Shown here: piece by piece, positions 1-64,000 of the stretch | How the letters are laid out: each line of letters starts with the position of its first letter | How positions within the stretch are numbered: position 1 is the first letter of the stretch | Assembly: GCA_963666365.2 (NCBI GenBank) | Contig: CAXXNF010000002.1 | Span: 160,001-224,000, forward strand | DNA: 64,000 bases | Source: Syntrophales bacterium | Lineage (GTDB): Bacteria; Desulfobacterota; Syntrophia; Syntrophales; UBA2210 | Direction of reading: 5' to 3' | Made by a program: the position numbers and the translations under genes | The notes under the pieces: model-generated | The model's input: only the letters and a program-made list of their open reading frames with translations | The model's database searches: none | Told to the model about the DNA's origin: nothing

Positions 1-1928
1 TTACGCTTCTCATTCTCCTGGTGGCGATCTATGCGCTCAGGCCGCTTGATTTCTCAGTATTCCCGTCGATTCTTCTTGTGGCGACACTCTTTCGGCTTTC
101 CCTTAATGTCGCCTCTACGCGACTCATCCTTCTCAACGGGAACGAGGGGGCTGCGGCAGCCGGTCAGGTAATCAAGGCATTCGGTACCTTTGTGGTAGGT
201 GGTAACTTTGTGGTCGGTTTGATCGTCTTCCTCGTGCTGGTGCTCATCAATTTTATTGTGATTACCAAGGGTGCGACCCGAATCGCTGAAGTGGCGGCGC
301 GATTCACGCTGGATGCAATGCCGGGAAAACAGATGAGTATCGATGCCGACCTGAATGCGGGTCTCATCAATGATTCAGAGGCGCGACGAAGGCGCCGCAC
401 CATCGAAGAGGAAGCGGATTTTTACGGCGCCATGGACGGCGCCAGTAAGTTTGTCAGGGGTGATGCCGTGGCGGGCATTATCATTACTATTATTAATATC
501 GTAGGGGGGCTTGTCGTCGGTGTCATGCAGAAGGGGATGCCTGTAGGAGATGCCGCCCAGACCTATACGCTGCTTACCGTCGGCGATGGTCTGGTGACGC
601 AGATTCCCGCACTCATCGTCTCCACCGCTGCCGGCATGCTGGTCACGCGATCGGCGACCTCCTCCGATCTTGGGAAAGAAGTGACGACCCAGCTTTTTTT
701 CAAACCTAAGGCCATTGCTACTGCATCGGTGATTCTTTTTATATTCGGCATGATTCCCGGTATGCCGACGCTGGCCTTTGTGACGATCTCTCTTGTCATG
801 GGCGGCGTGGCCTACATGGTGTCAAAAGCACCGGTTGAAGAAGGGGATAATGAACCCAAACCTGTTGCCGAGACCCCGTCGGAATCCATCGAAGCGCTTC
901 TCCCTCTGGATGTGCTTGAACTTGATGTGGGATACAGCCTGATACCAATGGTGGATGCAGCCCAGGAAGGGGAATTGCTGCAGCGAATAAAGGCATTCAG
1001 GCGACAGCTTGCCTTGGAGCTGGGATTTGTGATGCCGGCAATTCATATACGGGACAATCTTCAACTCAAGCCCAATGAGTATATCCTCAAGCTGAAAGGT
1101 GCGGAAATTGCGAAAGGTGAATTGATGATGGGGCATTTCCTTGCGATTGCCCCCGATGAAAAACTCAAGATCAAGGGTGTGGAAACAAAGGAACCTGCCT
1201 TTGGTCTCCCTGCAGTCTGGGTGAACGAAAAAGAAAGAGAAACTTTGCAATCCCGGGGAATCGTGGTTGTCGATGCTGCCACAGTAATTACTACCCATAT
1301 TACGGAGATCGTGAAGACCCATGCCGCGGAGCTGGTAGGGCGACAGGGGGTGCAGTCGCTTATTGACAATCTCGCCAATGATTATCCGGGACTTATACAG
1401 GACCTGGTGCCGAATGTGGTGCCCCTAGGTACGCTTCACAAGGTGGTGCAGCGTCTTCTGAAAGAACGGGTTTCAATTCGCGACATGATCACGATTGTGG
1501 AGACGCTGGCCGACTATGTACCGGTGACCAAAAATGTCGATCTGCTCAGTGGCTATGTCAGGCAGGCCCTCGCACGAACTATTACGAATCAATATCGGGA
1601 CGACAGGGGCGATATTACCGTGGTGATGGTTGCCCCCGAGGTGGAGGATGCCATACACCAGTCCGTGCAGCATACAGAATATGAGTCATATGTGGCGGCC
1701 GAACCTGTGCTTCTTCAGGCAGTGGCTAAAAATCTTCAGGAGTACATAAAGGTCTTCACTGATCGGGGATTGCAGCCGGTTATTCTCTGTTCTCCCCGGG
1801 TGCGGGGGGCTCTCTGGAAAATGATGGAGAAATTTTTTCCTTCTGTGGCCATTTTATCGCATGGAGAAATAACCCATGACGTCAATATCAAATCGCTGGG
1901 CATGGTGAGGTTGCAGGATGCAGGTTAA
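1..1928 (+). CDS. flhA: Flagellar export gate protein FlhA (5'-partial, begins before the window)
   Basis: FHIPEP motifs FSVFPSILL..TLFRLSLNVASTR, RIAEVAARFTLDAMPGKQMSIDADL, FYGAMDGASKFVRGDA; frame open to the window edge. Confidence 0.97.
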   Translation, partial: TLLILLVAIYALRPLDFSVFPSILLVATLFRLSLNVASTRLILLNGNEGAAAAGQVIKAFGTFVVGGNFVVGLIVFLVLVLINFIVITKGATRIAEVAARFTLDAMPGKQMSIDADLNAGLINDSEARRRRRTIEEEADFYGAMDGASKFVRGDAVAGIIITIINIVGGLVVGVMQKGMPVGDAAQTYTLLTVGDGLVTQIPALIVSTAAGMLVTRSATSSDLGKEVTTQLFFKPKAIATASVILFIFGMIPGMPTLAFVTISLVMGGVAYMVSKAPVEEGDNEPKPVAETPSESIEALLPLDVLELDVGYSLIPMVDAAQEGELLQRIKAFRRQLALELGFVMPAIHIRDNLQLKPNEYILKLKGAEIAKGELMMGHFLAIAPDEKLKIKGVETKEPAFGLPAVWVNEKERETLQSRGIVVVDAATVITTHITEIVKTHAAELVGRQGVQSLIDNLANDYPGLIQDLVPNVVPLGTLHKVVQRLLKERVSIRDMITIVETLADYVPVTKNVDLLSGYVRQALARTITNQYRDDRGDITVVMVAPEVEDAIHQSVQHTEYESYVAAEPVLLQAVAKNLQEYIKVFTDRGLQPVILCSPRVRGALWKMMEKFFPSVAILSHGEITHDVNIKSLGMVRLQDAG

Positions 1929-3063
1929 AAGATACGAAGTGACGGGCATCAACGAGGCGATGGAAAAGATAAAGCGGGACCTGGGTCCTGATGCAATCAT
2001 ACTTTCTTCCAGACGCATAAAGGGTGAGGGAAGAGAGAAAATGGAGGTGGTTGCCGCCATCGACACAACCGAGAAAAAGGAAGACCGCTCGGGAAAGGAT
2101 GTAACTGCGTGGCCGCCGCAGGCCGCCCTGAAGGATCAGGACGATTCACCGCCCCTTGTTGTTGAACCTGATGCCGCGCGTTTAAAACGCATGGAGAGCG
2201 ATCTGAAGGCGCTGAGACAGAATTTTGTGCGCCTCTTCGACCATTTTGGCATAGAGGTGTCTTCGGCGTACTGCGGCCCCCTTGCCTCGATATATGAGGG
2301 GATGCTGATGCGCGGGCTTTCAAAGGAATGCGCCCTTAAACTGCTGAACACACTGAAAGAAAGCCTGCCCCAGGGATCGTATATCGATGATCGGGGCATG
2401 TGGAGATCATTGCAGCATTTCATGGCACAGTCAATGGCGCCCTTTTTTACCCCCGAGGCAAAGGGAAGGAAGATGCGGGCATTTGTGGGACCAACGGGCG
2501 AAGGGAAAACTACCACACTGGCCAAACTTGCCGCACGCGCTCTGTACGGAGAAAAGAAAAAGGTGGGCATTATCACGATGGATACCTATCGAATCGGCGC
2601 CGTGGCACAGCTTGAAATCTATGCCGATATTATGAATGTTCCCCTGGAGACCGTCACAGATAGAAAGGAACTGCGACGGGCAATGAAACGACTTGCCGAC
2701 AAGGATGTGGTCCTTATCGACACGCCGGGAAGAAGCAGGAAAGATACGGAGCACCTTGTGAAAATGCGCGAATTGTTGACCGGCGATTTCCCTGTGGACA
2801 TTACCCTTGTCATCAGCGCGACCGCAAGCTCCGAAACAATGGCCCGTGCCGCCGATCGTTTCGACATTACCGGCTATGACCGCATCATTTTTACAAAGCT
2901 TGATGATGCGAGCGGCTGCGGCAGGATCTACAATGTAGTCGATCGGCTGAGAAAACCGGTGTCGCATGTTGCCGATGGGCAAAGAGTTCCTCAGGATATC
3001 GAAGAGATGGATCCTCGCAAGCTTGCGAGGCTGATTGTGGAAGAAAGGATGCCGGTGCATTGA
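1918..3063 (+). CDS. flhF: Flagellar SRP-type GTPase FlhF
   Basis: N-terminal 'EAMEKIKRDLGPDAIILS'; GPTGEGKTTT, DTYRIGA, DTPG, TKLD, GQRVPQD motifs; follows flhA. Confidence 0.95.
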   Translation: MQVKRYEVTGINEAMEKIKRDLGPDAIILSSRRIKGEGREKMEVVAAIDTTEKKEDRSGKDVTAWPPQAALKDQDDSPPLVVEPDAARLKRMESDLKALRQNFVRLFDHFGIEVSSAYCGPLASIYEGMLMRGLSKECALKLLNTLKESLPQGSYIDDRGMWRSLQHFMAQSMAPFFTPEAKGRKMRAFVGPTGEGKTTTLAKLAARALYGEKKKVGIITMDTYRIGAVAQLEIYADIMNVPLETVTDRKELRRAMKRLADKDVVLIDTPGRSRKDTEHLVKMRELLTGDFPVDITLVISATASSETMARAADRFDITGYDRIIFTKLDDASGCGRIYNVVDRLRKPVSHVADGQRVPQDIEEMDPRKLARLIVEERMPVH

Positions 3064-3131
3064 GCGGCATGGAAGTATGTGCCCGAAAAGGAATGAGGGC
3101 CTTGAACAGGATCAAACGATTGAGGTGACAG

Positions 3132-4034
3132 GTGGATCAGGCGGGAGTGCTGCGAAGAATGGGTAAAGCCGGAAATGAAGGGTATCTAGAGGAGGTCCCG
3201 GTGAGAAAAGGCCGAAGAATCAATGCCGACATCAAGGTTCTTGCCGTTACCAGCGGCAAGGGCGGTGTCGGTAAAACGAATATTGCGGCGAACATGGCCT
3301 ACCTGCTTTCAACAATGGGCAAGCGGGTTCTCCTGCTGGATGCAGATGCGGGACTGGCAAACATTGATGTGCTTCTTGGAATTTCTCCGCACTATAACCT
3401 TTCCCACCTTTTATGCGGAGAAAAGCCCCTTTCGGAGGTAATAGTGCGTGGGCCGGGGGGGATAATGATCATACCAGCGGCCTCAGGCATGCAGGAGATG
3501 ACGGAGCTGTCGGCAGGCCAGAAACTGACGCTTCTTGAGGAACTCGACAACTTCGATGAAAAACTCGATGTGATGATAATCGACACGGCAGCGGGGATTA
3601 CGGGAAACGTGATGTATTTCAATATGGCGGCCAAAGATATCGTTGTGGTCGTTTCTCCCGATCCCACTTCTCTTACCGATTCGTACGCCCTTATCAAAGT
3701 GTTGAGCCGGGGATACGCCACCCATCACTTTATGATTGTCGCCAATATGGTGAAGGATGCCGGCGAGGGATTTGAAGTGTATAAACGTTTGAGCAGTGCC
3801 ACCGGTCACTTTCTCAATGTGTCTGTCGATTATCTGGGGTATGTGGTAAGGGATCGTGCGGTGACGGAATCGATCAGACAGCAGAGCCTCTTCACGGAGA
3901 TATTTCCTTCGTCGCGGGCAAGCAGGCTTCTGGCTGCCATTGCCCGGGGTGTGTGCAATCAGGAGTTCGAGAGAAAAGACGACAATGGCATGATTAAATT
4001 TTTTGGGGACGCAGTCATTGGCCGGAATGATTGA
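3132..4034 (+). CDS. flhG: MinD/ParA-family flagellar number regulator FlhG (FleN)
   Basis: Deviant Walker A SGKGGVGKTN, DADAGLANID, PDPTSLTDSYALIK; between flhF and fliA. Confidence 0.93.
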   Translation: MDQAGVLRRMGKAGNEGYLEEVPVRKGRRINADIKVLAVTSGKGGVGKTNIAANMAYLLSTMGKRVLLLDADAGLANIDVLLGISPHYNLSHLLCGEKPLSEVIVRGPGGIMIIPAASGMQEMTELSAGQKLTLLEELDNFDEKLDVMIIDTAAGITGNVMYFNMAAKDIVVVVSPDPTSLTDSYALIKVLSRGYATHHFMIVANMVKDAGEGFEVYKRLSSATGHFLNVSVDYLGYVVRDRAVTESIRQQSLFTEIFPSSRASRLLAAIARGVCNQEFERKDDNGMIKFFGDAVIGRND

Positions 4035-4758
4035 CAGGAAAAAAAGGGATGCGCTGATCGTCAAGTATGCGCCGCTGGTGAAGCACATCGTGGATCGCTT
4101 TGCGATGAAATTGCCGCGCCATGTGGAAAAGGAAGATTTGATCAGCGTAGGAACGATCGGACTCATTTCCGCAATCGAACGGTATGACGAATCGCGGAAC
4201 GTCCGTTTCGAAACCTTTGCTCAGTTCAGGATCAGGGGCGCCATCCTGGATGAATTGAGGGCGCGGGACACCGTATCACGATCATCGCGCAGTAAGGATT
4301 CCAAACTCGAGCAGGCCTACGCCATCCTTCAGGGGGAATTGGGCAGAGCGCCGACCGACGAAGAGGTCGCCCGGCTTATGGGGCTTTCAATGGAAGAGTA
4401 TTTCAAGCTTCTCGATGACGCCCAGGGTGTCTCGATCCTGAGTCATGATGATCTGCCACCCGATTATTGTGAAAAATACGGTAATTCCGAAGTGATGGAG
4501 AAAATTGAACAGGACAATCCCCTGTCCGCAATTGTGGGGAAGGAATTACGCAGCACGTTGAAGGCGGCCATAGAAAATCTCCCCGAAAAAGAGAGCCTGG
4601 TGCTGGCGCTTTACTATTATGAAGATTTGACGCTGAAGGAAATCGGGGTGACCCTCGGCTTGACGGAATCCCGTATCTGTCAGATTCACTCCCGGGCGAT
4701 CCTGAAATTGCGCAGCCTGCTGAAAACAAAGGGTGCTCAAGAGGCTGCTATGGCCTGA
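4027..4758 (+). CDS. fliA: RNA polymerase sigma-28 factor FliA
   Basis: RIRGAILDELR, LYYYEDLTLKEIG..LGLTESRICQIH; ATG at 4027 overlaps the end of flhG. Confidence 0.95.
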   Translation: MIDRKKRDALIVKYAPLVKHIVDRFAMKLPRHVEKEDLISVGTIGLISAIERYDESRNVRFETFAQFRIRGAILDELRARDTVSRSSRSKDSKLEQAYAILQGELGRAPTDEEVARLMGLSMEEYFKLLDDAQGVSILSHDDLPPDYCEKYGNSEVMEKIEQDNPLSAIVGKELRSTLKAAIENLPEKESLVLALYYYEDLTLKEIGVTLGLTESRICQIHSRAILKLRSLLKTKGAQEAAMA

Positions 4759-4768
4759 GGATGACGAT

Positions 4769-5320
4769 ATGAAGAATGTGCGCTGCAGCGCCATAAAAAT
4801 GAAAAAGAACAGATTGAAGGGCGCGGAGATGTCGGCACTTGTAAGAATTTCGCTTCTTCTGCTCGTCACCGCGAGTTTCAGTTTCATGTCGGGAGGCATT
4901 CTTGGGCCGGGTGTTGGCGCGGCGCAGGCGAAGGAGTGGGGGCTTTTTGCGAAGGAGATAGTGAAGTTCTTCCGGAATGGCGATGACAGGGAGCACAGAG
5001 GTGAGAACAATAGGCCTTCCGATCAGGAATTACAGAAATATGAAGGATTTATGGTGCATGTTGCCGGGGAAAGAGCCGTGAAAAGGATAGTGCTCCTGGA
5101 TATTGCACTTGAAATTGAAATGGGTGAGGCACAGAGGGCGAACCACCAGCGTGAAATTCGAAAAATAATATATCGGACATCGAAGGAAATGCTTTCAGGG
5201 CGGGCACGATTTCCCCATGTGCAGAAAGGGTTGAAACAGGAAATTGAACGCCGTGTCAATCGGTGGATGAGACGCCCCTGTGTGAAGGGTGTCTATATCA
5301 CGCGTTTTATGGTGCTCTGA
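4769..5320 (+). CDS. Divergent FliL-like flagellar basal body-associated protein (start 4769 or 4829)
   Basis: N-terminal hydrophobic segment, 'FMVHV', 'EIRKII', 'LKQEIERRVN...VKGVYITRFMV' resemble the FliL C-terminal pattern; flagellar context. Confidence 0.65.
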   Translation: MKNVRCSAIKMKKNRLKGAEMSALVRISLLLLVTASFSFMSGGILGPGVGAAQAKEWGLFAKEIVKFFRNGDDREHRGENNRPSDQELQKYEGFMVHVAGERAVKRIVLLDIALEIEMGEAQRANHQREIRKIIYRTSKEMLSGRARFPHVQKGLKQEIERRVNRWMRRPCVKGVYITRFMVL

Positions 5321-5363
5321 GAGCACTGCGGTCTGGGTCCGCACATTATAAGAGGTGCATTTC

Positions 5364-5672
5364 ATGCAAAAAAAATGTTTCATTGGTATCGTATGTGGTA
5401 GTATCATTTTTTCAGTTTCGTCCCTTGCGCTTACGGTCGAAGAGGTTCTTAAATTGAAAGAGGCCGGTGTAGACAATGAAACAATAGGCATTATGATGAA
5501 GCAGGAGTCCCCGCGAGGAGTAGAGGAGGTCGAGGACGGCGCAGGGAATATTTCGATTCGCTATTCCAATGACGGGCTGGGGGGAGAAGACGGCGCCGGT
5601 CCCGCGGAACGGGAGCGGGTGGACAAGGCCTGGGAGATGTTGAGAAACATCGTAATTGACGGCAGAAAATAA
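5364..5672 (+). CDS. Small exported hypothetical protein
   Basis: SD AGAGG upstream of ATG 5364; signal-peptide-like N-terminus ending SLA, then LTVEEVLKLKEAGVDNETI. Confidence 0.6.
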   Translation: MQKKCFIGIVCGSIIFSVSSLALTVEEVLKLKEAGVDNETIGIMMKQESPRGVEEVEDGAGNISIRYSNDGLGGEDGAGPAERERVDKAWEMLRNIVIDGRK

Positions 5673-5738
5673 GACGTGTGTGAGAGCCAATACTAAGGTG
5701 TGTTTTGTCTAAAAAGCAGAGAAGAAGGGGAGATCAGC

Positions 5739-6512
5739 ATGGAAAGGGAGAAAATCTACACGGATCTTGCGCGGCAGTTCGAAGGCACGTTCATTGAAGA
5801 GCTTATTCCCGGAATACTTCACAACTTTGCGAATCCTCTCAACGGGATTATGGGTCGTTCGAAACTGTTGCAGAAGCGCGCTCAGGATGTGTTTCCGTTA
5901 CTGATCGACCGGAACGTCGACAGGGAACTGATTGAAGAGGCATACGGCAAGATTTTGCGGGATATAGATCTGATCTCGCAGGAATCTGACAGACTCTACG
6001 ATTTATTCAATGATGTGGCGGCGAAGGTTCACCGGTTGCATAATAATAACAGCCAGTTGATCAATATATCAGAACTGGTAGAATCAGAGATCGCGTTTTT
6101 CGACTTCTATCTTGATTTTAAACACAAAGTGGAAAAAAATCTGGCGCTGAACCGGGATATCCCCTTGCTGGAGGGAGCGCCTTCGGACTACTCGATGGCG
6201 ATGTCAACAATCATTCGGCATGCCATGGAATCCATGGATGCCTGTGAGGTGCGCCGGCTTTCCATTTCTACGGATTGTGATCCGGATTATGTATATGTGA
6301 CATTTCAAGATACGGGGAATCATCACAATGCGGCGGCAATTGCTGATTTCTGTCGCCACGCGGATTTTGATTCGCCCGGTGGGGTAAATTTGAACGGAAG
6401 CCGCAATCTTATCGGTGCAATGGCGCTTTTGAAAAAATATGATGCCCGTTTTACCGTTGAGGATGACGAGGGACACTTTCGATTCTCCGTAATAATCCCT
6501 TATAAGAGATAG
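5739..6512 (+). CDS. Sensor-less histidine kinase-like protein with degenerate ATPase domain (putative pseudokinase)
   Basis: H-box-like GILHNFANPLNGI near the N-terminus; N-box reads TIIRHA, G1 reads DTGNH, no GxGLGL G2 box; SD GGGGAG before ATG 5739. Confidence 0.75.
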   Translation: MEREKIYTDLARQFEGTFIEELIPGILHNFANPLNGIMGRSKLLQKRAQDVFPLLIDRNVDRELIEEAYGKILRDIDLISQESDRLYDLFNDVAAKVHRLHNNNSQLINISELVESEIAFFDFYLDFKHKVEKNLALNRDIPLLEGAPSDYSMAMSTIIRHAMESMDACEVRRLSISTDCDPDYVYVTFQDTGNHHNAAAIADFCRHADFDSPGGVNLNGSRNLIGAMALLKKYDARFTVEDDEGHFRFSVIIPYKR

Positions 6513-6517
6513 CAACT

Positions 6518-6835
6518 ATGGTAAAATCCATCGGGTTACAGCAGGGTTTGCTTCAGACGAACTCCATTGAACGGATTCAACAGGTGCAGCAGCAGCATCC
6601 GGACACACAGCAGCGATATTTCGAAATAGAGATGGAGCGGGAAAAGAAGCGCGCCAAAGAAAAAGTTGAAACTATGGAGAAAACGGAACGAATGCGCATC
6701 AAGGAGGAAGATCGAAGACAGGATGAACGCAGATCTCCCTTCAAAGCGTCCGATCCAAAAGGCGAGACTTCCGGAGAACCGGAAGAAACGGAGGCAACCC
6801 TTGACACCGGTGGCACCATAGACGTGAAGGTATGA
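6518..6835 (+). CDS. Hypothetical Gln/charged-rich flagellar-locus protein
   Basis: Co-oriented 105-aa ORF tightly packed between neighbours; C-terminal GGTIDVKV. Confidence 0.6.
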   Translation: MVKSIGLQQGLLQTNSIERIQQVQQQHPDTQQRYFEIEMEREKKRAKEKVETMEKTERMRIKEEDRRQDERRSPFKASDPKGETSGEPEETEATLDTGGTIDVKV

Positions 6836-6836
6836 A

Positions 6837-7307
6837 ATGGATCTCCGAATTATACTTGCGCTGCATGTGTGCATCGATATCGCCCTCTGCGCCGTAATAC
6901 TGATGCTTCTGAGGAAAGTGGCGATATTGACGAGGGATGGAGGGAGGGAAGGTGATGCTCCCGTCTGGCAGGACACCGCTTCTATCTCGAAAAAGGCCAC
7001 TCCTCTGAGTTTTGTAGAAACACTGGATAGTACCCTTACGGACAGCCATCCTGAGAAAAAAGACGGTGTTCCCGCCGAAAAGATGCCAAGAGTCCGTAAA
7101 GGAAAAGGGTGGTTGAAACGAATAATGAATTTTTTCCCCGGCAGGGATGCGTCACAAGATTCCATGTCGTCAGAGCGGTATCGGGCAGCGGTCAATCTCG
7201 CATCACAGGGGGTGTCCCTGGAACGCATCGCTGCAGAACTGGGACTCACTGAGGGAGAAATATCCCTTGTGCTTGATCTTGACCGCACCAGGAATGAGAG
7301 TCGCTGA
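6837..7307 (+). CDS. Membrane-anchored protein with C-terminal HTH-like segment (DUF2802/DUF6115-like)
   Basis: N-terminal TM helix; C-terminal LASQGVSLERIAAELGLTEGEISLVL. Confidence 0.6.
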   Translation: MDLRIILALHVCIDIALCAVILMLLRKVAILTRDGGREGDAPVWQDTASISKKATPLSFVETLDSTLTDSHPEKKDGVPAEKMPRVRKGKGWLKRIMNFFPGRDASQDSMSSERYRAAVNLASQGVSLERIAAELGLTEGEISLVLDLDRTRNESR

Positions 7308-8470
7308 TGCCCATGATTCCGGCGTCACTAATCACTTCAGTTAATTCGCGTCTTGCAATTAATCCGGGAAATTCGGCTTCCTCAATGAAGGGGCTGCCCC
7401 CTCTTGCCGTTGGAGAGGTGGTGCCTGCGCTTATTATGGAAAGCCGGGGCGGACAACAGGCGGTACTGCTGGTGAAGGGAAGTCTTGTGACGGCCCAGTC
7501 CGATCTGCCTCTCAAGAGGGGAGAGCGTCGAATGCTCGTGGTCGAAAAGCTGACCCCTCAGGTAGTGTTTAAAGTGCTTTCCGGAAACGGCTTATCCACC
7601 TCTCATGTAAATGATGCGCTTCGGCATGTACGCATGCATCCACAGTCCATTTTTCAAATGTTCTCTGAGGCCCATGCGCTCTTACGGGAGGGAGAACTTT
7701 CGGTATTGACGGATCTTCTGGGAAAGAGCGATACGGAAAAGCTGATTTCCCTGATACGATCTCTGGTGTATTCAGGAAACAGCCGGGGTGAACCGTATTT
7801 TTTAAAAGACTATCTTGAAAGAATTGGATTTCTTATGGAGCATGAACTTGCAGGCGCCGCAGCGAAACGGTTCGGCAAGGCCTGGAAAGCGCAGGGTGCG
7901 GCGGAAAACCTGAAGGTCCTTCTGATGAGCATGGGAGATAAGTTGCGTACGGCTGAGGCCGGACAAAGTCGAGTATCCCTGGGGAGGATCGGTAGATTTA
8001 TCAACGATTTTCTAAAAGCTATTGAAACGCACCAGGTACTGAACAGTGTGCTCCAAGAGTGTGAAAGGACCTACGTCTTCCAGGTGCCTCTCCACTGTGC
8101 CGCGCAGATAAGAATGGCTGAGATTTGTATCACCCTTCGTGATGAATCCGGGGAGGGGCATGATGAGGAAACGGTTGTAACCAGGGTCCAGGTGTTTCTT
8201 GATCTGGATTCACTGGGTCCCCTTCTGGTGAAAACGAACATAGTCGCAGTGACTCGCAGTCTGGAGTGCCGCATTATCTGCGACAGTGACGAGGCATCGC
8301 AGTATATCGCCCCGTTTCTCCATGAATTGCACGAAGGGCTGACGAGCACCACCGGCTGTCGTGTCAAGGAACTGACATGCAGCGTCGGCGATGTCGGCAC
8401 GGAGAGGCGCAATGCAGTGGAAGACTACATGAACTCCTTGAAAATGGAAGTTGTCGATGTGGTGGTATAA
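7307..8470 (+). CDS. FliK-like (hook-length control C-terminal domain) protein
   Basis: C-terminal FQVPL...VFLDLDSLGPLLV...LHELHEGL...VVDVVV pattern; directly upstream of a FlhB-C-like gene. Confidence 0.6.
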   Translation: MPMIPASLITSVNSRLAINPGNSASSMKGLPPLAVGEVVPALIMESRGGQQAVLLVKGSLVTAQSDLPLKRGERRMLVVEKLTPQVVFKVLSGNGLSTSHVNDALRHVRMHPQSIFQMFSEAHALLREGELSVLTDLLGKSDTEKLISLIRSLVYSGNSRGEPYFLKDYLERIGFLMEHELAGAAAKRFGKAWKAQGAAENLKVLLMSMGDKLRTAEAGQSRVSLGRIGRFINDFLKAIETHQVLNSVLQECERTYVFQVPLHCAAQIRMAEICITLRDESGEGHDEETVVTRVQVFLDLDSLGPLLVKTNIVAVTRSLECRIICDSDEASQYIAPFLHELHEGLTSTTGCRVKELTCSVGDVGTERRNAVEDYMNSLKMEVVDVVV

Positions 8471-8482
8471 GGAGCTGCGACA

Positions 8483-8779
8483 ATGGCTGTGAAAAAAGAT
8501 CCCGATATATCTGTTGCTGCAGCAGTAGAGTACCACGGTGCCCGGGACCAGGCGCCGCGGCTTACCGCGAAAGGGCGGGGTGCAATCGCCGAAAAAATTA
8601 TCGAACTGGCACAGAAACACAAGGTGCCTATTCGAAAGGACCCGTCCCTGGTGGAAATCCTCAGCAGGCTCGATATTGGTGAAGAAATCCCGCCGGAATT
8701 GTATCGAGCCGTGGCGGAAATCTTTGCCTTCCTTTACAAAATGAACGAGAAACACAGAGATCTGGGCCGCCATTCCTGA
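8483..8779 (+). CDS. Stand-alone FlhB C-terminal domain protein (EscU/YscU/HrcU family, FlhX/YlqH-like)
   Basis: APRLTAKGRGAIAEKIIELA...VPI...EEIPPELYRAVAEIFAFLY. Confidence 0.9.
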   Translation: MAVKKDPDISVAAAVEYHGARDQAPRLTAKGRGAIAEKIIELAQKHKVPIRKDPSLVEILSRLDIGEEIPPELYRAVAEIFAFLYKMNEKHRDLGRHS

Positions 8780-8781
8780 GG

Positions 8782-8811
8782 CGGCAATTTTTTCCCGGGA
8801 CAAATTTGCCG
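8782..8811. promoter_or_regulatory. 30-bp imperfect palindrome, candidate enhancer (UAS) for a sigma54 activator
   Basis: CGGCAATTTTTTCCC-GGGACAAATTTGCCG (13 of 15 positions complementary, no loop, no U-tract), about 235 bp upstream of the sigma54 promoter. Confidence 0.5.
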
Positions 8812-9046
8812 ATAGGGGCCTTCGTCATTAATTCGGCAGGGGATAAAGAATCAAATGATGAATAGGAGCGACGACTTCATGAGATCCTTGTGGGAGCGGC
8901 AGTCGATTCTTGGCGCGCCTGGGATGCGCTCCATAGCTCCAAACTATTAAAAATATTGTCTATTATAGATTGTGCGTGACGTCCGAACCGTCAGATTATC
9001 GAAGGCGCTTTTATCTTTTTAAGGGAAATGAATGCGGTGCATATTC

Positions 9047-9062
9047 TGGCACACCGCTTGCT
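9047..9062 (+). promoter_or_regulatory. Sigma54 (-24/-12) promoter of the flgF operon
   Basis: TGGCAC-ACCGC-TTGCT matches TGGCAC-N5-TTGC exactly, 28 bp before the flgF start. Confidence 0.88.
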
Positions 9063-9090
9063 TGCCGTGTAACTGAAAGAAAAAGGGGTA

Positions 9091-9795
9091 ATGTATATGA
9101 TAGAGAGTATGGGATCCATTACTACTGAGTGTATCAGGCAGATTGAGCAGCTTGACTGCGCCATGCACAATATTGCCAATGTGGATACCACCGGATTCAA
9201 GGCTGCAATGATGTTTTTTATGAAAGACGGCGCGACACAGTCCGGAGAGGCAACGCCCCTCATTGTCAGCGATTTCTCACAGGGAATAATTCAGCGAACA
9301 GGAAATACTCTCGATATGGCGATTCAGGGGGAAGGTTTTTTCGTGGTGGAAACGGAAGACGGCTTCGGTTACACGAGGGATGGCAGGTTCCTTTTGAACA
9401 ATGACGGAGAACTGGTTACCCAGGGTGGACGTTTTGTGATGGGCAAGTCGGGTAAAATCGCCATTACCGGCAGCGACATGCAAATCAGTGAAAAAGGGGT
9501 CATCATGGTTGACGACGTTGAGGTCGATACGATCAGAGTAGCCACGTTCGAACGGCCGTCTAAGCTGGTGCGGGGTGAGGGAGGTCTCTTTACCGATCCC
9601 GATGAGACTGCCGGTCCTCAGGATGCCGAAGATGCGGCTGTTGTCTCAGGGAGCCTGGAGCTTTCAAATGTGCGTCCCATACAGGAGATGGTGAAGCTGA
9701 TCGATATTCACCGCACCTTCGAGTCTTATCAGAAAATGATGCAGACACTGCAGGAACAGGACAAACTCTCGACAACAAGCATCGGGAAAGTATAA
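9091..9795 (+). CDS. flgF: Flagellar basal-body rod protein FlgF
   Basis: NIANVDTTGFK, TGNTLDMAIQGEGFF, YTRDGRF, LELSNV; upstream of flgG. Confidence 0.88.
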   Translation: MYMIESMGSITTECIRQIEQLDCAMHNIANVDTTGFKAAMMFFMKDGATQSGEATPLIVSDFSQGIIQRTGNTLDMAIQGEGFFVVETEDGFGYTRDGRFLLNNDGELVTQGGRFVMGKSGKIAITGSDMQISEKGVIMVDDVEVDTIRVATFERPSKLVRGEGGLFTDPDETAGPQDAEDAAVVSGSLELSNVRPIQEMVKLIDIHRTFESYQKMMQTLQEQDKLSTTSIGKV

Positions 9796-9833
9796 AAATA
9801 ACAGTTTGTTAAGGTACGCCGAGGAGAATATTC

Positions 9834-10616
9834 ATGATACGTGCACTGTGGACAGCCGCCACCGGAATGGAGGCGCAGCAGATAAGTCAGGATGTGATTG
9901 CAAATAATCTGGCCAATATTAATACGGTGGGATTCAAAAAGGCCCGGGCCGATTTTCAGGATCTCATGTATCAGGTCTATTCGAAGGCGGGGGCGGAAAC
10001 GACTTCGGGAAGCCAGTTGCCGGTGGGAATTGAGATCGGCATGGGGGTCAAGCCCATCGCAGTGCAGAAGATGTTCACCCAAGGTGATTACCAGCAGACA
10101 GACAGCGACTTCGACTTGGCAATAGAGGGAGACGGCTTTTTCCAGATCGATCAGATTGGCCGAACGCTGTATACCCGCAATGGAAGCTTTAAGGTCAACA
10201 GCGAAGGGTATTTATGTAATTCCGAGGGGTTTCGTCTTATTCCCGAAGTGGCGGTTCCTCCCGAGACGGCTCATTTCAATGTAGACAGCGGGGGTACATG
10301 GACGGCTGTTGACGAAACCGGTTCTCAACTTGCCACCGGAAGAATAGAACTGGCAAAATTCCTCAATCCCGCTGGTTTGAGCAGCCTTGGGCGAGGGTTG
10401 TTTGATGTCACCGAGGGGTCCGGTGAAGCGATCACCGGATATGCCGGTGAAAGCGGCATGGGGACCGTTTCCCAGCATTTTCTTGAAATGGCCAATGTTA
10501 ATGTGGTGGATGAGATGGTGAAGATGATCGTGGGGCAGCGTGCCTACGAGACGAATTCAAAGGCGATTCAAACGGCCGATTCCATGCTCCAGATGATCAA
10601 CAATTTAAAGAGGTAG
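9834..10616 (+). CDS. flgG: Flagellar distal rod protein FlgG
   Basis: MIRALWTAATGM..NNLANINTVGFKK..FQDLMYQ; QRAYETNSKAI. Confidence 0.96.
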   Translation: MIRALWTAATGMEAQQISQDVIANNLANINTVGFKKARADFQDLMYQVYSKAGAETTSGSQLPVGIEIGMGVKPIAVQKMFTQGDYQQTDSDFDLAIEGDGFFQIDQIGRTLYTRNGSFKVNSEGYLCNSEGFRLIPEVAVPPETAHFNVDSGGTWTAVDETGSQLATGRIELAKFLNPAGLSSLGRGLFDVTEGSGEAITGYAGESGMGTVSQHFLEMANVNVVDEMVKMIVGQRAYETNSKAIQTADSMLQMINNLKR

Positions 10617-10623
10617 TGAGGCG

Positions 10624-11352
10624 ATGAAAGGGGTAAATCGATATTTTCGGACGATGTGTGCACTAGCGGCATGTCTCTCTGTGTTCATTTTAGCTTCAGC
10701 AGATGCCTCTGATGTAAAAATGCACAGTGCCGCCATTGAGAAAATAATCATCGACTATATCGAAGAGCACATGCCCTGGCCCCGAGGTTCCCTGCGCATT
10801 GAATTCATGTCGCGGATACCCGATATTGTGCTGGAGGGCGACGAAATTACCTGCCGGGTTGAGAGTGGCAGGAATGAGGACTATATCGGCTATGCCTCAT
10901 TTGGCGTCAGATTTTATAATGGCGGCTATTTTCTCAAGGAACAGCCTGTGCGGGTACGTATAGAGGTGTTGAGAAATTTTGTCGTGGCCGGCAGATATCT
11001 CAACAGCGGAACCACGCTCGGTCCCGGTGACATCACCATTGTATCCAAGTGGGTTGATCGGTCGCCTCGCGATGTGCACACCAATCCCGACGAAGTGCTG
11101 GGCAAGGTGCTGAGAACAAGTGTTCGAAAAAACTGCGATATTAAAGACAGCATGCTCCGAAATCCCATGCTGGTGAAAACCGGCGATCTGGTGCGGATCG
11201 TGCTTATGAAAGGTGCATTGCATATGGCAACGATCGGTATATCGGAACAGAACGGCGCCATAGGAGATATCGTCAAGGTAAAAAATGCTTCATCCAACAA
11301 AAGCGTCTATGCCCGTGTGGTGGACGAATCGGTAGTAAGGGTAGATTTTTGA
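10624..11352 (+). CDS. flgA: P-ring formation chaperone FlgA
   Basis: Signal peptide; SAF-like C-terminus LVKTGDLVRI...GAIGDIVKVKNASSNKSVYARV. Confidence 0.88.
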   Translation: MKGVNRYFRTMCALAACLSVFILASADASDVKMHSAAIEKIIIDYIEEHMPWPRGSLRIEFMSRIPDIVLEGDEITCRVESGRNEDYIGYASFGVRFYNGGYFLKEQPVRVRIEVLRNFVVAGRYLNSGTTLGPGDITIVSKWVDRSPRDVHTNPDEVLGKVLRTSVRKNCDIKDSMLRNPMLVKTGDLVRIVLMKGALHMATIGISEQNGAIGDIVKVKNASSNKSVYARVVDESVVRVDF

Positions 11353-12035
11353 TGAAGAAGCAAATAGTTTCGATAACGGCGGTTATGATCTTCGCCCTTT
11401 CGCTTTCGGGATGTGTCACCACCGGTGAACCGATGAAAGCGCACACCGAGCCGATGCGGGTGCATGTGCCGGCGCCGGCACCGCGGCCGACAGGCACCAT
11501 ATGGCCGGGGGAGCAGAGACAGAATCTCCTTTTTGTGGACAGTAAGGCAAAATTTGCCGGTGATATAATTACCGTGGTCATCAACGAAACTTCCAGTGGT
11601 GAGAACAGCGCCGATACGAAGACTTCGAAAAATACGAGTCATACGGCGGGGTTGTCCGGCATGACCCAGGCCTTTCCGGACAAACGGTTCCTTGCGAAGT
11701 ACGAACTGGGAGGATCGTCGACCAGCCTGTTGTCCGGAGCAGGAAACACCAGCAGAGACGGAAAGTTAAGTGCCGTCGTCACCGCCAGGGTTACGGAAGT
11801 GCTTGCGAACGGGAATCTTGTTATTGAAGGGAAGCGATTTTTGATGGTGAATGAAGAGGAACAGTATATCGTCATATCGGGTGTGGTCAGGCCCGACGAT
11901 GTATCCGACGATAATATCGTATCATCCCAGCATATAGCCGATGCCAGAATCGTGTATACGGGACAGGGCGTTATCAACGACAAGATGCGCCCCGGGTGGA
12001 TGACCCGTGTTCTCGATTGGGTATGGCCTTTTTAG
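11352..12035 (+). CDS. flgH: Flagellar L-ring protein FlgH
   Basis: Lipobox LSGC; GDIITV, NGNLVIEG, SGVVRPDD, IADARIVYTGQG, PGW. Confidence 0.95.
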   Translation: MKKQIVSITAVMIFALSLSGCVTTGEPMKAHTEPMRVHVPAPAPRPTGTIWPGEQRQNLLFVDSKAKFAGDIITVVINETSSGENSADTKTSKNTSHTAGLSGMTQAFPDKRFLAKYELGGSSTSLLSGAGNTSRDGKLSAVVTARVTEVLANGNLVIEGKRFLMVNEEEQYIVISGVVRPDDVSDDNIVSSQHIADARIVYTGQGVINDKMRPGWMTRVLDWVWPF

Positions 12036-12048
12036 AAGGAAGCACCAT

Positions 12049-13212
12049 ATGAAACAGCATCATCTGGCAAGAACTGCGGCTGCGCTAATGATAGTGTTTT
12101 TTCTTTCTTCTCATTCATGGGCGGCCCGGATCAAAGATATTGCCAGCATCGGCGGGGTAAGGAACAACCAGCTTATAGGGTACGGTCTGGTGGTGGGGCT
12201 TGACGGAAGCGGCGACAGCATTAAAAACGGCTTTACCGATCAGACCCTTTCCAATCTTTTAAGCAGGCAGGGGCTCTCCATGAGGGACAAAACACTGAAG
12301 TCGGATAATATTGCCTCGGTGATGGTCACTGCACTGTTACCGCCGTTTGTCAAGATCGGCGCTGCCATTGACGTGATGGTGTCGTCGATCGGTGATGCCG
12401 GCAGCCTTCTGGGGGGAACGTTGCTCATGACTCCCCTGAGAGGCGCCGATGGAAAGATCTACGCGGTGGCGCAGGGTCCGGTGACGGTGGGAGGATTTTC
12501 AGCGGGCGGCGCAAGCGGAAAGGTGAGCAAGAATCATACAACTGTCGGTTCGGTACCGAACGGTGGTCTGGTGGAGCGGGAACTCGCCTATGCTTTTGAT
12601 GAGTCAAGAAACTTTATGATCAACCTTCACCGTCCCGATTTTACCACATGCACCCGGCTTGCAGATACGCTCAATCAGAAAATGAGCGGCATCGAGGCGC
12701 GTATCGCCGATTCTGGAACCGTTGCGGTACGGACCAAGGATACCTTTGAAGGCAATATGGTTGCGCTCGTGTCTGCAATTGAACGTCTGGAAATTCCCGT
12801 CGATTCCGTGGCAAGGGTGGTGCTCAATGAAAAAACGGGTACTGTGGTGATCGGTGAAAGGGTCCGCATTTCAACAATCGCCATCGCCCATGGCAACCTG
12901 AGTATTCAGATCAAGGAACAGCAACAGGTATCACAACCGCTTCCCTTTGCTCCCGGCGGGCAGGCGGGCGCCGGACCCACTCAGGTCGGCGGCGCGACGA
13001 TTGCATCGGGCGGAAACACGGTGGTGACAAGTGACACCTCTGTCAATATCATGGAAGAGAAAAAGAAGCTGATGGTTGTTCCCGAAGGGGTTACCATTCA
13101 GGATGTCGTGAGTGCGCTGAATGCCATCGGTGTTTCACCGAGGGATTTGATCATCATACTTCAGGCAATTAAAGCAGCAGGAGCGCTTCAAGCTGATCTG
13201 GTCATCATGTAA
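12049..13212 (+). CDS. flgI: Flagellar P-ring protein FlgI
   Basis: ARIKDIA..GVRNNQLIGYGLVVGLDGSGD; LQAIKAAGALQA. Confidence 0.97.
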   Translation: MKQHHLARTAAALMIVFFLSSHSWAARIKDIASIGGVRNNQLIGYGLVVGLDGSGDSIKNGFTDQTLSNLLSRQGLSMRDKTLKSDNIASVMVTALLPPFVKIGAAIDVMVSSIGDAGSLLGGTLLMTPLRGADGKIYAVAQGPVTVGGFSAGGASGKVSKNHTTVGSVPNGGLVERELAYAFDESRNFMINLHRPDFTTCTRLADTLNQKMSGIEARIADSGTVAVRTKDTFEGNMVALVSAIERLEIPVDSVARVVLNEKTGTVVIGERVRISTIAIAHGNLSIQIKEQQQVSQPLPFAPGGQAGAGPTQVGGATIASGGNTVVTSDTSVNIMEEKKKLMVVPEGVTIQDVVSALNAIGVSPRDLIIILQAIKAAGALQADLVIM

Positions 13213-13228
13213 GGGGAGGAGAAATAAG

Positions 13229-13558
13229 ATGAATCCTGTGTCTCTGAACAGTCTGGAATTACAGAGAGGCGCCAGGGCCGCCACAAAAAAAGCCGATGGA
13301 AAGGGCGATGCCCATTTGAAAAAAATCTGCGCCGACTTTGAATCCATATTTATCTACCAGCTGTTGGAAACGATGAGAAAAACTATTCCGGAAGGGGGAT
13401 ATTTGTCGAATCAGGACTCATCCTGGAAAGATACCTGCATGGTGCTTTTCGACCAGAAGGTTGCGGAGGCCCTGGCTTCCAGGGGAACGGGCCTGGGACT
13501 GCAGAAAATTATTTATGATCAGGTAAGAAAAGACGAAAAAGTTGACGATGCGGGGTAA
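13229..13558 (+). CDS. flgJ: FlgJ, rod-binding domain only (no muramidase domain)
   Basis: LKKICADFESIFIYQLLETMRKTIP...GLGLQKIIYDQ; 109 aa; follows flgI. Confidence 0.85.
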   Translation: MNPVSLNSLELQRGARAATKKADGKGDAHLKKICADFESIFIYQLLETMRKTIPEGGYLSNQDSSWKDTCMVLFDQKVAEALASRGTGLGLQKIIYDQVRKDEKVDDAG

Positions 13559-13582
13559 AGTTTTATTGATAATTGCCGATAA
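13556..13582 (+). promoter_or_regulatory. Sigma28 promoter of the flgM operon
   Basis: TAAA-N15-GCCGATAA exact consensus, 33 bp before flgM. Confidence 0.9.
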
Positions 13583-13615
13583 GGTAGTAAACTACCGTTT
13601 AGGAGACCATGACCT

Positions 13616-13921
13616 ATGAAGGTATCGGAGACCAGGAACCAGGCCAGCGAATTGATTCAGCAGTACAAGATACACGAAAAAGCTGCCTCCGGTCACGAAA
13701 AGCGGGTATCCGGAAAAGCCGCTCACGAGGAGAGGGTAAGCCTTTCGGAAAAGGCGAGGGATATCAATCAGGCAAAGGCGGTCATTGCAGAGCTGCCCGA
13801 GGTGCGGGAAGAGAAGGTGATGGAACTGAAACACCGGATCGAAGAAGGAACGTACCGGGTGGACGGGGGAAAAGTGGCCGATAAAATGATTGAAGAATCC
13901 CTGCTGGATATTTTTGCATAG
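13616..13921 (+). CDS. flgM: Anti-sigma28 factor FlgM
   Basis: ERVSLSEKA, PEVREEKVMELKHRIEEGTYRVDGGKVADKMI. Confidence 0.92.
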   Translation: MKVSETRNQASELIQQYKIHEKAASGHEKRVSGKAAHEERVSLSEKARDINQAKAVIAELPEVREEKVMELKHRIEEGTYRVDGGKVADKMIEESLLDIFA

Positions 13922-14016
13922 CACTTCATTGTATCCTTTCTGCGGTTTTTTACTGTCTTGCGGCAAATGACGCGTGATACCCCTCCGGGGTTTCATGTCG
14001 AAGGGGTGAGTCTGCC

Positions 14017-14565
14017 GTGAATCTCATAGAAGAAACCTGTAATGGTCTGGAAATCAGTGACGAGTTGAAAGGGCTCTATGATGCTCTTGCGAGTGTTCTT
14101 CAGCAGGAAGTCGTGCTCTACCGTGAACTGACCGAGGCTTTTTCACGGGAGCGCGAGGTGCTCATGCACTTTTCCCCCGATGAGCTCTCCGAAAGCAATT
14201 CAAGGAAAGAAACCGCTATCCTGAAGGCAAAAATGCTCAGTGAGGCGAGGACGAAACTCGTGGGAAAAATTTCGAGGTCTATCGGTCTTGCCGAGCGTGA
14301 TTGCGATATGTCTACACTGATTTCCCATGCAGACGCACATCAGCGGCAGGCATTGCGGGAACTCCAGAAAACGCTGAGCAGTCTGTTCAAAGAAATGCAG
14401 GAAATGAATGAGCGGAATAAAATGCTCCTCGATTCATCGATTTTTTATGTGCAACAATCCATCGATTTCATTACCCACCTTATGACTCCCTCCTCGGTCT
14501 ACGGTATGAGCGGTGAATTGAGGGCCGGTGGACCTGTGGGCAGAATCCTCTGCCGGAAAGGGTGA
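14017..14565 (+). CDS. flgN: Flagellar export chaperone FlgN
   Basis: Helical 182-aa protein with 'MNERNKMLL..S' and C-terminal 'VYG..G'; between flgM and flgK. Confidence 0.8.
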   Translation: MNLIEETCNGLEISDELKGLYDALASVLQQEVVLYRELTEAFSREREVLMHFSPDELSESNSRKETAILKAKMLSEARTKLVGKISRSIGLAERDCDMSTLISHADAHQRQALRELQKTLSSLFKEMQEMNERNKMLLDSSIFYVQQSIDFITHLMTPSSVYGMSGELRAGGPVGRILCRKG

Positions 14566-14568
14566 GCG

Positions 14569-15987
14569 ATGTCAAGCATCAACGTAATGAACATTGCAAA
14601 AACCAGTCTCCTGACCCATCAGACGGCCATTGATCTCACCGGTGCGAATATCGCCAATGTCAATACGGCCGGGTACACCCAGCAAAGGGCAATGTTAAGC
14701 TCCCTGGCCAGTACCGGCATAGGCGTCACGCAGACCCAGACAGGAGTGCAGATAGACGCCATAGAACGTGTGTACGACCGCTTCCTTGCATCGCAGATTA
14801 CCGGATCAGTGAGTGATCTCGGGTATAGTGAAATGCTGTGGGAAGAGATGGAAAAGGTGGAGATGATATTTAACGAAAGTCTGGATGGAGGAGTCGCCGA
14901 TATGCTCAACCGGTTCTGGGGAAGTTGGGAAGATCTTTCTGCCAATCCTTCCGGCCAGGCAGAGCGGGTTGCGCTTCTGTCGGTATCTGAAAGTCTTGCC
15001 TCGCTTCTTCGCTCTTCCGGGCAGGAATTGGTTGATTTGCAGGGAGACATCAACCTGCAGCTTTCGGACATGGTGATCCAGGCTAATAGTGCGATTGACG
15101 CCATTGCCGATCTCAATATGAAAATAATGGAGGGCATGTCTCAGCAGGGGAATATAAACGATCTGCTAGATAAAAGAACGGAGGCGCTCAATAGACTGGC
15201 CGGCTTTATAAATTTTAATTTTCTTGAGGATGCAAGCGGCGCCGTGAATGTGTACCTTGCAGAGGGCACTCCGCTGGTAACTGATGGGTCGGTATGGCGC
15301 CTTGAAATGCGCGCCGATGGGGAAAACTCATTCTTGTCGAATGTTGCCGTGGAGGGGATGGGAGCGGACGAATGCAGCGGAACGATCACGGGCGGCAACA
15401 TTACAGCCCTGCTTGATATGCGGGATGAAATCATAGGGGGAGATGAGGGCTATCTCACCCGTCTTGATGCCTTTGTTGCCGCGTTTGTGAAAGAAGTGAA
15501 CGCCATCCACAATTCAGGATACGATACCTATAAGAATGCGGGAGAGGACTTTTTTCTTTGTGAAGTTCGGTCTCCGGGGCAGAGCGCCCCATCGCTTCTG
15601 AATATAAGGCTGAGCGATGCCATTGCTTCAGATGTGATGAGAATCGCAGCTTCGAAAACGGTCAACGGCGACGGCGCCAATGCGCTGGCAATGAGCGCCT
15701 TAAAAGATGCCGTTGTTGCAATTGGTGCAGAGGAAGGGAACCTGAACGACCACTATGCGGCGTTTGTGTCGCGTCTGGGTCAGGATGTGGCAGACAGCGA
15801 GCGCACCTATGCGCATCAGGGAAGCCTTATGAAGCAGATGGAAAACAAGCAGCAGGAGATGTCAGGGGTTTCCATAGACGAAGAAATGATGAACCTCATC
15901 AAGTTTCAAATGGGATATCAATCGGCGGCGCGACTCTGTACCGTGGCTGAAGAGATGATAGACACGCTTATGGGGCTGGCGAGATAG
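14569..15987 (+). CDS. flgK: Hook-associated protein FlgK
   Basis: NIANVNTAGYTQQR; LLDKR; SGVSIDEEMMNLIKFQMGYQSAAR. Confidence 0.95.
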   Translation: MSSINVMNIAKTSLLTHQTAIDLTGANIANVNTAGYTQQRAMLSSLASTGIGVTQTQTGVQIDAIERVYDRFLASQITGSVSDLGYSEMLWEEMEKVEMIFNESLDGGVADMLNRFWGSWEDLSANPSGQAERVALLSVSESLASLLRSSGQELVDLQGDINLQLSDMVIQANSAIDAIADLNMKIMEGMSQQGNINDLLDKRTEALNRLAGFINFNFLEDASGAVNVYLAEGTPLVTDGSVWRLEMRADGENSFLSNVAVEGMGADECSGTITGGNITALLDMRDEIIGGDEGYLTRLDAFVAAFVKEVNAIHNSGYDTYKNAGEDFFLCEVRSPGQSAPSLLNIRLSDAIASDVMRIAASKTVNGDGANALAMSALKDAVVAIGAEEGNLNDHYAAFVSRLGQDVADSERTYAHQGSLMKQMENKQQEMSGVSIDEEMMNLIKFQMGYQSAARLCTVAEEMIDTLMGLAR

Positions 15988-16027
15988 CCTGTAGGAAAAC
16001 CTTGTACGAAAGGAGGGAGGGCTGAAT

Positions 16028-17242
16028 ATGTCGATGCGGGTTACTGAAATGATGAAATTCAACACGATGACCGCCAGTTTATCGAATCTTCAGAATGAAT
16101 ATACGTCACTTATGGAAAAGATGGCCACACAAAAAGCCATCAATAAACCTTCCGACGATCCTCTGGGCATGAGCCTGATCATGAATTACCGCAGCAGTCA
16201 GGCAGCAGTGGAAAGCTATCAGAGTAACATCGAAAACGCGAATGCCTGGATTACGGTGACTGAATCGACGCTGAATTCCGTGCATGATCTTATCGTACAT
16301 GCACGGGAAATTGCGCTCTCTCAAGCTACCGGGACGGCGACGGCGGAAACGAGAAGTTACAATGCAGAGACGGTTACGCAGCTCATCGAAGAATTGCAGT
16401 CTCTGGCCAACACACAATACGGCGGTTCATATATTTTTTCAGGTACGAAGACAGACAGGCCGCCCTTTATTGCCGAAGGTTCATCGGTGAGCCGCCTTAG
16501 CGAGCCCTATCAGGCGGAAGGGAATAGTTACAACGGCACCCTGGAGGTGTCGGGCAGTTACATAGGCGACGCCAATAAAACCTATGTGGTGAAGGTGGTG
16601 GGAGAGGCATCAACTCCGGGCTATTATGAGTATGAGGTATCGGAGGACGGGGGTAACACATGGCTTTCAGGCGCCTTTGACGATCTGACCGTGGGAACGG
16701 CCGTCAACATAGGGAATGAAGGAGTGCAACTGACCATGACCGGAATCACCGACCCTCCTGAAGCCGACGACATTATCTATGTCGACGCCTTTGCCCCCGG
16801 CTGCTATGAAGGGAATGGCGAGAAACTGACCCTTGCGATAGGAAAGGGTGTTTCTTTTGAATATTCAACGTCCGGGGAAGAGGTGTTTACCGCAGCGGGG
16901 AGGGGGGAGGTTGATCTCTTTGAGACATTGTCGAGTCTGAAAGAAGCGCTGCAAAATAACGAACCTGCTGCAATCGGCGCCGAGTTGGATCGGCTTGAGG
17001 CAGCAACCATTCAGGTTAACAAAAATATTGCCAGATGTGGAACGCAGATGAACAGGCTGGAGATTGCCACTGAAAACCTTTCAAGTCTGGATCTTAAAAT
17101 TACGGAGCTACTCTCCGGTAAAGAGGACGTGGATATTACTGAACTGGTGACCGAGCTTTCCATGAAGGAACTCACGCTTCAGGCGTCCTATCAGATGGCG
17201 GCAAAGATAGGAAGCATCTCGCTGCTCAATTTTCTGAAGTGA
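16028..17242 (+). CDS. flgL: Hook-associated protein FlgL
   Basis: MRVT.., [11 protein letters not shown]...[25 protein letters not shown]. Confidence 0.93.
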
Positions 17243-17249
17243 GCATGCC

Positions 17250-17498
17250 ATGCTGGTACTGACGCGCAAAGGCGGCGAATCGATCAGGATTGGGACTTCC
17301 ATTAAGATATCGGTGCTTGATGTAAAGGGAAGCCAAGTGAAGATCGGAATAGAAGCACCGGAAGATGTGGCTGTCTATAGAGAGGAACTGTTTTCTGTTG
17401 TGGAGGCGGAAAATACCTCAGCCGCATCCTCGGGGATTGCGTCTGAGACAAACCTTAACGCCCTTTGGGATGTCTTGCACAAAGAGGAGGAAATGTAA
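17250..17498 (+). CDS. csrA: Carbon storage regulator CsrA
   Basis: [29 protein letters not shown] with C-terminal extension EAENTSAA. Confidence 0.95.
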
Positions 17499-17501
17499 TC
17501 C

Positions 17502-17948
17502 GTGATGGATTCTATGGCACGATATATAGATGGAAAGGAGGGGTCTGAGCCTCGGATAATCCGGATGAGAAGGGGAATTCTCGGGTTTGAAAGACTTGTG
17601 CAGTTCGTCTTTCTCCCGCAGGAAGAAACGGCCCCTTTCCGGCAAATTCGCGCCCCTGAGGATGGAACGACATTCGTGGTAATCGATCCTTTTATAGTCA
17701 AGCCGGACTATCAGCCATTTATTCCGGACAGGGATGTGCGCTTATTGGAAATTGACGATGCAGACGATGTCATCGTGTTGAACATTGTCACCATTCACCG
17801 GACCCCTCTCAACGCCACGATCAACCTCAGAGCGCCACTGGTCGTGAATGCAAAGCGGGGATTGGCCGCACAAGTTGTCCTTGAGGACGATGCATATCCC
17901 CTTCGTTTCCCGCTGGGGGGAAACACTCAAACTACAGTGAAGGCATGA
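17502..17948 (+). CDS. fliW: Flagellar assembly factor FliW
   Basis: GILGFE, FVVIDPF..PDY, TINLRAPLVVN..QVVLE..YPLRFPL; follows csrA. Confidence 0.92.
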   Translation: MMDSMARYIDGKEGSEPRIIRMRRGILGFERLVQFVFLPQEETAPFRQIRAPEDGTTFVVIDPFIVKPDYQPFIPDRDVRLLEIDDADDVIVLNIVTIHRTPLNATINLRAPLVVNAKRGLAAQVVLEDDAYPLRFPLGGNTQTTVKA

Positions 17949-17984
17949 ATGCGGCGGGAGATTCTGTGATGCAGAACAGGACGG

Positions 17985-18344
17985 TTAGATCCGATCGTTG
18001 AAGATGAGGCCCATCAGTTCCTCCATTTTGACATGGAGACGCTGGAGTTCCTCCGCAGGCATTTCTCGAATAACCTCTCCCGTTTCTTTGTCCTTGACGA
18101 CAACGGAAATGCGTTCATTATTGGCCCCATAGGTCGAAAAGGATATTTTGATATTCATGCTGTCCAGGTCTTCCTGGATCATTGAGGTTATTTCTTTTAC
18201 GGTCTCACTGGAGGAAACGCCATGCTCTTCTTTTTCCCTGTATTTTTCGACGGGGTGATTCCCCCCGCCTGAAAGGGAAGTTGGCGAGAAGGACTCTGCA
18301 ATCCCCGCTACCTCGAGAACCCTTTTGTCTGTGATGGATTCCAT
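17985..18344 (-). CDS. flaG: Flagellar protein FlaG
   Basis: ISVVVKDKETGEVIREMPAEEL...GLIFND; likely start ATG at 18344. Confidence 0.88.
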   Translation of the reverse strand: MESITDKRVLEVAGIAESFSPTSLSGGGNHPVEKYREKEEHGVSSSETVKEITSMIQEDLDSMNIKISFSTYGANNERISVVVKDKETGEVIREMPAEELQRLHVKMEELMGLIFNDRI

Positions 18345-18496
18345 GGCATGAACAGCCTTTCTCTGTGATATAGGTCCACGCTGCACTCTACAGGACCTTG
18401 TTGATGCCTGCCGCCGGTGCGTCGTTATGTCTGAGTGCGGCCGCGTTAATGCGAATAGTCCTCTCAGGAAGAGTACTTTCGCTCTCTACGATACTT

Positions 18497-18523
18497 ATAT
18501 CGGCCGTTATGACAAATACTTTA
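18497..18523 (-). promoter_or_regulatory. Sigma28 promoter upstream of flaG
   Basis: Minus strand reads TAAA-GTATTTGTCATAACG(15)-GCCGATAT. Confidence 0.85.
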
Positions 18524-18647
18524 ATTATTTTGATCGAAGGGGAAACAGTTCAATATGGTTTTTTGGTTCATTCCATGTCATGTATCCCGTGCACAACAAG
18601 CGCACGCTGCCTTTCAGGCTCAAGAGGGATCTCGCGTAAAAACGATT

Positions 18648-19310
18648 CTAACCCTGCGCCTGTACGGGAACAATGACAATGTTGACCCGTCTGTTCAAGG
18701 CAGCGCTGGAAGAGATAGGCATCGTTTCTCCAAAGCCCACGGCTTGAATTCTCGCTTGGTGCACTCCCCTTTGAACAAGTGCGTTTTTTACCGCTTCCGC
18801 CCTTCGCTCTGAAAGTTTCTGATTATACTCCTCGGAACCCGATGCGTCCGTGTGACCTTCGACTCGAATCGCCGTTTCAGGATACCGGTTAAGTACCCGT
18901 GCCACGCCGTCAAGCTGAGAGAGGGCGCCCGCTTTTATGGCCGCGGAATCGAAGTCAAACATTACGTCGCCCTTGAAGGTGGCCGTTAACACATCGCGTG
19001 TGCGCGCTATGGACATGGCATCCGACTGGGCCGCCACAGTCTGAAGTTGACGCTCCTGCTGATCCATGTAATTGCCGATTTGATGACCGGCGATGCCTCC
19101 TACCACTGCGCCGATGGCCGCACCCCAGAGCGTGCCGGCGGTATTGCGTCCGATTGCCTGGCCAAGACCTGCGCCCGCTGCCGCTCCTATGGCAACACCT
19201 CCTGCAGTTCCCTTTTGCGTTCTTGTTTCCATTGCGGTACATGCCGTGAGGCACAGCAGGGCCGTAAGAGAAACAGCAACGATTCCTTTTCGACGAGTCG
19301 TTGAGTTCAT
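18648..19310 (-). CDS. OmpA/MotB-family outer-membrane lipoprotein with glycine zipper (YiaD-like)
   Basis: Lipobox LTAC, Gly zipper, YMDQQE, GHTDASG..YNQKLSERRAEAV, NRRV. Confidence 0.92.
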   Translation of the reverse strand: MNSTTRRKGIVAVSLTALLCLTACTAMETRTQKGTAGGVAIGAAAGAGLGQAIGRNTAGTLWGAAIGAVVGGIAGHQIGNYMDQQERQLQTVAAQSDAMSIARTRDVLTATFKGDVMFDFDSAAIKAGALSQLDGVARVLNRYPETAIRVEGHTDASGSEEYNQKLSERRAEAVKNALVQRGVHQARIQAVGFGETMPISSSAALNRRVNIVIVPVQAQG

Positions 19311-19451
19311 TGTGGTATATTTCTCCTTCGGACGGTTCAATAGAGCATGTAACTCTTTGCAGGACCGTCACTGTGTGTTACTGCCGATTCTAACCATCCA
19401 TGTGACATAAGTCAACAGAAGAGGGAGGTATGCGGGGAGTTGCCCTTCCAG

Positions 19452-19469
19452 TTGTGAGCATATTCACAG
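19452..19469. promoter_or_regulatory. CRP/HcpR/Rex-like palindromic operator
   Basis: TTGTGA-GCATAT-TCACAG (perfect TGTGA-N6-TCACA core) in the divergent intergenic region. Confidence 0.5.
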
Positions 19470-19689
19470 AAACTGTTACCGTCGGGCATTGCGAATCCAT
19501 GCGGAAAGGGGGGGCGCTTGTTTTTAAAAGGCAATCTGTGCTATTATAACAGGACATTGTAAATAAATCTTACCATATTCATTATTCCTTCCACAGCGAC
19601 TGCCGGACATGCTGTAGAGAGGGTCCATGTAATCTGATAATTTCAAATCCCGGGTTCAGGGGTTTTCATATTTGTGAAGGAGGATATAT

Positions 19690-20445
19690 ATGTGCAACAA
19701 GGTTGTAGCAGGACTGGCGGTATGGGGAATGATAACCGCGCTGTCGCTCACGGCTCAGGCCCAGACAGGCGCGGAAGCGACGGAAGCGCCGCACTGGAAG
19801 GTGCGGGCTGAACTCTCCTATACCAGCAGTTCAGGCAATACCGACAGTGAAACGCTGGCGGGAAAACTGGGAATCAAGAGGGAGGAGACGCGTAATCGCT
19901 ATTACTTTGATGGCTCTGTGTTCAGGACGGAGAACGACAATGATGAAACCGCAAATAAGTGGATGGTGGAAGGCCGTTACGAAAGGATAATTCATGAACG
20001 CCTGTTCGGTTTTGGTGACGCCTATTATATCAAAGATAAATTTTCGGGATATAAATATCGCTATGGTTTCGGCCCCGGCATAGGATACGATTTTGTAAAC
20101 ACAGACAATCAATCCCTCAAGGGTTTGTTTTCTCTTGTCTATTCGCATGACAGCTATTCAACAGGGTCTGAAAAATCGGATAACTATTGTGCAGGGAAGG
20201 TTGGCATCAAGTATGAGTGGCATATAATGAAAAATCTAACCTTTAAAGAAGATGCCTATTATCATGTCTCTTTTGATGACAGTGACGTATACTTTCTTAA
20301 TTCCGAAACTGCGATTGAGGTGAAGATCAGCGATGCGGTTTCTCTGGGTTTGAGTTACATCATTGCCTACCAGAACGCACCTCCGTCACCGGAGATCGAT
20401 GATACCGACAGGATCTTTTTGACGTCCCTTATTATTGATTTCTAA
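19690..20445 (+). CDS. DUF481 (YdiY-like) outer-membrane beta-barrel protein
   Basis: Signal peptide AQA, SSSGNTDSET, DKFSGY.YR..GPGIGY, C-terminal Phe; SD AAGGAGG. Confidence 0.85.
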   Translation: MCNKVVAGLAVWGMITALSLTAQAQTGAEATEAPHWKVRAELSYTSSSGNTDSETLAGKLGIKREETRNRYYFDGSVFRTENDNDETANKWMVEGRYERIIHERLFGFGDAYYIKDKFSGYKYRYGFGPGIGYDFVNTDNQSLKGLFSLVYSHDSYSTGSEKSDNYCAGKVGIKYEWHIMKNLTFKEDAYYHVSFDDSDVYFLNSETAIEVKISDAVSLGLSYIIAYQNAPPSPEIDDTDRIFLTSLIIDF

Positions 20446-20449
20446 TAAC

Positions 20450-20483
20450 AGACGGGTGATTCGAATCGGCGAATCACCCGTCT
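20450..20483. terminator. Perfect 14-bp stem-loop between convergent genes
   Basis: AGACGGGTGATTCG-aatcgg-CGAATCACCCGTCT; no strong U-tract. Confidence 0.6.
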
Positions 20484-20512
20484 AAATTCCTTCAGGTCGC
20501 AAACGGAGGGTC

Positions 20513-22168
20513 TTATCGTTTTGCCGTCTCTTCGTCTCTGAGCGCTCTACGGAGTACCTTTCCTACGGCCGATTGAGGCAGAGAATCCCTGAATTCCACC
20601 GTTTTGGGTACTTTGTAAGGCGCCATTTTTTCCTTGCAAAAAGCAATGATTTCCCTGTCCGTTGCTGTCTGACCTTCCTTCATCACGATAAAGGCCTTCA
20701 CCGTTTCGCCGCGGTAGGGATCGGGGATTCCTACGGTCACGGCAAACTCGACCTTGGGGTGCTGAAAGAGTACTTCGTCGATTTCGCGGGGATAAATGTT
20801 GAAGCCGCCGGCGATGATCATATCTTTTTTGCGGTCTACCAGGAAAATGTAATCGTCTTCGTCCTGGGTCCCGATATCGCCTGTGTAAAGCCAGCCGTTT
20901 TTGAGCTGCTCCGCCGTTTCTTCCGGGTGGTTCCAGTAGTGTTTCATGACATTTGGACCCTTGATAATGACTTCACCCGGCTCGCCTCGGGGAACATCCT
21001 CGGTCCCGTCCTCGAGATCAACCAGCCGCACATCCACTCCGGGGATGGGAATGCCGATTGCCCCGGTTTTGGTCATACCCATCAGTGGATTTGAGATTCC
21101 TACGGAAGTGGTTTCGCTCATGCCCCATCCCTCACTGTAAAAGGTAGCCGTATTTTTGATTTCTCTTATCAGTTCTACTGCGATGGGACCGCCGCCCGAG
21201 TTAATTGTCTTGATCTTTCTGCCGAATATTGCCGGGTCAAAGGATTGATGATTGATAATTGCTGAGATAATCGTCGGCACCGTCGGGAAGTAGCTGATCT
21301 CCTCGGATCTGCCGATAAAATCCATAAGCTCGTCGATCTGGAAGCGGGGCATGTGGATCTGAGTGGCGCACATCATCATGCTCCAGTTAATGATGCAGAT
21401 ATTTCCGTACACATGATAGAAGGGGAGTAGGGCAAGTACGGTACGGCGCTCCGGCGGAATCAGCGAAGTAGTCGACGACCAGAGAGAGCAGAACATGGTT
21501 GCGTAGATGATATTGCCGTGTGTGAGCACGGCGCCTTTGGGAAGTCCCGTGGTGCCGCCGGTAAATTGAATTACCGCCGGGTCGTCGGGATCGATGGTAA
21601 GGCGCGGCAGCTTTGTGCCTGTACAGTTTTCGAGAAGTGTTGAAAAATGGTGCCATGTGCTTTCAAGGTCCAGACCCGCCTTGGTGTTTTTCCCCCGCTC
21701 AGTGCTGAAATCTTCAAGTTTGGTAACAATCACACGGGGAATATCCACTGCCCTGCAAAGGGCACTGACCGTTTCCCTGGCGGTATCGATGGTGATCAAT
21801 GTGGTAAGTCCCGTATCACGTGCCATTGCCGTCAACTCTTCGACCTTGTAAAGAGGGTTCAGATTAACCACAATGGCGCCAAGCGAAAGAACGGCATAAT
21901 AGGCGATTACGTACTGGGGACATGTGGGAAGATGGATGCCCACCCGGTCTCCCTTCTCTATTCCCAACGCGCCCAGGGCGTTGGCCATTCGCAGCACTGA
22001 CTGACGAAGCTGCCAGAAGGTTGTTTCATGCCCGTCAAGGATCATTGCCGCTTTGTCGGGATAGGCATTTGCCGGAATCTGAAGCAGTTCGCTGACGGGC
22101 AGCCGGGGACATCTGAATGATGTGGGAACATTATATGTGTAGTGACGATGCCAGGATTTTTCTTCCAT
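20513..22168 (-). CDS. Long-chain fatty acid/acyl-CoA ligase (AMP-forming, FadD-like)
   Basis: QFTGGTTGLPKGA, GWGMSET, WLYTGD, DRKKDMII..GFNIYPREI, AVGKVLR. Confidence 0.93.
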   Translation of the reverse strand: MEEKSWHRHYTYNVPTSFRCPRLPVSELLQIPANAYPDKAAMILDGHETTFWQLRQSVLRMANALGALGIEKGDRVGIHLPTCPQYVIAYYAVLSLGAIVVNLNPLYKVEELTAMARDTGLTTLITIDTARETVSALCRAVDIPRVIVTKLEDFSTERGKNTKAGLDLESTWHHFSTLLENCTGTKLPRLTIDPDDPAVIQFTGGTTGLPKGAVLTHGNIIYATMFCSLWSSTTSLIPPERRTVLALLPFYHVYGNICIINWSMMMCATQIHMPRFQIDELMDFIGRSEEISYFPTVPTIISAIINHQSFDPAIFGRKIKTINSGGGPIAVELIREIKNTATFYSEGWGMSETTSVGISNPLMGMTKTGAIGIPIPGVDVRLVDLEDGTEDVPRGEPGEVIIKGPNVMKHYWNHPEETAEQLKNGWLYTGDIGTQDEDDYIFLVDRKKDMIIAGGFNIYPREIDEVLFQHPKVEFAVTVGIPDPYRGETVKAFIVMKEGQTATDREIIAFCKEKMAPYKVPKTVEFRDSLPQSAVGKVLRRALRDEETAKR

Positions 22169-22185
22169 GTGGGACTCCTTTTTTC

Positions 22186-22965
22186 CTATTCTTCTACGGG
22201 GGGACGGCCGATGTCATAGACATACATGCGATTCCAGGTCGGACTTATCAAAATTTCGTTGATGCAGACATGCTTGGGTAACCGGGCCACGAAAAGAATG
22301 GTTTCTCCCAGGTCCTCCGATTTGAGCATCTTGGCCTTGATCTCGGCGCTGAGGGCGTCGGGTCTGCGGTCGATTATCGGTGTCCAGACTTCGCCGGGAC
22401 ATATTGCACAGGCCCTGATTCCGTGAATGCACTCTTCAATGTTGATGCTGGCATTCATTGCCACAACGCCGTGCTTTGCCGCACTGTATGCAGGACCTGT
22501 GACATAGGTGTCGAATCGGCCCGCCCAGGAGGCGACGTTGATGATCAATCCGTCCTGCTGTTTTCTCATGAGAGGAATCACCGCCGACGCACAGTAAAAA
22601 GCGCCGTTCAGATCAATATTGATGACTTCTTCCCACTTACCCGGCGTTACCACGCCCCAGTGTCGTTCCGTCACGTTTGTTCCTGCATTATTGACGAGAA
22701 TGTCAAGCCTGTCGTATCGTTCGTGAATGCGATCGACTGCCGCCTGCACGGCTACGGCGTCGGAAACATCCAAGAGTTCGATAATGGACTCGCCCCCCGA
22801 TTTTTTTATCAGTTCCTCTGTTTCCATGAGAGGTTCCTTGCGACGGCCCGACAGGACAACCCTGGCGCCTTCCTTTGCAAGCGCAACAGCGCCGGCCTGT
22901 CCAATACCGGTGCCCGCTCCGGTTACCCACGCGACTTTATTTTTCAATAATTCCAGCATATACAT
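22186..22965 (-). CDS. Short-chain dehydrogenase/reductase
   Basis: TGAGTGIG, NNAG, YSAAK. Confidence 0.92.
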   Translation of the reverse strand: MYMLELLKNKVAWVTGAGTGIGQAGAVALAKEGARVVLSGRRKEPLMETEELIKKSGGESIIELLDVSDAVAVQAAVDRIHERYDRLDILVNNAGTNVTERHWGVVTPGKWEEVINIDLNGAFYCASAVIPLMRKQQDGLIINVASWAGRFDTYVTGPAYSAAKHGVVAMNASINIEECIHGIRACAICPGEVWTPIIDRRPDALSAEIKAKMLKSEDLGETILFVARLPKHVCINEILISPTWNRMYVYDIGRPPVEE

Positions 22966-23099
22966 CCTCCTTTACGTCAATTTAAACAACACTTCTACGT
23001 AGGCGAAAAGATAATGCGTTGTCAAGAAAACAAAGGGACCTGTTCTATAGATTTTGCATCGTCTCTTCCCGCTTTCTGCTGATATCCTTCTTTGTAGTT

Positions 23100-23876
23100 T
23101 TAACGCACCGTGAGGCGCGTGACCTCCTGCAGTACCCGCAATGATTTCGGCTCGTTGCCGAGAATGTGCCGGATCCAGGGGACAAGAAGCATTCGGCTTT
23201 CCCGGAGAGATTGTTCGCTAAACACGAGCCTTCTGATCTTTTCGAGCGCCATTGTCTTTCCCGCAATCAGCGTCATTGCAGTTCCCGGTGAAAGAGTGAC
23301 ACCCTGTGGGGCGCCCGGCCTGCATTCCCTGCATCGAATGCCCCCGTCTTCAAAGATGAAGGAGAGCTCCTTGAGGCGATCGAGCGGTGTTTTGCAGGCA
23401 ATGCACAGTTCCAACGCCGGTTCATAGCCTGAAATACACAGCAGGCGAAGTTCGAAAAGTCTCAGAATCGATTCCGACAGGGGCCCCGATTCCAAAAGGT
23501 CGAGGAAGTTCCGTAAATGAAAAAAAAGTAATCGGTTCTCTGCGCCTTCTACGGAAAAGAGATCGACGAGATCAATAAAATAGGAGGCGTAGAGGGTCTT
23601 TCCCAGGTCTTCTCTTATTTTTGGATAGTGGTTGGTAACGTGGCAGTCCTCGATGAGGCAAAGCCCTTCCGGTTTCCGTCTTGAAAAGAGGATGGACGAG
23701 ACAGAGAAGGGTTCAATAGCGTTTGCAAAGCGTTTTTGGCTTCTCCGGGCGCCTTTGGCGATTCCCTTGAGTTTACCCGCTTCATCGGTCAGAATTGTGA
23801 CGATCCTGTCGGATTCTCCATAATCTCTGAAGTTCAGAATACACCCGGTTGCCTTCTGTGTGCGTTTCGCAATCAT
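23100..23876 (-). CDS. recO: DNA repair protein RecO
   Basis: DYGESDRIVTILT..GKLKGIAKGARRSQKRF; CxxC..CxxC zinc motif. Confidence 0.95.
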   Translation of the reverse strand: MIAKRTQKATGCILNFRDYGESDRIVTILTDEAGKLKGIAKGARRSQKRFANAIEPFSVSSILFSRRKPEGLCLIEDCHVTNHYPKIREDLGKTLYASYFIDLVDLFSVEGAENRLLFFHLRNFLDLLESGPLSESILRLFELRLLCISGYEPALELCIACKTPLDRLKELSFIFEDGGIRCRECRPGAPQGVTLSPGTAMTLIAGKTMALEKIRRLVFSEQSLRESRMLLVPWIRHILGNEPKSLRVLQEVTRLTVR

Positions 23877-25231
23877 ATGATAAGTTTGATAAATAGGGTG
23901 GCAAGACCGAGAAAGGAAAGAAATCCAAAGGCATCAGTAAATGCCGTGATGAAAATATGCGATCCCAACGCAGGATCGAGCCGGAACCATTTGAGCGCCA
24001 GGGGGACCAGGACGCCGATCAGTGTGCCGGCAAATACATTGATGATCATCGCCAGACCCAGCACAATGCCCAATATGGGGATGCCTTTCCAAAAGTAAGC
24101 GATGACGCCGATTACAAGGCCGACGGCGATGCCGTTGGTGATTCCAACCATGATCTGTCGGTAGAGTGCTCTCTTGGCGTTGTCGAACGTGATTTCACCG
24201 AGTGCCATTCCACGTACAATCAGCGTAAGGGTTTGACTTCCCGCATTGCCCCCCAGACCGGCGACAACCGGCATGAATACTGCCAGGGCGACCATTGTGG
24301 TGATGGTATCTTCAAAAAAACCGATAACCAGCACTGACACGAGGGCCGTCAAAAGATTCAGGTAGAGCCAGGGGAGGCGCTTTCTCACCGATTCCAGAGG
24401 GTTGTTGAACACCGTATCATCTTCGTCGAGACCGGCGATTCGGTAGAGGTCTTCCGAGGTTTCTTCTTCCATGACGTCGATGATGTCATCGATGGTAATT
24501 CTTCCTAATAGATGCTCCTCGCGATCGACGACGGGCAGTGAGACGAGATCGTATTTTTCAAACATACGGGCAACCTGTTCCTGATCCAGATCAGGTTCCA
24601 CGCTGGGAATCGATGTATCGATCGCACCGATAATGGGACTGAACCGCTTGGCCGTGATAAGCCGTTGCAACGGAACCACACCAATAAGTTTGTTTTCCTT
24701 GTCGACGATAAAAATATTGTAAATGTTTTCAATTTCGTCTTTTGCATCGACCACCGCCTGAAAGGCATCATTGATCATTGCTTCGGCCTTTACGGAAACC
24801 AGCTCCGATTGCATGATGCCGCCGGCCGTATCATCCTCGTATTTGAGCAGTTCTTTAACCTCGTCCGACTCTTCCGGCTCGATACCTTCAAGGACTGTCT
24901 TTGCCTGATCTTCCGTGAGCTCGGCAATAAAGTCGGCGGCATCGTCAGAATCCATTTCGTCAATGATTTCGGTTAATTGCTTGTCTGAGAGATCTTCAAT
25001 GATCTGTTCGCGGGACAGGTCGCTCAGCTCGAGAATCACGTCGGAGGCCTTGTCCACATCCAGGAGGGAAAAAAGATGTAGTTTTTCCTGATCGTCCAGA
25101 TTATCAATCAGATCGGCGATATCCGCCGGATGCAGCCTGGAGAAAAGATCGATGATGTCAAACTCACGATTGAGGCTGATCAGCTCTTTCAGGTGATTGA
25201 GGTGTTTTATTTCTTCTTCTCGCAGTCTCAT
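23873..25231 (-). CDS. mgtE: Magnesium transporter MgtE
   Basis: HPADIAD, MDSDDAAD, CBS pair, RLPWL, GGNAGSQT, DPA..TAFTD; likely ATG at 25231. Confidence 0.95.
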   Translation of the reverse strand: MRLREEEIKHLNHLKELISLNREFDIIDLFSRLHPADIADLIDNLDDQEKLHLFSLLDVDKASDVILELSDLSREQIIEDLSDKQLTEIIDEMDSDDAADFIAELTEDQAKTVLEGIEPEESDEVKELLKYEDDTAGGIMQSELVSVKAEAMINDAFQAVVDAKDEIENIYNIFIVDKENKLIGVVPLQRLITAKRFSPIIGAIDTSIPSVEPDLDQEQVARMFEKYDLVSLPVVDREEHLLGRITIDDIIDVMEEETSEDLYRIAGLDEDDTVFNNPLESVRKRLPWLYLNLLTALVSVLVIGFFEDTITTMVALAVFMPVVAGLGGNAGSQTLTLIVRGMALGEITFDNAKRALYRQIMVGITNGIAVGLVIGVIAYFWKGIPILGIVLGLAMIINVFAGTLIGVLVPLALKWFRLDPALGSHIFITAFTDAFGFLSFLGLATLFIKLII

Positions 25232-25434
25232 TATGAACACCCCTTGGTCAAGATTAATACATAGAATCACTCTCCGCGCTGATCACGGTGGGAGACACAC
25301 ATAGGCATGTGTAAGTACCACGCTCGATTAAAATTCTCAAGGAGAAGATTCGCCCAGGGTGCGCGACAAAGGGTCACTATCCCCAGATGTGTGCGGTGTG
25401 GCAGTCGCAATATGCGACGAGGTTTTTTAAGGCA

Positions 25435-26730
25435 TCATGAATCGGCGCGATATTTTATCTCTCCTCCGACAATGGTCATAGCGGTCCGTCCTCGAAGTGT
25501 CATTCCATCGAAGGGGCAGTTTCTGCTCTTTGAGCGAAAACGCCTTGTATCGACAGTCCACACCGCTTCGGGATCGATGATTGTCAGATCTGCAGCACAG
25601 CCTTTCCGAAGTGATCCGCCGGGTATTCCCAGTATTCGAGCCGGATTGACGCTCATTTTTTCGACAAGCTGGGTCATGGTAAGCATTTGTTCCTCAACCA
25701 GCTTAAGGGAAAGTCCCAGAGATGTTTCAAGGCCGATGAGCCCTGTCGCGGCATAATCGAATTCCACATCCTTCTCGATGGATGAATGAGGGGCGTGGTC
25801 GCTTGCAATAGCATCGATGGCGCCGTCGGCGAGTCCTTTCTTTATTGCCTCGAGGTCTTGGCGATTTCTCAGCGGCGGGTATACTTTCATATTGGTGGAG
25901 AACGATCGAAGCTCTTCGTCGGTCAGCGTAAAATAATGAGGCGCTGTTTCGGCCGTCACTTGAATGCCGGAAGATTTGGCCCTGCGTATCGCATCGACTG
26001 ATCCCGCGGTGCTCACGTGGGCAATGTGAACGGCGGCGCCGGTGAAGCGGGCGAGAATAATATCCCTGACAATCATGATCTCTTCTGCAATATCGGGAAT
26101 GCCGGAAAGGCCCATCTCTGTGGAGACAAGTCCCTCGTTCATTACTCCCCCCCTTGCAAGCCCCATATCTTCACAGTGTGATATCACCGGCATGCTCAGA
26201 GAATGGGCATATTCAAGGGCGCTTCTCATGAGGCCGCTGTCGGTTACAGGTCTGCCGTCATCAGAGATGCCGACGGCGCCGGCATTTTTTAGATCGGCGA
26301 ACTCCGTCAGAACCTGTCCTTCGAGATTTCTACTCAGGGCGGCAATGGGATATACCCTGGCGTAACCGGCTCGCGCCGCCTCTTTGAGAATGAATTCGGT
26401 AACCGAGCGGTTGTCGTTAACGGGATTGGTATTGGCCATGCAGGCGACGGCAGTGAATCCTCCGGTCACGGCGGCTTCCGCTCCCGATCGGATTGTTTCC
26501 TTGTATTCGAAGCCCGGTTCCCTCAGGTGTGTATGCATATCAATAAGCCCCGGCACAATGAGTTTCCCTGCAAGGCTGTATGCAGCAGAGGTCCCCTTTC
26601 CCTGTATGGCTGAGGGTGGTATATGTCGTTCAATTCGGGATATTATTCCGTTTTCTATGAGGATATCCGCTATATCGTCCATGTGCTGGGAAGGATCGAT
26701 AATTCGTCCTTCCGTCAATAAAAGTCTCAT
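25435..26730 (-). CDS. pyrC: Dihydroorotase (multifunctional-complex type)
   Basis: [29 protein letters not shown]. Confidence 0.95.
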
Positions 26731-27650
26731 TGTCGTCCTCCTGCCAGAAGGTAGAGAAGCGCCATGCGCACAGCCACCCCGTTTGACACCTGTTCAAGAA
26801 TGGCTGAGCGGGGACTGTCTGCAATTTCCGGTGAAATTTCAATGCCTCTGTTTATCGGTCCCGGATGCATTACCAGGACATCGTCTGCCGCGAGTCTGAT
26901 GTTGTCTTCATTTAAGCAATAGAGGCTTGCATATTCTCGAATGGAGGGAAATATCGTTCTCTGCTGCCGTTCAAATTGCATGCGAAGCATCATGACGACA
27001 TCGGCGCCTTTGATTGCCCGGCGCATTTCGGTTTCCACTTTCACGCCCAGGACGCTGATGCCCCGGGGAATCAGCATGGCGGGACCGCAGACGGTTACCC
27101 GAGCGCCCATTTTTAAGAGGCCGGCTATATTCGAACGAGCAACACGACTGTGGGCAATATCACCGACAAGTGTCACCGAAAGTCCCTTGATGCGCCCCTT
27201 TCTTTCCCTGATGGTAAGCATGTCGAGAAGGGCCTGCGTCGGATGCTCGTGTGCGCCGTCACCGGCGTTTATGATGGATTGTTTCAGAAGACGGGCCAGG
27301 ATGTGGGGTGCGCCTGCACAGGCATGCCGAATCACGATAATGTCCGGATTCATCGATTCGAGAGTTTTGGCCGTGTCTATCAATGTTTCTCCCTTTACTA
27401 CGCTGCTTGTGGAGGTGGAAATATTGATGGCATCGGCACTCAAGCGCTTTGCAGCGATCTCAAAGGATGTCCGTGTCCTGGTGCTCGGCTCGTAAAAAAG
27501 GTTGATGATCGTGTTGCCTCGAAGCGTGGGGACCTTTTTGATGGATCGTGTGGATATTTCTCTGAAAGACGCCGCGGTATCGAGTACGAGCGCAATCTCG
27601 TCGACAGTAAAATCAGTAAGTCCCAGCACATCTTTTCTTGTGAGTTTCAT
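26727..27650 (-). CDS. pyrB: Aspartate carbamoyltransferase catalytic subunit
   Basis: [40 protein letters not shown]. Confidence 0.97.
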
Positions 27651-27667
27651 AATAGCGTATCCTTGAG

Positions 27668-28210
27668 TCAGCTTTCCATGACAAGCACTTCATCACTTTC
27701 GGCTGTTTCCGAAAGATGGACATTGATTTCTTCCCAGAGCGACGAGGGGAGTTTTTCTCCTACATAGTCGGGTCGGATGGGTAATTCTCTATGTCCTCTA
27801 TCGATCAATACGGCAAGACGGATGATCTTGGGTCTTCCAAAGTCCATAAGTGCATCCATTGCCGCCCGTATCGTTCTTCCTGTAAAGATCACATCATCCA
27901 CAAGAATCACCTTCTTGTCGTCGAGGCGGCAGGGAATGTGTGTTTCCCCAAGTTTCGGCTTTCGGTCGGCCATCATGACATCATCACGGTAGAGGGTAAT
28001 ATCCAGGATGCCCAGGGGCACCTCTTGCCCTTCAATCCTGGAAATGCCTTCGGCAATTCGCTTAGCGAGGTATATTCCTCCCGACCTGATGCCTATGAGA
28101 ATAAGATCGGCGATTCCTTTATGGTCTTCAAGAATTTCATATGCGATTCTCATTATGGACCGTTCGATCCCTTCTGCATCCATGACCGTTCTTTTTTTCA
28201 TGTTGCCCAT
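27668..28210 (-). CDS. pyrR: Bifunctional pyr operon regulator / uracil phosphoribosyltransferase
   Basis: [43 protein letters not shown]. Confidence 0.97.
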
Positions 28211-28282
28211 GCGCTGTTCCTCTCCTTGGCCGCTGTATCGCGCGCATCCACCTCAGGATGCCGACGGGCGTTGCAAAATAAT

Positions 28283-28316
28283 AAAAAAAAGCCTTCCCAC
28301 CAATCGATGAGAAGGC
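28283..28316 (-). terminator. Intrinsic terminator within the pyrR leader (attenuator)
   Basis: Minus strand GCCUUCUCAU-cgauug-GUGGGAAGGC followed by U8; lies between a promoter and pyrR. Confidence 0.8.
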
Positions 28317-28389
28317 CTTACACACGTATATTCCCCGAGACAGATTTTCACTGCTTACTCCCTTTTGTCCGTGAAAAACTAATGCGGAA

Positions 28390-28418
28390 TTTATAGCAGC
28401 GCCGCACTGTCCTGTCAA
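28390..28418 (-). promoter_or_regulatory. Sigma70 promoter of pyrRBC
   Basis: TTGACA-N17-TATAAA on the minus strand just after the lepB stop. Confidence 0.75.
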
Positions 28419-28422
28419 GATT

Positions 28423-29037
28423 TTAGTGAATTATGTCAGCGATCCTGTTCCATCTGACGGAGTGATTGGTTCCGTTCCATGACCAATAGATCATAAATGC
28501 TTTTCCCCGTACATCTTCCAGTTTGACGAATCCCCAAAATCTGCTGTCATAGCTTTGGTCGCGGTTGTCTCCCATAACGAATATATGACCTTCCGGTACC
28601 GTAACGGGACCGAAATTGTCCCGTGGCTGAAGAGAGCGGGGCTGAATCAGCGTATCCTTGTACACACTGTAGGAGTCGTCGCAGAGTTGGCCATTGAGAA
28701 AGACTTTTTTGTCCCTTATTTCTACGGTGTCTCCTCCCAGGGCTATAACCCGTTTAATAAAGTCCTTGCTTCTGTCTACGGGATAGATAAATACCACAAT
28801 GTCGCCGTGCTTCGGTGAACTGACGGGAACCAGTGTTTTTCTGATCAACGGTATTTTGATGCCGTAAATAAATTTATTGACAAGAATGTGATCGCCGATC
28901 AGCAGAGTTTCTTTCATGGATCCTGAAGGAATTTTAAAGGCCTGAACGACAAAGGTGCGGATAAAGAGGGCAATCAGAATCGCAATGATAATTGTCTTGG
29001 TGTATTCTTTTATAACTGCCTTATGACTTTCTTTCAT
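28423..29037 (-). CDS. lepB: Signal peptidase I
   Basis: FKIPSGSMKETLLIGD, DFIKRV, GDNRDQSYDSRFWG. Confidence 0.96.
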   Translation of the reverse strand: MKESHKAVIKEYTKTIIIAILIALFIRTFVVQAFKIPSGSMKETLLIGDHILVNKFIYGIKIPLIRKTLVPVSSPKHGDIVVFIYPVDRSKDFIKRVIALGGDTVEIRDKKVFLNGQLCDDSYSVYKDTLIQPRSLQPRDNFGPVTVPEGHIFVMGDNRDQSYDSRFWGFVKLEDVRGKAFMIYWSWNGTNHSVRWNRIADIIH

Positions 29038-29048
29038 ATAATCAACCT

Positions 29049-29561
29049 TCAGGAATATACACGGGTCACTGCAAGCACTGACATGACGATACCCGTCGCG
29101 CCCTTGAGAAGCACAATGCCGATCCGGCCCGCTCTGATGCCGAAACGCTCTCTGAACAAGGGTTTGAGTTTTTTTCGTTCGGCCTGTTCCACCAAGAGCA
29201 TTCCCCCCAAACTTCCGACAAAAAGTCCTGTCATTGTGCCGAGTCCGAACAAAATGGGAGTAAGCGCTGCCGCACCCAAGACTCCCCCCACAAGCGAAAC
29301 CGCCACCGATGTTTTTGAGGCGGGAACCATTCTGGCGCCTGCGATTCCGCTGAGTACGTCGATTCCCTCAACAGCAAGGGTCATAACGGTCAGGAGCCCG
29401 ATAAGGGGCAGGCCTATTGTTGCAAAATGTGTCACCGCTGCATAGATAATTACATCAATCAGGATTACCAGCGTGCCGGGCAATCCGAATATCACGCAGT
29501 ATACACCGAAGAAGAGAAGCACGATGAACAGGGTTGTCCCTGTTGTCTCCAGGGCCGACAA
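29049..29561 (-). CDS. DUF456-family membrane protein
   Basis: FGLPGT motif and Gly-rich TM helices; probable TTG start at 29561 with SD GAGG overlapping the end of secF. Confidence 0.75.
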   Translation of the reverse strand: MSALETTGTTLFIVLLFFGVYCVIFGLPGTLVILIDVIIYAAVTHFATIGLPLIGLLTVMTLAVEGIDVLSGIAGARMVPASKTSVAVSLVGGVLGAAALTPILFGLGTMTGLFVGSLGGMLLVEQAERKKLKPLFRERFGIRAGRIGIVLLKGATGIVMSVLAVTRVYS

Positions 29562-29568
29562 TGACAGG

Positions 29569-30489
29569 CTACCTCTTTTTCTTTGGCTTTGAAGGCCACA
29601 AATGTTCCCATGCCAGCACCGTGGGGCTTGCGATGAATATGGACGAGTAGGTTCCCACGATGATGCCCACCAGAAGAGCGAAGGCAAAGTCATGTATCAC
29701 CGCGCCGCCCAAAAAGAACAGGGCCGCCACCACAAGGAGCGTGGTCAGCGATGTCAGCAGCGTTCTGCTCAAAACCTGGTTGATGCTTTCGTTGACCACC
29801 TCGTCGGTGCTTCGCCTCCTAATGCCCTTTGAATTTTCCCGAATTCTGTCGTACACGACGATCGTATCGTTGAGAGAATACCCTATGATCGTCAGAAGCG
29901 CGGCGATTATGGGAAGCGTAAATTCCTTGTCCAGCAGAGAAAAAATTCCCACGGTAATAATAACATCGTGAATGAGGGCGATAATTGCCCCCAGGGCATA
30001 GCGAAGCTCGAAGCGCCAGGTAATATAGATCAGTATGCCCACGATGGCATAGAGCATTGCCAGCATTCCTTTGTTACGCAGGTCTTTCCCCACCTTGGGT
30101 CCCACTACCTCGACGCGCCTTATTTCAAAATCCCCGGCGCCGTAGTGTGTTGCCAGCACCTTTTGAATATCTGCCGAAAACCCTTTCAATTCTGAACTGG
30201 ATTGCTCCGTTTTGATAAGAAATTCGCTTTCTCCGTGGGCGCCGAATCGTTGTATCACGCTTCCCCCGAGATCGATTTCCTTCAGCGTATCCCTGATTTC
30301 CGAGGCGGTAGTGGGTTTGGCGAATTTGATCTGCACGAGCGTGCCGCCAGCAAAATCTATTCCCAGTTTAGGGCCTCCGTGGAAAACAAGTGATACAACA
30401 CTTATGATGATCATCGCCAGCGATATCGAGAAGGCGATTTTCATTTTACCTACAAAGTTGATGGTGGTTCCAGCCTTGATAAATTCCAT
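29569..30489 (-). CDS. secF: Protein translocase subunit SecF
   Basis: GIDFAGG, VGPKVG, HDV, GYSLNDTIVVYDRIREN, GTYSSIFIA. Confidence 0.97.
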   Translation of the reverse strand: MEFIKAGTTINFVGKMKIAFSISLAMIIISVVSLVFHGGPKLGIDFAGGTLVQIKFAKPTTASEIRDTLKEIDLGGSVIQRFGAHGESEFLIKTEQSSSELKGFSADIQKVLATHYGAGDFEIRRVEVVGPKVGKDLRNKGMLAMLYAIVGILIYITWRFELRYALGAIIALIHDVIITVGIFSLLDKEFTLPIIAALLTIIGYSLNDTIVVYDRIRENSKGIRRRSTDEVVNESINQVLSRTLLTSLTTLLVVAALFFLGGAVIHDFAFALLVGIIVGTYSSIFIASPTVLAWEHLWPSKPKKKR

Positions 30490-30498
30490 CGCCCGCTC

Positions 30499-32103
30499 CT
30501 ATATCCTGACCAGTTTGATTTTTTTGTGCCAGATGAAGTAGTCGTACACGATCCGCGTGACGAAAATAGCCGTGAACATGCTGCAGACAATACCGACGCA
30601 CAGCGTCACGGCGAAGCCCTTGACCGGACCTGTGCCGAACTGAAAAAGCACGACCGCGGCGATCAGCGTCGTAATGTTCGCATCGATAATGGTGATCAGG
30701 GCCTTCCCGTAGCCCGCCGAGACGGCTGCCCTGGGAGATTTGCCCAGGCGAAGTTCTTCTCTGATTCGCTCAAATATAAGCACATTTGCATCAACGGCCA
30801 TACCAATGGTGAGCACAATGCCTGCAATCCCCGGAAGGGTCAGGGTTGCCCTGAAGGCCGCCAATGCGCCCAGAATCAGGATAATGTTGAGGACAAGCGC
30901 CATGTCGGCAATAAATCCTGAATAATGGTAGTAGATGACCATAAAGATAAGAACAATGATCATGCCTATTATAATCGACCAAAAACCTTTGTTGATGGAA
31001 TCGTGTCCTAAAGACGGTCCCACCGTTCTCTGTTCCAGGATGGTAACGGGCGCCGGAAGGGCGCCAGCCCTCAGGACAATTGCCAGATCGCGGGCTTCGT
31101 TCATGGTGAAACTTCCGGTAATCTGGGCGTCGCCTCCCGATATGCGCTCCTGGATCACCGGCGCCGAATGGACCACGCCGTCAAGGACGATGGCAAGCCG
31201 CTTTTTTACGTTGTCAGCCGTGATTCTGTCGAAATCCCGGGCGCCCTGTGAATCGAACTTGATTGCCACATAGGGTTCATTGAAACGGTTGCCGATGGCC
31301 ACCTTGGCATCTTCAAGGGATTCCCCCGTAAGCAGAGTTTTATCCTTGAGGAGGTAGGGGGTGCGTATCCGTGCGCCTGTGTTCGGGTCGATTTTGGATC
31401 CATGAGCGACCACATCGCCGGGGGGCACATTGCCCTTCAGCGCATCATCGAGACTGTGCTCGTCATCGACGAGCTTGAATTCCAGGAGCGCTGTTTTGCC
31501 GATCAGATTGATAGCCCGCTGAGGGTCCTTTACTCCGGGAAGCTGAACCAGGATTCGCCCTTGGGCCTGGGGGACAATTTCGGGCTCTGAAACTCCGAAC
31601 TGATCCACCCGATTTCTGATCGTTTCGAGACTCTGCTCGAGGGCAAATTTCTTGATCGACGCCACCTGGTCTGCCTGTAATGTAAGATGTACCGTCTCTC
31701 TCCCCTCGGTAATTTTTGACGAACTTTCCGTCAGCGTGGGGAACTCATCGTTCAAAACAGTTCTGAAACGATCGGATGCTTCGCTGTTAGGCAGCTCCAG
31801 TGTAATGGTCGTGCCGTCGATACGATCGAGGTTCTTGAAACGGATGCGTTTCTCCATGAGCGTTTCTTTCAGGCTGTTCGCGATCCGCTCAACAGAACTT
31901 TCCACGGCCTTATCCGTTTGTACCTCCAGTATGAGATGCATTCCACCCTGTAAATCCAGACCGAGATGGATTTTATCGCTGGGAAGATTGTCTTCCCAGA
32001 ATGAGGGGATATGATCCGTCAGCGTCGGCGCCAGATAAAAGAATGCGATGAGGAGAACCATGAGGGTGATGCCGATCCTCACTTTTATATTCCTGTCAAA
32101 CAT
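30499..32103 (-). CDS. secD: Protein translocase subunit SecD
   Basis: LGLDLQGG, RVDQFGVSEP, LRAGALPA, GMAVDANVLIFERIREE. Confidence 0.97.
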   Translation of the reverse strand: MFDRNIKVRIGITLMVLLIAFFYLAPTLTDHIPSFWEDNLPSDKIHLGLDLQGGMHLILEVQTDKAVESSVERIANSLKETLMEKRIRFKNLDRIDGTTITLELPNSEASDRFRTVLNDEFPTLTESSSKITEGRETVHLTLQADQVASIKKFALEQSLETIRNRVDQFGVSEPEIVPQAQGRILVQLPGVKDPQRAINLIGKTALLEFKLVDDEHSLDDALKGNVPPGDVVAHGSKIDPNTGARIRTPYLLKDKTLLTGESLEDAKVAIGNRFNEPYVAIKFDSQGARDFDRITADNVKKRLAIVLDGVVHSAPVIQERISGGDAQITGSFTMNEARDLAIVLRAGALPAPVTILEQRTVGPSLGHDSINKGFWSIIIGMIIVLIFMVIYYHYSGFIADMALVLNIILILGALAAFRATLTLPGIAGIVLTIGMAVDANVLIFERIREELRLGKSPRAAVSAGYGKALITIIDANITTLIAAVVLFQFGTGPVKGFAVTLCVGIVCSMFTAIFVTRIVYDYFIWHKKIKLVRI

Positions 32104-32129
32104 GAACGTTTCCTTCCTCCGTGAAGACG

Positions 32130-34668
<2,539 letters not shown>

Positions 34669-34672
34669 ACCC

Positions 34673-34858
34673 TTAGGTCCTCCCGAAGTACACAAGAATG
34701 AGCCCCGTGACGAGCGACAGGAACCCCAGGATGCGAAGGGTGGTGTCCGGCATCTCGGCAACCTTCAGCAGGTACGATTTAATGCGCCGGGGGAACACAA
34801 AGTATGGAAGCCCCTCAATGATAAGCACCAAACCCAGGAGACAGAGGAAAAATTTCAT
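34673..34858 (-). CDS. DUF2065-family small membrane protein
   Basis: LGLVLIIEGLPYFVFP...LRILG; ATGA overlap with the mazG stop. Confidence 0.85.
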   Translation of the reverse strand: MKFFLCLLGLVLIIEGLPYFVFPRRIKSYLLKVAEMPDTTLRILGFLSLVTGLILVYFGRT

Positions 34859-35676
34859 GGGATCCTTGCATCTCCTTTGGCGCATGTGGTTTTCGAAAGA
34901 TCCCACAGGCGGTCCATTTCTTCCATGGTTGCATCCTGCGGAGTTTTTCCTTCCTTTTTTAATGAAGATTCAATGAAGGCAAAGCGCTGCAAAAACTTTG
35001 CAATGGACCTGGCAAGCGCCCGGTCGGGATCTATGCCGGCGAAGCGGGAAAGGTTGACCATCGAAAACAGCAGATCTCCCAGTTCCGCTTCTACCTCATT
35101 GCAGTCCTGTTTTGTCAGGGCCTTTCTGAACTCTCTCATTTCCTCATCCAGTTTTTCGAGTACTCCCTCTATGGAATTCCAGTCGAATCCCGCCTTCGAT
35201 GCCTTCTCCGTCACCTTGCGCGCTCTCGTAAGAGGGGGAAGAGAGCGAGGAATGTTCTGGAAGATCGATTCCTGCGGGTTCTGCCCCTGTCGTTCACATG
35301 CCTTGACTTCCTCCCAGGCCTTTTTGATTGCATCGACCGAGTCTGCTTTATTATTTCCAAAGACATGGGGGTGACGACGGATCATTTTCTCCGAGATGCC
35401 GGCCATTACCTGCGCGACATCGAACTTGCCCGATTCTTCCAACATACGCGCCACAAAGAGTACCTGAAACAACAGGTCCCCAAGCTCCTCCTTGAGATGA
35501 TCAGGTGAGTCCTCCGTTATGGCGTCGAGCACTTCGTAGGCCTCTTCAATTACATAGCGGCCCGCGTCTTGGGGCGTCTGGCTCCGGTCCCAGAGACACC
35601 CCTCAGGCGACCTGAGGTATGCAACAATGCCCATAAGCCTTTCAAACTCAACAGTTGCTCGATGTGCAGGCTTCAT
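34855..35676 (-). CDS. mazG: Nucleoside triphosphate pyrophosphohydrolase MazG
   Basis: GCLWDRSQT, EEAYEVLDAI, EELGDLL, RRHPHVF, GFDW, second ELGDLLF. Confidence 0.96.
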   Translation of the reverse strand: MKPAHRATVEFERLMGIVAYLRSPEGCLWDRSQTPQDAGRYVIEEAYEVLDAITEDSPDHLKEELGDLLFQVLFVARMLEESGKFDVAQVMAGISEKMIRRHPHVFGNNKADSVDAIKKAWEEVKACERQGQNPQESIFQNIPRSLPPLTRARKVTEKASKAGFDWNSIEGVLEKLDEEMREFRKALTKQDCNEVEAELGDLLFSMVNLSRFAGIDPDRALARSIAKFLQRFAFIESSLKKEGKTPQDATMEEMDRLWDLSKTTCAKGDARIP

Positions 35677-35963
35677 TTCGCCTCTCCCTCCCCGAAGTAT
35701 GCGACGTATCTAGCACGAATAGGAGCAGGTGTCAAAACCACATTTTTCAGCTGATTCTGAAGACAGCGCAGAGGGTCATTCATTCCTTTGTGGGGTGTAT
35801 GCGCTCATGACCACCTCAGGATACCTATACGAAAAGTATGCTAAAAAGGGAACGATAAACCCTTGACCTTTGATCGATAAGATGTTAGGCGATGCAGAGC
35901 CGGTAGGGCATCGGTTCTCCTGCGTGAGAGGCAAAGTAACAAAAGGTTGAGGAGGTTTACCCT

Positions 35964-36179
35964 ATGGGTGTAGAAGTCGTAGCCCCCATGCCGGGAAAGA
36001 TTCATGAGATTATGGTCAGCGTCGGTGACAAAGTAGAAGCGGATGAGGAAATTTTGGTTATCGAGGCGATGAAGATGGAAAATTCAGTGTATACTCCCGT
36101 AGATGGAACGGTAGCGGAAATCAGGGTGGAAGAAGACGACAAAGTGGAAGCGGATCAAGTGCTGGTTGTTCTTGATTGA
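35964..36179 (+). CDS. Stand-alone biotin carboxyl carrier domain protein
   Basis: APMPG..EAMKMEN..PVDG; 71 aa; SD GAGGAGG. Confidence 0.9.
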   Translation: MGVEVVAPMPGKIHEIMVSVGDKVEADEEILVIEAMKMENSVYTPVDGTVAEIRVEEDDKVEADQVLVVLD

Positions 36180-36199
36180 AGAAGCTGTGGAGTAAAAAC

Positions 36200-36244
36200 G
36201 GGCCGAACGAATGTGAGACAGGACCTGTTCGGCCCATTTTTTTT
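36200..36244 (+). terminator. Intrinsic terminator after the biotin carrier gene
   Basis: GGGCCGAAC...GTTCGGCCC followed by A and T8; A-run on the left suggests it is bidirectional. Confidence 0.7.
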
Positions 36245-36268
36245 GAAAAAACCAAGACCATCCCCTGA

Positions 36269-36661
36269 TCATTCGATCGGCCATTCCCCCCGCTCTTTAA
36301 GAACCGCGCGATATACATCAAGCGCCTCATTGACCGCCGGCATTCCTCCATAAGGTGCAAGCTGAAAGAATATTTCCGTCAATTTTTTTGGGTTGCACCC
36401 CACGTTCAACGCCGCATTTACATGAAGACGCAGCTCATCAGGCGCCCTGAGCGCGGCCAGCATGGCACAGGCAGCCATCTGCCGCTCCTGTATGGTGAGC
36501 ACGTCTCGGGAATAAAGATTTCCCGTAATAAACAGTGAAAAATCGTTCGCCAGATCTTTATCAAAGGCCTTCCATGTAAGATAAGGGGGATCCATGGTAA
36601 TCCCCTTTCCGAAAAGCTCGGCCGCTCGTTTTTGCGTTTTCTTCTTTATGTCGTCGCTCAT
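36269..36661 (-). CDS. Carboxymuconolactone decarboxylase (CMD/AhpD-like) family protein
   Basis: GNLYSRDVL..ERQM..ELRLHVNAALNVG..QLAPYGGMPA; ATG 36661 with SD AGGAG. Confidence 0.88.
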   Translation of the reverse strand: MSDDIKKKTQKRAAELFGKGITMDPPYLTWKAFDKDLANDFSLFITGNLYSRDVLTIQERQMAACAMLAALRAPDELRLHVNAALNVGCNPKKLTEIFFQLAPYGGMPAVNEALDVYRAVLKERGEWPIE

Positions 36662-36672
36662 CAAAAACTCCT

Positions 36673-36745
36673 GTTCTACGTTCAACGTTCTATGTTCAAC
36701 GTTCTACGTTAATGAATTTCTGGTTTTGAACATAGAACGTAGAAC
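36673..36745. repeat. Heptamer tandem repeats (GTTCWAY) in two inverted arms
   Basis: Five units at 36673-36707 and about three reverse-complement units at 36726-36745. Confidence 0.85.
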
Positions 36746-36746
36746 G

Positions 36747-38054
36747 TTATTTCACAAGGTAGATGTCCCGGTCCCGGTCCTGGAAGTATACGTATCCGTA
36801 AGAGCTTTTGCGCGTTGAATCGAAGATTTCTTCTCCGCGCTTTCTGCAGGCGGAGCAGCTGCCGCCGGGGACGATAACGGCAAATATTCTGTTTCGGGTG
36901 GTGGCCATTGAGTCTATTGTCACGAGACCGCCGCAGTCATGACAAATTCGAACCGATTCCGTTTGTTCCTCGTGAATATTGTCTGTATCGTAATAGATGC
37001 TCTTGGTACGCTGATCAAACTCCTTGTCATGGTCTGCCGCGTTTCTCGTCAGGTCCCTCAATTTCCACTTATTAAGAATGGCGCCGGTCAATTTTTCAAT
37101 ATACTGTGTGATTTCCTGAGACTGCTTTATTGCGGCGGCATTGTAGTCCGGTTCCAGGACATGGGAGTAATCAAGCCCGGCCATCGCCAGTATAATTCCC
37201 ACATTTATATAGGGCAGTGCCGTTTCTATGGAGTACCCTCCCTCAAGTACCGCAATGTCCGGCGCCAGCCGTTCGTTCAGAATGGCATAGCCTTGAGCGG
37301 TGAAATTCATGTTGGTGATCGGGTCGGTATAATGATTATCCTGACCGGCTGAGTTAATAATAAGGTCCGGCTTATAATCTTCCAGTATGGGGAGAATTAA
37401 ATTGTCGAGGGTGTAGAGAAAGCCCTCTTCCGATGTATTGGGGGGGAGGGGTATGTTAATGGTGTACCCGTAGGCATTGGGCCCCCCAAAGTCATTCGGG
37501 AATCCCGTTCCGGGATATAGTGTTCTGCCATCCTGATGAACGGAAATATAAAGCGTATTAGGGTCATGCCAGAAGATATCTTCCGTTCCGTCTCCATGGT
37601 GACAATCGGTGTCGACAATGGCAATCCGCCTGGGGCCGTATTTTTTTCGAATATATTCAACCATGATGGCTTCAATATTTATGTTGCAGAATCCTCTGGC
37701 CCCGTGGACCACCCGCATGGCATGATGGCCGGGCGGGCGGACAAGAGCAAAGGCATTGTCCACCGCTCCCTCCATCACTTTCTCTGCTGCAGTAATTGCA
37801 CCGCCGGCGGAAATCAGGTGGGATTCCGTAATTACCTTTTCAGCAGAGGGCACACACACATGAATACGATTAATGTCGTCGATTGATGCCAGGCCGGCCT
37901 TGTACTCAACTATGTTTTCAAAATCGAGGAGGCCCTCTTCGAATACCTGATCCTGCGTGTAGAGAAGACGCTCCTCCCGTTCGGGATGGGTAGGTGATAT
38001 GGCCCAGTCGAAGGCGGGGAAAAAGATAAGGCCTGTTTTTTTTACTTTTTTCAT
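36747..38054 (-). CDS. Histone deacetylase-family (Zn-dependent amidohydrolase) protein with Cys-rich C-terminal extension
   Basis: HPEREER, RPPGHHA, GFC, DTDCHHGDGT, YPGTG, SAGQD, LEGGY; start overlaps the upstream stop (ATGA). Confidence 0.92.
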   Translation of the reverse strand: MKKVKKTGLIFFPAFDWAISPTHPEREERLLYTQDQVFEEGLLDFENIVEYKAGLASIDDINRIHVCVPSAEKVITESHLISAGGAITAAEKVMEGAVDNAFALVRPPGHHAMRVVHGARGFCNINIEAIMVEYIRKKYGPRRIAIVDTDCHHGDGTEDIFWHDPNTLYISVHQDGRTLYPGTGFPNDFGGPNAYGYTINIPLPPNTSEEGFLYTLDNLILPILEDYKPDLIINSAGQDNHYTDPITNMNFTAQGYAILNERLAPDIAVLEGGYSIETALPYINVGIILAMAGLDYSHVLEPDYNAAAIKQSQEITQYIEKLTGAILNKWKLRDLTRNAADHDKEFDQRTKSIYYDTDNIHEEQTESVRICHDCGGLVTIDSMATTRNRIFAVIVPGGSCSACRKRGEEIFDSTRKSSYGYVYFQDRDRDIYLVK

Positions 38055-39724
38055 CGCGCACCCCCCTTGCCGTGACGGGAAATAAGCCCCGGTTTTACCT
38101 GTCCCTTGATTCGTATGTTTTGTCCTACAGTGGAATATCCCCGAATCATATTGAAGAGTTGATCCTCGGTGACTTCCGTCTCGAGGTCTTCTTCCACAGC
38201 CCCCATGGCCAATGCGCGTTCCCGCAAACGTTCCATGCACATGTGAATGGCATCGGCTCTGGTAAATCCGGCGGTGATGGGGATCTGAAGTCCCTCTTCC
38301 ACGACAGTCGCCTGTCGCTTTTCCGTATCGGCAAGGATGGTAAGTTCCGTAGTCGTTCTCGCCAGGGCTGCGCCGATTGCATTTGCCACTTCGGCATGTT
38401 CAGGGATAGTAACGGGCAGTCCGAGAAGTTCGCCGATTCTGGGCGCCATAGGTTCCGCCGGTCCGCCGACGGCACAGAGAATGGTCGGGGTTACACGTTT
38501 TCCTTCAAGCAATTCGTGAATGGTATAGACCGGCTCATTGTTTACGTCTTCGATCATGTTTCTGACTGCTGTGGCGATTCGACTGCAGGTTTCCTCAAAA
38601 ATGCACCGTGCTGCTTCTTCAGTTGACTGATGTGCGTTTACCGCCAGCGCGCCTATGGCTTCCCATGCTTTTTCTCTGGCACCGATTGTGGTAAGGCCCA
38701 AGACTATCATTGCATCGGTCGGTGTGGGGGATGGGCCGCCGAAGGCGGCTGCCGACCCCTTTCGCTGAGGGCCGATATGGTAGCGCTCACCATCATAGTG
38801 GACAACGCTGTCGCCCCCGACACCGATCGAGCGTGTCCGCAGTCCCCTGATAAGCGTTTTATGTCCCGCTATAGTAACTCCCAGAGGTTCAAGGAGAGGC
38901 GCTCCGTCGGCAAAGATGGCGATATCCGTGGTTGTGCCGCCGATATCCAACGCCACGGCGTCATCGGTTGTATGTGCGACGCTCAATATTCCCATAATAC
39001 TTGCTGCCGGTCCCGAAAGGATGGTTTGTGCCGGATATTGTGCGGATTGGTGAATATCGAATGTGCCTCCGTCGGCCTTCAGAATATAAATTGGAAATCG
39101 TGCATGGAATTGATCCACAAAAGCGGTGATGACCTCTACGAACTTGCCGTAAAGATCCCAAATGGATGCATTCAGGTAGGCGGTGGCGATGCGGCGGGGA
39201 AAGTTGAGATGTCCCGACATCCGGTGACCCAAGGAACAATGGTTGAATGAAAGATTAACGGCATCTTCGATATCGAGTTCTATACGGGGATTGCGTGTGG
39301 AAAATTTCCCCACTATGCCGAGGTGATCGATACCACTTTCTTTTAAGGCCACACTGATATCCTTCACTTCATTTTTGTCGATGGGGGTAACCGGGATTCC
39401 CCGGTGATTTACATAGCCTGAAACAAAATGACAGTGTTCATGTATCGCAAGTGCCGAGGGTGACAACCCCGGACCGCTGGCCAGGATCATGCCCACAGGA
39501 CTCGTTGTATTCTGAACAATAGCGTTTGTGGAAATAGTGGTGCTCAGCACTACTCGTTCAAGTTCTTTCGGCTTGGTGTTGCGAAGAGTGTGTTCGGTGA
39601 CCGCGAGAAGAGAAAGGGAAAGATCGTCCTCATTCGTAAGAACCTTTGCCTTTTCGACTATCCGATCGCCCTCGATAAGGACGGCATCGGTATGCGTCCC
39701 CCCCACATCGATTCCCAGAATCAT
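38051..39724 (-). CDS. Hydantoinase/oxoprolinase A-subunit family protein
   Basis: GIDVGGTHTDAV, STTISTNAI, LSGPAAS, DIGGTTTDI, GVGGDS, PTPTDA, VANAIGAA. Confidence 0.92.
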   Translation of the reverse strand: MILGIDVGGTHTDAVLIEGDRIVEKAKVLTNEDDLSLSLLAVTEHTLRNTKPKELERVVLSTTISTNAIVQNTTSPVGMILASGPGLSPSALAIHEHCHFVSGYVNHRGIPVTPIDKNEVKDISVALKESGIDHLGIVGKFSTRNPRIELDIEDAVNLSFNHCSLGHRMSGHLNFPRRIATAYLNASIWDLYGKFVEVITAFVDQFHARFPIYILKADGGTFDIHQSAQYPAQTILSGPAASIMGILSVAHTTDDAVALDIGGTTTDIAIFADGAPLLEPLGVTIAGHKTLIRGLRTRSIGVGGDSVVHYDGERYHIGPQRKGSAAAFGGPSPTPTDAMIVLGLTTIGAREKAWEAIGALAVNAHQSTEEAARCIFEETCSRIATAVRNMIEDVNNEPVYTIHELLEGKRVTPTILCAVGGPAEPMAPRIGELLGLPVTIPEHAEVANAIGAALARTTTELTILADTEKRQATVVEEGLQIPITAGFTRADAIHMCMERLRERALAMGAVEEDLETEVTEDQLFNMIRGYSTVGQNIRIKGQVKPGLISRHGKGGAR

Positions 39725-39897
39725 GATGGTTCCTCTCGTATGATTTTCCCACGCTCGTTATCACAGGAGCAAAAATGAGTCAATTTATCATTTATAAAAG
39801 TAAATTACTGATTGACCGGATTCCTTCTTTTGTGATAGTTTTCACTTCCATATCTGAAGCGCTCACGGGTTATCCCAAAAAATATACTCCGAAGTGA

Positions 39898-41280
<1,383 letters not shown>

Positions 41281-41310
41281 TAGCATGAGATCTGCGGAGT
41301 AAAACTATGA

Positions 41311-41339
41311 AGAGGGCGGGTGGAATGCCCGCTCTCTTT
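41311..41339 (+). terminator. Stem-loop after gdhA
   Basis: AGAGGGCGGG-tggaatg-CCCGCTCTCT, short T-run. Confidence 0.55.
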
Positions 41340-41388
41340 GGGCCTGAGAAGTTCTGCATGGGAACGCCCATGCAGGGGAGAATAAAAA

Positions 41389-41838
41389 GTGGTTCGACAA
41401 ACCTTCGGAAGTAGAGGAGGGCGCGTCCGCTCAACCCTCACAAGGGGCAGCGCAGCGAAGAGTGAGCGCCCTGTCGAGGAAGTGGTCCGTGAGATGAAGG
41501 CAGGGATGCAGCGGTCCGGGGAAGGGTATCGTGACCGATCGATTGCACTCCACGGTCTTGTCTGTGCCCGGTGCGGACGCGAATTCGATCATACCACCAG
41601 GCATCTGCTGACAGTGCATCACAAGGACGGCAATCATCACAACAATCCCCCCGACGGAAGCAACTGGGAAAATCTTTGTGTCTATTGTCATGACGACATT
41701 CACAGCCGTGAAGTGCTGGGCGAGTATCTTGACGGCGCACCTTCGGAAAAGAGCCGTGAAGTCGTCTATACAGACAGCACATCCCCTTCCGGTTTCAATT
41801 CTCTTGCAGACAAACTTCAAAAAGCATTGAAGAAATAG
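41389..41838 (+). CDS. YajD-family HNH nuclease
   Basis: CARCGREF..LTVHHKDGNHHNNPPDGSNWENLCVYCHD. Confidence 0.88.
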   Translation: MVRQTFGSRGGRVRSTLTRGSAAKSERPVEEVVREMKAGMQRSGEGYRDRSIALHGLVCARCGREFDHTTRHLLTVHHKDGNHHNNPPDGSNWENLCVYCHDDIHSREVLGEYLDGAPSEKSREVVYTDSTSPSGFNSLADKLQKALKK

Positions 41839-41928
41839 TATCCTGTCCCTCCTTCCGACTCCGTCTTGTGAAGCGTCGAATATTTGTGATATAGACATTT
41901 CATGTTTCGAAGCAGCGGAGAGTGTGCA

Positions 41929-43404
41929 ATGGAGCTTAATGAGAAGATAGGTGTCCTCTTCAATCCGAAATCGGTCGCGATCATCGGGGCGTCGAGGACA
42001 ATCGGGAAATGGGGTTTCACCTTCACCCTGCACCTCATAAAGGGGGGCTACAGGGGCGCCGTGTATCCGATAAATCCCGGCGGCGGGACACTGATGGGGC
42101 TGCCGATATATCGGAGTCTGGGAGATGTTCCGGGACCGGTGGATGTCGCCTTCATTCTGCTTCCACCTGGAAAAGTCGCGGCCGCCGTTTCGGAATGCGG
42201 CGCCCTCGGAGTTTCGGCCGCGGTAGTTATTACTGCAGGATTCAGCGAGGTGGGCGAAGAAGGGCGGCGTCTGGAAGCGAAGATCGTCGAGGCTGCCCGG
42301 AAATGGGGAATCGCATTAATCGGACCCAATTGCGCCGGCATCGTAAGCACCGAGCCCATGAGTTTTTATTGCATGATGCAGCCGGTCTTCCCTCCCCCGG
42401 GACATGTGGCCATCGTATCGCAAAGCGGAAACATTGCAGGCTCGATACAGTTTATGTTCTGGAAGCAGGATGTGGGCATCAGCCGCGCGGTGAGCGTGGG
42501 AAATCAGGCGGTGCTCAGGGTCGAGGACATCCTGGAATATCTGATTGACGATAACGAAACGAGGGTTGTGGTCGCCTATCTGGAAGGCGTGCACGACGGT
42601 CGTCGATTTATTGATGTGGCCCGGCGGCTTACTCGTAAAAAACCCTTTATTGTCATCAAAGGGGGGCAATCTGAAAAAGGCGTCCAGGCGGCGCGCTCAC
42701 ATACGGGAGCCATCGCCGGTTCCGACGAGATCTTTAACGCGCTGTGCCGGCAGTGCGGGATCATTCGCGTGCACGATATAGAGGATCTATGCGATACGGC
42801 CGTCGCATTTCTTTCGCAGCCCGTTCCTCGAGGCAATCGAGTGGGTATTGTGGCGAATGGCGGCGGATGGGGTGTGCTGACGGCGGACGCCTGCGTAGGA
42901 GCCGGTCTTGATGTGGCGACGCTTCCAGAGGAAACGCTGAGACGGCTCGACGAGCGCCTGCCGAAATGGTGGAACCGACAGAACCCCGTCGATCTGGTAG
43001 CGGGCATGAGCCGCGGCGCATTCTTTAAAGCTGTTGAAATCGTTGCGCAGTCTGATGCAATAGACGGGATTATCTGCCTTGGATTCGGATACGGTCATGG
43101 GAATGTTGCCGCGCTGAATGAGGTACCCCATGATGAGGATCTTGACTATGAGGGCTATATTGACGCGACGCTGCACTCAGAAATCAGAGGGATGAATTTT
43201 CTGCTCAATGTGATCGACAGGTATAAAAAGCCGGTGCTCCTCGCGTCAGAGTTTATTGTAGGTGCTGATAATGACGGCAATCAGCCCATGATAGAACTTC
43301 GAAGAAGAAACGTTTTTGTCTATGCATCAGCCCGTAGGCCTGCCCGGGTCATGGAACGGATGGTGTTCTACGGGCGGTATCTGAATACTATTGCCGAAAA
43401 ATAA
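41929..43404 (+). CDS. Acetate/acyl-CoA ligase (ADP-forming) alpha-subunit-like CoA-binding protein
   Basis: FNPKSVAIIGAS, GPNCAG, SQSG, SVGNQA, SHTGAIAG (phospho-His), NGGGWGV, NPVDL; no ATP-grasp domain. Confidence 0.88.
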   Translation: MELNEKIGVLFNPKSVAIIGASRTIGKWGFTFTLHLIKGGYRGAVYPINPGGGTLMGLPIYRSLGDVPGPVDVAFILLPPGKVAAAVSECGALGVSAAVVITAGFSEVGEEGRRLEAKIVEAARKWGIALIGPNCAGIVSTEPMSFYCMMQPVFPPPGHVAIVSQSGNIAGSIQFMFWKQDVGISRAVSVGNQAVLRVEDILEYLIDDNETRVVVAYLEGVHDGRRFIDVARRLTRKKPFIVIKGGQSEKGVQAARSHTGAIAGSDEIFNALCRQCGIIRVHDIEDLCDTAVAFLSQPVPRGNRVGIVANGGGWGVLTADACVGAGLDVATLPEETLRRLDERLPKWWNRQNPVDLVAGMSRGAFFKAVEIVAQSDAIDGIICLGFGYGHGNVAALNEVPHDEDLDYEGYIDATLHSEIRGMNFLLNVIDRYKKPVLLASEFIVGADNDGNQPMIELRRRNVFVYASARRPARVMERMVFYGRYLNTIAEK

Positions 43405-43432
43405 GGGCCATGGTTTCTGGCCATGGCCCTTA
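43402..43432. terminator. Perfect 12-bp stem-loop between convergent genes
   Basis: TAAGGGCCATGG-tttctgg-CCATGGCCCTTA. Confidence 0.6.
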
Positions 43433-43457
43433 CACGTTCTTATGTCGTGGGGCTAAG

Positions 43458-44801
43458 CTATTTCTTGCACCGTTCGAGGTCGGGTGCAACCGATGGGGTG
43501 ACAAATTCCGCCGGAGCCCTGAATACGAAGCCCTGCGAGGCCTGATCGTCATAATAGGCATTGGGGTAAATGAACTCGGTGATGTACATATCCTGAATCG
43601 TTTCGTGGTCGCAGGCCCTCATTTTCTTGACGCCCCAGATGGTTTCGAATTCGTCTCCTTCCCATTGGGCGATGATTTTTTCGGGGTCGGTGCTGCCCGC
43701 CCGTTCCATGACGCTGAAGAGCCAGTAAAGCCCGAAAGCCGCATCCCCGAAGACACCGCCGGGCCATTTGTAGAGGGGAGTGTTATAAGGCTTGTCCCAC
43801 TTCTGCCATTGGTCATTCCACATTTTTGTATATTTCTTTGCCGCGTCGTCTTTATCGGGGACCATCCAGCAATAGGCGTTGACCATACCGTTGGTGCCTC
43901 TCGGTCCTACCTTCGAGAGTGAATTCGGCTCGTTCATGTAGATGTTGGCGATGGGCAGGTAAATTCCCAGACTTCGGGCCTGGGTGATCAGGTTGCCGCC
44001 GTCGGGCATCCAGTCGGCCGAGTAGATGACCTCGGCCCCGGAGGCCTGAATTTTGGTCAGGTAGGGGGCAAAATCTTTCAGGAAGAGCGGGTGGTAGTCT
44101 TCACCGACGATTTCGGCGTCGGGCCGGTATTTTTTCAGGGCGGTCTTGAATCCCTCGGCCATGGAGTGGCCGTAGGTATAATCCTGGCAGAGGATATAGA
44201 ATTTTTTCTCCCAGCGGTGTTTATAAAAATAGCCCAGCGCGGCGCCATGGACCTCGGCTTTCTGAAGGGTCCGGAAGCTGTAGCGGTTGAAGTTCTTCCC
44301 GTCCATGAGAACATCCGAGAGGGCATGGGTGTTGACATAGATCTTTTTATATTTTTTTGCCACTGTCTGAATGACCACCGAGATGTGGCTCCCCGTTGTC
44401 CCGTGAAGCGCATCCACCTTTTCTTCGAGACAGAGCCGTTCCGCTTCTTTTTTTGTTTTTGCCGGCTGTGTCAGGGTATCGCCTTTGATGAGCTCGATTT
44501 TTTTCATCTTTCCGTCAACCATGATGCCGCCCCGCTTATTGAGGTCATGGGCGACCCAGGCCGCAACGAGAAAATAGATCTCTCCGTTTCCCGCTCCCGG
44601 ACCGGAAAAGGGATCCATAAGACCGATCTTGATCGTGTCTCCTTCGGGGTTGACCCACTTGTTGGCGTCAAAATCGGACATGTCGGACATTTTAGATACG
44701 TCAAATTTCGCATTGGCCGCTGCAGCCGCCGATACGCCGGCGCCCAGCAGAATAAGGACGCACAGTACAGCAGGTAGGACAATCTTTACATGGTGTTTCA
44801 T
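43458..44801 (-). CDS. ABC transporter substrate-binding protein, LivJ/branched-chain type
   Basis: Signal peptide, IKIGLMDPFSGP, QDYTYGHS, DFAPYLTKI, MRACDH. Confidence 0.88.
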   Translation of the reverse strand: MKHHVKIVLPAVLCVLILLGAGVSAAAAANAKFDVSKMSDMSDFDANKWVNPEGDTIKIGLMDPFSGPGAGNGEIYFLVAAWVAHDLNKRGGIMVDGKMKKIELIKGDTLTQPAKTKKEAERLCLEEKVDALHGTTGSHISVVIQTVAKKYKKIYVNTHALSDVLMDGKNFNRYSFRTLQKAEVHGAALGYFYKHRWEKKFYILCQDYTYGHSMAEGFKTALKKYRPDAEIVGEDYHPLFLKDFAPYLTKIQASGAEVIYSADWMPDGGNLITQARSLGIYLPIANIYMNEPNSLSKVGPRGTNGMVNAYCWMVPDKDDAAKKYTKMWNDQWQKWDKPYNTPLYKWPGGVFGDAAFGLYWLFSVMERAGSTDPEKIIAQWEGDEFETIWGVKKMRACDHETIQDMYITEFIYPNAYYDDQASQGFVFRAPAEFVTPSVAPDLERCKK

Positions 44802-45043
44802 TAGTATTACCTCCTTTATGTGGCATGTATCTGCATAGATTTCCTCATGAAATCAATTGCATTCGAACATGCGATGAGATGATGCTCCTGTAAATTTCCT
44901 CCTTCCCGAGAGGATATAACAATACACCATTTCACCTGCTTAAATCGGTATGACTAGTGAAAAGATAACGAATATAGTAACAAATATTTTGATTGAGTCA
45001 ACAAATAATAAATTGTATTCTGTACATCGCCGTACGGGCATAG

Positions 45044-46384
45044 TTATTCAACAACGACGGCAATTCGACTCCTGACAGGGATGTTCGTTGATTGAAGCCC
45101 GGGACGTTGTCCATGCAAGTCGAATTGCAGTTTGACCTGCGGCCTGAAAATAAGGCAATGGGTGGAACCGCCGAAGTGGAACATCCCAAGTTGATCCCCC
45201 TTCTTCACATGCTGGCCCTCACGGACAGTGATGTCATTTGAGGACACCTCTGCCATGCCGACACACATAACGCACATCAAACCGATGTCCCGATTGTCGG
45301 CCTCAATGAAGATCAATGCACGGGAGGCTACCTGTGTAATGTATCCCTGTGATTCGTTGGGTCCTGCCGGGTCAAACCCTTCGGACAGGGCTTCAGCATA
45401 ATCCGAACCGTCAATAAGACGGGTTTTCAGAATTTTCCCGCTGACGGGGCTGTGCCAGCGATGATAACTCAGCGCACTGAGAAAGGCCTGATAAATTGTG
45501 CCGCCGACAAACTGCTCCACAAGAGGGTCCATTGCCATCATGTGCTGAAGCGAATAAGGCTGTGCTTTAATCCAAAAACGGTCTAACAGTTTTACATCTG
45601 TGGCGATCTTGTATGGCGCAGATTCACAGGCGTTTGCGATAACCCTCTCATCCTGGGGACTCGCTACCGGACGCCGCCCCTCTCGAAATCTTCGGGTGAA
45701 AAAATTATCCCATGAGGTAAATCCATGGCAGGGAAGGGTGGGGTCGCATACGAAGTCCTTTGCAAAATCAGGCATTGCCTCTTGGGCATCCTGCCCGAAC
45801 CATCCTTTCCGGGGGTCCTTATTCAACACGTAGCATGAGTCCGCCGAGTTCAAGAATCGCGCCCACTGGTTCAGTATTATTTTCAATTGCCGGTTCACCT
45901 TTTCGTTCAGGAAAGCCATTGTTCCGGCAGGCGTACCCATGGGCCAGGCAAGGATGGCATTGATGGGAAAACCAACCAGGCCAGTCTTATTGAATTCCGG
46001 CGCCGTGGTCAAAATCCGGTTCATGGCTCTAAGCATCTGGCGATAGGTTGTGATCCGGGGGGGTCCTGTAGGATCCCTGCTGAAAGATTTGCTGTGGGGC
46101 ACTTGGTCGAACATTTGGTTGAACAGCATATATAATTGGGGATCTTCTTCTATTATGTGTTTGAATTCCTCAACCACAGGCAATAAAGGTTTTTCTGAGG
46201 ATTCCGTTTCTTTGATCAGCTTTGCCATCCAGCGATCCAACAAAAGCTGATCCGAGGGCAGCCATTTTCCTACGCCGTAAGGCGCAGACGTTTCTGTCGA
46301 TTCGGCAACCGCCTTGTGTCCGAGAGTAAAGAAGATACAAATCAGCGCCAGCGAAATAATGAAAAACAAAATGGTTTTTTTCAT
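45044..46384 (-). CDS. Phosphatidylserine decarboxylase-family protein with N-terminal PSD-associated domain (PsiD-like subfamily)
   Basis: GLVGFPINAIL.WPMGT, SWDNFFTR.F, AFLSALSYHRWHSPV, GMAEVSS, FHFGGST self-cleavage motif; N-terminal signal peptide. Confidence 0.88.
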   Translation of the reverse strand: MKKTILFFIISLALICIFFTLGHKAVAESTETSAPYGVGKWLPSDQLLLDRWMAKLIKETESSEKPLLPVVEEFKHIIEEDPQLYMLFNQMFDQVPHSKSFSRDPTGPPRITTYRQMLRAMNRILTTAPEFNKTGLVGFPINAILAWPMGTPAGTMAFLNEKVNRQLKIILNQWARFLNSADSCYVLNKDPRKGWFGQDAQEAMPDFAKDFVCDPTLPCHGFTSWDNFFTRRFREGRRPVASPQDERVIANACESAPYKIATDVKLLDRFWIKAQPYSLQHMMAMDPLVEQFVGGTIYQAFLSALSYHRWHSPVSGKILKTRLIDGSDYAEALSEGFDPAGPNESQGYITQVASRALIFIEADNRDIGLMCVMCVGMAEVSSNDITVREGQHVKKGDQLGMFHFGGSTHCLIFRPQVKLQFDLHGQRPGLQSTNIPVRSRIAVVVE

Positions 46385-46401
46385 GTCCCTATCCGATCTC
46401 T

Positions 46402-46602
46402 TCAGCTAAGCAAAATGGAAACATCTTTTTCCGTATTCGTTTTGTCGCCCACTGAAGTGCCGCAGTACACACAGGTGTAGTCGTATTTCTCCCCGTTCGC
46501 AAGAACGAGCAGGAGTCTTTTTCTTACGGGAACGGAACGCTTGCACCGGGGGCAGTAAAGCTCCGTGGCATCGAAATCGCCGAAACTGTCTCTTCCTCTC
46601 AT
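46402..46602 (-). CDS. Small zinc-ribbon hypothetical protein
   Basis: CPRC...CVYC in about 66 aa; starts immediately after the nadE stop. Confidence 0.75.
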   Translation of the reverse strand: MRGRDSFGDFDATELYCPRCKRSVPVRKRLLLVLANGEKYDYTCVYCGTSVGDKTNTEKDVSILLS

Positions 46603-46604
46603 AG

Positions 46605-48665
46605 TCACTCTTCTCTTTCAGGGATGGTGTGCGCATTTTCAAGCCAGACCGTTGCCTCGCTGTCACTTGGCGCCCGATAGTCGCCCCGGGGCGAGAGCGA
46701 TCCCCCCGAACCCACTTTGGGACCGTTGGGGATGCAACTCCGTTTGAACTGGCTGGTCTTGAAGAATCGATGGAGATATATCACCAGCCAATGTTTGATA
46801 TCTTCAATGGCATATTCATTTCTTCTGTGTTTCGGCACATCGGGCCAGAATCCCCTGGTCCTGTCGTGCCAGGCACAGTATGCCATGAAGGCCACTTTGG
46901 CGGGAAGGTATCCCAGCCTGGTAATATAGAAATTATTGAAATCCTGAAGTTCATAAGGTCCGATGGTGGATTCGGTCTTCTGCGCCGGTTCGTTGTTCGA
47001 TGTGCCGGGGATTAATTCGGGACTTATCTCCGTTTCCAGAATGTCGATAAGCGCCGCGACGGTATCGGTGCCGAATTGTTCTGATGTAGCAACCCAGCGT
47101 ATCAGGTGCTGGATAAGGGTTTTGGGAACGCTGGCATTCACATTGTAATGGGACATGTGATCCCCCACGCCATAGGTACACCACCCGAGCGCGAGTTCGC
47201 TGAGATCGCCCGTTCCCACCACGAGACCCTTTCTGAAATTGGCTATTCTGAAAAGGTGGGACGTCCTTTCACCGGCCTGCACATTTTCAAATGTAATGTC
47301 GTACAGTTCCTTCCCTTCGGTGAAAGGATGGCCGATATCCTGCATCATCTGCATGCAACTGGGCCTGATGTCCAGTTCGTTGACTTCGACGCCGAGAGAA
47401 TGCATGAGTCTGAGTGCATTGGCGTATGTCTTCTCAGAGGTGGCGAACCCCGGCATGGTGTATGCTTTTATGTTCGAACGGGGAAGGTTGAGGAAATCCA
47501 TGGTCTTTGCTGTAACGATGAGGGCGTGGGTCGAATCGAGGCCGCCCGATACACCTATTACCGCGTTTGCGGTGCCGGACGATTCGAGTCGTTTCGCCAG
47601 TCCCTGTATCTGAATATTAAAGATTTCATAGCAGCGTTGATCTCGCTTGTCAGGATCAGAAGGGATATAGGGAAACCGGGAATAGGCCCTGTCGAGAAGC
47701 ATGCGCTTCCGAGGAATCGTGACTGAAAATGAAATCGTTCTGAATCGCCGCGCCCAATCCTGGTGGGTTCTCATATTCTGCCCGAAGCTGTTGGTTCGCA
47801 TGCGATCCTGGGAGAGCCTGTCCAGATCGATATCGGTCGTGATCACCTGCGGTGTCTTAAGGAATCGTTCCGATTCCGCCAGCAGGTTTCCGTTTTCATA
47901 GATGAGGGCATGGCCGTCCCAGGCCAAATCGGTGGTGGATTCGCCGTATCCTGCGGCAGTGTAGAGGTAGGCGGCGATACATCGGGCCGACTGGTTCGCG
48001 ACCAGTTCACGGCGAAATTCCGATTTCCCCACGGTAATATTTGAGGCGGAAAGGTTTCCTATGAGTGTGGCGCCGGCGAGCGAAGCGAGACTGGAAGGCG
48101 GAATGGGCACCCAGACGTCCTCGCACATTTCAATGAAGAATTTGAAATTCTTTATGTTATGTACGTCGAAAATGAGATCGGCGCCGAAGGGGATGTTGAT
48201 CTGCCCGCAGAGTGCGATTGTTTTGGAAATGGCGCTCTCGGCGGGGCTGAACTGGCGGTATTCATAAAATTCGCGGTAGTTTGGCAGGTATGATTTTACC
48301 GCGATTCCCCTGATGTGACCCTTATGAAGCACGATTCCGCAGTTGAAAAGAAGGTTGTCTACCTTGAGCGGAGCGCCCACAACCAATATGATGCCAAGAT
48401 TCTTTGTTTCGTCGATTATCTGTTTCAGCGTCGAAAGCACTCCTGTCAGAAGCGCCTCCTGATGAAAAAGGTCCTCATTCGAGTAGGCTGAGAGGCCAAG
48501 TTCCGGGAAAAGGGCAAAAAGAGCCCCTTTTTCGGCTGCCCGGCGGGCCAGTGCCAGGGTTGTTTCACCATTATAGGAGGGGTCCGCGACCCTGACTTCA
48601 GGTATGCACAGCGCTACTTTAATGAACCCATGAGTGTAGAGATTGAAATATTTTTTACTATCCAT
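46605..48665 (-). CDS. nadE: Glutamine-dependent NAD+ synthetase
   Basis: Nitrilase domain (FPEL, KSYLPNYREFYE, CEDVW) plus SGGLDST, ENVQAGERT, GTGDLSE. Confidence 0.96.
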   Translation of the reverse strand: MDSKKYFNLYTHGFIKVALCIPEVRVADPSYNGETTLALARRAAEKGALFALFPELGLSAYSNEDLFHQEALLTGVLSTLKQIIDETKNLGIILVVGAPLKVDNLLFNCGIVLHKGHIRGIAVKSYLPNYREFYEYRQFSPAESAISKTIALCGQINIPFGADLIFDVHNIKNFKFFIEMCEDVWVPIPPSSLASLAGATLIGNLSASNITVGKSEFRRELVANQSARCIAAYLYTAAGYGESTTDLAWDGHALIYENGNLLAESERFLKTPQVITTDIDLDRLSQDRMRTNSFGQNMRTHQDWARRFRTISFSVTIPRKRMLLDRAYSRFPYIPSDPDKRDQRCYEIFNIQIQGLAKRLESSGTANAVIGVSGGLDSTHALIVTAKTMDFLNLPRSNIKAYTMPGFATSEKTYANALRLMHSLGVEVNELDIRPSCMQMMQDIGHPFTEGKELYDITFENVQAGERTSHLFRIANFRKGLVVGTGDLSELALGWCTYGVGDHMSHYNVNASVPKTLIQHLIRWVATSEQFGTDTVAALIDILETEISPELIPGTSNNEPAQKTESTIGPYELQDFNNFYITRLGYLPAKVAFMAYCAWHDRTRGFWPDVPKHRRNEYAIEDIKHWLVIYLHRFFKTSQFKRSCIPNGPKVGSGGSLSPRGDYRAPSDSEATVWLENAHTIPEREE

Positions 48666-48719
48666 TTTCCGCCTGTTTCACACTTTGCAGAAACCCGATG
48701 CCTTTCGTTTGGTTTTGTA

Positions 48720-48748
48720 ATTATGGATGAAAGATCCCTATCTTTCAA
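48720..48748 (-). promoter_or_regulatory. Sigma70 promoter of nadE with overlapping palindrome
   Basis: TTGAAA-N17-CATAAT; TGAAAGAT-N4-ATCTTTCA at 48728-48747. Confidence 0.55.
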
Positions 48749-48817
48749 CAGAAAACTTGAGGAAAAAGCCTGCGCAGCAGCCATGGGTGCAGACGTGGAG
48801 AGAGTGTGCACTGGTAG

Positions 48818-49273
48818 TTACGGGGCGAGCAGGTTCGCTATGTGCGCCTCTATTTCTTTTTTAGGGTGTGCACCCACCATACGATCAACAAGCGTGCCGT
48901 CCTTGAAGAAAAGCAAAGTTGGAATACTTTGTATGCGATAATGCGATGCCGTGGCGGGGTTTTCATCGACATTCAGTTTTGCAACCTTGATTCTTCCTGT
49001 AAATTCCGCTGCGAGCTGCTCCATGATCGGGCCCACCATCCGGCAGGGTCCACACCAGGGCGCCCAGCAGTCCACAAGCACCGGCAGCGGGGATGCACGC
49101 ACCTCTCTTTCAAATGAGGCATCGCTGATATCTGCGGGGCGGCTTGAAACACCGCCCAGAGCGAGCGGCGCACGGCATTTCGCGCATATCGGCCTGTCAT
49201 TGAGACGTGTCTTCGGAATTCTGTTTTTTGTACCACAGTTCCTGCAGGGGATAATAATGCTGTCGTGCACCAT
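48818..49273 (-). CDS. trxC: Thioredoxin 2 (N-terminal zinc finger)
   Basis: CRNC..NR..CAKC plus WAPWCGPC. Confidence 0.92.
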   Translation of the reverse strand: MVHDSIIIPCRNCGTKNRIPKTRLNDRPICAKCRAPLALGGVSSRPADISDASFEREVRASPLPVLVDCWAPWCGPCRMVGPIMEQLAAEFTGRIKVAKLNVDENPATASHYRIQSIPTLLFFKDGTLVDRMVGAHPKKEIEAHIANLLAP

Positions 49274-49285
49274 TGCGTGCCTCCT

Positions 49286-49774
49286 TTAGGATGAGATGCC
49301 CACGGTCACGTACTGTGGATGGAGGATGGCGACCAGATCAGAAGGTGACATCTCGACAAGAAATCCCCTGCGGCCACCGTTTATCAGCAGATAGGGAAGG
49401 TCTTGTATGCTTTCCTCCATATAGACGGGAAGTGTCTCTTTTGTGCCGAAAGGGGAGGTGCCGCCCACCATGTACCCTGTATGTCGCTGTGCAACTTTGG
49501 GGTCGCAGGGTGTGATCGATTTGACTCCCAGCTCCCGTGCCAGCGCCTTGGTCGATACCTCCATATCACCATGCATGAGAATGATAAACGGTCGCGCATC
49601 GTGGTCTTCCATCACCAGGGTCTTGACGGTCAGGTGCTCATCCACTGCAAGCTCGCGCGCCGCCACCCTGGTGCCCCCCCGCTCCTGATATTTGTAAGGA
49701 CGGGGAGTGAATGCAACGCACTGTTCTTTCAGCAGGCGAATTGCCGGAGTCGAGGGGGTTTTTTCCTTACTCAT
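49286..49774 (-). CDS. ybaK: Cys-tRNA(Pro) deacylase YbaK
   Basis: TPAIRLL, VKTLV, TGYMVGGTSPFG, INGGRRG. Confidence 0.92.
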   Translation of the reverse strand: MSKEKTPSTPAIRLLKEQCVAFTPRPYKYQERGGTRVAARELAVDEHLTVKTLVMEDHDARPFIILMHGDMEVSTKALARELGVKSITPCDPKVAQRHTGYMVGGTSPFGTKETLPVYMEESIQDLPYLLINGGRRGFLVEMSPSDLVAILHPQYVTVGISS

Positions 49775-49837
49775 GGTTCAGCATGCTATATCCGATAAAT
49801 GACATCCGCCCCTATCCTCAACGCTTCCATTCACCCT

Positions 49838-49873
49838 TTCCTACCCTTCTTACTCTTCCTACTTTTCCTACTT
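49838..49873. repeat. Four tandem 9-bp units (TTCYTACYY)
   Basis: TTCCTACCC TTCTTACTC TTCCTACTT TTCCTACTT overlapping the etfA stop codon by one base. Confidence 0.75.
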
Positions 49874-50871
49874 TATTTATGTTCCTTCAGCGATTCGATC
49901 AGTGCCGGAATTATGTCTTTGTAGTCGCCCACAAGCCCCAGGTCGCAGTGATCGAATATCGCCGCCGCCGGATCCTGATTCACGGCCACCTTCAAATCGG
50001 TGTTTTTAATGCCCACGATATGGTGCATGTGGCCGGAAATGCCTATGCCGATGTACAGTTTCGGGTACACGGTGCGACCGCTCTGTCCGATCATCTGGTC
50101 ATGGTCCGTCCAGCCCTCGTCCGTGGGGGGGCGGGTCGCTCCCACCGCACCGTTGAGAAGGGCGGCCAATTCTTCAACGTAATGCCAATTTTCCTTGCCC
50201 CCGATTCCGTAGCCGCCGACAACGACTATCTCGGCACTTTCGAGGTCGCCTTCTTGTATCTCTTCCTGATAGGTTTCCACGATGTGGTAGGGGCGGTCTC
50301 CTTCCGAGACGGTTGCGTCGATTGGAATGATGGATCCCTTTGCCTGTCCGGATTCGGGCACGTCAAACACCCCGGGGTTGACAGACACCATCTGAGGCCG
50401 TGTGCGGGGACAGTAAATTCGCCCCAGGTAATTGCCTCCCGACCAGGGAATGACGGCGATCAGCTCTCCCCTGTCATTCAGTTCGAGATCGATGGAATGG
50501 GCCGACAAGCCCGTGCGGAGACGCGCCGCCAAACGGGGACCGAGATCGGTTCCCATCGCAGTGGCGCCTATAATGAACGCTTCCGGCTGAAACGAAGTTA
50601 TGGCCCGTTCCAGCACCCTGACATAGGTTCCGTTGCAATACTCTTCGAGCAGGGGGTCGTCGGCAAGAAGCACTTCATCGGCGCCATAGGAGAGAAGCAG
50701 ATCGGCCGTGTGTGTCACCCCGTGTCCGATCAGCACAGCGCCCACCTTCCAACCGACCCCGGAGGCAAGCGCAAGGGCCTTGCCCAGTAGTTCAAGCCCC
50801 ACATCGGCAAGTATGCCGCGGCGTTGTTCAATAAAAACCCATAACTTGCTTTCCGGTGTCTTTTTATCCAT
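49873..50871 (-). CDS. etfA: Electron transfer flavoprotein alpha subunit
   Basis: LWVFIEQ, DLGPRLAARLRTGL, GATRP, IGQSGRTVYPKLYIGIGISG. Confidence 0.94.
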   Translation of the reverse strand: MDKKTPESKLWVFIEQRRGILADVGLELLGKALALASGVGWKVGAVLIGHGVTHTADLLLSYGADEVLLADDPLLEEYCNGTYVRVLERAITSFQPEAFIIGATAMGTDLGPRLAARLRTGLSAHSIDLELNDRGELIAVIPWSGGNYLGRIYCPRTRPQMVSVNPGVFDVPESGQAKGSIIPIDATVSEGDRPYHIVETYQEEIQEGDLESAEIVVVGGYGIGGKENWHYVEELAALLNGAVGATRPPTDEGWTDHDQMIGQSGRTVYPKLYIGIGISGHMHHIVGIKNTDLKVAVNQDPAAAIFDHCDLGLVGDYKDIIPALIESLKEHK

Positions 50872-51664
50872 GGTAAAACCCCATCCGGTACAGCCGATCG
50901 GCCAAGGCCTGTGCCTGTTCACGGGCGCTGCCCCCCAACATTTCGGCTCGCGCCCTTCGTTCGGGTGACGTAAGATCAACGATCTGTGTGGGAGATCCCT
51001 CGAGCCCTATCCACGGTTCTTTCAAGATCATGTCGTCGGCAGTGAGAACACGGACATCCTTGGCTTCCCCATCGAGAATGTTCATCAGGGTAATGTAACG
51101 CGGTTCATTCAGATCCCTGATCACAGAGAGCACCATGGGCGCTTTGAGTTCGGCGACGACGTAGCCCGCCTCGAATCGGCTTCTCACGCGAAAGAGGCCG
51201 TCGTCCGTCACATCGATGGCACTTACATGCATCAGATTGGGTACTCCCAGAAATTCCGCTATTTGCGGGCTGACCTGAGAGGTGCCGCTGTCGGTAGTTT
51301 CATCGCCACAGAGCAAAAGATCGAAGGGGCCCGTTGTTTTGACGGCTGCCGCAATAATGGAAGCGGTGGCCAGGGTATCGGAACCGGCAAATCTCCTGTC
51401 GGAAAGGACAATAAGATGATCGGCGCCCATGGCGAGGGCCTCCCGCAGCACGGAAATGCAGCCTTCGGGCGCCATGCTGATAACGGTAACCTCGCCCCCG
51501 AAACGGTCGCGGAGTGCGATTGACGCTTCGAGGGCGTGTTTGTCCAGCGGATTGATTACTGTGGGAACATTATGCCGCACCATCGTTTTTGTGTTTTCAT
51601 CAAGGGTGATCCTGTTTGCATGTTTGGGATCGGGCACCGGCTTTATGCACACGATAATCCGCAT
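50864..51664 (-). CDS. etfB: Electron transfer flavoprotein beta subunit
   Basis: IIVCIKPVPD, INPLDKHALE, FAGSDTLAT, NEPRY, GLEGSPT. Confidence 0.94.
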   Translation of the reverse strand: MRIIVCIKPVPDPKHANRITLDENTKTMVRHNVPTVINPLDKHALEASIALRDRFGGEVTVISMAPEGCISVLREALAMGADHLIVLSDRRFAGSDTLATASIIAAAVKTTGPFDLLLCGDETTDSGTSQVSPQIAEFLGVPNLMHVSAIDVTDDGLFRVRSRFEAGYVVAELKAPMVLSVIRDLNEPRYITLMNILDGEAKDVRVLTADDMILKEPWIGLEGSPTQIVDLTSPERRARAEMLGGSAREQAQALADRLYRMGFYHG

Positions 51665-51682
51665 TCCCTGTACCTTGCCTTT

Positions 51683-52825
51683 CTATTGATACTCTTTTGT
51701 CGCCACACGGGAGAGTACAAGTTTTGCAATCTCAGCCGTGCCTCCTGCAGGAACTGCCACAAGGGCATCTCGCATAAGCCTCTGAATGGGGTACTCTTTA
51801 AGAATCCCATAGCTGCCGTGAATCTCGACCGCCTTTCGCGCCGATCGTGCTGCGGCTTCACAGATCCACTGCTTGGCCATGGTGCATGCCGTATCGGCGG
51901 GAACGTTGTTGTCCAGCATCCAACCGGCCCGATAGGCGAGAAGTCGCGCAATGTGAAGGTCTGCATAAATTTCGCTTATGTACCACTGGATTGCCTGGAG
52001 GTTTGAGATGGGTTTGCCGTACAGTTCGCGCTCGGTGGCAAACTTGACCGCTTCTTCAATAACGGCGTTCAGTATGCCGAGACCGACACAGGCCATTCCG
52101 GGCCTTCCGCAATTTCCGATAGTGCCGAGGGCGACGGCCATGCCGTTCCCTTCACCACCGATCAGATTTTCCGCAGGGACTACGCAATCCTGGAATACCA
52201 GTTCGCCCGTATTGGCGCCGCGAAGCCCCACTTTGTCTTCCACATGACCCGCTTTTGCGCCGGGGAAATCCTTTTCCACGATGAAGGCCGACATGCCCTT
52301 ACGTCCCTCGCCTGTCATCGCCGGTACGACCCAGGTATTTGATACATGCGCATTGGTGATGAAGCATTTCCTTCCATTGAGAATGTACGTGTCACCTTCG
52401 CGTCTCGCCGTCGTTTTCATGTTGGCCACATCCGACCCGCCCGAGGGTTCCGTAACGGCCACCACTCCCAGGGTTTCGCCGTTTGTCAATGGGGGGAGAT
52501 ATTTCTTCTTCTGTTCTTCAGTGCCGAAGACGTTAAGCGCATAGGTGCACATATGGTGAACCTGCAGCGACATAGGCATGGCGGGGCAGACTCGTCCAAG
52601 CTGTTCAAGCACCAGGATGCGGGCCAGATGTCCCAGACCGGCGCCCCCGTACTCGCGGGGGGTAATGACGCCGAGTATTCCCATATCCGCCAATCCCTTC
52701 ATGAGATCCAGGGGAAATTCCCCCGTCTCTTCCATCTTTTCCATTCGTGACGGAATTTCTTTTTCAGCAAACTCCCTGATCGAACGCTGGAGCATCTGAT
52801 CCCGTTCCGTTAATGCGAAATCCAT
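51683..52825 (-). CDS. Acyl-CoA dehydrogenase (short-chain/butyryl-CoA type)
   Basis: TEPSGGSD, LNGRKCFITN, KVGLRG..TGELVF, IHGSYG, GGTAEI. Confidence 0.92.
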   Translation of the reverse strand: MDFALTERDQMLQRSIREFAEKEIPSRMEKMEETGEFPLDLMKGLADMGILGVITPREYGGAGLGHLARILVLEQLGRVCPAMPMSLQVHHMCTYALNVFGTEEQKKKYLPPLTNGETLGVVAVTEPSGGSDVANMKTTARREGDTYILNGRKCFITNAHVSNTWVVPAMTGEGRKGMSAFIVEKDFPGAKAGHVEDKVGLRGANTGELVFQDCVVPAENLIGGEGNGMAVALGTIGNCGRPGMACVGLGILNAVIEEAVKFATERELYGKPISNLQAIQWYISEIYADLHIARLLAYRAGWMLDNNVPADTACTMAKQWICEAAARSARKAVEIHGSYGILKEYPIQRLMRDALVAVPAGGTAEIAKLVLSRVATKEYQ

Positions 52826-53019
52826 AATTCCTCCTTACCTGTATTGATAGTATTTATTTGAGATACAGCTGTGCATACCTGAAAATTCCGGGCGGCGCTT
52901 CTGTACACTATGAAAAAGCGTCGCCTGATATGAATACAGAAGTATGAATTTTTTGTCAATGAAGATAATGATTTTCCCCTACAGGGAATAGGGATGGCGA
53001 TGCGGCGCCTCCGGGGCGT

Positions 53020-53445
53020 TCAGACGGCGGCATCTTTGATGAACTTGAGTAGGAGCCTTTTGATATAGCGGTTATCCGAAAACCCCTTACGCTTTACAAT
53101 GGTCTTGCAAAGGCGAAGTTTCGCGGGGTCTTTCATCAGCTCTTCCAGAAAAAGTCGCTGGCTTTTTACGAAGCCGTCGAAACGTATCTGTATGCCCTGT
53201 TCTTCCGAGAAGGGAAGGCCGCTTTCTCTTTCCACATCTTCCGGCGATAAATCAAGGCCGGCGATCATTTTGAGGAAATAGTCTCCCGTAATGTTACGAG
53301 TATTTTGGGAAAATTCGCTGAACCGCTGGGGAGAAAGGCCGGCGTTTTTCATGAACTGGCCTTTCGTGATTCCCTTTGACTGGGCATAATTCCAGAGGAA
53401 ATCAAAATATTCGTTGAAGTCGGTATCTTTTTTTCTTGATGCCAT
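53020..53445 (-). CDS. XRE/Cro-like helix-turn-helix protein
   Basis: SKGITKGQFMKNAGLSPQRFSEFSQNTRNIT...KMIAGLDLS fits the XRE HTH pattern. Confidence 0.6.
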   Translation of the reverse strand: MASRKKDTDFNEYFDFLWNYAQSKGITKGQFMKNAGLSPQRFSEFSQNTRNITGDYFLKMIAGLDLSPEDVERESGLPFSEEQGIQIRFDGFVKSQRLFLEELMKDPAKLRLCKTIVKRKGFSDNRYIKRLLLKFIKDAAV

Positions 53446-53452
53446 GGGTGGA

Positions 53453-53480
53453 ATACTACCAGAATTATGATACGTGTCAA
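53453..53480 (-). promoter_or_regulatory. Sigma70 promoter, probably producing a leaderless mRNA
   Basis: TTGACA-N16-TAGTAT with extended TG; -10 ends 7 nt before the ATG; no SD. Confidence 0.6.
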
Positions 53481-53523
53481 TAATAATTTACATCATCTTC
53501 ATGAGTCTCAGGTTCCTTCCTTA

Positions 53524-54042
53524 TCATCGCGCAATCCACCGCTCCATTCGTGGAAGTTCTTCCGTGCTCCAGCGGGCATCTCCCCGCAGTTTCAGAAAGA
53601 GGGCAAACAGTCGTTCCATCATTCCCATTGCTTTTTCTAGTACATAAATCCTCTCGAGCATCCGTCCTTCACGCTCGGCCTCGTCTTCTTCCGTTTCCTG
53701 CCTTGCGGGCGTTTTCATGGACTGGAAGGTGAAATCGTCAGCCTTGAAGATGAATTCCCATTCATCACTTTCGATGTTCATTTTCAGGCGTGCCTCTTTG
53801 ATTTTTTTCCCCATTTTCAAAGCTGCCTTTCCTTCCTTGAGATCGGCATGAAGCCCTTTGCAGAGAACCGTCTCGGAATATTCGCCTTCACCAGACTCAA
53901 GCACTATTCTCTGCAGAAAGGCAATGCCGATGTCGCCCAGCCCCTCAACCATGATATTGCCGTTTCGTTCTTCGCTCTTACACCAGAGCCATGTGAGAAA
54001 TTCTCTGCCCAGAAACACCAGGTCGCTTCGTTCTAATTCCAT
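53524..54042 (-). CDS. RdgC-like protein, C-terminal half
   Basis: FLGREFLTWLW...EGKAALKMGKKIKEARL...LERIY; directly follows the RdgC N-half. Confidence 0.7.
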   Translation of the reverse strand: MELERSDLVFLGREFLTWLWCKSEERNGNIMVEGLGDIGIAFLQRIVLESGEGEYSETVLCKGLHADLKEGKAALKMGKKIKEARLKMNIESDEWEFIFKADDFTFQSMKTPARQETEEDEAEREGRMLERIYVLEKAMGMMERLFALFLKLRGDARWSTEELPRMERWIAR

Positions 54043-54065
54043 ACTATTTTCCTTTGGGGTTCACG

Positions 54066-54653
54066 CTATTTTTTAATTGCTGCAAGCAGTTCAGCTGTGC
54101 GGGAGTCCGCGAAAGCCGGATCCCAGGGAAAAAAATGAACCGCTGTCAGGTTGAAGGAGCGCTTGAAGAGATCCTCGAAGTCATCAAAGACCTTTGGAGA
54201 GAGGGTGCCCAGGATCAGCCATCCCTGAGACAGGGCCCAGCACACCTCGTAAAAAGAAGGAACAGGGGGTGTGTTTCCCAGAAGTTCCCGTCTCACGGCT
54301 TCGCGGATTTCAGCCCGCTGTTCCCGGTACAGCTTTTTGAGATTGTTCTCCTTGATATACTGTCTTTCCGCTTCCAGAACTTTCAGCTTCAGGAGGGCCG
54401 GCGGGACCGCTCTTCTGTCGATGCGCAATGAAAACACTGCATAGTCGGCGAGTGAGTAATTCGCATACTCAAAATTTGTATCGAGTACGTTTTCACTGCT
54501 GGTCCACCCCAGGGACTTCTCCTCCAGCCCCGTTGATATTTCCCGAAACGCGTGGAGTTTGATCTGCGTATCAAAGAAGTTCCTGAAATCATTAGGCATA
54601 TCGCCGATCACCCGATACCGGGTAAATGTTGCACTCCCTTTAAGCACACCCAT
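54066..54653 (-). CDS. Recombination-associated protein RdgC-like, N-terminal half
   Basis: MGVLKGSATFTRYRV, EKSLGW, FSLRIDRRAVPPALLK, EIREAV..ELL, LFKRSF. Confidence 0.8.
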   Translation of the reverse strand: MGVLKGSATFTRYRVIGDMPNDFRNFFDTQIKLHAFREISTGLEEKSLGWTSSENVLDTNFEYANYSLADYAVFSLRIDRRAVPPALLKLKVLEAERQYIKENNLKKLYREQRAEIREAVRRELLGNTPPVPSFYEVCWALSQGWLILGTLSPKVFDDFEDLFKRSFNLTAVHFFPWDPAFADSRTAELLAAIKK

Positions 54654-54802
54654 ATGTGTTCGATCCTTTCAAAATACCGACACCCTATGGCATCGGTTCA
54701 CGACAAGGTCAAGAAAAAAACCCTCCCTCGCTCACTTTTAATGTTCTGACCGATGTGTGTCCTATGCAATCAATCTGCTCGGCAGTGTGTTTACAGGCGA
54801 GG

Positions 54803-56092
54803 TTATGAGGCCGTCGCCAGACCGGGCAGAAAAAGGGCTATTTGAGGAAAGGCCATGAGCAGAATTGTCGCCAGGATCAGGATCAGTAAAAAGGGAACTG
54901 TATGGCCGATAACTTCCAGATAGGGCCGTCTGAAGATAAGCTGTGCCGTGAATATGTCGCAGCCGAAGGGGGGGGTGGCAGAGCCGATGGCGGCCTGCAG
55001 CGTCACCAGGACGCCCAGCAGAATCGGGTCGACGCCCGCGCCTACCACATAGGGCTGAAAGACGGGACTCAAAATGAAGATGGCGACAATCGGATCCACG
55101 AACATGCAGGCGAAGAAATAGACACATACCACGATCGTGATGACCCAGAGCATTGAAGGATCGGCGCCGAAGAGCGGCGGCAGCAGTGTTTCGGGGATCT
55201 GAAGAAACCCGATAAGAAAGGAAAAAGCCTGTCCCGCTCCGACAAGAATGAACACAACGCCGGTAATCACGCCGGTGCGGAGAAAGGCATCGATCATTCG
55301 GTGAAACGTCATTGTTCTGTAAATAAAAGATTCGAGAATGAAGGCATACAAGACCGCAACAGCGGCAGCTTCAGTAGGGCTGAAAATGCCCGCATAGATG
55401 CCGCCCACGATGATGAAGGGAAATCCCATCACCGGGAGACCACGGTGCACCGCCGACAATCGTTCGGACCAGGTTGCCCTGGGAAGTGTGGGGATTCTTT
55501 TTATTTTGGAATATACATAGCAGTAGAGGGAAAACAAAAACAGGATCATCAACCCGGGGATAACGCCGGCCAGGAACAGTGTTCCAATGGAAGTGTTCGT
55601 GGCCACACCGTAGACGATGAACCCAATGCTCGGAGGGATCAGAAAAGCGATATCGCTTGCATTGATGATCAAACCCAGTGTGAAGGGGCTTTTATAGCCC
55701 GCCTCCAGAAGCATTGGACGCATGGCGCCGCCGATTGCCGCGACGGTTGCTTGTGTGGAGCCGGATACCGCACCAAAAAGAGTGCAACTGGCATTAGTGG
55801 TGATGGCCAGTCCGCCCGGCAGATGCCCCACGAACATTTTAAGCATTGCGATCAGGCGATTGGCCGATTTCCCGGAAGTGATAATCGCGGCCGAAAGGAT
55901 GAACATGGGCACGCACACCAGTGCCGGCTGCGTGATGCCGGTGAGCGCCTGCTGTACTATGGCGATGATCATAGCCGGGGCCATATCGGGCATGTAAAGT
56001 GCGAGATACAGGAGGATCGATCCCAAAAGAGTGACCATAAAGGGAAAGCCGAAAAGGAGCATGGCGGCAAGGGAAAGGCCGAATAGTTTCAT
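54803..56092 (-). CDS. TRAP transporter large permease (DctM, TeaC-like)
   Basis: CVPMFIL, FGAVSGSTQATVAAIG, LIPPSI, FSPTEAA, TPPFGCDIF. Confidence 0.93.
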   Translation of the reverse strand: MKLFGLSLAAMLLFGFPFMVTLLGSILLYLALYMPDMAPAMIIAIVQQALTGITQPALVCVPMFILSAAIITSGKSANRLIAMLKMFVGHLPGGLAITTNASCTLFGAVSGSTQATVAAIGGAMRPMLLEAGYKSPFTLGLIINASDIAFLIPPSIGFIVYGVATNTSIGTLFLAGVIPGLMILFLFSLYCYVYSKIKRIPTLPRATWSERLSAVHRGLPVMGFPFIIVGGIYAGIFSPTEAAAVAVLYAFILESFIYRTMTFHRMIDAFLRTGVITGVVFILVGAGQAFSFLIGFLQIPETLLPPLFGADPSMLWVITIVVCVYFFACMFVDPIVAIFILSPVFQPYVVGAGVDPILLGVLVTLQAAIGSATPPFGCDIFTAQLIFRRPYLEVIGHTVPFLLILILATILLMAFPQIALFLPGLATAS

Positions 56093-56673
56093 GGGCTGTC
56101 CCCTGTGATGATTTCATCTTCGTATTCACTCTTCTGATCCGGTGACTGCCAGGGATCCGGTTCAATAAAGTTTTTGATGATGGTACGGATGTATTGAATG
56201 CAGGCCAGGGCAAACCCTGTGGGAATGATGAGGTAAAAAGTCCATTTCGGCAGCCGCAGCGCCGGCGTCAAATGACCCATGGATCTGGCGTTTATAAGAT
56301 ATTCCCATGAGGCCCAGGCCATCACTGCCATCACCGAGGCGCTGACGAGCGATATTATGATGATACATATTTTTTCCAATGCCGGCGGCATGGCATCAAG
56401 AAAGGCGCCCATGCGTATATGGCGGGCCTTGCGGACGCCATAGCTCACACCCGTGAAGGTCAGGAGGATAACAAGAAATGTGGATACTTCTTCTGCGTAG
56501 TAAATGCTCTGAAAAAAGGTGCGGGCAAAGACATTGGCAATTAACAAAAGGGCCAGCGCGGCGACACAGAAGACCAGAACGGCGACCTCGACGGCGTTGA
56601 CTATTGTGCCGAAGATGCGGTTAAGAGTGTGGAGTCGCCGGAATTTTTCGCTGTGGTCGCTGTCTGCCTTCAT
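56089..56673 (-). CDS. TRAP transporter small permease (DctQ, TeaB-like)
   Basis: NVFAR..SIYYAEEV..GVRKARHIRM..TPALRLP. Confidence 0.92.
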   Translation of the reverse strand: MKADSDHSEKFRRLHTLNRIFGTIVNAVEVAVLVFCVAALALLLIANVFARTFFQSIYYAEEVSTFLVILLTFTGVSYGVRKARHIRMGAFLDAMPPALEKICIIIISLVSASVMAVMAWASWEYLINARSMGHLTPALRLPKWTFYLIIPTGFALACIQYIRTIIKNFIEPDPWQSPDQKSEYEDEIITGDSP

Positions 56674-56693
56674 AACGATAGGTAGTGTGTCCG

Positions 56694-57743
56694 TTAGTTG
56701 ATGCTGAGCGCCTTTTTGGCGTTCGCGATATCTTTCAGAAGGGCCTTCAGAATGTTCTCTGCACTTTCTCCCCCAATCTCGCCATACAGTGGGTAGACAC
56801 TCTGAGCCCGCGTCTTGAAGGGGGTGAGGGCATCTTCGTCAAGTACGCGAAATGTCAGTGAGGGTTTCGACGCTTTCATTTTTTTCATATCCGAGAGGTT
56901 GCGTTCATGAATCCATTCCCCTGCGGGTATAATTGCGTCTATCCAGAATCGCCGGATCTCCTCACGGGTCTCTTCGGGCAATCCGTCGAAGAATGTCTGG
57001 TTGACCGTGGGGATGCTTATAAACGGCTCATTTCGGAGTTGTGCGAAGTAGTCCTGCACCTCGTAAAATTTCATGCTGAAGGCGGCAAACAGGGGGTTGA
57101 CCTGTCCATCGATCAATCCCATCTGGAGCCCGCTATAGACCTCGCCATATGACATGGGTGTGGGGCTGGCGCCGTAAGCCCTGTAATTTTCAACCAGCAT
57201 TTTGGATGACATCAATCGTAATTTGACATTCTCCATGTCTTCGAGAGAGTTGATCGCTTTTTTCGCACTTACCCATTGCCAGCCTTCAAACATAATTGAC
57301 AGGGGGACCAGGCCTTTTTTACGGAATGCTTCTTCCAGAAGTGGTAAAAATCGGCCTTTTCTGGCCATCCAATCGAGTATTTCCGGCACCTTTCCGGAGG
57401 GAAACAGGTAGTGCAGTGCCAGAGCCTGAGCTTGGGGCACGAATGAACTTATCCAGGCATGATCAGAAAAGACAAACTGCACTACGCCCATCTGGGCGAG
57501 CTCATTGATGTCTCCCGATGCCCCCAGTGTGCCGTAGGGATAGACGGCGATGCGTATTTTGCCGTCGGACCATTTTTCCATATGGGCAGAAAAGCGTCGT
57601 CCCCAGACCGTCATAAAATCCCCTTCGATTTCTTCTGAAGCCAGTTTGGCATTGACCTGACCGCCGCGGTAATGTGCGGCCGAAGCGTAATCAAGGGGAA
57701 AAAGCACGAAAAGGGCAATAAAAAAGGTGATCAATTTTTTCAT
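56694..57743 (-). CDS. TRAP substrate-binding protein (DctP, TeaA-like)
   Basis: Signal peptide, EEIEGD, GTLG, KLRLM, GASPTPMSYGEVYSGLQMGLIDGQVNP. Confidence 0.92.
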   Translation of the reverse strand: MKKLITFFIALFVLFPLDYASAAHYRGGQVNAKLASEEIEGDFMTVWGRRFSAHMEKWSDGKIRIAVYPYGTLGASGDINELAQMGVVQFVFSDHAWISSFVPQAQALALHYLFPSGKVPEILDWMARKGRFLPLLEEAFRKKGLVPLSIMFEGWQWVSAKKAINSLEDMENVKLRLMSSKMLVENYRAYGASPTPMSYGEVYSGLQMGLIDGQVNPLFAAFSMKFYEVQDYFAQLRNEPFISIPTVNQTFFDGLPEETREEIRRFWIDAIIPAGEWIHERNLSDMKKMKASKPSLTFRVLDEDALTPFKTRAQSVYPLYGEIGGESAENILKALLKDIANAKKALSIN

Positions 57744-58009
57744 GATTCAGCTCATTCAATTAAAAGTTACTTGGTGTTTTTTGTTTGAAGCTCTAAAGGC
57801 ATTAAAAAACTATGAGTCGGTCCCTTAACCGCCTTCGCGCAAAGGGAGCGTTTTGCAGCCTCTTCGAGGTGTTGAGTGAAATGTACATGAAGCCTGCACG
57901 CCATAAGACCCTTTGTGTACCGTATTTGCAAGAGGGTTGTCAAGTGTGCTGTCGAGACGGCCCAATTACGCATGGACAGCATATTTTTTTTGTGATAGAA
58001 ATTCGAGTC

Positions 58010-58858
58010 ATGAATATCACAAACGTGGGAATCATAGCGAACAGCAGGAAAGAGAGCGCCGCACAGGACTCCCGTCGTCTCGGTGAGTGGCTCTCAGTGA
58101 GGGGGATTACCGTACATTTTGACAAGGAAATTGCCGCGCAAATCGGGCAGGAGCCGGGAATTCCTAGACGGGAACTTCCCAAACTTTCCGATATGATCGT
58201 CGTATTCGGCGGCGATGGCACCCTTCTTATGGCAGCCCGGTGTGTACAGGGCTATGACGTTCCCATTTTAGGCGTCAATCTGGGCGCTTTCGGTTTTATG
58301 ACTGTGGTCAATCTGAACGAAATGTTCAGTGCCATGGAGCATATTCTTAAGGGCGACTGTAAGACGACAAAACGTATGATGCTTGATGCATCGATGGCCG
58401 GAAAGGATCTTTCTGCATTAAACGACGTGGTTATCAACCGGGGTAATCTGTCCCGGATGGTAAACCTGGAAACATTTGTGGATGACCAGTACCTTACGAC
58501 CTTCAAGGCTGACGGGCTGATTATATCAACCCCCACCGGTTCGACGGCCTACTCGCTTTCCGCGGGCGGTCCCATCGTGTTTCCCGAACTCAATTCGATG
58601 ATCATTAATCCGATCTGTCCTCATACATTGACGAACAGGCCGATTATGATGCCCCCGGAGGTGACGATACGGGTGGTGCTGTGGACGCAGGAAGAGGGCG
58701 CAACGGTCACACTGGACGGGCAGGATTCCTTTGTGCTCAAATCGGGCGATGCCGTGACGATCCGTAAATCGAATCATTGTGTAAATCTGTTTGAATCGCC
58801 GCACCGGAACTATCTGGAAGTATTGCGCAGTAAACTGGGGTGGGGCGGACTCCCTTAA
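58010..58858 (+). CDS. nadK: NAD kinase
   Basis: GGDGTLL, LNDVV, ADGLIISTPTGSTAYSLSAGGP. Confidence 0.96.
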   Translation: MNITNVGIIANSRKESAAQDSRRLGEWLSVRGITVHFDKEIAAQIGQEPGIPRRELPKLSDMIVVFGGDGTLLMAARCVQGYDVPILGVNLGAFGFMTVVNLNEMFSAMEHILKGDCKTTKRMMLDASMAGKDLSALNDVVINRGNLSRMVNLETFVDDQYLTTFKADGLIISTPTGSTAYSLSAGGPIVFPELNSMIINPICPHTLTNRPIMMPPEVTIRVVLWTQEEGATVTLDGQDSFVLKSGDAVTIRKSNHCVNLFESPHRNYLEVLRSKLGWGGLP

Positions 58859-58863
58859 GTGAA

Positions 58864-60549
58864 ATGCTGGCCGAACTCTCTATTAAAAATTTTGCCATCA
58901 TCGATTCTCTTAATGTGACCTTTGCCGATGGTCTGAATGTCATTTCCGGTGAAACAGGTGCGGGAAAATCGATCATTGTCGGTGCCGTGAATCTGCTTTT
59001 AGGGGATCGTGCTTCCAATGAAATGATACGATCATCGGAAGATTCGGCCGTGGTTGAAGCGCGGTTCGTTTTGGAGGAGGGGGAGAAGATAACTGCTTGG
59101 CTTCAGGACATGGGATTCCATGAAGACGGCGATCTTGTGGTAAGAAGGATTATTGCGCGTTCCGGGAAAAACAGGGTCTTTATCAACGGCAACCTTGCCA
59201 CACTGAACATGCTTTCGTCGCTGGGCGAGTTTCTAGTGAATATCTGCAGTCAGCATGCGCACCAGGTGATTCTGCAGACCGACAGGCACATAGACATCCT
59301 CGATGAATTCGGCAACCTCCTGGGCATGAGAAATGAATATGCCGGTCATTTTCATCAGTATCAGGCGCTTAAGGAAAAACGGAATGTGCTTTTGAGGGCG
59401 AACGATGAAAAAAGTCAGAGGGAAGAACTCCTGCGATTCCAGGTTGATGAAATTGAAAAAAGCGATATACAGATAGGAGAAGATGTTGCGCTCAAGGATG
59501 AAAAAAAGATTCTTTCCAGTGCCCAAAAGCTCAGAGAGCATGGGGAAAGCGCCTATCACGTTCTTTACGGGAGGGAGGGATCGCTGCTGGAGGAACTGGA
59601 CGGCATCAGGGAGAAGATTCGAGAAATAAGGGGAGTCGACCAGGGATTTATGGTGAAGGAACAGGATGTGGATTCTCTCTATTTCGGCCTTGAGGATATC
59701 GCATTCGGTCTGAGGGAATATCTCAAGCATATACGGGACGACCAGGGAAGGCTCGAAGAAATTGACGACCGGCTGGAATTGTTGGGAACCCTGAAGCGTA
59801 AGTACGGAACGACGCTGGAAGATGTCCTTCTACGACGGGATGCCATGATGGCGGAACTGGAAGAGATGACTCGCCTGGAGGAAGAGATTGCTCTCTGTGC
59901 ACGAGAGCTGAGTGCGAAGGAAGCCCTTCTGACGGAGATGGCTGAAGGGCTTTCGGACCTTCGGAAAAAGTGGGCTCACACACTGGAGGAGCATGTGGAG
60001 AAAGAAATTCATGAGCTCTGCATGGAAACTACTGCCTTCAAAGTCGTATTTACCTGTGATTCCCATGCAGAAGCCCCTCCCGTGTTTACTGAAAAGGGAA
60101 TTGACGGCATTGAGTTTTATCTTTCCACCAACATCGGTGAAACCTTGAAGCCGCTGCATCGGATTGCGTCGGGCGGAGAGCTCTCAAGAATCGTACTTGC
60201 CCTGAAAAAGGTGCTTGCCACGGCGGGATCGGTGGGAACGGTCATTTTCGACGAAGTGGACAGCGGCATCGGGGGCGCCGCCGCTGAGATGGTGGGATAT
60301 AAGCTGAAGGATGTGGCGAAACATCATCAGGTTATCTGTATTACTCATTTACCGCAAATCGCCTGCTTCGGCGACACCCACTATCTGGTAACCAAGGCGG
60401 TCGCAGGAGGCAGGACGCATACGGAAGTGGCGCCCCTGAATGCATCGGAGCGCCTTGATGAAGTCGCCCGTATGCTGGGAGGGGTGGAAACAACGGAAAC
60501 CACACGCCGGCACGCCGCGGAAATGCTGCAAGGATCACGCCGGAGTTGA
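58864..60549 (+). CDS. recN: DNA repair protein RecN
   Basis: LSIKNFAII, SGETGAGKS, ASGGELSR, IFDEVDSGIGG, ITHLPQIA. Confidence 0.97.
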   Translation: MLAELSIKNFAIIDSLNVTFADGLNVISGETGAGKSIIVGAVNLLLGDRASNEMIRSSEDSAVVEARFVLEEGEKITAWLQDMGFHEDGDLVVRRIIARSGKNRVFINGNLATLNMLSSLGEFLVNICSQHAHQVILQTDRHIDILDEFGNLLGMRNEYAGHFHQYQALKEKRNVLLRANDEKSQREELLRFQVDEIEKSDIQIGEDVALKDEKKILSSAQKLREHGESAYHVLYGREGSLLEELDGIREKIREIRGVDQGFMVKEQDVDSLYFGLEDIAFGLREYLKHIRDDQGRLEEIDDRLELLGTLKRKYGTTLEDVLLRRDAMMAELEEMTRLEEEIALCARELSAKEALLTEMAEGLSDLRKKWAHTLEEHVEKEIHELCMETTAFKVVFTCDSHAEAPPVFTEKGIDGIEFYLSTNIGETLKPLHRIASGGELSRIVLALKKVLATAGSVGTVIFDEVDSGIGGAAAEMVGYKLKDVAKHHQVICITHLPQIACFGDTHYLVTKAVAGGRTHTEVAPLNASERLDEVARMLGGVETTETTRRHAAEMLQGSRRS

Positions 60550-60577
60550 TGCAATATGATGAAATGGTGGGAGTGAT

Positions 60578-61036
60578 ATGCTGCGAAAGGCCAAAATAAG
60601 CGATGTAAAACGTATTCACCGGATGATTAACGCAGCAGCGGCGCGGGGGGAAATGCTGCCCCGTTCACTTATGGATCTTTATGGGTTCGTGAGAGATTAT
60701 TTCGTATACTGTGCCGATGACGACGCACCCGTGGTCGGTGTCTGCGCCCTCCATATCTTCTGGGAAAATCTTGCCGAGGTCCGATCCCTTTTTGTCGCCG
60801 AAGAGTACCGGAGAAGGGGTATTGCCACGAAATTGGTAGAAGCCTGCATTTCCGAAGCGATCACCCTCGACCTCTATCGCATTTTTACGCTGACAAATCA
60901 GGTTGAATTTTTCAAAAGCCTCGATTTCTGGGAGGTCGATAAGGCCAGCTTGCCCGAAAAAGTATGGTCTGAATGCATCAAATGTCCCAAGTACCCCGAT
61001 TATTGCGATGAAGTTCCCATGGTTATGGAGCCCTGA
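60578..61036 (+). CDS. GNAT N-acetyltransferase (short ArgA-like amino-acid acetyltransferase)
   Basis: MLPRS, WENLAEVRSL, RRRGIA, FTLT, LPEKVWSEC..CPK...CDE. Confidence 0.85.
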   Translation: MLRKAKISDVKRIHRMINAAAARGEMLPRSLMDLYGFVRDYFVYCADDDAPVVGVCALHIFWENLAEVRSLFVAEEYRRRGIATKLVEACISEAITLDLYRIFTLTNQVEFFKSLDFWEVDKASLPEKVWSECIKCPKYPDYCDEVPMVMEP

Positions 61037-61079
61037 ACGAAAAAGCGGGAACTTTGTCAGGGGCCGCAGCGGGAGGAGT

Positions 61080-62315
61080 ATGATGAATAAGTACAGGCGC
61101 ATCGGTATTCTGTTTTTTTTCGCCCTGTCCATGCTTGGGCTCTTCTGGAGCTGTGCGCCGGTGATGGAGAAGCCGGTGTATGAAAGTGCGGCGCCGGATC
61201 ATCTGGTGCGACTGGTTCAGGAGGAAATACCCCGGGTGGAAGACGATCTCGACGTCGCATCCCTGTTCAGGGCTATCGAACGAAGCCTCGAATACTTCGA
61301 TAGAGTGCCTCAAGACCAGCTTTTCAGATTTGGAAACGATACCTATACCACGGCGGACATGAGGGAGTCCCTGGTCGCATTCCGTGACATTCTTGCCACG
61401 ACCCTCGACAAGGACAGGCTAATGGAGCGTCTGCGAGCACAGTTTCGCGTCTACCAATGCCTCGGTCGCGATGGAGAGGGGGGTGTGCTCTATACGGGAT
61501 ATTACGAACCGGTCCTTGAGGGCTCGAAGTCACGCACTCCGGAATTTTCATATCCGATCTACCGCACTCCCGATGATCATGTGGTGGTTGACCTCGGACG
61601 ATTCCGAAGTAAATACAAGGGCGAGCGCATTATCGCCAGAGTGGACGACGGAAATATTGTACCCTATTACACACGCAGGGACATCGATGTGGTCGGCCAG
61701 CTGGCGGGGAGAGGACTGGAAATTGCCTGGCTGCCCGATCCGGTGGATATTTTTTTTCTTCACATACAGGGTTCTGGAACCATCAGGTTTGTCGATGGAA
61801 GCACAATTCAGGTAAGTTATGCAGAATCCAATGGTCACGCGTACCGAAGCCTGGGCAAGCATCTTGTCGAAGAGGGGAAGATGTCTATCGGAGAAATATC
61901 CCTGGAAGGCATCAAACGATACCTGAGAAGTCATCCCGATGAGATGCTCGATCTCCTTGCCCATAATGAAAGCTATGTTTTTTTCAGAGTTGTCGAAGAA
62001 GGGCCTCGGGGTTCCCTTGATGTACCAGTCACTGCGGGACGTTCCATTGCCACCGATCCCGCCTTTTTTCCGCGGGGTGCGCTGGCGCTTATACGAGTCA
62101 AAAAACCGATCATAAGCGAGGCGGGAGAAATTCATTCATGGGCGCCTTTTACCCGTTTTGTTCTTAATCAGGACGCCGGCGGCGCCATCAAGGGGGCGGG
62201 CAGGGTTGACCTCTTTTGCGGTACAGGCGCAAGGGCCGGAATCATGGCGGGTCACCTCAAGGAGTACGGTGAGCTTTATTTTCTCATGAAAAAGAAAGCC
62301 GCCTCCCGAGAATGA
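61080..62315 (+). CDS. mltA: Membrane-bound lytic transglycosylase MltA
   Basis: Lipoprotein Cys, TGYYEP, FFLHIQGSG, SYVFF, QDAGGAIKGAGRVDLF. Confidence 0.94.
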   Translation: MMNKYRRIGILFFFALSMLGLFWSCAPVMEKPVYESAAPDHLVRLVQEEIPRVEDDLDVASLFRAIERSLEYFDRVPQDQLFRFGNDTYTTADMRESLVAFRDILATTLDKDRLMERLRAQFRVYQCLGRDGEGGVLYTGYYEPVLEGSKSRTPEFSYPIYRTPDDHVVVDLGRFRSKYKGERIIARVDDGNIVPYYTRRDIDVVGQLAGRGLEIAWLPDPVDIFFLHIQGSGTIRFVDGSTIQVSYAESNGHAYRSLGKHLVEEGKMSIGEISLEGIKRYLRSHPDEMLDLLAHNESYVFFRVVEEGPRGSLDVPVTAGRSIATDPAFFPRGALALIRVKKPIISEAGEIHSWAPFTRFVLNQDAGGAIKGAGRVDLFCGTGARAGIMAGHLKEYGELYFLMKKKAASRE

Positions 62316-62337
62316 ATCCCGCTCATTAAAAAAACGC

Positions 62338-62367
62338 TTGACAGTTTCCATGCCTTGTTGTTATAAG
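62338..62367 (+). promoter_or_regulatory. Putative sigma70 promoter of the downstream binding-protein gene
   Basis: TTGACA-N18-TATAAG with extended TG and an upstream A-tract. Confidence 0.5.
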
Positions 62368-62679
62368 TGAGGCCACATGGGGGTTTCTGAGGATGTAAGG
62401 CGTCCCATTTTCATGCAGTGGGATGAATCACGGGCCATGTCGTGTTTTCACAAAACGGATATCTTGTCACATACACCAGCCACAGGCGGGTTCGCTCTCT
62501 GGGAACGAATCTCACCATTTTTTCTGTGTGGGAATCATTGATAGAAAGAGCTTAGAAAGACGGAAGGGTTTTTGCGTTATCTAAGGGGCCATACAATGCA
62601 CCTGGCCTTATAAGCCTGGTGTGGGCATAAATGTGTAAGGCACTTGTAACCTTTAAAGACACTGCAAAGGAGGGAACCT

Positions 62680-63945
62680 ATGAAAAGCAAGGTGTCGATC
62701 CTGTCTATCGTTCTCGTGATTGTCGGCATGGTCTTGTGTGTCGGCCCCCAGTCGGTGTGTGCGAAAGCGCCCATAAAAATTGGTTTTATCGGCGCCCTTT
62801 CGACACCCTACGGTGCAAGCAACAAAGCAGTTCTTGATATCAGTGTGCAGGAGATCAATGAGGCGGGGGGGATACTGGGACACCCGGTGGAACTGGTCAC
62901 GGAGGACTGGAAACGTGAAGTGCCCCTTGCCGTGGCCGCCTATAAGAAATTGGTGATGAAGGACAAGTGCCTTCTCATATTCACTGAGGGCACCGAGGGA
63001 AGCACCGCCTGTGCGCAGGTGGCGACGCGGCTTTATTCGAGCTATCCCCATCTTCAGTTCACCTTCTGGTCCGCTCATGAGGGTCTTACCGACCTGGTGG
63101 CGAATGATTATGAAAAATATAAGTTTCTCTTTCGCGTCTATCCGAGTACCGCCGATACCTACAATCCAAAACTTGAGTTTATAGAATTCTTCAAGAATAC
63201 CGTTGGCGCCAGAAAGCTTGCCCTGCTGATAGAAGATATCGGATGGACGGAGGTGTACCGCAAAGGAAAACCGGGTGTGTATCCGACGCAGAAGGAATAT
63301 TTTGAGAAAAACGGTATTGAAGTAGTATACGAGCAGAATACCGATATTAAAGAAAAAATGTTCCTGCCGATTCTGGAAAAGGTGGCCGCCAGCGGCGCCG
63401 ATACCATCTACTGGATTACCGGTTACAGCGACACAATTACCATCGTGAAACAGTGGGCCCAATCGGCCGCGAAAGACATGGATTTGATTTTCCAGAGCGG
63501 CGCCTGCAGCTATGCGGCCTTCTGGGATATGACGAGCGGTCAGGCGTTGGGTGTAGGCGCCACATGGCCGCAAATCGAAATTCCCTTTACCGACAAGTCG
63601 CGCCCCTTCTTCGATAAACTGAGGGCAAAGAAGGCCGGAATGCTTGCATCCACCTACGGCGCCTATGACGGACTGTGGATACTCAAAGGAGCGGCGGAAA
63701 AAGCAGGCGGTATCGATAATGTCGATACCCTGATAAAGACCCTTGAAACGATCGAGGTGCAGTATGGATTTTGGGTCTGGGCCTTCGACAAACGGCATGA
63801 ACCGAAAAAGGGATATCCCTACCATCCGACAGTGATAGGTCAGTTCCAGAAAGATGGACGATATGTCCTCGTTCATCCTTCAAAGCTGGTACAGATCACC
63901 AATCCCGATGCAAAATATATGCACGTCAAGGATTTACGCAAATAG
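62680..63945 (+). CDS. ABC transporter substrate-binding protein, LivJ/branched-chain type
   Basis: Signal peptide, PIKIGFIG, EINEAGGILG.PVELVTED, AYDG; SD AAGGAGG. Confidence 0.88.
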   Translation: MKSKVSILSIVLVIVGMVLCVGPQSVCAKAPIKIGFIGALSTPYGASNKAVLDISVQEINEAGGILGHPVELVTEDWKREVPLAVAAYKKLVMKDKCLLIFTEGTEGSTACAQVATRLYSSYPHLQFTFWSAHEGLTDLVANDYEKYKFLFRVYPSTADTYNPKLEFIEFFKNTVGARKLALLIEDIGWTEVYRKGKPGVYPTQKEYFEKNGIEVVYEQNTDIKEKMFLPILEKVAASGADTIYWITGYSDTITIVKQWAQSAAKDMDLIFQSGACSYAAFWDMTSGQALGVGATWPQIEIPFTDKSRPFFDKLRAKKAGMLASTYGAYDGLWILKGAAEKAGGIDNVDTLIKTLETIEVQYGFWVWAFDKRHEPKKGYPYHPTVIGQFQKDGRYVLVHPSKLVQITNPDAKYMHVKDLRK

Positions 63946-64000
63946 CACATGCACACGACGAAGCCTGCAGTGAAGAGGGTGTTGTTTCCGTCAAGGGACG

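Follow-up and report, generated by a model that had tools for sequence, protein, structure and literature searches.

In a flagellar gene cluster of a Syntrophales bacterium, we identified a protein that has the architecture of a histidine kinase and, judging by its motifs, has lost ATP binding. The gene lies in a window of 64,000 nt (the whole stretch of DNA analysed; GCA_963666365.2, contig CAXXNF010000002.1, positions 160,001–224,000 of the forward strand), and we refer to its product as HKL, a kinase-dead histidine-kinase-like protein. HKL derives from a sensor-less clade of histidine kinases. Since its histidine is kept and its ATP motifs are lost, HKL probably relays or removes phosphate rather than being a signal source, and its most likely role would be to dephosphorylate, or exchange phosphate with, a receiver domain that takes part in motility signalling.

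The ATG of HKL at 5739 is preceded by AAGGGGAG (5725–5732), and the longest open reading frame over the gene begins upstream, at GTG 5700. The protein is soluble and has no membrane segment, its most hydrophobic 19-residue stretch containing 11 hydrophobic residues. The features of HKL and its surroundings are listed in Table 1. An initial annotation of the DNA had described a degenerate, sensor-less kinase-like protein at this position, and the motifs, the alignment to paralogues, the Pfam searches and the structural model all confirm that observation. Its wider interpretation agrees with what we found on conservation, synteny and decay, but fails in the meaning given to the residue after the histidine and is doubtful in its choice of an FlrC-like target.

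Table 1. Features of HKL and of the surrounding flagellar genes (window coordinates)
Feature	Position	Strand	Remarks
fliA (sigma28)	4003..4758	+	conserved neighbour upstream of HKL
FliL-like membrane protein	4733..5320	+	second copy; canonical fliL upstream in cluster
Small protein, 105 aa	5355..5672	+	hydrophobic N-terminus; no family match
HKL	5739..6512	+	257 aa; DHp hairpin, residues ~3-101; CA-like domain, residues ~103-257
H-box GILHNFANPLNGIMGR	5811..5858	+	residues 25-40; His28, H+1 Asn29, H+4 Asn32
N-box equivalent STIIRHAM	6204..6227	+	residues 156-163; His161 in catalytic Asn column
G1 equivalent FQDTGNH	6303..6323	+	residues 189-195; second Gly of DxGxG missing
Former ATP-lid region	6315..6416	+	residues 193-226; variable, relaxed constraint, F and G2 boxes absent
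Small conserved protein, 105 aa	6518..6835	+	starts 6 nt past HKL stop; no family match
DUF2802 membrane protein	6837..7307	+	FipA/FlrD type (PMC11620751, PMC3930126)
387-aa protein	7307..8470	+	no family match; conserved downstream (56/80 loci)
Stand-alone FlhB C-terminal-domain protein	8483..8779	+	TIGR00789, Pfam Bac_export_2
Sigma54-type promoter match TGGCACACCGCTTGC	9047..9061	+	~30 nt upstream of flgF
flgM (anti-sigma28)	13616..13921	+	PF04316, 73.1 bits at G000:C2:173733-173894

Degeneracy of the ATP site was judged column by column against paralogues, aligned by profile, whose boxes read NAxDAM, DTGCGI, FDPFFTTK and GxGLGL. A competent HisKA kinase has an N-box Asn, DxGxG in G1, an F box and GxGxG in G2; in the same columns HKL has degenerate N- and G1 boxes, and neither an F box nor a G2 box was found in it, as had been noted at the outset. 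The N-box Asn is replaced in 77 of the 79 sequences having that column (Tyr in 40, Phe in 16, His in 13, Arg in 5, Ser in 2 and Cys in 1, with Asn kept in 2), and N, G1 and F are all missing together in 56 of 110 representatives with both regions aligned. The same degenerate state of the boxes is found across Syntrophales. We infer that HKL is unable to autophosphorylate from ATP.

The phospho-acceptor histidine expected in DHp helix 1 of a competent HisKA kinase is present (His28, CAC codon at 5820–5822). His28, Asn29 and Asn32 are invariant in an alignment of 38 sequences (A1), as are Phe30, Pro33, Leu34, Asn35, Gly36, Gly39 and Arg40, and the histidine is found in all 122 clade representatives with the H-box region aligned. 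Both the proposed phospho-acceptor and the retained Asn at H+4 thus stand up to comparison. A set of 80 named loci was retrieved by the patterns HNFANPLN and FYLDFKH, so that the invariance of the histidine in these loci is partly by construction. With its pattern HxxxNPL, the H-box resembles that of NtrB.

HisKA autokinase activity requires an acid at H+1, and this acidic residue is absent in HKL, where Asn29 takes its place. The initial annotation had read this Asn as the sign of a pseudokinase. We find it in 118 of the 122 aligned clade representatives, among them all 32 whose N, G1 and F boxes are complete, and Asp occurs at H+1 in a genome of the same family (G419). Since the entire clade, kinases with complete ATP boxes included, is characterised by this Asn, it is no evidence of lost kinase activity. 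The Asn at H+4 is needed for the phosphatase, not the kinase, activity of HisKA proteins (PMC3510030).

Of the Pfam families that had been proposed for comparison, HisKA matches HKL with 20.3 bits, below its gathering cut-off of 26.9, and neither HATPase_c nor HPTransfase (PF10090) matches at E ≤ 0.01. NCBIfam matches are far under their cut-offs (AtoS, 18.8 versus 646; NifL and NtrB likewise), and searching the PDB by sequence turned up nothing beyond weak matches to the H-box (best E 0.082). The AlphaFold2 model of HKL (pLDDT 89.9) shows a DHp hairpin and an alpha/beta domain, with a low-confidence stretch (residues 213–215, pLDDT < 50) that falls in the former lid. The predicted CA domain superimposes on that of ThkA with an rmsd of 2.4 Å over 145 aligned residues (Z 16.3) and on that of NtrB with a Z of 15.6; VanS aligns in the same range (Z 15.6–16.3). 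The whole-protein model matches HK853, DivL, RetS and ChpT (4fpp_A; Foldseek E 1.6e-9, rank 39); Spo0B is absent among the structural matches listed. PF10090 is found in 29–33% of the members of Atlas look-alike clusters, only at ranks 7 and 20. As far as a predicted model can tell, HKL has the architecture of a DHp domain followed by a Bergerat-fold CA domain.

HKL is subject to strong constraint. Its median pairwise dN/dS is 0.13 (166 pairs), in line with the expected value below 1, and by region the medians are 0.09 (DHp), 0.10 (core of the CA domain) and 0.33 (region of the former lid). The surrounding genes have the conserved order fliA, FliL-like, small protein, HKL, small conserved protein, FipA/FlrD-like. 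Flagellar neighbours were detected at 69 of the 80 named loci by tblastn and at one more (L156) by Pfam, and fliA is upstream of HKL in 55 of the 64 loci having at least 2 kb of upstream sequence; the flagellar synteny that the initial annotation called for therefore persists. The 105-aa small protein is found upstream in 39/80 loci (tblastn) and the small conserved protein downstream in 52/80. In the latter, the N-terminal helix is rich in Gln, the middle part is charged and the motif GGxIDIKV lies at the C-terminus; the FlhB-related product further downstream scores 108.4 bits with TIGR00789 (flhB_rel), below the cut-off of 117.35, and 68.7 bits with Bac_export_2. Given the degenerate state shared by Syntrophales orthologues, the invariant His-box, the low dN/dS and the fixed gene block, HKL is not a product of recent decay. 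It is a conserved accessory gene of the flagellar cluster of Syntrophales and is under strong purifying selection as such. The hosts are mostly uncultured syntrophs.

Relatives adjacent to fliA in other families (L038–L042, L045) keep the N-box Asn and DTGCGI and have neither F nor G2, and G109 carries a fully intact copy near fliA; box loss is thus graded across relatives. In a midpoint-rooted FastTree tree of 57 domain sequences, calculated without support values, the Syntrophales group forms a long branch, apart from both the lid-less fliA-adjacent group and the intact G109 copy. The common neighbours argue for a single lineage of fliA-adjacent copies, but the tree does not place all of these in one clade, and a stepwise decay within one lineage, from intact through lid-less to degenerate, is not shown by it. 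The TAG in the G419 copy is outside the region aligning to residues 7–255, and this copy therefore looks intact. Intact short paralogues are located in REC-GAF-HD_5 / PilZ / CheZ / HDOD clusters, a point in favour of the regulator link considered below.

The explanation we tentatively prefer, and consider quite possibly correct, is that HKL is an ATP-dead DHp–CA protein that would act on the receiver of a motility response regulator, as phosphatase or as phosphotransfer partner. Since it would not autophosphorylate from ATP, its four-helix DHp bundle would serve to dock the receiver domain. HKL might then dephosphorylate the receiver via the H+4 Asn, the phosphatase residue of HisKA proteins, or the receiver and His28 might exchange phosphate, with HKL as sink or relay. 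The outcome would be a tuning of the response regulator. As candidate inputs, the neighbouring FipA/FlrD-like protein, FlhG and small conserved protein could report the status of flagellar assembly.

The best candidate for the partner, ahead of the FlrC-like activator and of CheY-type proteins, is a REC-GAF-HD-GYP response regulator (RpfG-like, of the c-di-GMP phosphodiesterase type). The gene for this regulator adjoins HKL in G394 and its relatives L116, L123, L128 and L145. The last four loci represent one lineage. G410 has the order FliG-FliM-FliN-FlhG-HKL-82aa-REC_GAF_HD, and at L138 a fliA remnant is followed by HKL, a 71-aa ORF and, adjacent to it, the response regulator. In G268 the regulator closes the flagellar cluster, and comparison with L138 indicates that the adjacency may in part be a by-product of deletions, which took out the flagellar genes between two genes from opposite ends of a single cluster. 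In the genome that the window comes from, the regulator is 1.25 Mb from HKL, beside a PAS kinase of its own, and in G370, which keeps HKL, an orthologue of the regulator was not detected at E ≤ 1e-60.

A more far-reaching version, which we regard as a long shot, makes HKL the hinge of an undescribed circuit by which c-di-GMP would be coupled to the state of the basal body (C-ring, FlhG, FipA-like anchor). HKL, docked at the nascent motor, would drain or relay phosphate from the REC-GAF-HD-GYP phosphodiesterase, which would set c-di-GMP for a PilZ effector. Such a circuit would be of enough use for one lineage (G410) to have kept FliG-FliM-FliN-FlhG-HKL-regulator as a signalling module when it discarded the export apparatus and filament.

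Foremost among the alternatives, although unlikely, is a scaffold of the DivL/RetS type that is independent of phosphate and allosterically affects the activity or location of a bound partner, the histidine having a structural or binding role only. The response regulator, the DHp of another kinase, FlhG, FliM/FliN, the FipA-like protein and the small conserved protein are candidates for such a partner. Besides true kinases, DivL (4q20; Foldseek rank 7, VIA Z 15.6) and RetS (6dk7; Z 15.7) are among the structural matches of the model. The dead CA core is about as constrained as the DHp (0.10 versus 0.09), which suggests that the CA surface is in use. A scaffold would also fit the tight gene order of HKL with the small conserved and FipA-like proteins, and the FliG-FliM-FliN-FlhG-HKL block that G410 keeps without an export apparatus. 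However, the invariance of both the histidine and the H+4 Asn exceeds what a purely structural role predicts. In DivL, the phospho-acceptor histidine is replaced by Tyr (title of entry 4q20), whereas HKL keeps an invariant His.

Less likely still, in our view, is a phosphotransferase or phosphatase specific to the FlrC-like sigma54 activator of flgF and the middle genes, acting as an assembly checkpoint. This activator was the target favoured by the initial annotation, and the promoter on which the proposal was built does exist: TGGCACACCGCTTGC before flgF is the sole zero-mismatch sigma54-type (-24/-12) match in the window. The FlrB-like PAS kinase and the FlrC-like activator are encoded at the head of the same flagellar cluster, the H-box of HKL is NtrB-like, and the adjacent DUF2802 protein corresponds to V. 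cholerae FlrD, a proposed regulator of FlrB/FlrC (PMC3930126). Co-occurrence with flagella is strong. In a 61-genome sample of the order, HKL is present in 29 of 32 FlhA-positive and 3 of 29 FlhA-negative genomes (29 with both, 3 with FlhA only, 3 with HKL only and 26 with neither), and for 26 of the 29 genomes with both, HKL and flhA share a contig, at a distance of ~4–8 kb. The three exceptions, G370, G394 and G410, retain HKL, under a dN/dS of 0.09–0.15 within the G370 group, yet FlhA, FliP, flagellin and an FlrC orthologue were looked for and are absent from all three. Their best FlrC matches are paralogues with a mere 43–44% identity, as opposed to 60–61% for the orthologues in flagellated G116 and G268. 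Since HKL is kept in these genomes, in G394 and G410 next to the REC-GAF-HD-GYP regulator instead, an FlrC-like target is doubtful, and FlrC moreover already adjoins a complete cognate kinase. Against the explanation that we prefer, however, a flagellum-bound role is equally compatible with the data, given that 26 of the 29 FlhA-negative genomes have no HKL.

That HKL is still a kinase, either binding a nucleotide non-canonically or phosphorylated in trans by another kinase's CA domain, is very unlikely. HKL does retain the CA fold and a lid region of unchanged length, and box loss is graded among relatives, from partial (L038–L042, L045) to intact (G109). On the other hand, Tyr, Phe, His, Arg or another residue stands in for the Mg-ATP-binding Asn in 77/79 sequences, G1 has lost its second glycine, the entire F/G2 lid is missing, constraint on HKL is weakest in the lid region and HATPase_c is unmatched in Pfam. 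SpoIIAB/RsbW-type anti-sigma factors belong to the GHKL proteins and fliA is commonly found upstream (55/64), but a GHKL-type partner or antagonist of FliA is scarcely credible and was set aside, since canonical flgM is present in the cluster and HKL is not needed in this function, since some genomes and loci keep HKL although no intact fliA adjoins it, and since anti-sigma GHKL proteins are not known to have a DHp with a conserved phospho-acceptor His such as that of HKL.

ChpT (Caulobacter, PDB 4fpp) and Spo0B combine a His-bearing, DHp-type helical dimerisation module with a CA-like domain that does not bind ATP, and the predicted fold and motif losses of HKL point to the same combination. 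HKL differs from ChpT in having no Pfam HPTransfase match, which sets it outside that family by sequence, and from both proteins in its origin from another kinase clade with an NtrB-like HxxxNPL H-box. Furthermore, the HKL block encodes no hybrid kinase or upstream receiver beside HKL, the REC-GAF-HD-GYP gene being adjacent in some genomes. DivL and RetS are kinase-shaped proteins with an output other than ATP-driven autophosphorylation, to which HKL may be analogous, but they are large and multi-domain and HKL is a bare DHp–CA protein. FlrB, FleS and FlgS are, like HKL, cytoplasmic and encoded with flagellar genes, and they make expression of the sigma54-dependent middle genes depend on assembly status (for FlgS, PMC3760246). 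These are complete kinases, whereas HKL is an additional, ATP-site-dead protein encoded after fliA in a genome with its own complete FlrB-like/FlrC-like pair. The bifunctional HisKA proteins EnvZ, HK853 and CrdS share the H-box H+4 Asn used in phosphatase mode (PMC3510030), but have an acid at H+1 and a working CA domain, where HKL has Asn and no ATP boxes. Our literature search, which reached few subscription journals, returned no publication describing HKL, nor any on its neighbours as described here.

Among kinase-shaped proteins that have no ATP site, ChpT, Spo0B, DivL and RetS each revealed a new principle of two-component wiring, and HKL is a compact and strongly conserved example inside a flagellar cluster. 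It is a defined candidate for assembly sensing by an FlrBC/FlgSR-type checkpoint and for a target of FlrD/FipA-type signalling. The link to the HD-GYP regulator, and the fact that a genome with no flagellum keeps C-ring genes beside HKL, suggest that flagellar assembly and c-di-GMP signalling may be bridged here.

HKL, a histidine-kinase-like protein of 257 residues, is a conserved and selected DHp–CA protein with a dead ATP site that is tied to flagellar clusters. Its gene has a good ribosome-binding site 6 nt 5' of the ATG, and the longest open reading frame in the same frame starts at a GTG (see the table). HKL has no hydrophobic segment, its most hydrophobic 19-residue stretch containing 11 hydrophobic residues. 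The only Pfam match is HisKA, below threshold (20.3 bits versus a cut-off of 26.9), with no match to HATPase_c or HPTransfase at E ≤ 0.01; sequence searches of NCBIfam and the PDB gave weak H-box similarity only. The AlphaFold2 model, built with a 38-sequence alignment, is confident (pLDDT 89.9, pTM 0.84) and consists of a long helical hairpin (residues 3–56 and 62–101) followed by an α/β domain. Foldseek matches this model to whole DHp–CA kinases, namely HK853 (E 1e-11), DivL, YycG, RetS and ChpT (4fpp_A, E 1.6e-9), so that both structures singled out for comparison by the initial annotation are among the matches. VIA-align superimposes residues 103–257 on the solved catalytic domains of ThkA (Z 16.3, rmsd 2.4 Å, 145 residues aligned) and NtrB (Z 15.6). 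Because of these matches, HKL is predicted to have the fold of a complete kinase core.

The initial annotation described the N and G1 boxes of the ATP site as degenerate and saw no F or G2 box, and profile alignment to paralogs of the same phylum bears this out: where the paralogs show NAxDAM, DTGCGI, FDPFFTTK and GxGLGL, HKL reads IIRHAM and DTGNH and then a variable, unrelated stretch. We surveyed these columns in 81 sequences (80 named loci and the window). The catalytic-Asn column, filled in 79 of them, holds Tyr in 40, Phe in 16, His in 13, Arg in 5, Ser in 2, Asn in 2 and Cys in 1; Pro, Ala or His mostly takes the place of the second G1 glycine, and a Gly-rich G2-like stretch is found in one sequence only (L143). 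Since the 80 loci were fetched by the patterns HNFANPLN and FYLDFKH, the invariance of their H-box is partly circular. A profile search that read all 1.84 billion representatives is free of this bias and gave 6540 matches at E ≤ 0.001, 89 of them at E ≤ 1e-30. Among the best 150 of the 6540, the His is present in all 122 representatives with the H-box aligned; both regions are aligned in 110, where N, G1 and F are all absent in 56, all present in 32, and N and G1 kept with F missing in 15. Degenerate ATP boxes are shared among the HKL orthologs, and the loss of the ATP site, as read from these alignments, is not recent. Nei–Gojobori dN/dS of 166 pairs of 70–97% identical orthologs, which are related and hence not independent, has a median of 0.13 (DHp 0.09, CA core 0.10, ex-lid 0.33), below 1 as had been expected of the homologs. 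By this measure HKL is a maintained protein, dead domain included.

In HisKA kinases, as described in PMC3510030, an acid at H+1 is needed for kinase activity and Thr or Asn at H+4 for phosphatase activity. The H+1 Asn of HKL had been read as indicating that kinase activity is lost, an argument that does not hold: it is a clade trait, since it is common to 118 of the 122 clade representatives, including 32/32 with complete boxes. At H+4 the HKL family has Asn, and the wider clade Asn, Thr or Ser. One HKL copy from a same-family genome (G419) reads HDFASPL, with H+1 Asp and H+4 Ser, and its ATP boxes are as degenerate as in other HKL, so H+1 switches between Asn and Asp within the dead family. 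The H+1-Asn histidine kinases form a large clade (representatives P0175–P0269; loci L010–L031 and L046–L083), to which belong both the members whose N, G1 and F boxes are complete and several lid-less lineages independent of one another.

Features of HKL, its flagellar cluster and related loci (G000, the window's own genome; C, contig; L, fetched locus)
Feature	Position	Strand	Remark
HKL open frame	window 5739–6512	+	257 codons, ATG start
Start of longest ORF in HKL frame	window 5700		GTG
Ribosome-binding site	window 5725–5732		AAGGGGAG
His28 codon of HKL	window 5820–5822		CAC
Small conserved protein (alignment A3)	window 6518–6835	+	right after HKL
Stand-alone FlhB C-terminal domain	window 8483–8779	+
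Sigma54 −24/−12 match	window 9047–9061		TGGCACACCGCTTGC; just before flgF
csrA–fliW	window 17250–17948	+	directly 3' of flagellin gene
Cluster head: FlrB-like PAS kinase (all boxes intact), FlrC-like NtrC-type activator	G000:C2:136324–139042 (L052:11324–14042)		directly before flgB, upstream of window
Cluster, next: flgBC, fliEFG, fliI, fliK, flgDE, motAB, fliLMNOPQR, flhB			upstream of window
Cluster, middle: flhA, flhF, flhG, fliA, FliL-like, 105-aa protein, HKL, 105-aa conserved protein
Cluster, after HKL block: DUF2802 (FipA/FlrD-type) membrane protein, 387-aa protein, stand-alone FlhB C-terminal domain
Cluster tail: flgFGAHIJ, flgM, flgN, flgK, flagellin, csrA, fliW
REC-GAF-HD-GYP regulator	G000:C2:1415869–1417353
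Regulator and PilZ protein	G000:C2:1415869–1418325 (L164:7869–10325)
Switch-gene row with HKL	G410:C57 (L165) 3411–9493
HKL copy with H+1 Asp	G419:C2:1148500–1151500 (L167)
HKL-position gene with PAS	G387:C4 (L045) 9059–10183		374 aa

HKL lies within one large flagellar cluster of G000. Its surroundings are tightly packed, with a gap of 6 nt to the next gene, then one of 1 nt and then an overlap, and the 105-aa protein just upstream has a hydrophobic N-terminus. The sigma54 promoter assigned to flgF is corroborated by the sole perfect −24/−12 match in the 64,000-nt window. The small protein that follows HKL every time has the N-terminus MVRAIDxQQxLLQ..ERVQQxQQQHxDxQQRYF, a charged and variable middle and the C-terminus GGxIDIKV; Pfam and NCBIfam searches of this family gave no match. 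The stand-alone FlhB C-terminal domain is encoded besides full-length flhB, and the csrA–fliW pair is the post-transcriptional flagellin control module. As to the DUF2802 protein, FipA of gammaproteobacteria is reported to partner FlhF by binding (PMC11620751), and for FlrD, the V. cholerae FipA ortholog, signaling to FlrB/FlrC has been proposed (PMC3930126).

The flagellar synteny anticipated by the initial annotation is found across genomes. Among the 80 named loci, almost all from Syntrophales, Syntrophaceae or Smithellaceae MAGs, tblastn detects flagellar neighbors in 69, 2 being too short to judge; among the remaining nine, Pfam identifies flgN and flagellin at L156. Of the 64 loci whose flank spans 2 kb or more, 55 have fliA upstream of HKL; where the flank reaches 2.5 kb or more, 56 of 65 loci show the downstream block. 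Among the 20 loci fetched around phylum-sample matches, HKL follows fliA in 11. A 61-genome sample of the order contains 29 genomes with FlhA and HKL (in 26 of these HKL and flhA share a contig, ∼4–8 kb apart), three with FlhA only (G442, G446 and G447), three with HKL only (G394, G407 and G410) and 26 with neither. G407 is probably flagellated, since it is 85% complete and a flagellin gene adjoins HKL. The block of FliL-like protein, HKL, ∼100-aa protein and DUF2802 is also present elsewhere in the phylum, in families where HKL either keeps the N-box Asn and DTGCGI and lacks F and G2 (L038, L040–L042) or has an additional PAS domain (L045). G109 has a fully intact short kinase ∼1 kb after fliA, and in a FastTree of 57 domains the post-fliA groups (Syntrophales HKL, the L038/L040–L042/L045 type and G109) did not come together. 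At L045, from another family, the gene in the HKL position has an N-terminal PAS, and a REC-GAF kinase and a REC-TPR protein are encoded between fliA and the FliL-like gene.

HKL is also kept in genomes without FlhA, FliP and flagellin: G394 (99% complete, one contig), G370 (98%) and G410 (100%). HKL had been proposed to act on the activator of the flgF promoter; the FlrB/FlrC-like pair fits this, but the best FlrC-like matches in these three genomes are only 43–44% identical, the level of paralogs. The FlrC-like orthologs of flagellated G116 and G268 are 60–61% identical and lie on the flagellar contig. HKL dN/dS stays at 0.09–0.15 in the G370 group (L150, L155, L158 and L161) and is 0.27–0.8, over short distances, in the G394 group. 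A survey (PMC13685792) describes flagella in Smithella as lost as a block, with chemotaxis genes often retained. In G410, FliG, FliM, FliN, FlhG, HKL, an 82-aa ORF and a REC-GAF-HD-GYP regulator stand in one row, a switch-complex remnant without export apparatus or filament.

A response regulator of REC-GAF-HD_5 architecture (HD-GYP type) recurs as the neighbor of HKL in these flagellum-less genomes. G394 and three related loci have it next to HKL, with an opposite-strand 121-aa ORF between the two, and locus L138 has the order fliA remnant, HKL, 71-aa ORF, regulator, trmFO, topA. In flagellated G268 the regulator gene comes after flgM and flgN, as the last gene of the flagellar cluster, and intact short paralogs of another family lie in clusters of REC-GAF-HD_5, PilZ, short kinase, CheZ and HDOD kinase. 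The G000 regulator, 46% identical to that of G394, is distant from HKL; the PilZ protein follows it, and its flanks hold a PAS kinase (matching HATPase_c and not HisKA), an HDOD protein and a che cluster (CheA, CheB, two CheX and three CheY-like genes). A search of G370 for an ortholog at E ≤ 1e-60 found none. The adjacency is suggestive of a partnership, not proof of one, and some adjacencies may be a by-product of deletion between the two ends of one cluster.

HKL may be a scaffold without phosphochemistry or retain residual kinase activity, both of them less probable readings. We rather infer that its invariant His-box would have a receiver domain as its target, serving as a phosphatase or else as a phosphate relay or sink. 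The leading candidate partner would be the HD-GYP regulator, with FlrC and CheY proteins as alternatives. Inputs might come from the FipA-like protein, FlhG or the small conserved protein. HKL would work like the class of ChpT, Spo0B, DivL and RetS, although by sequence it is a member of none of these families. Our literature searches found no paper describing HKL; new here are the clade-wide occurrence of Asn at H+1, the dN/dS values and the co-occurrence table, as well as the persistence of HKL in genomes that lack flagella and its suggested link to the HD-GYP regulator.
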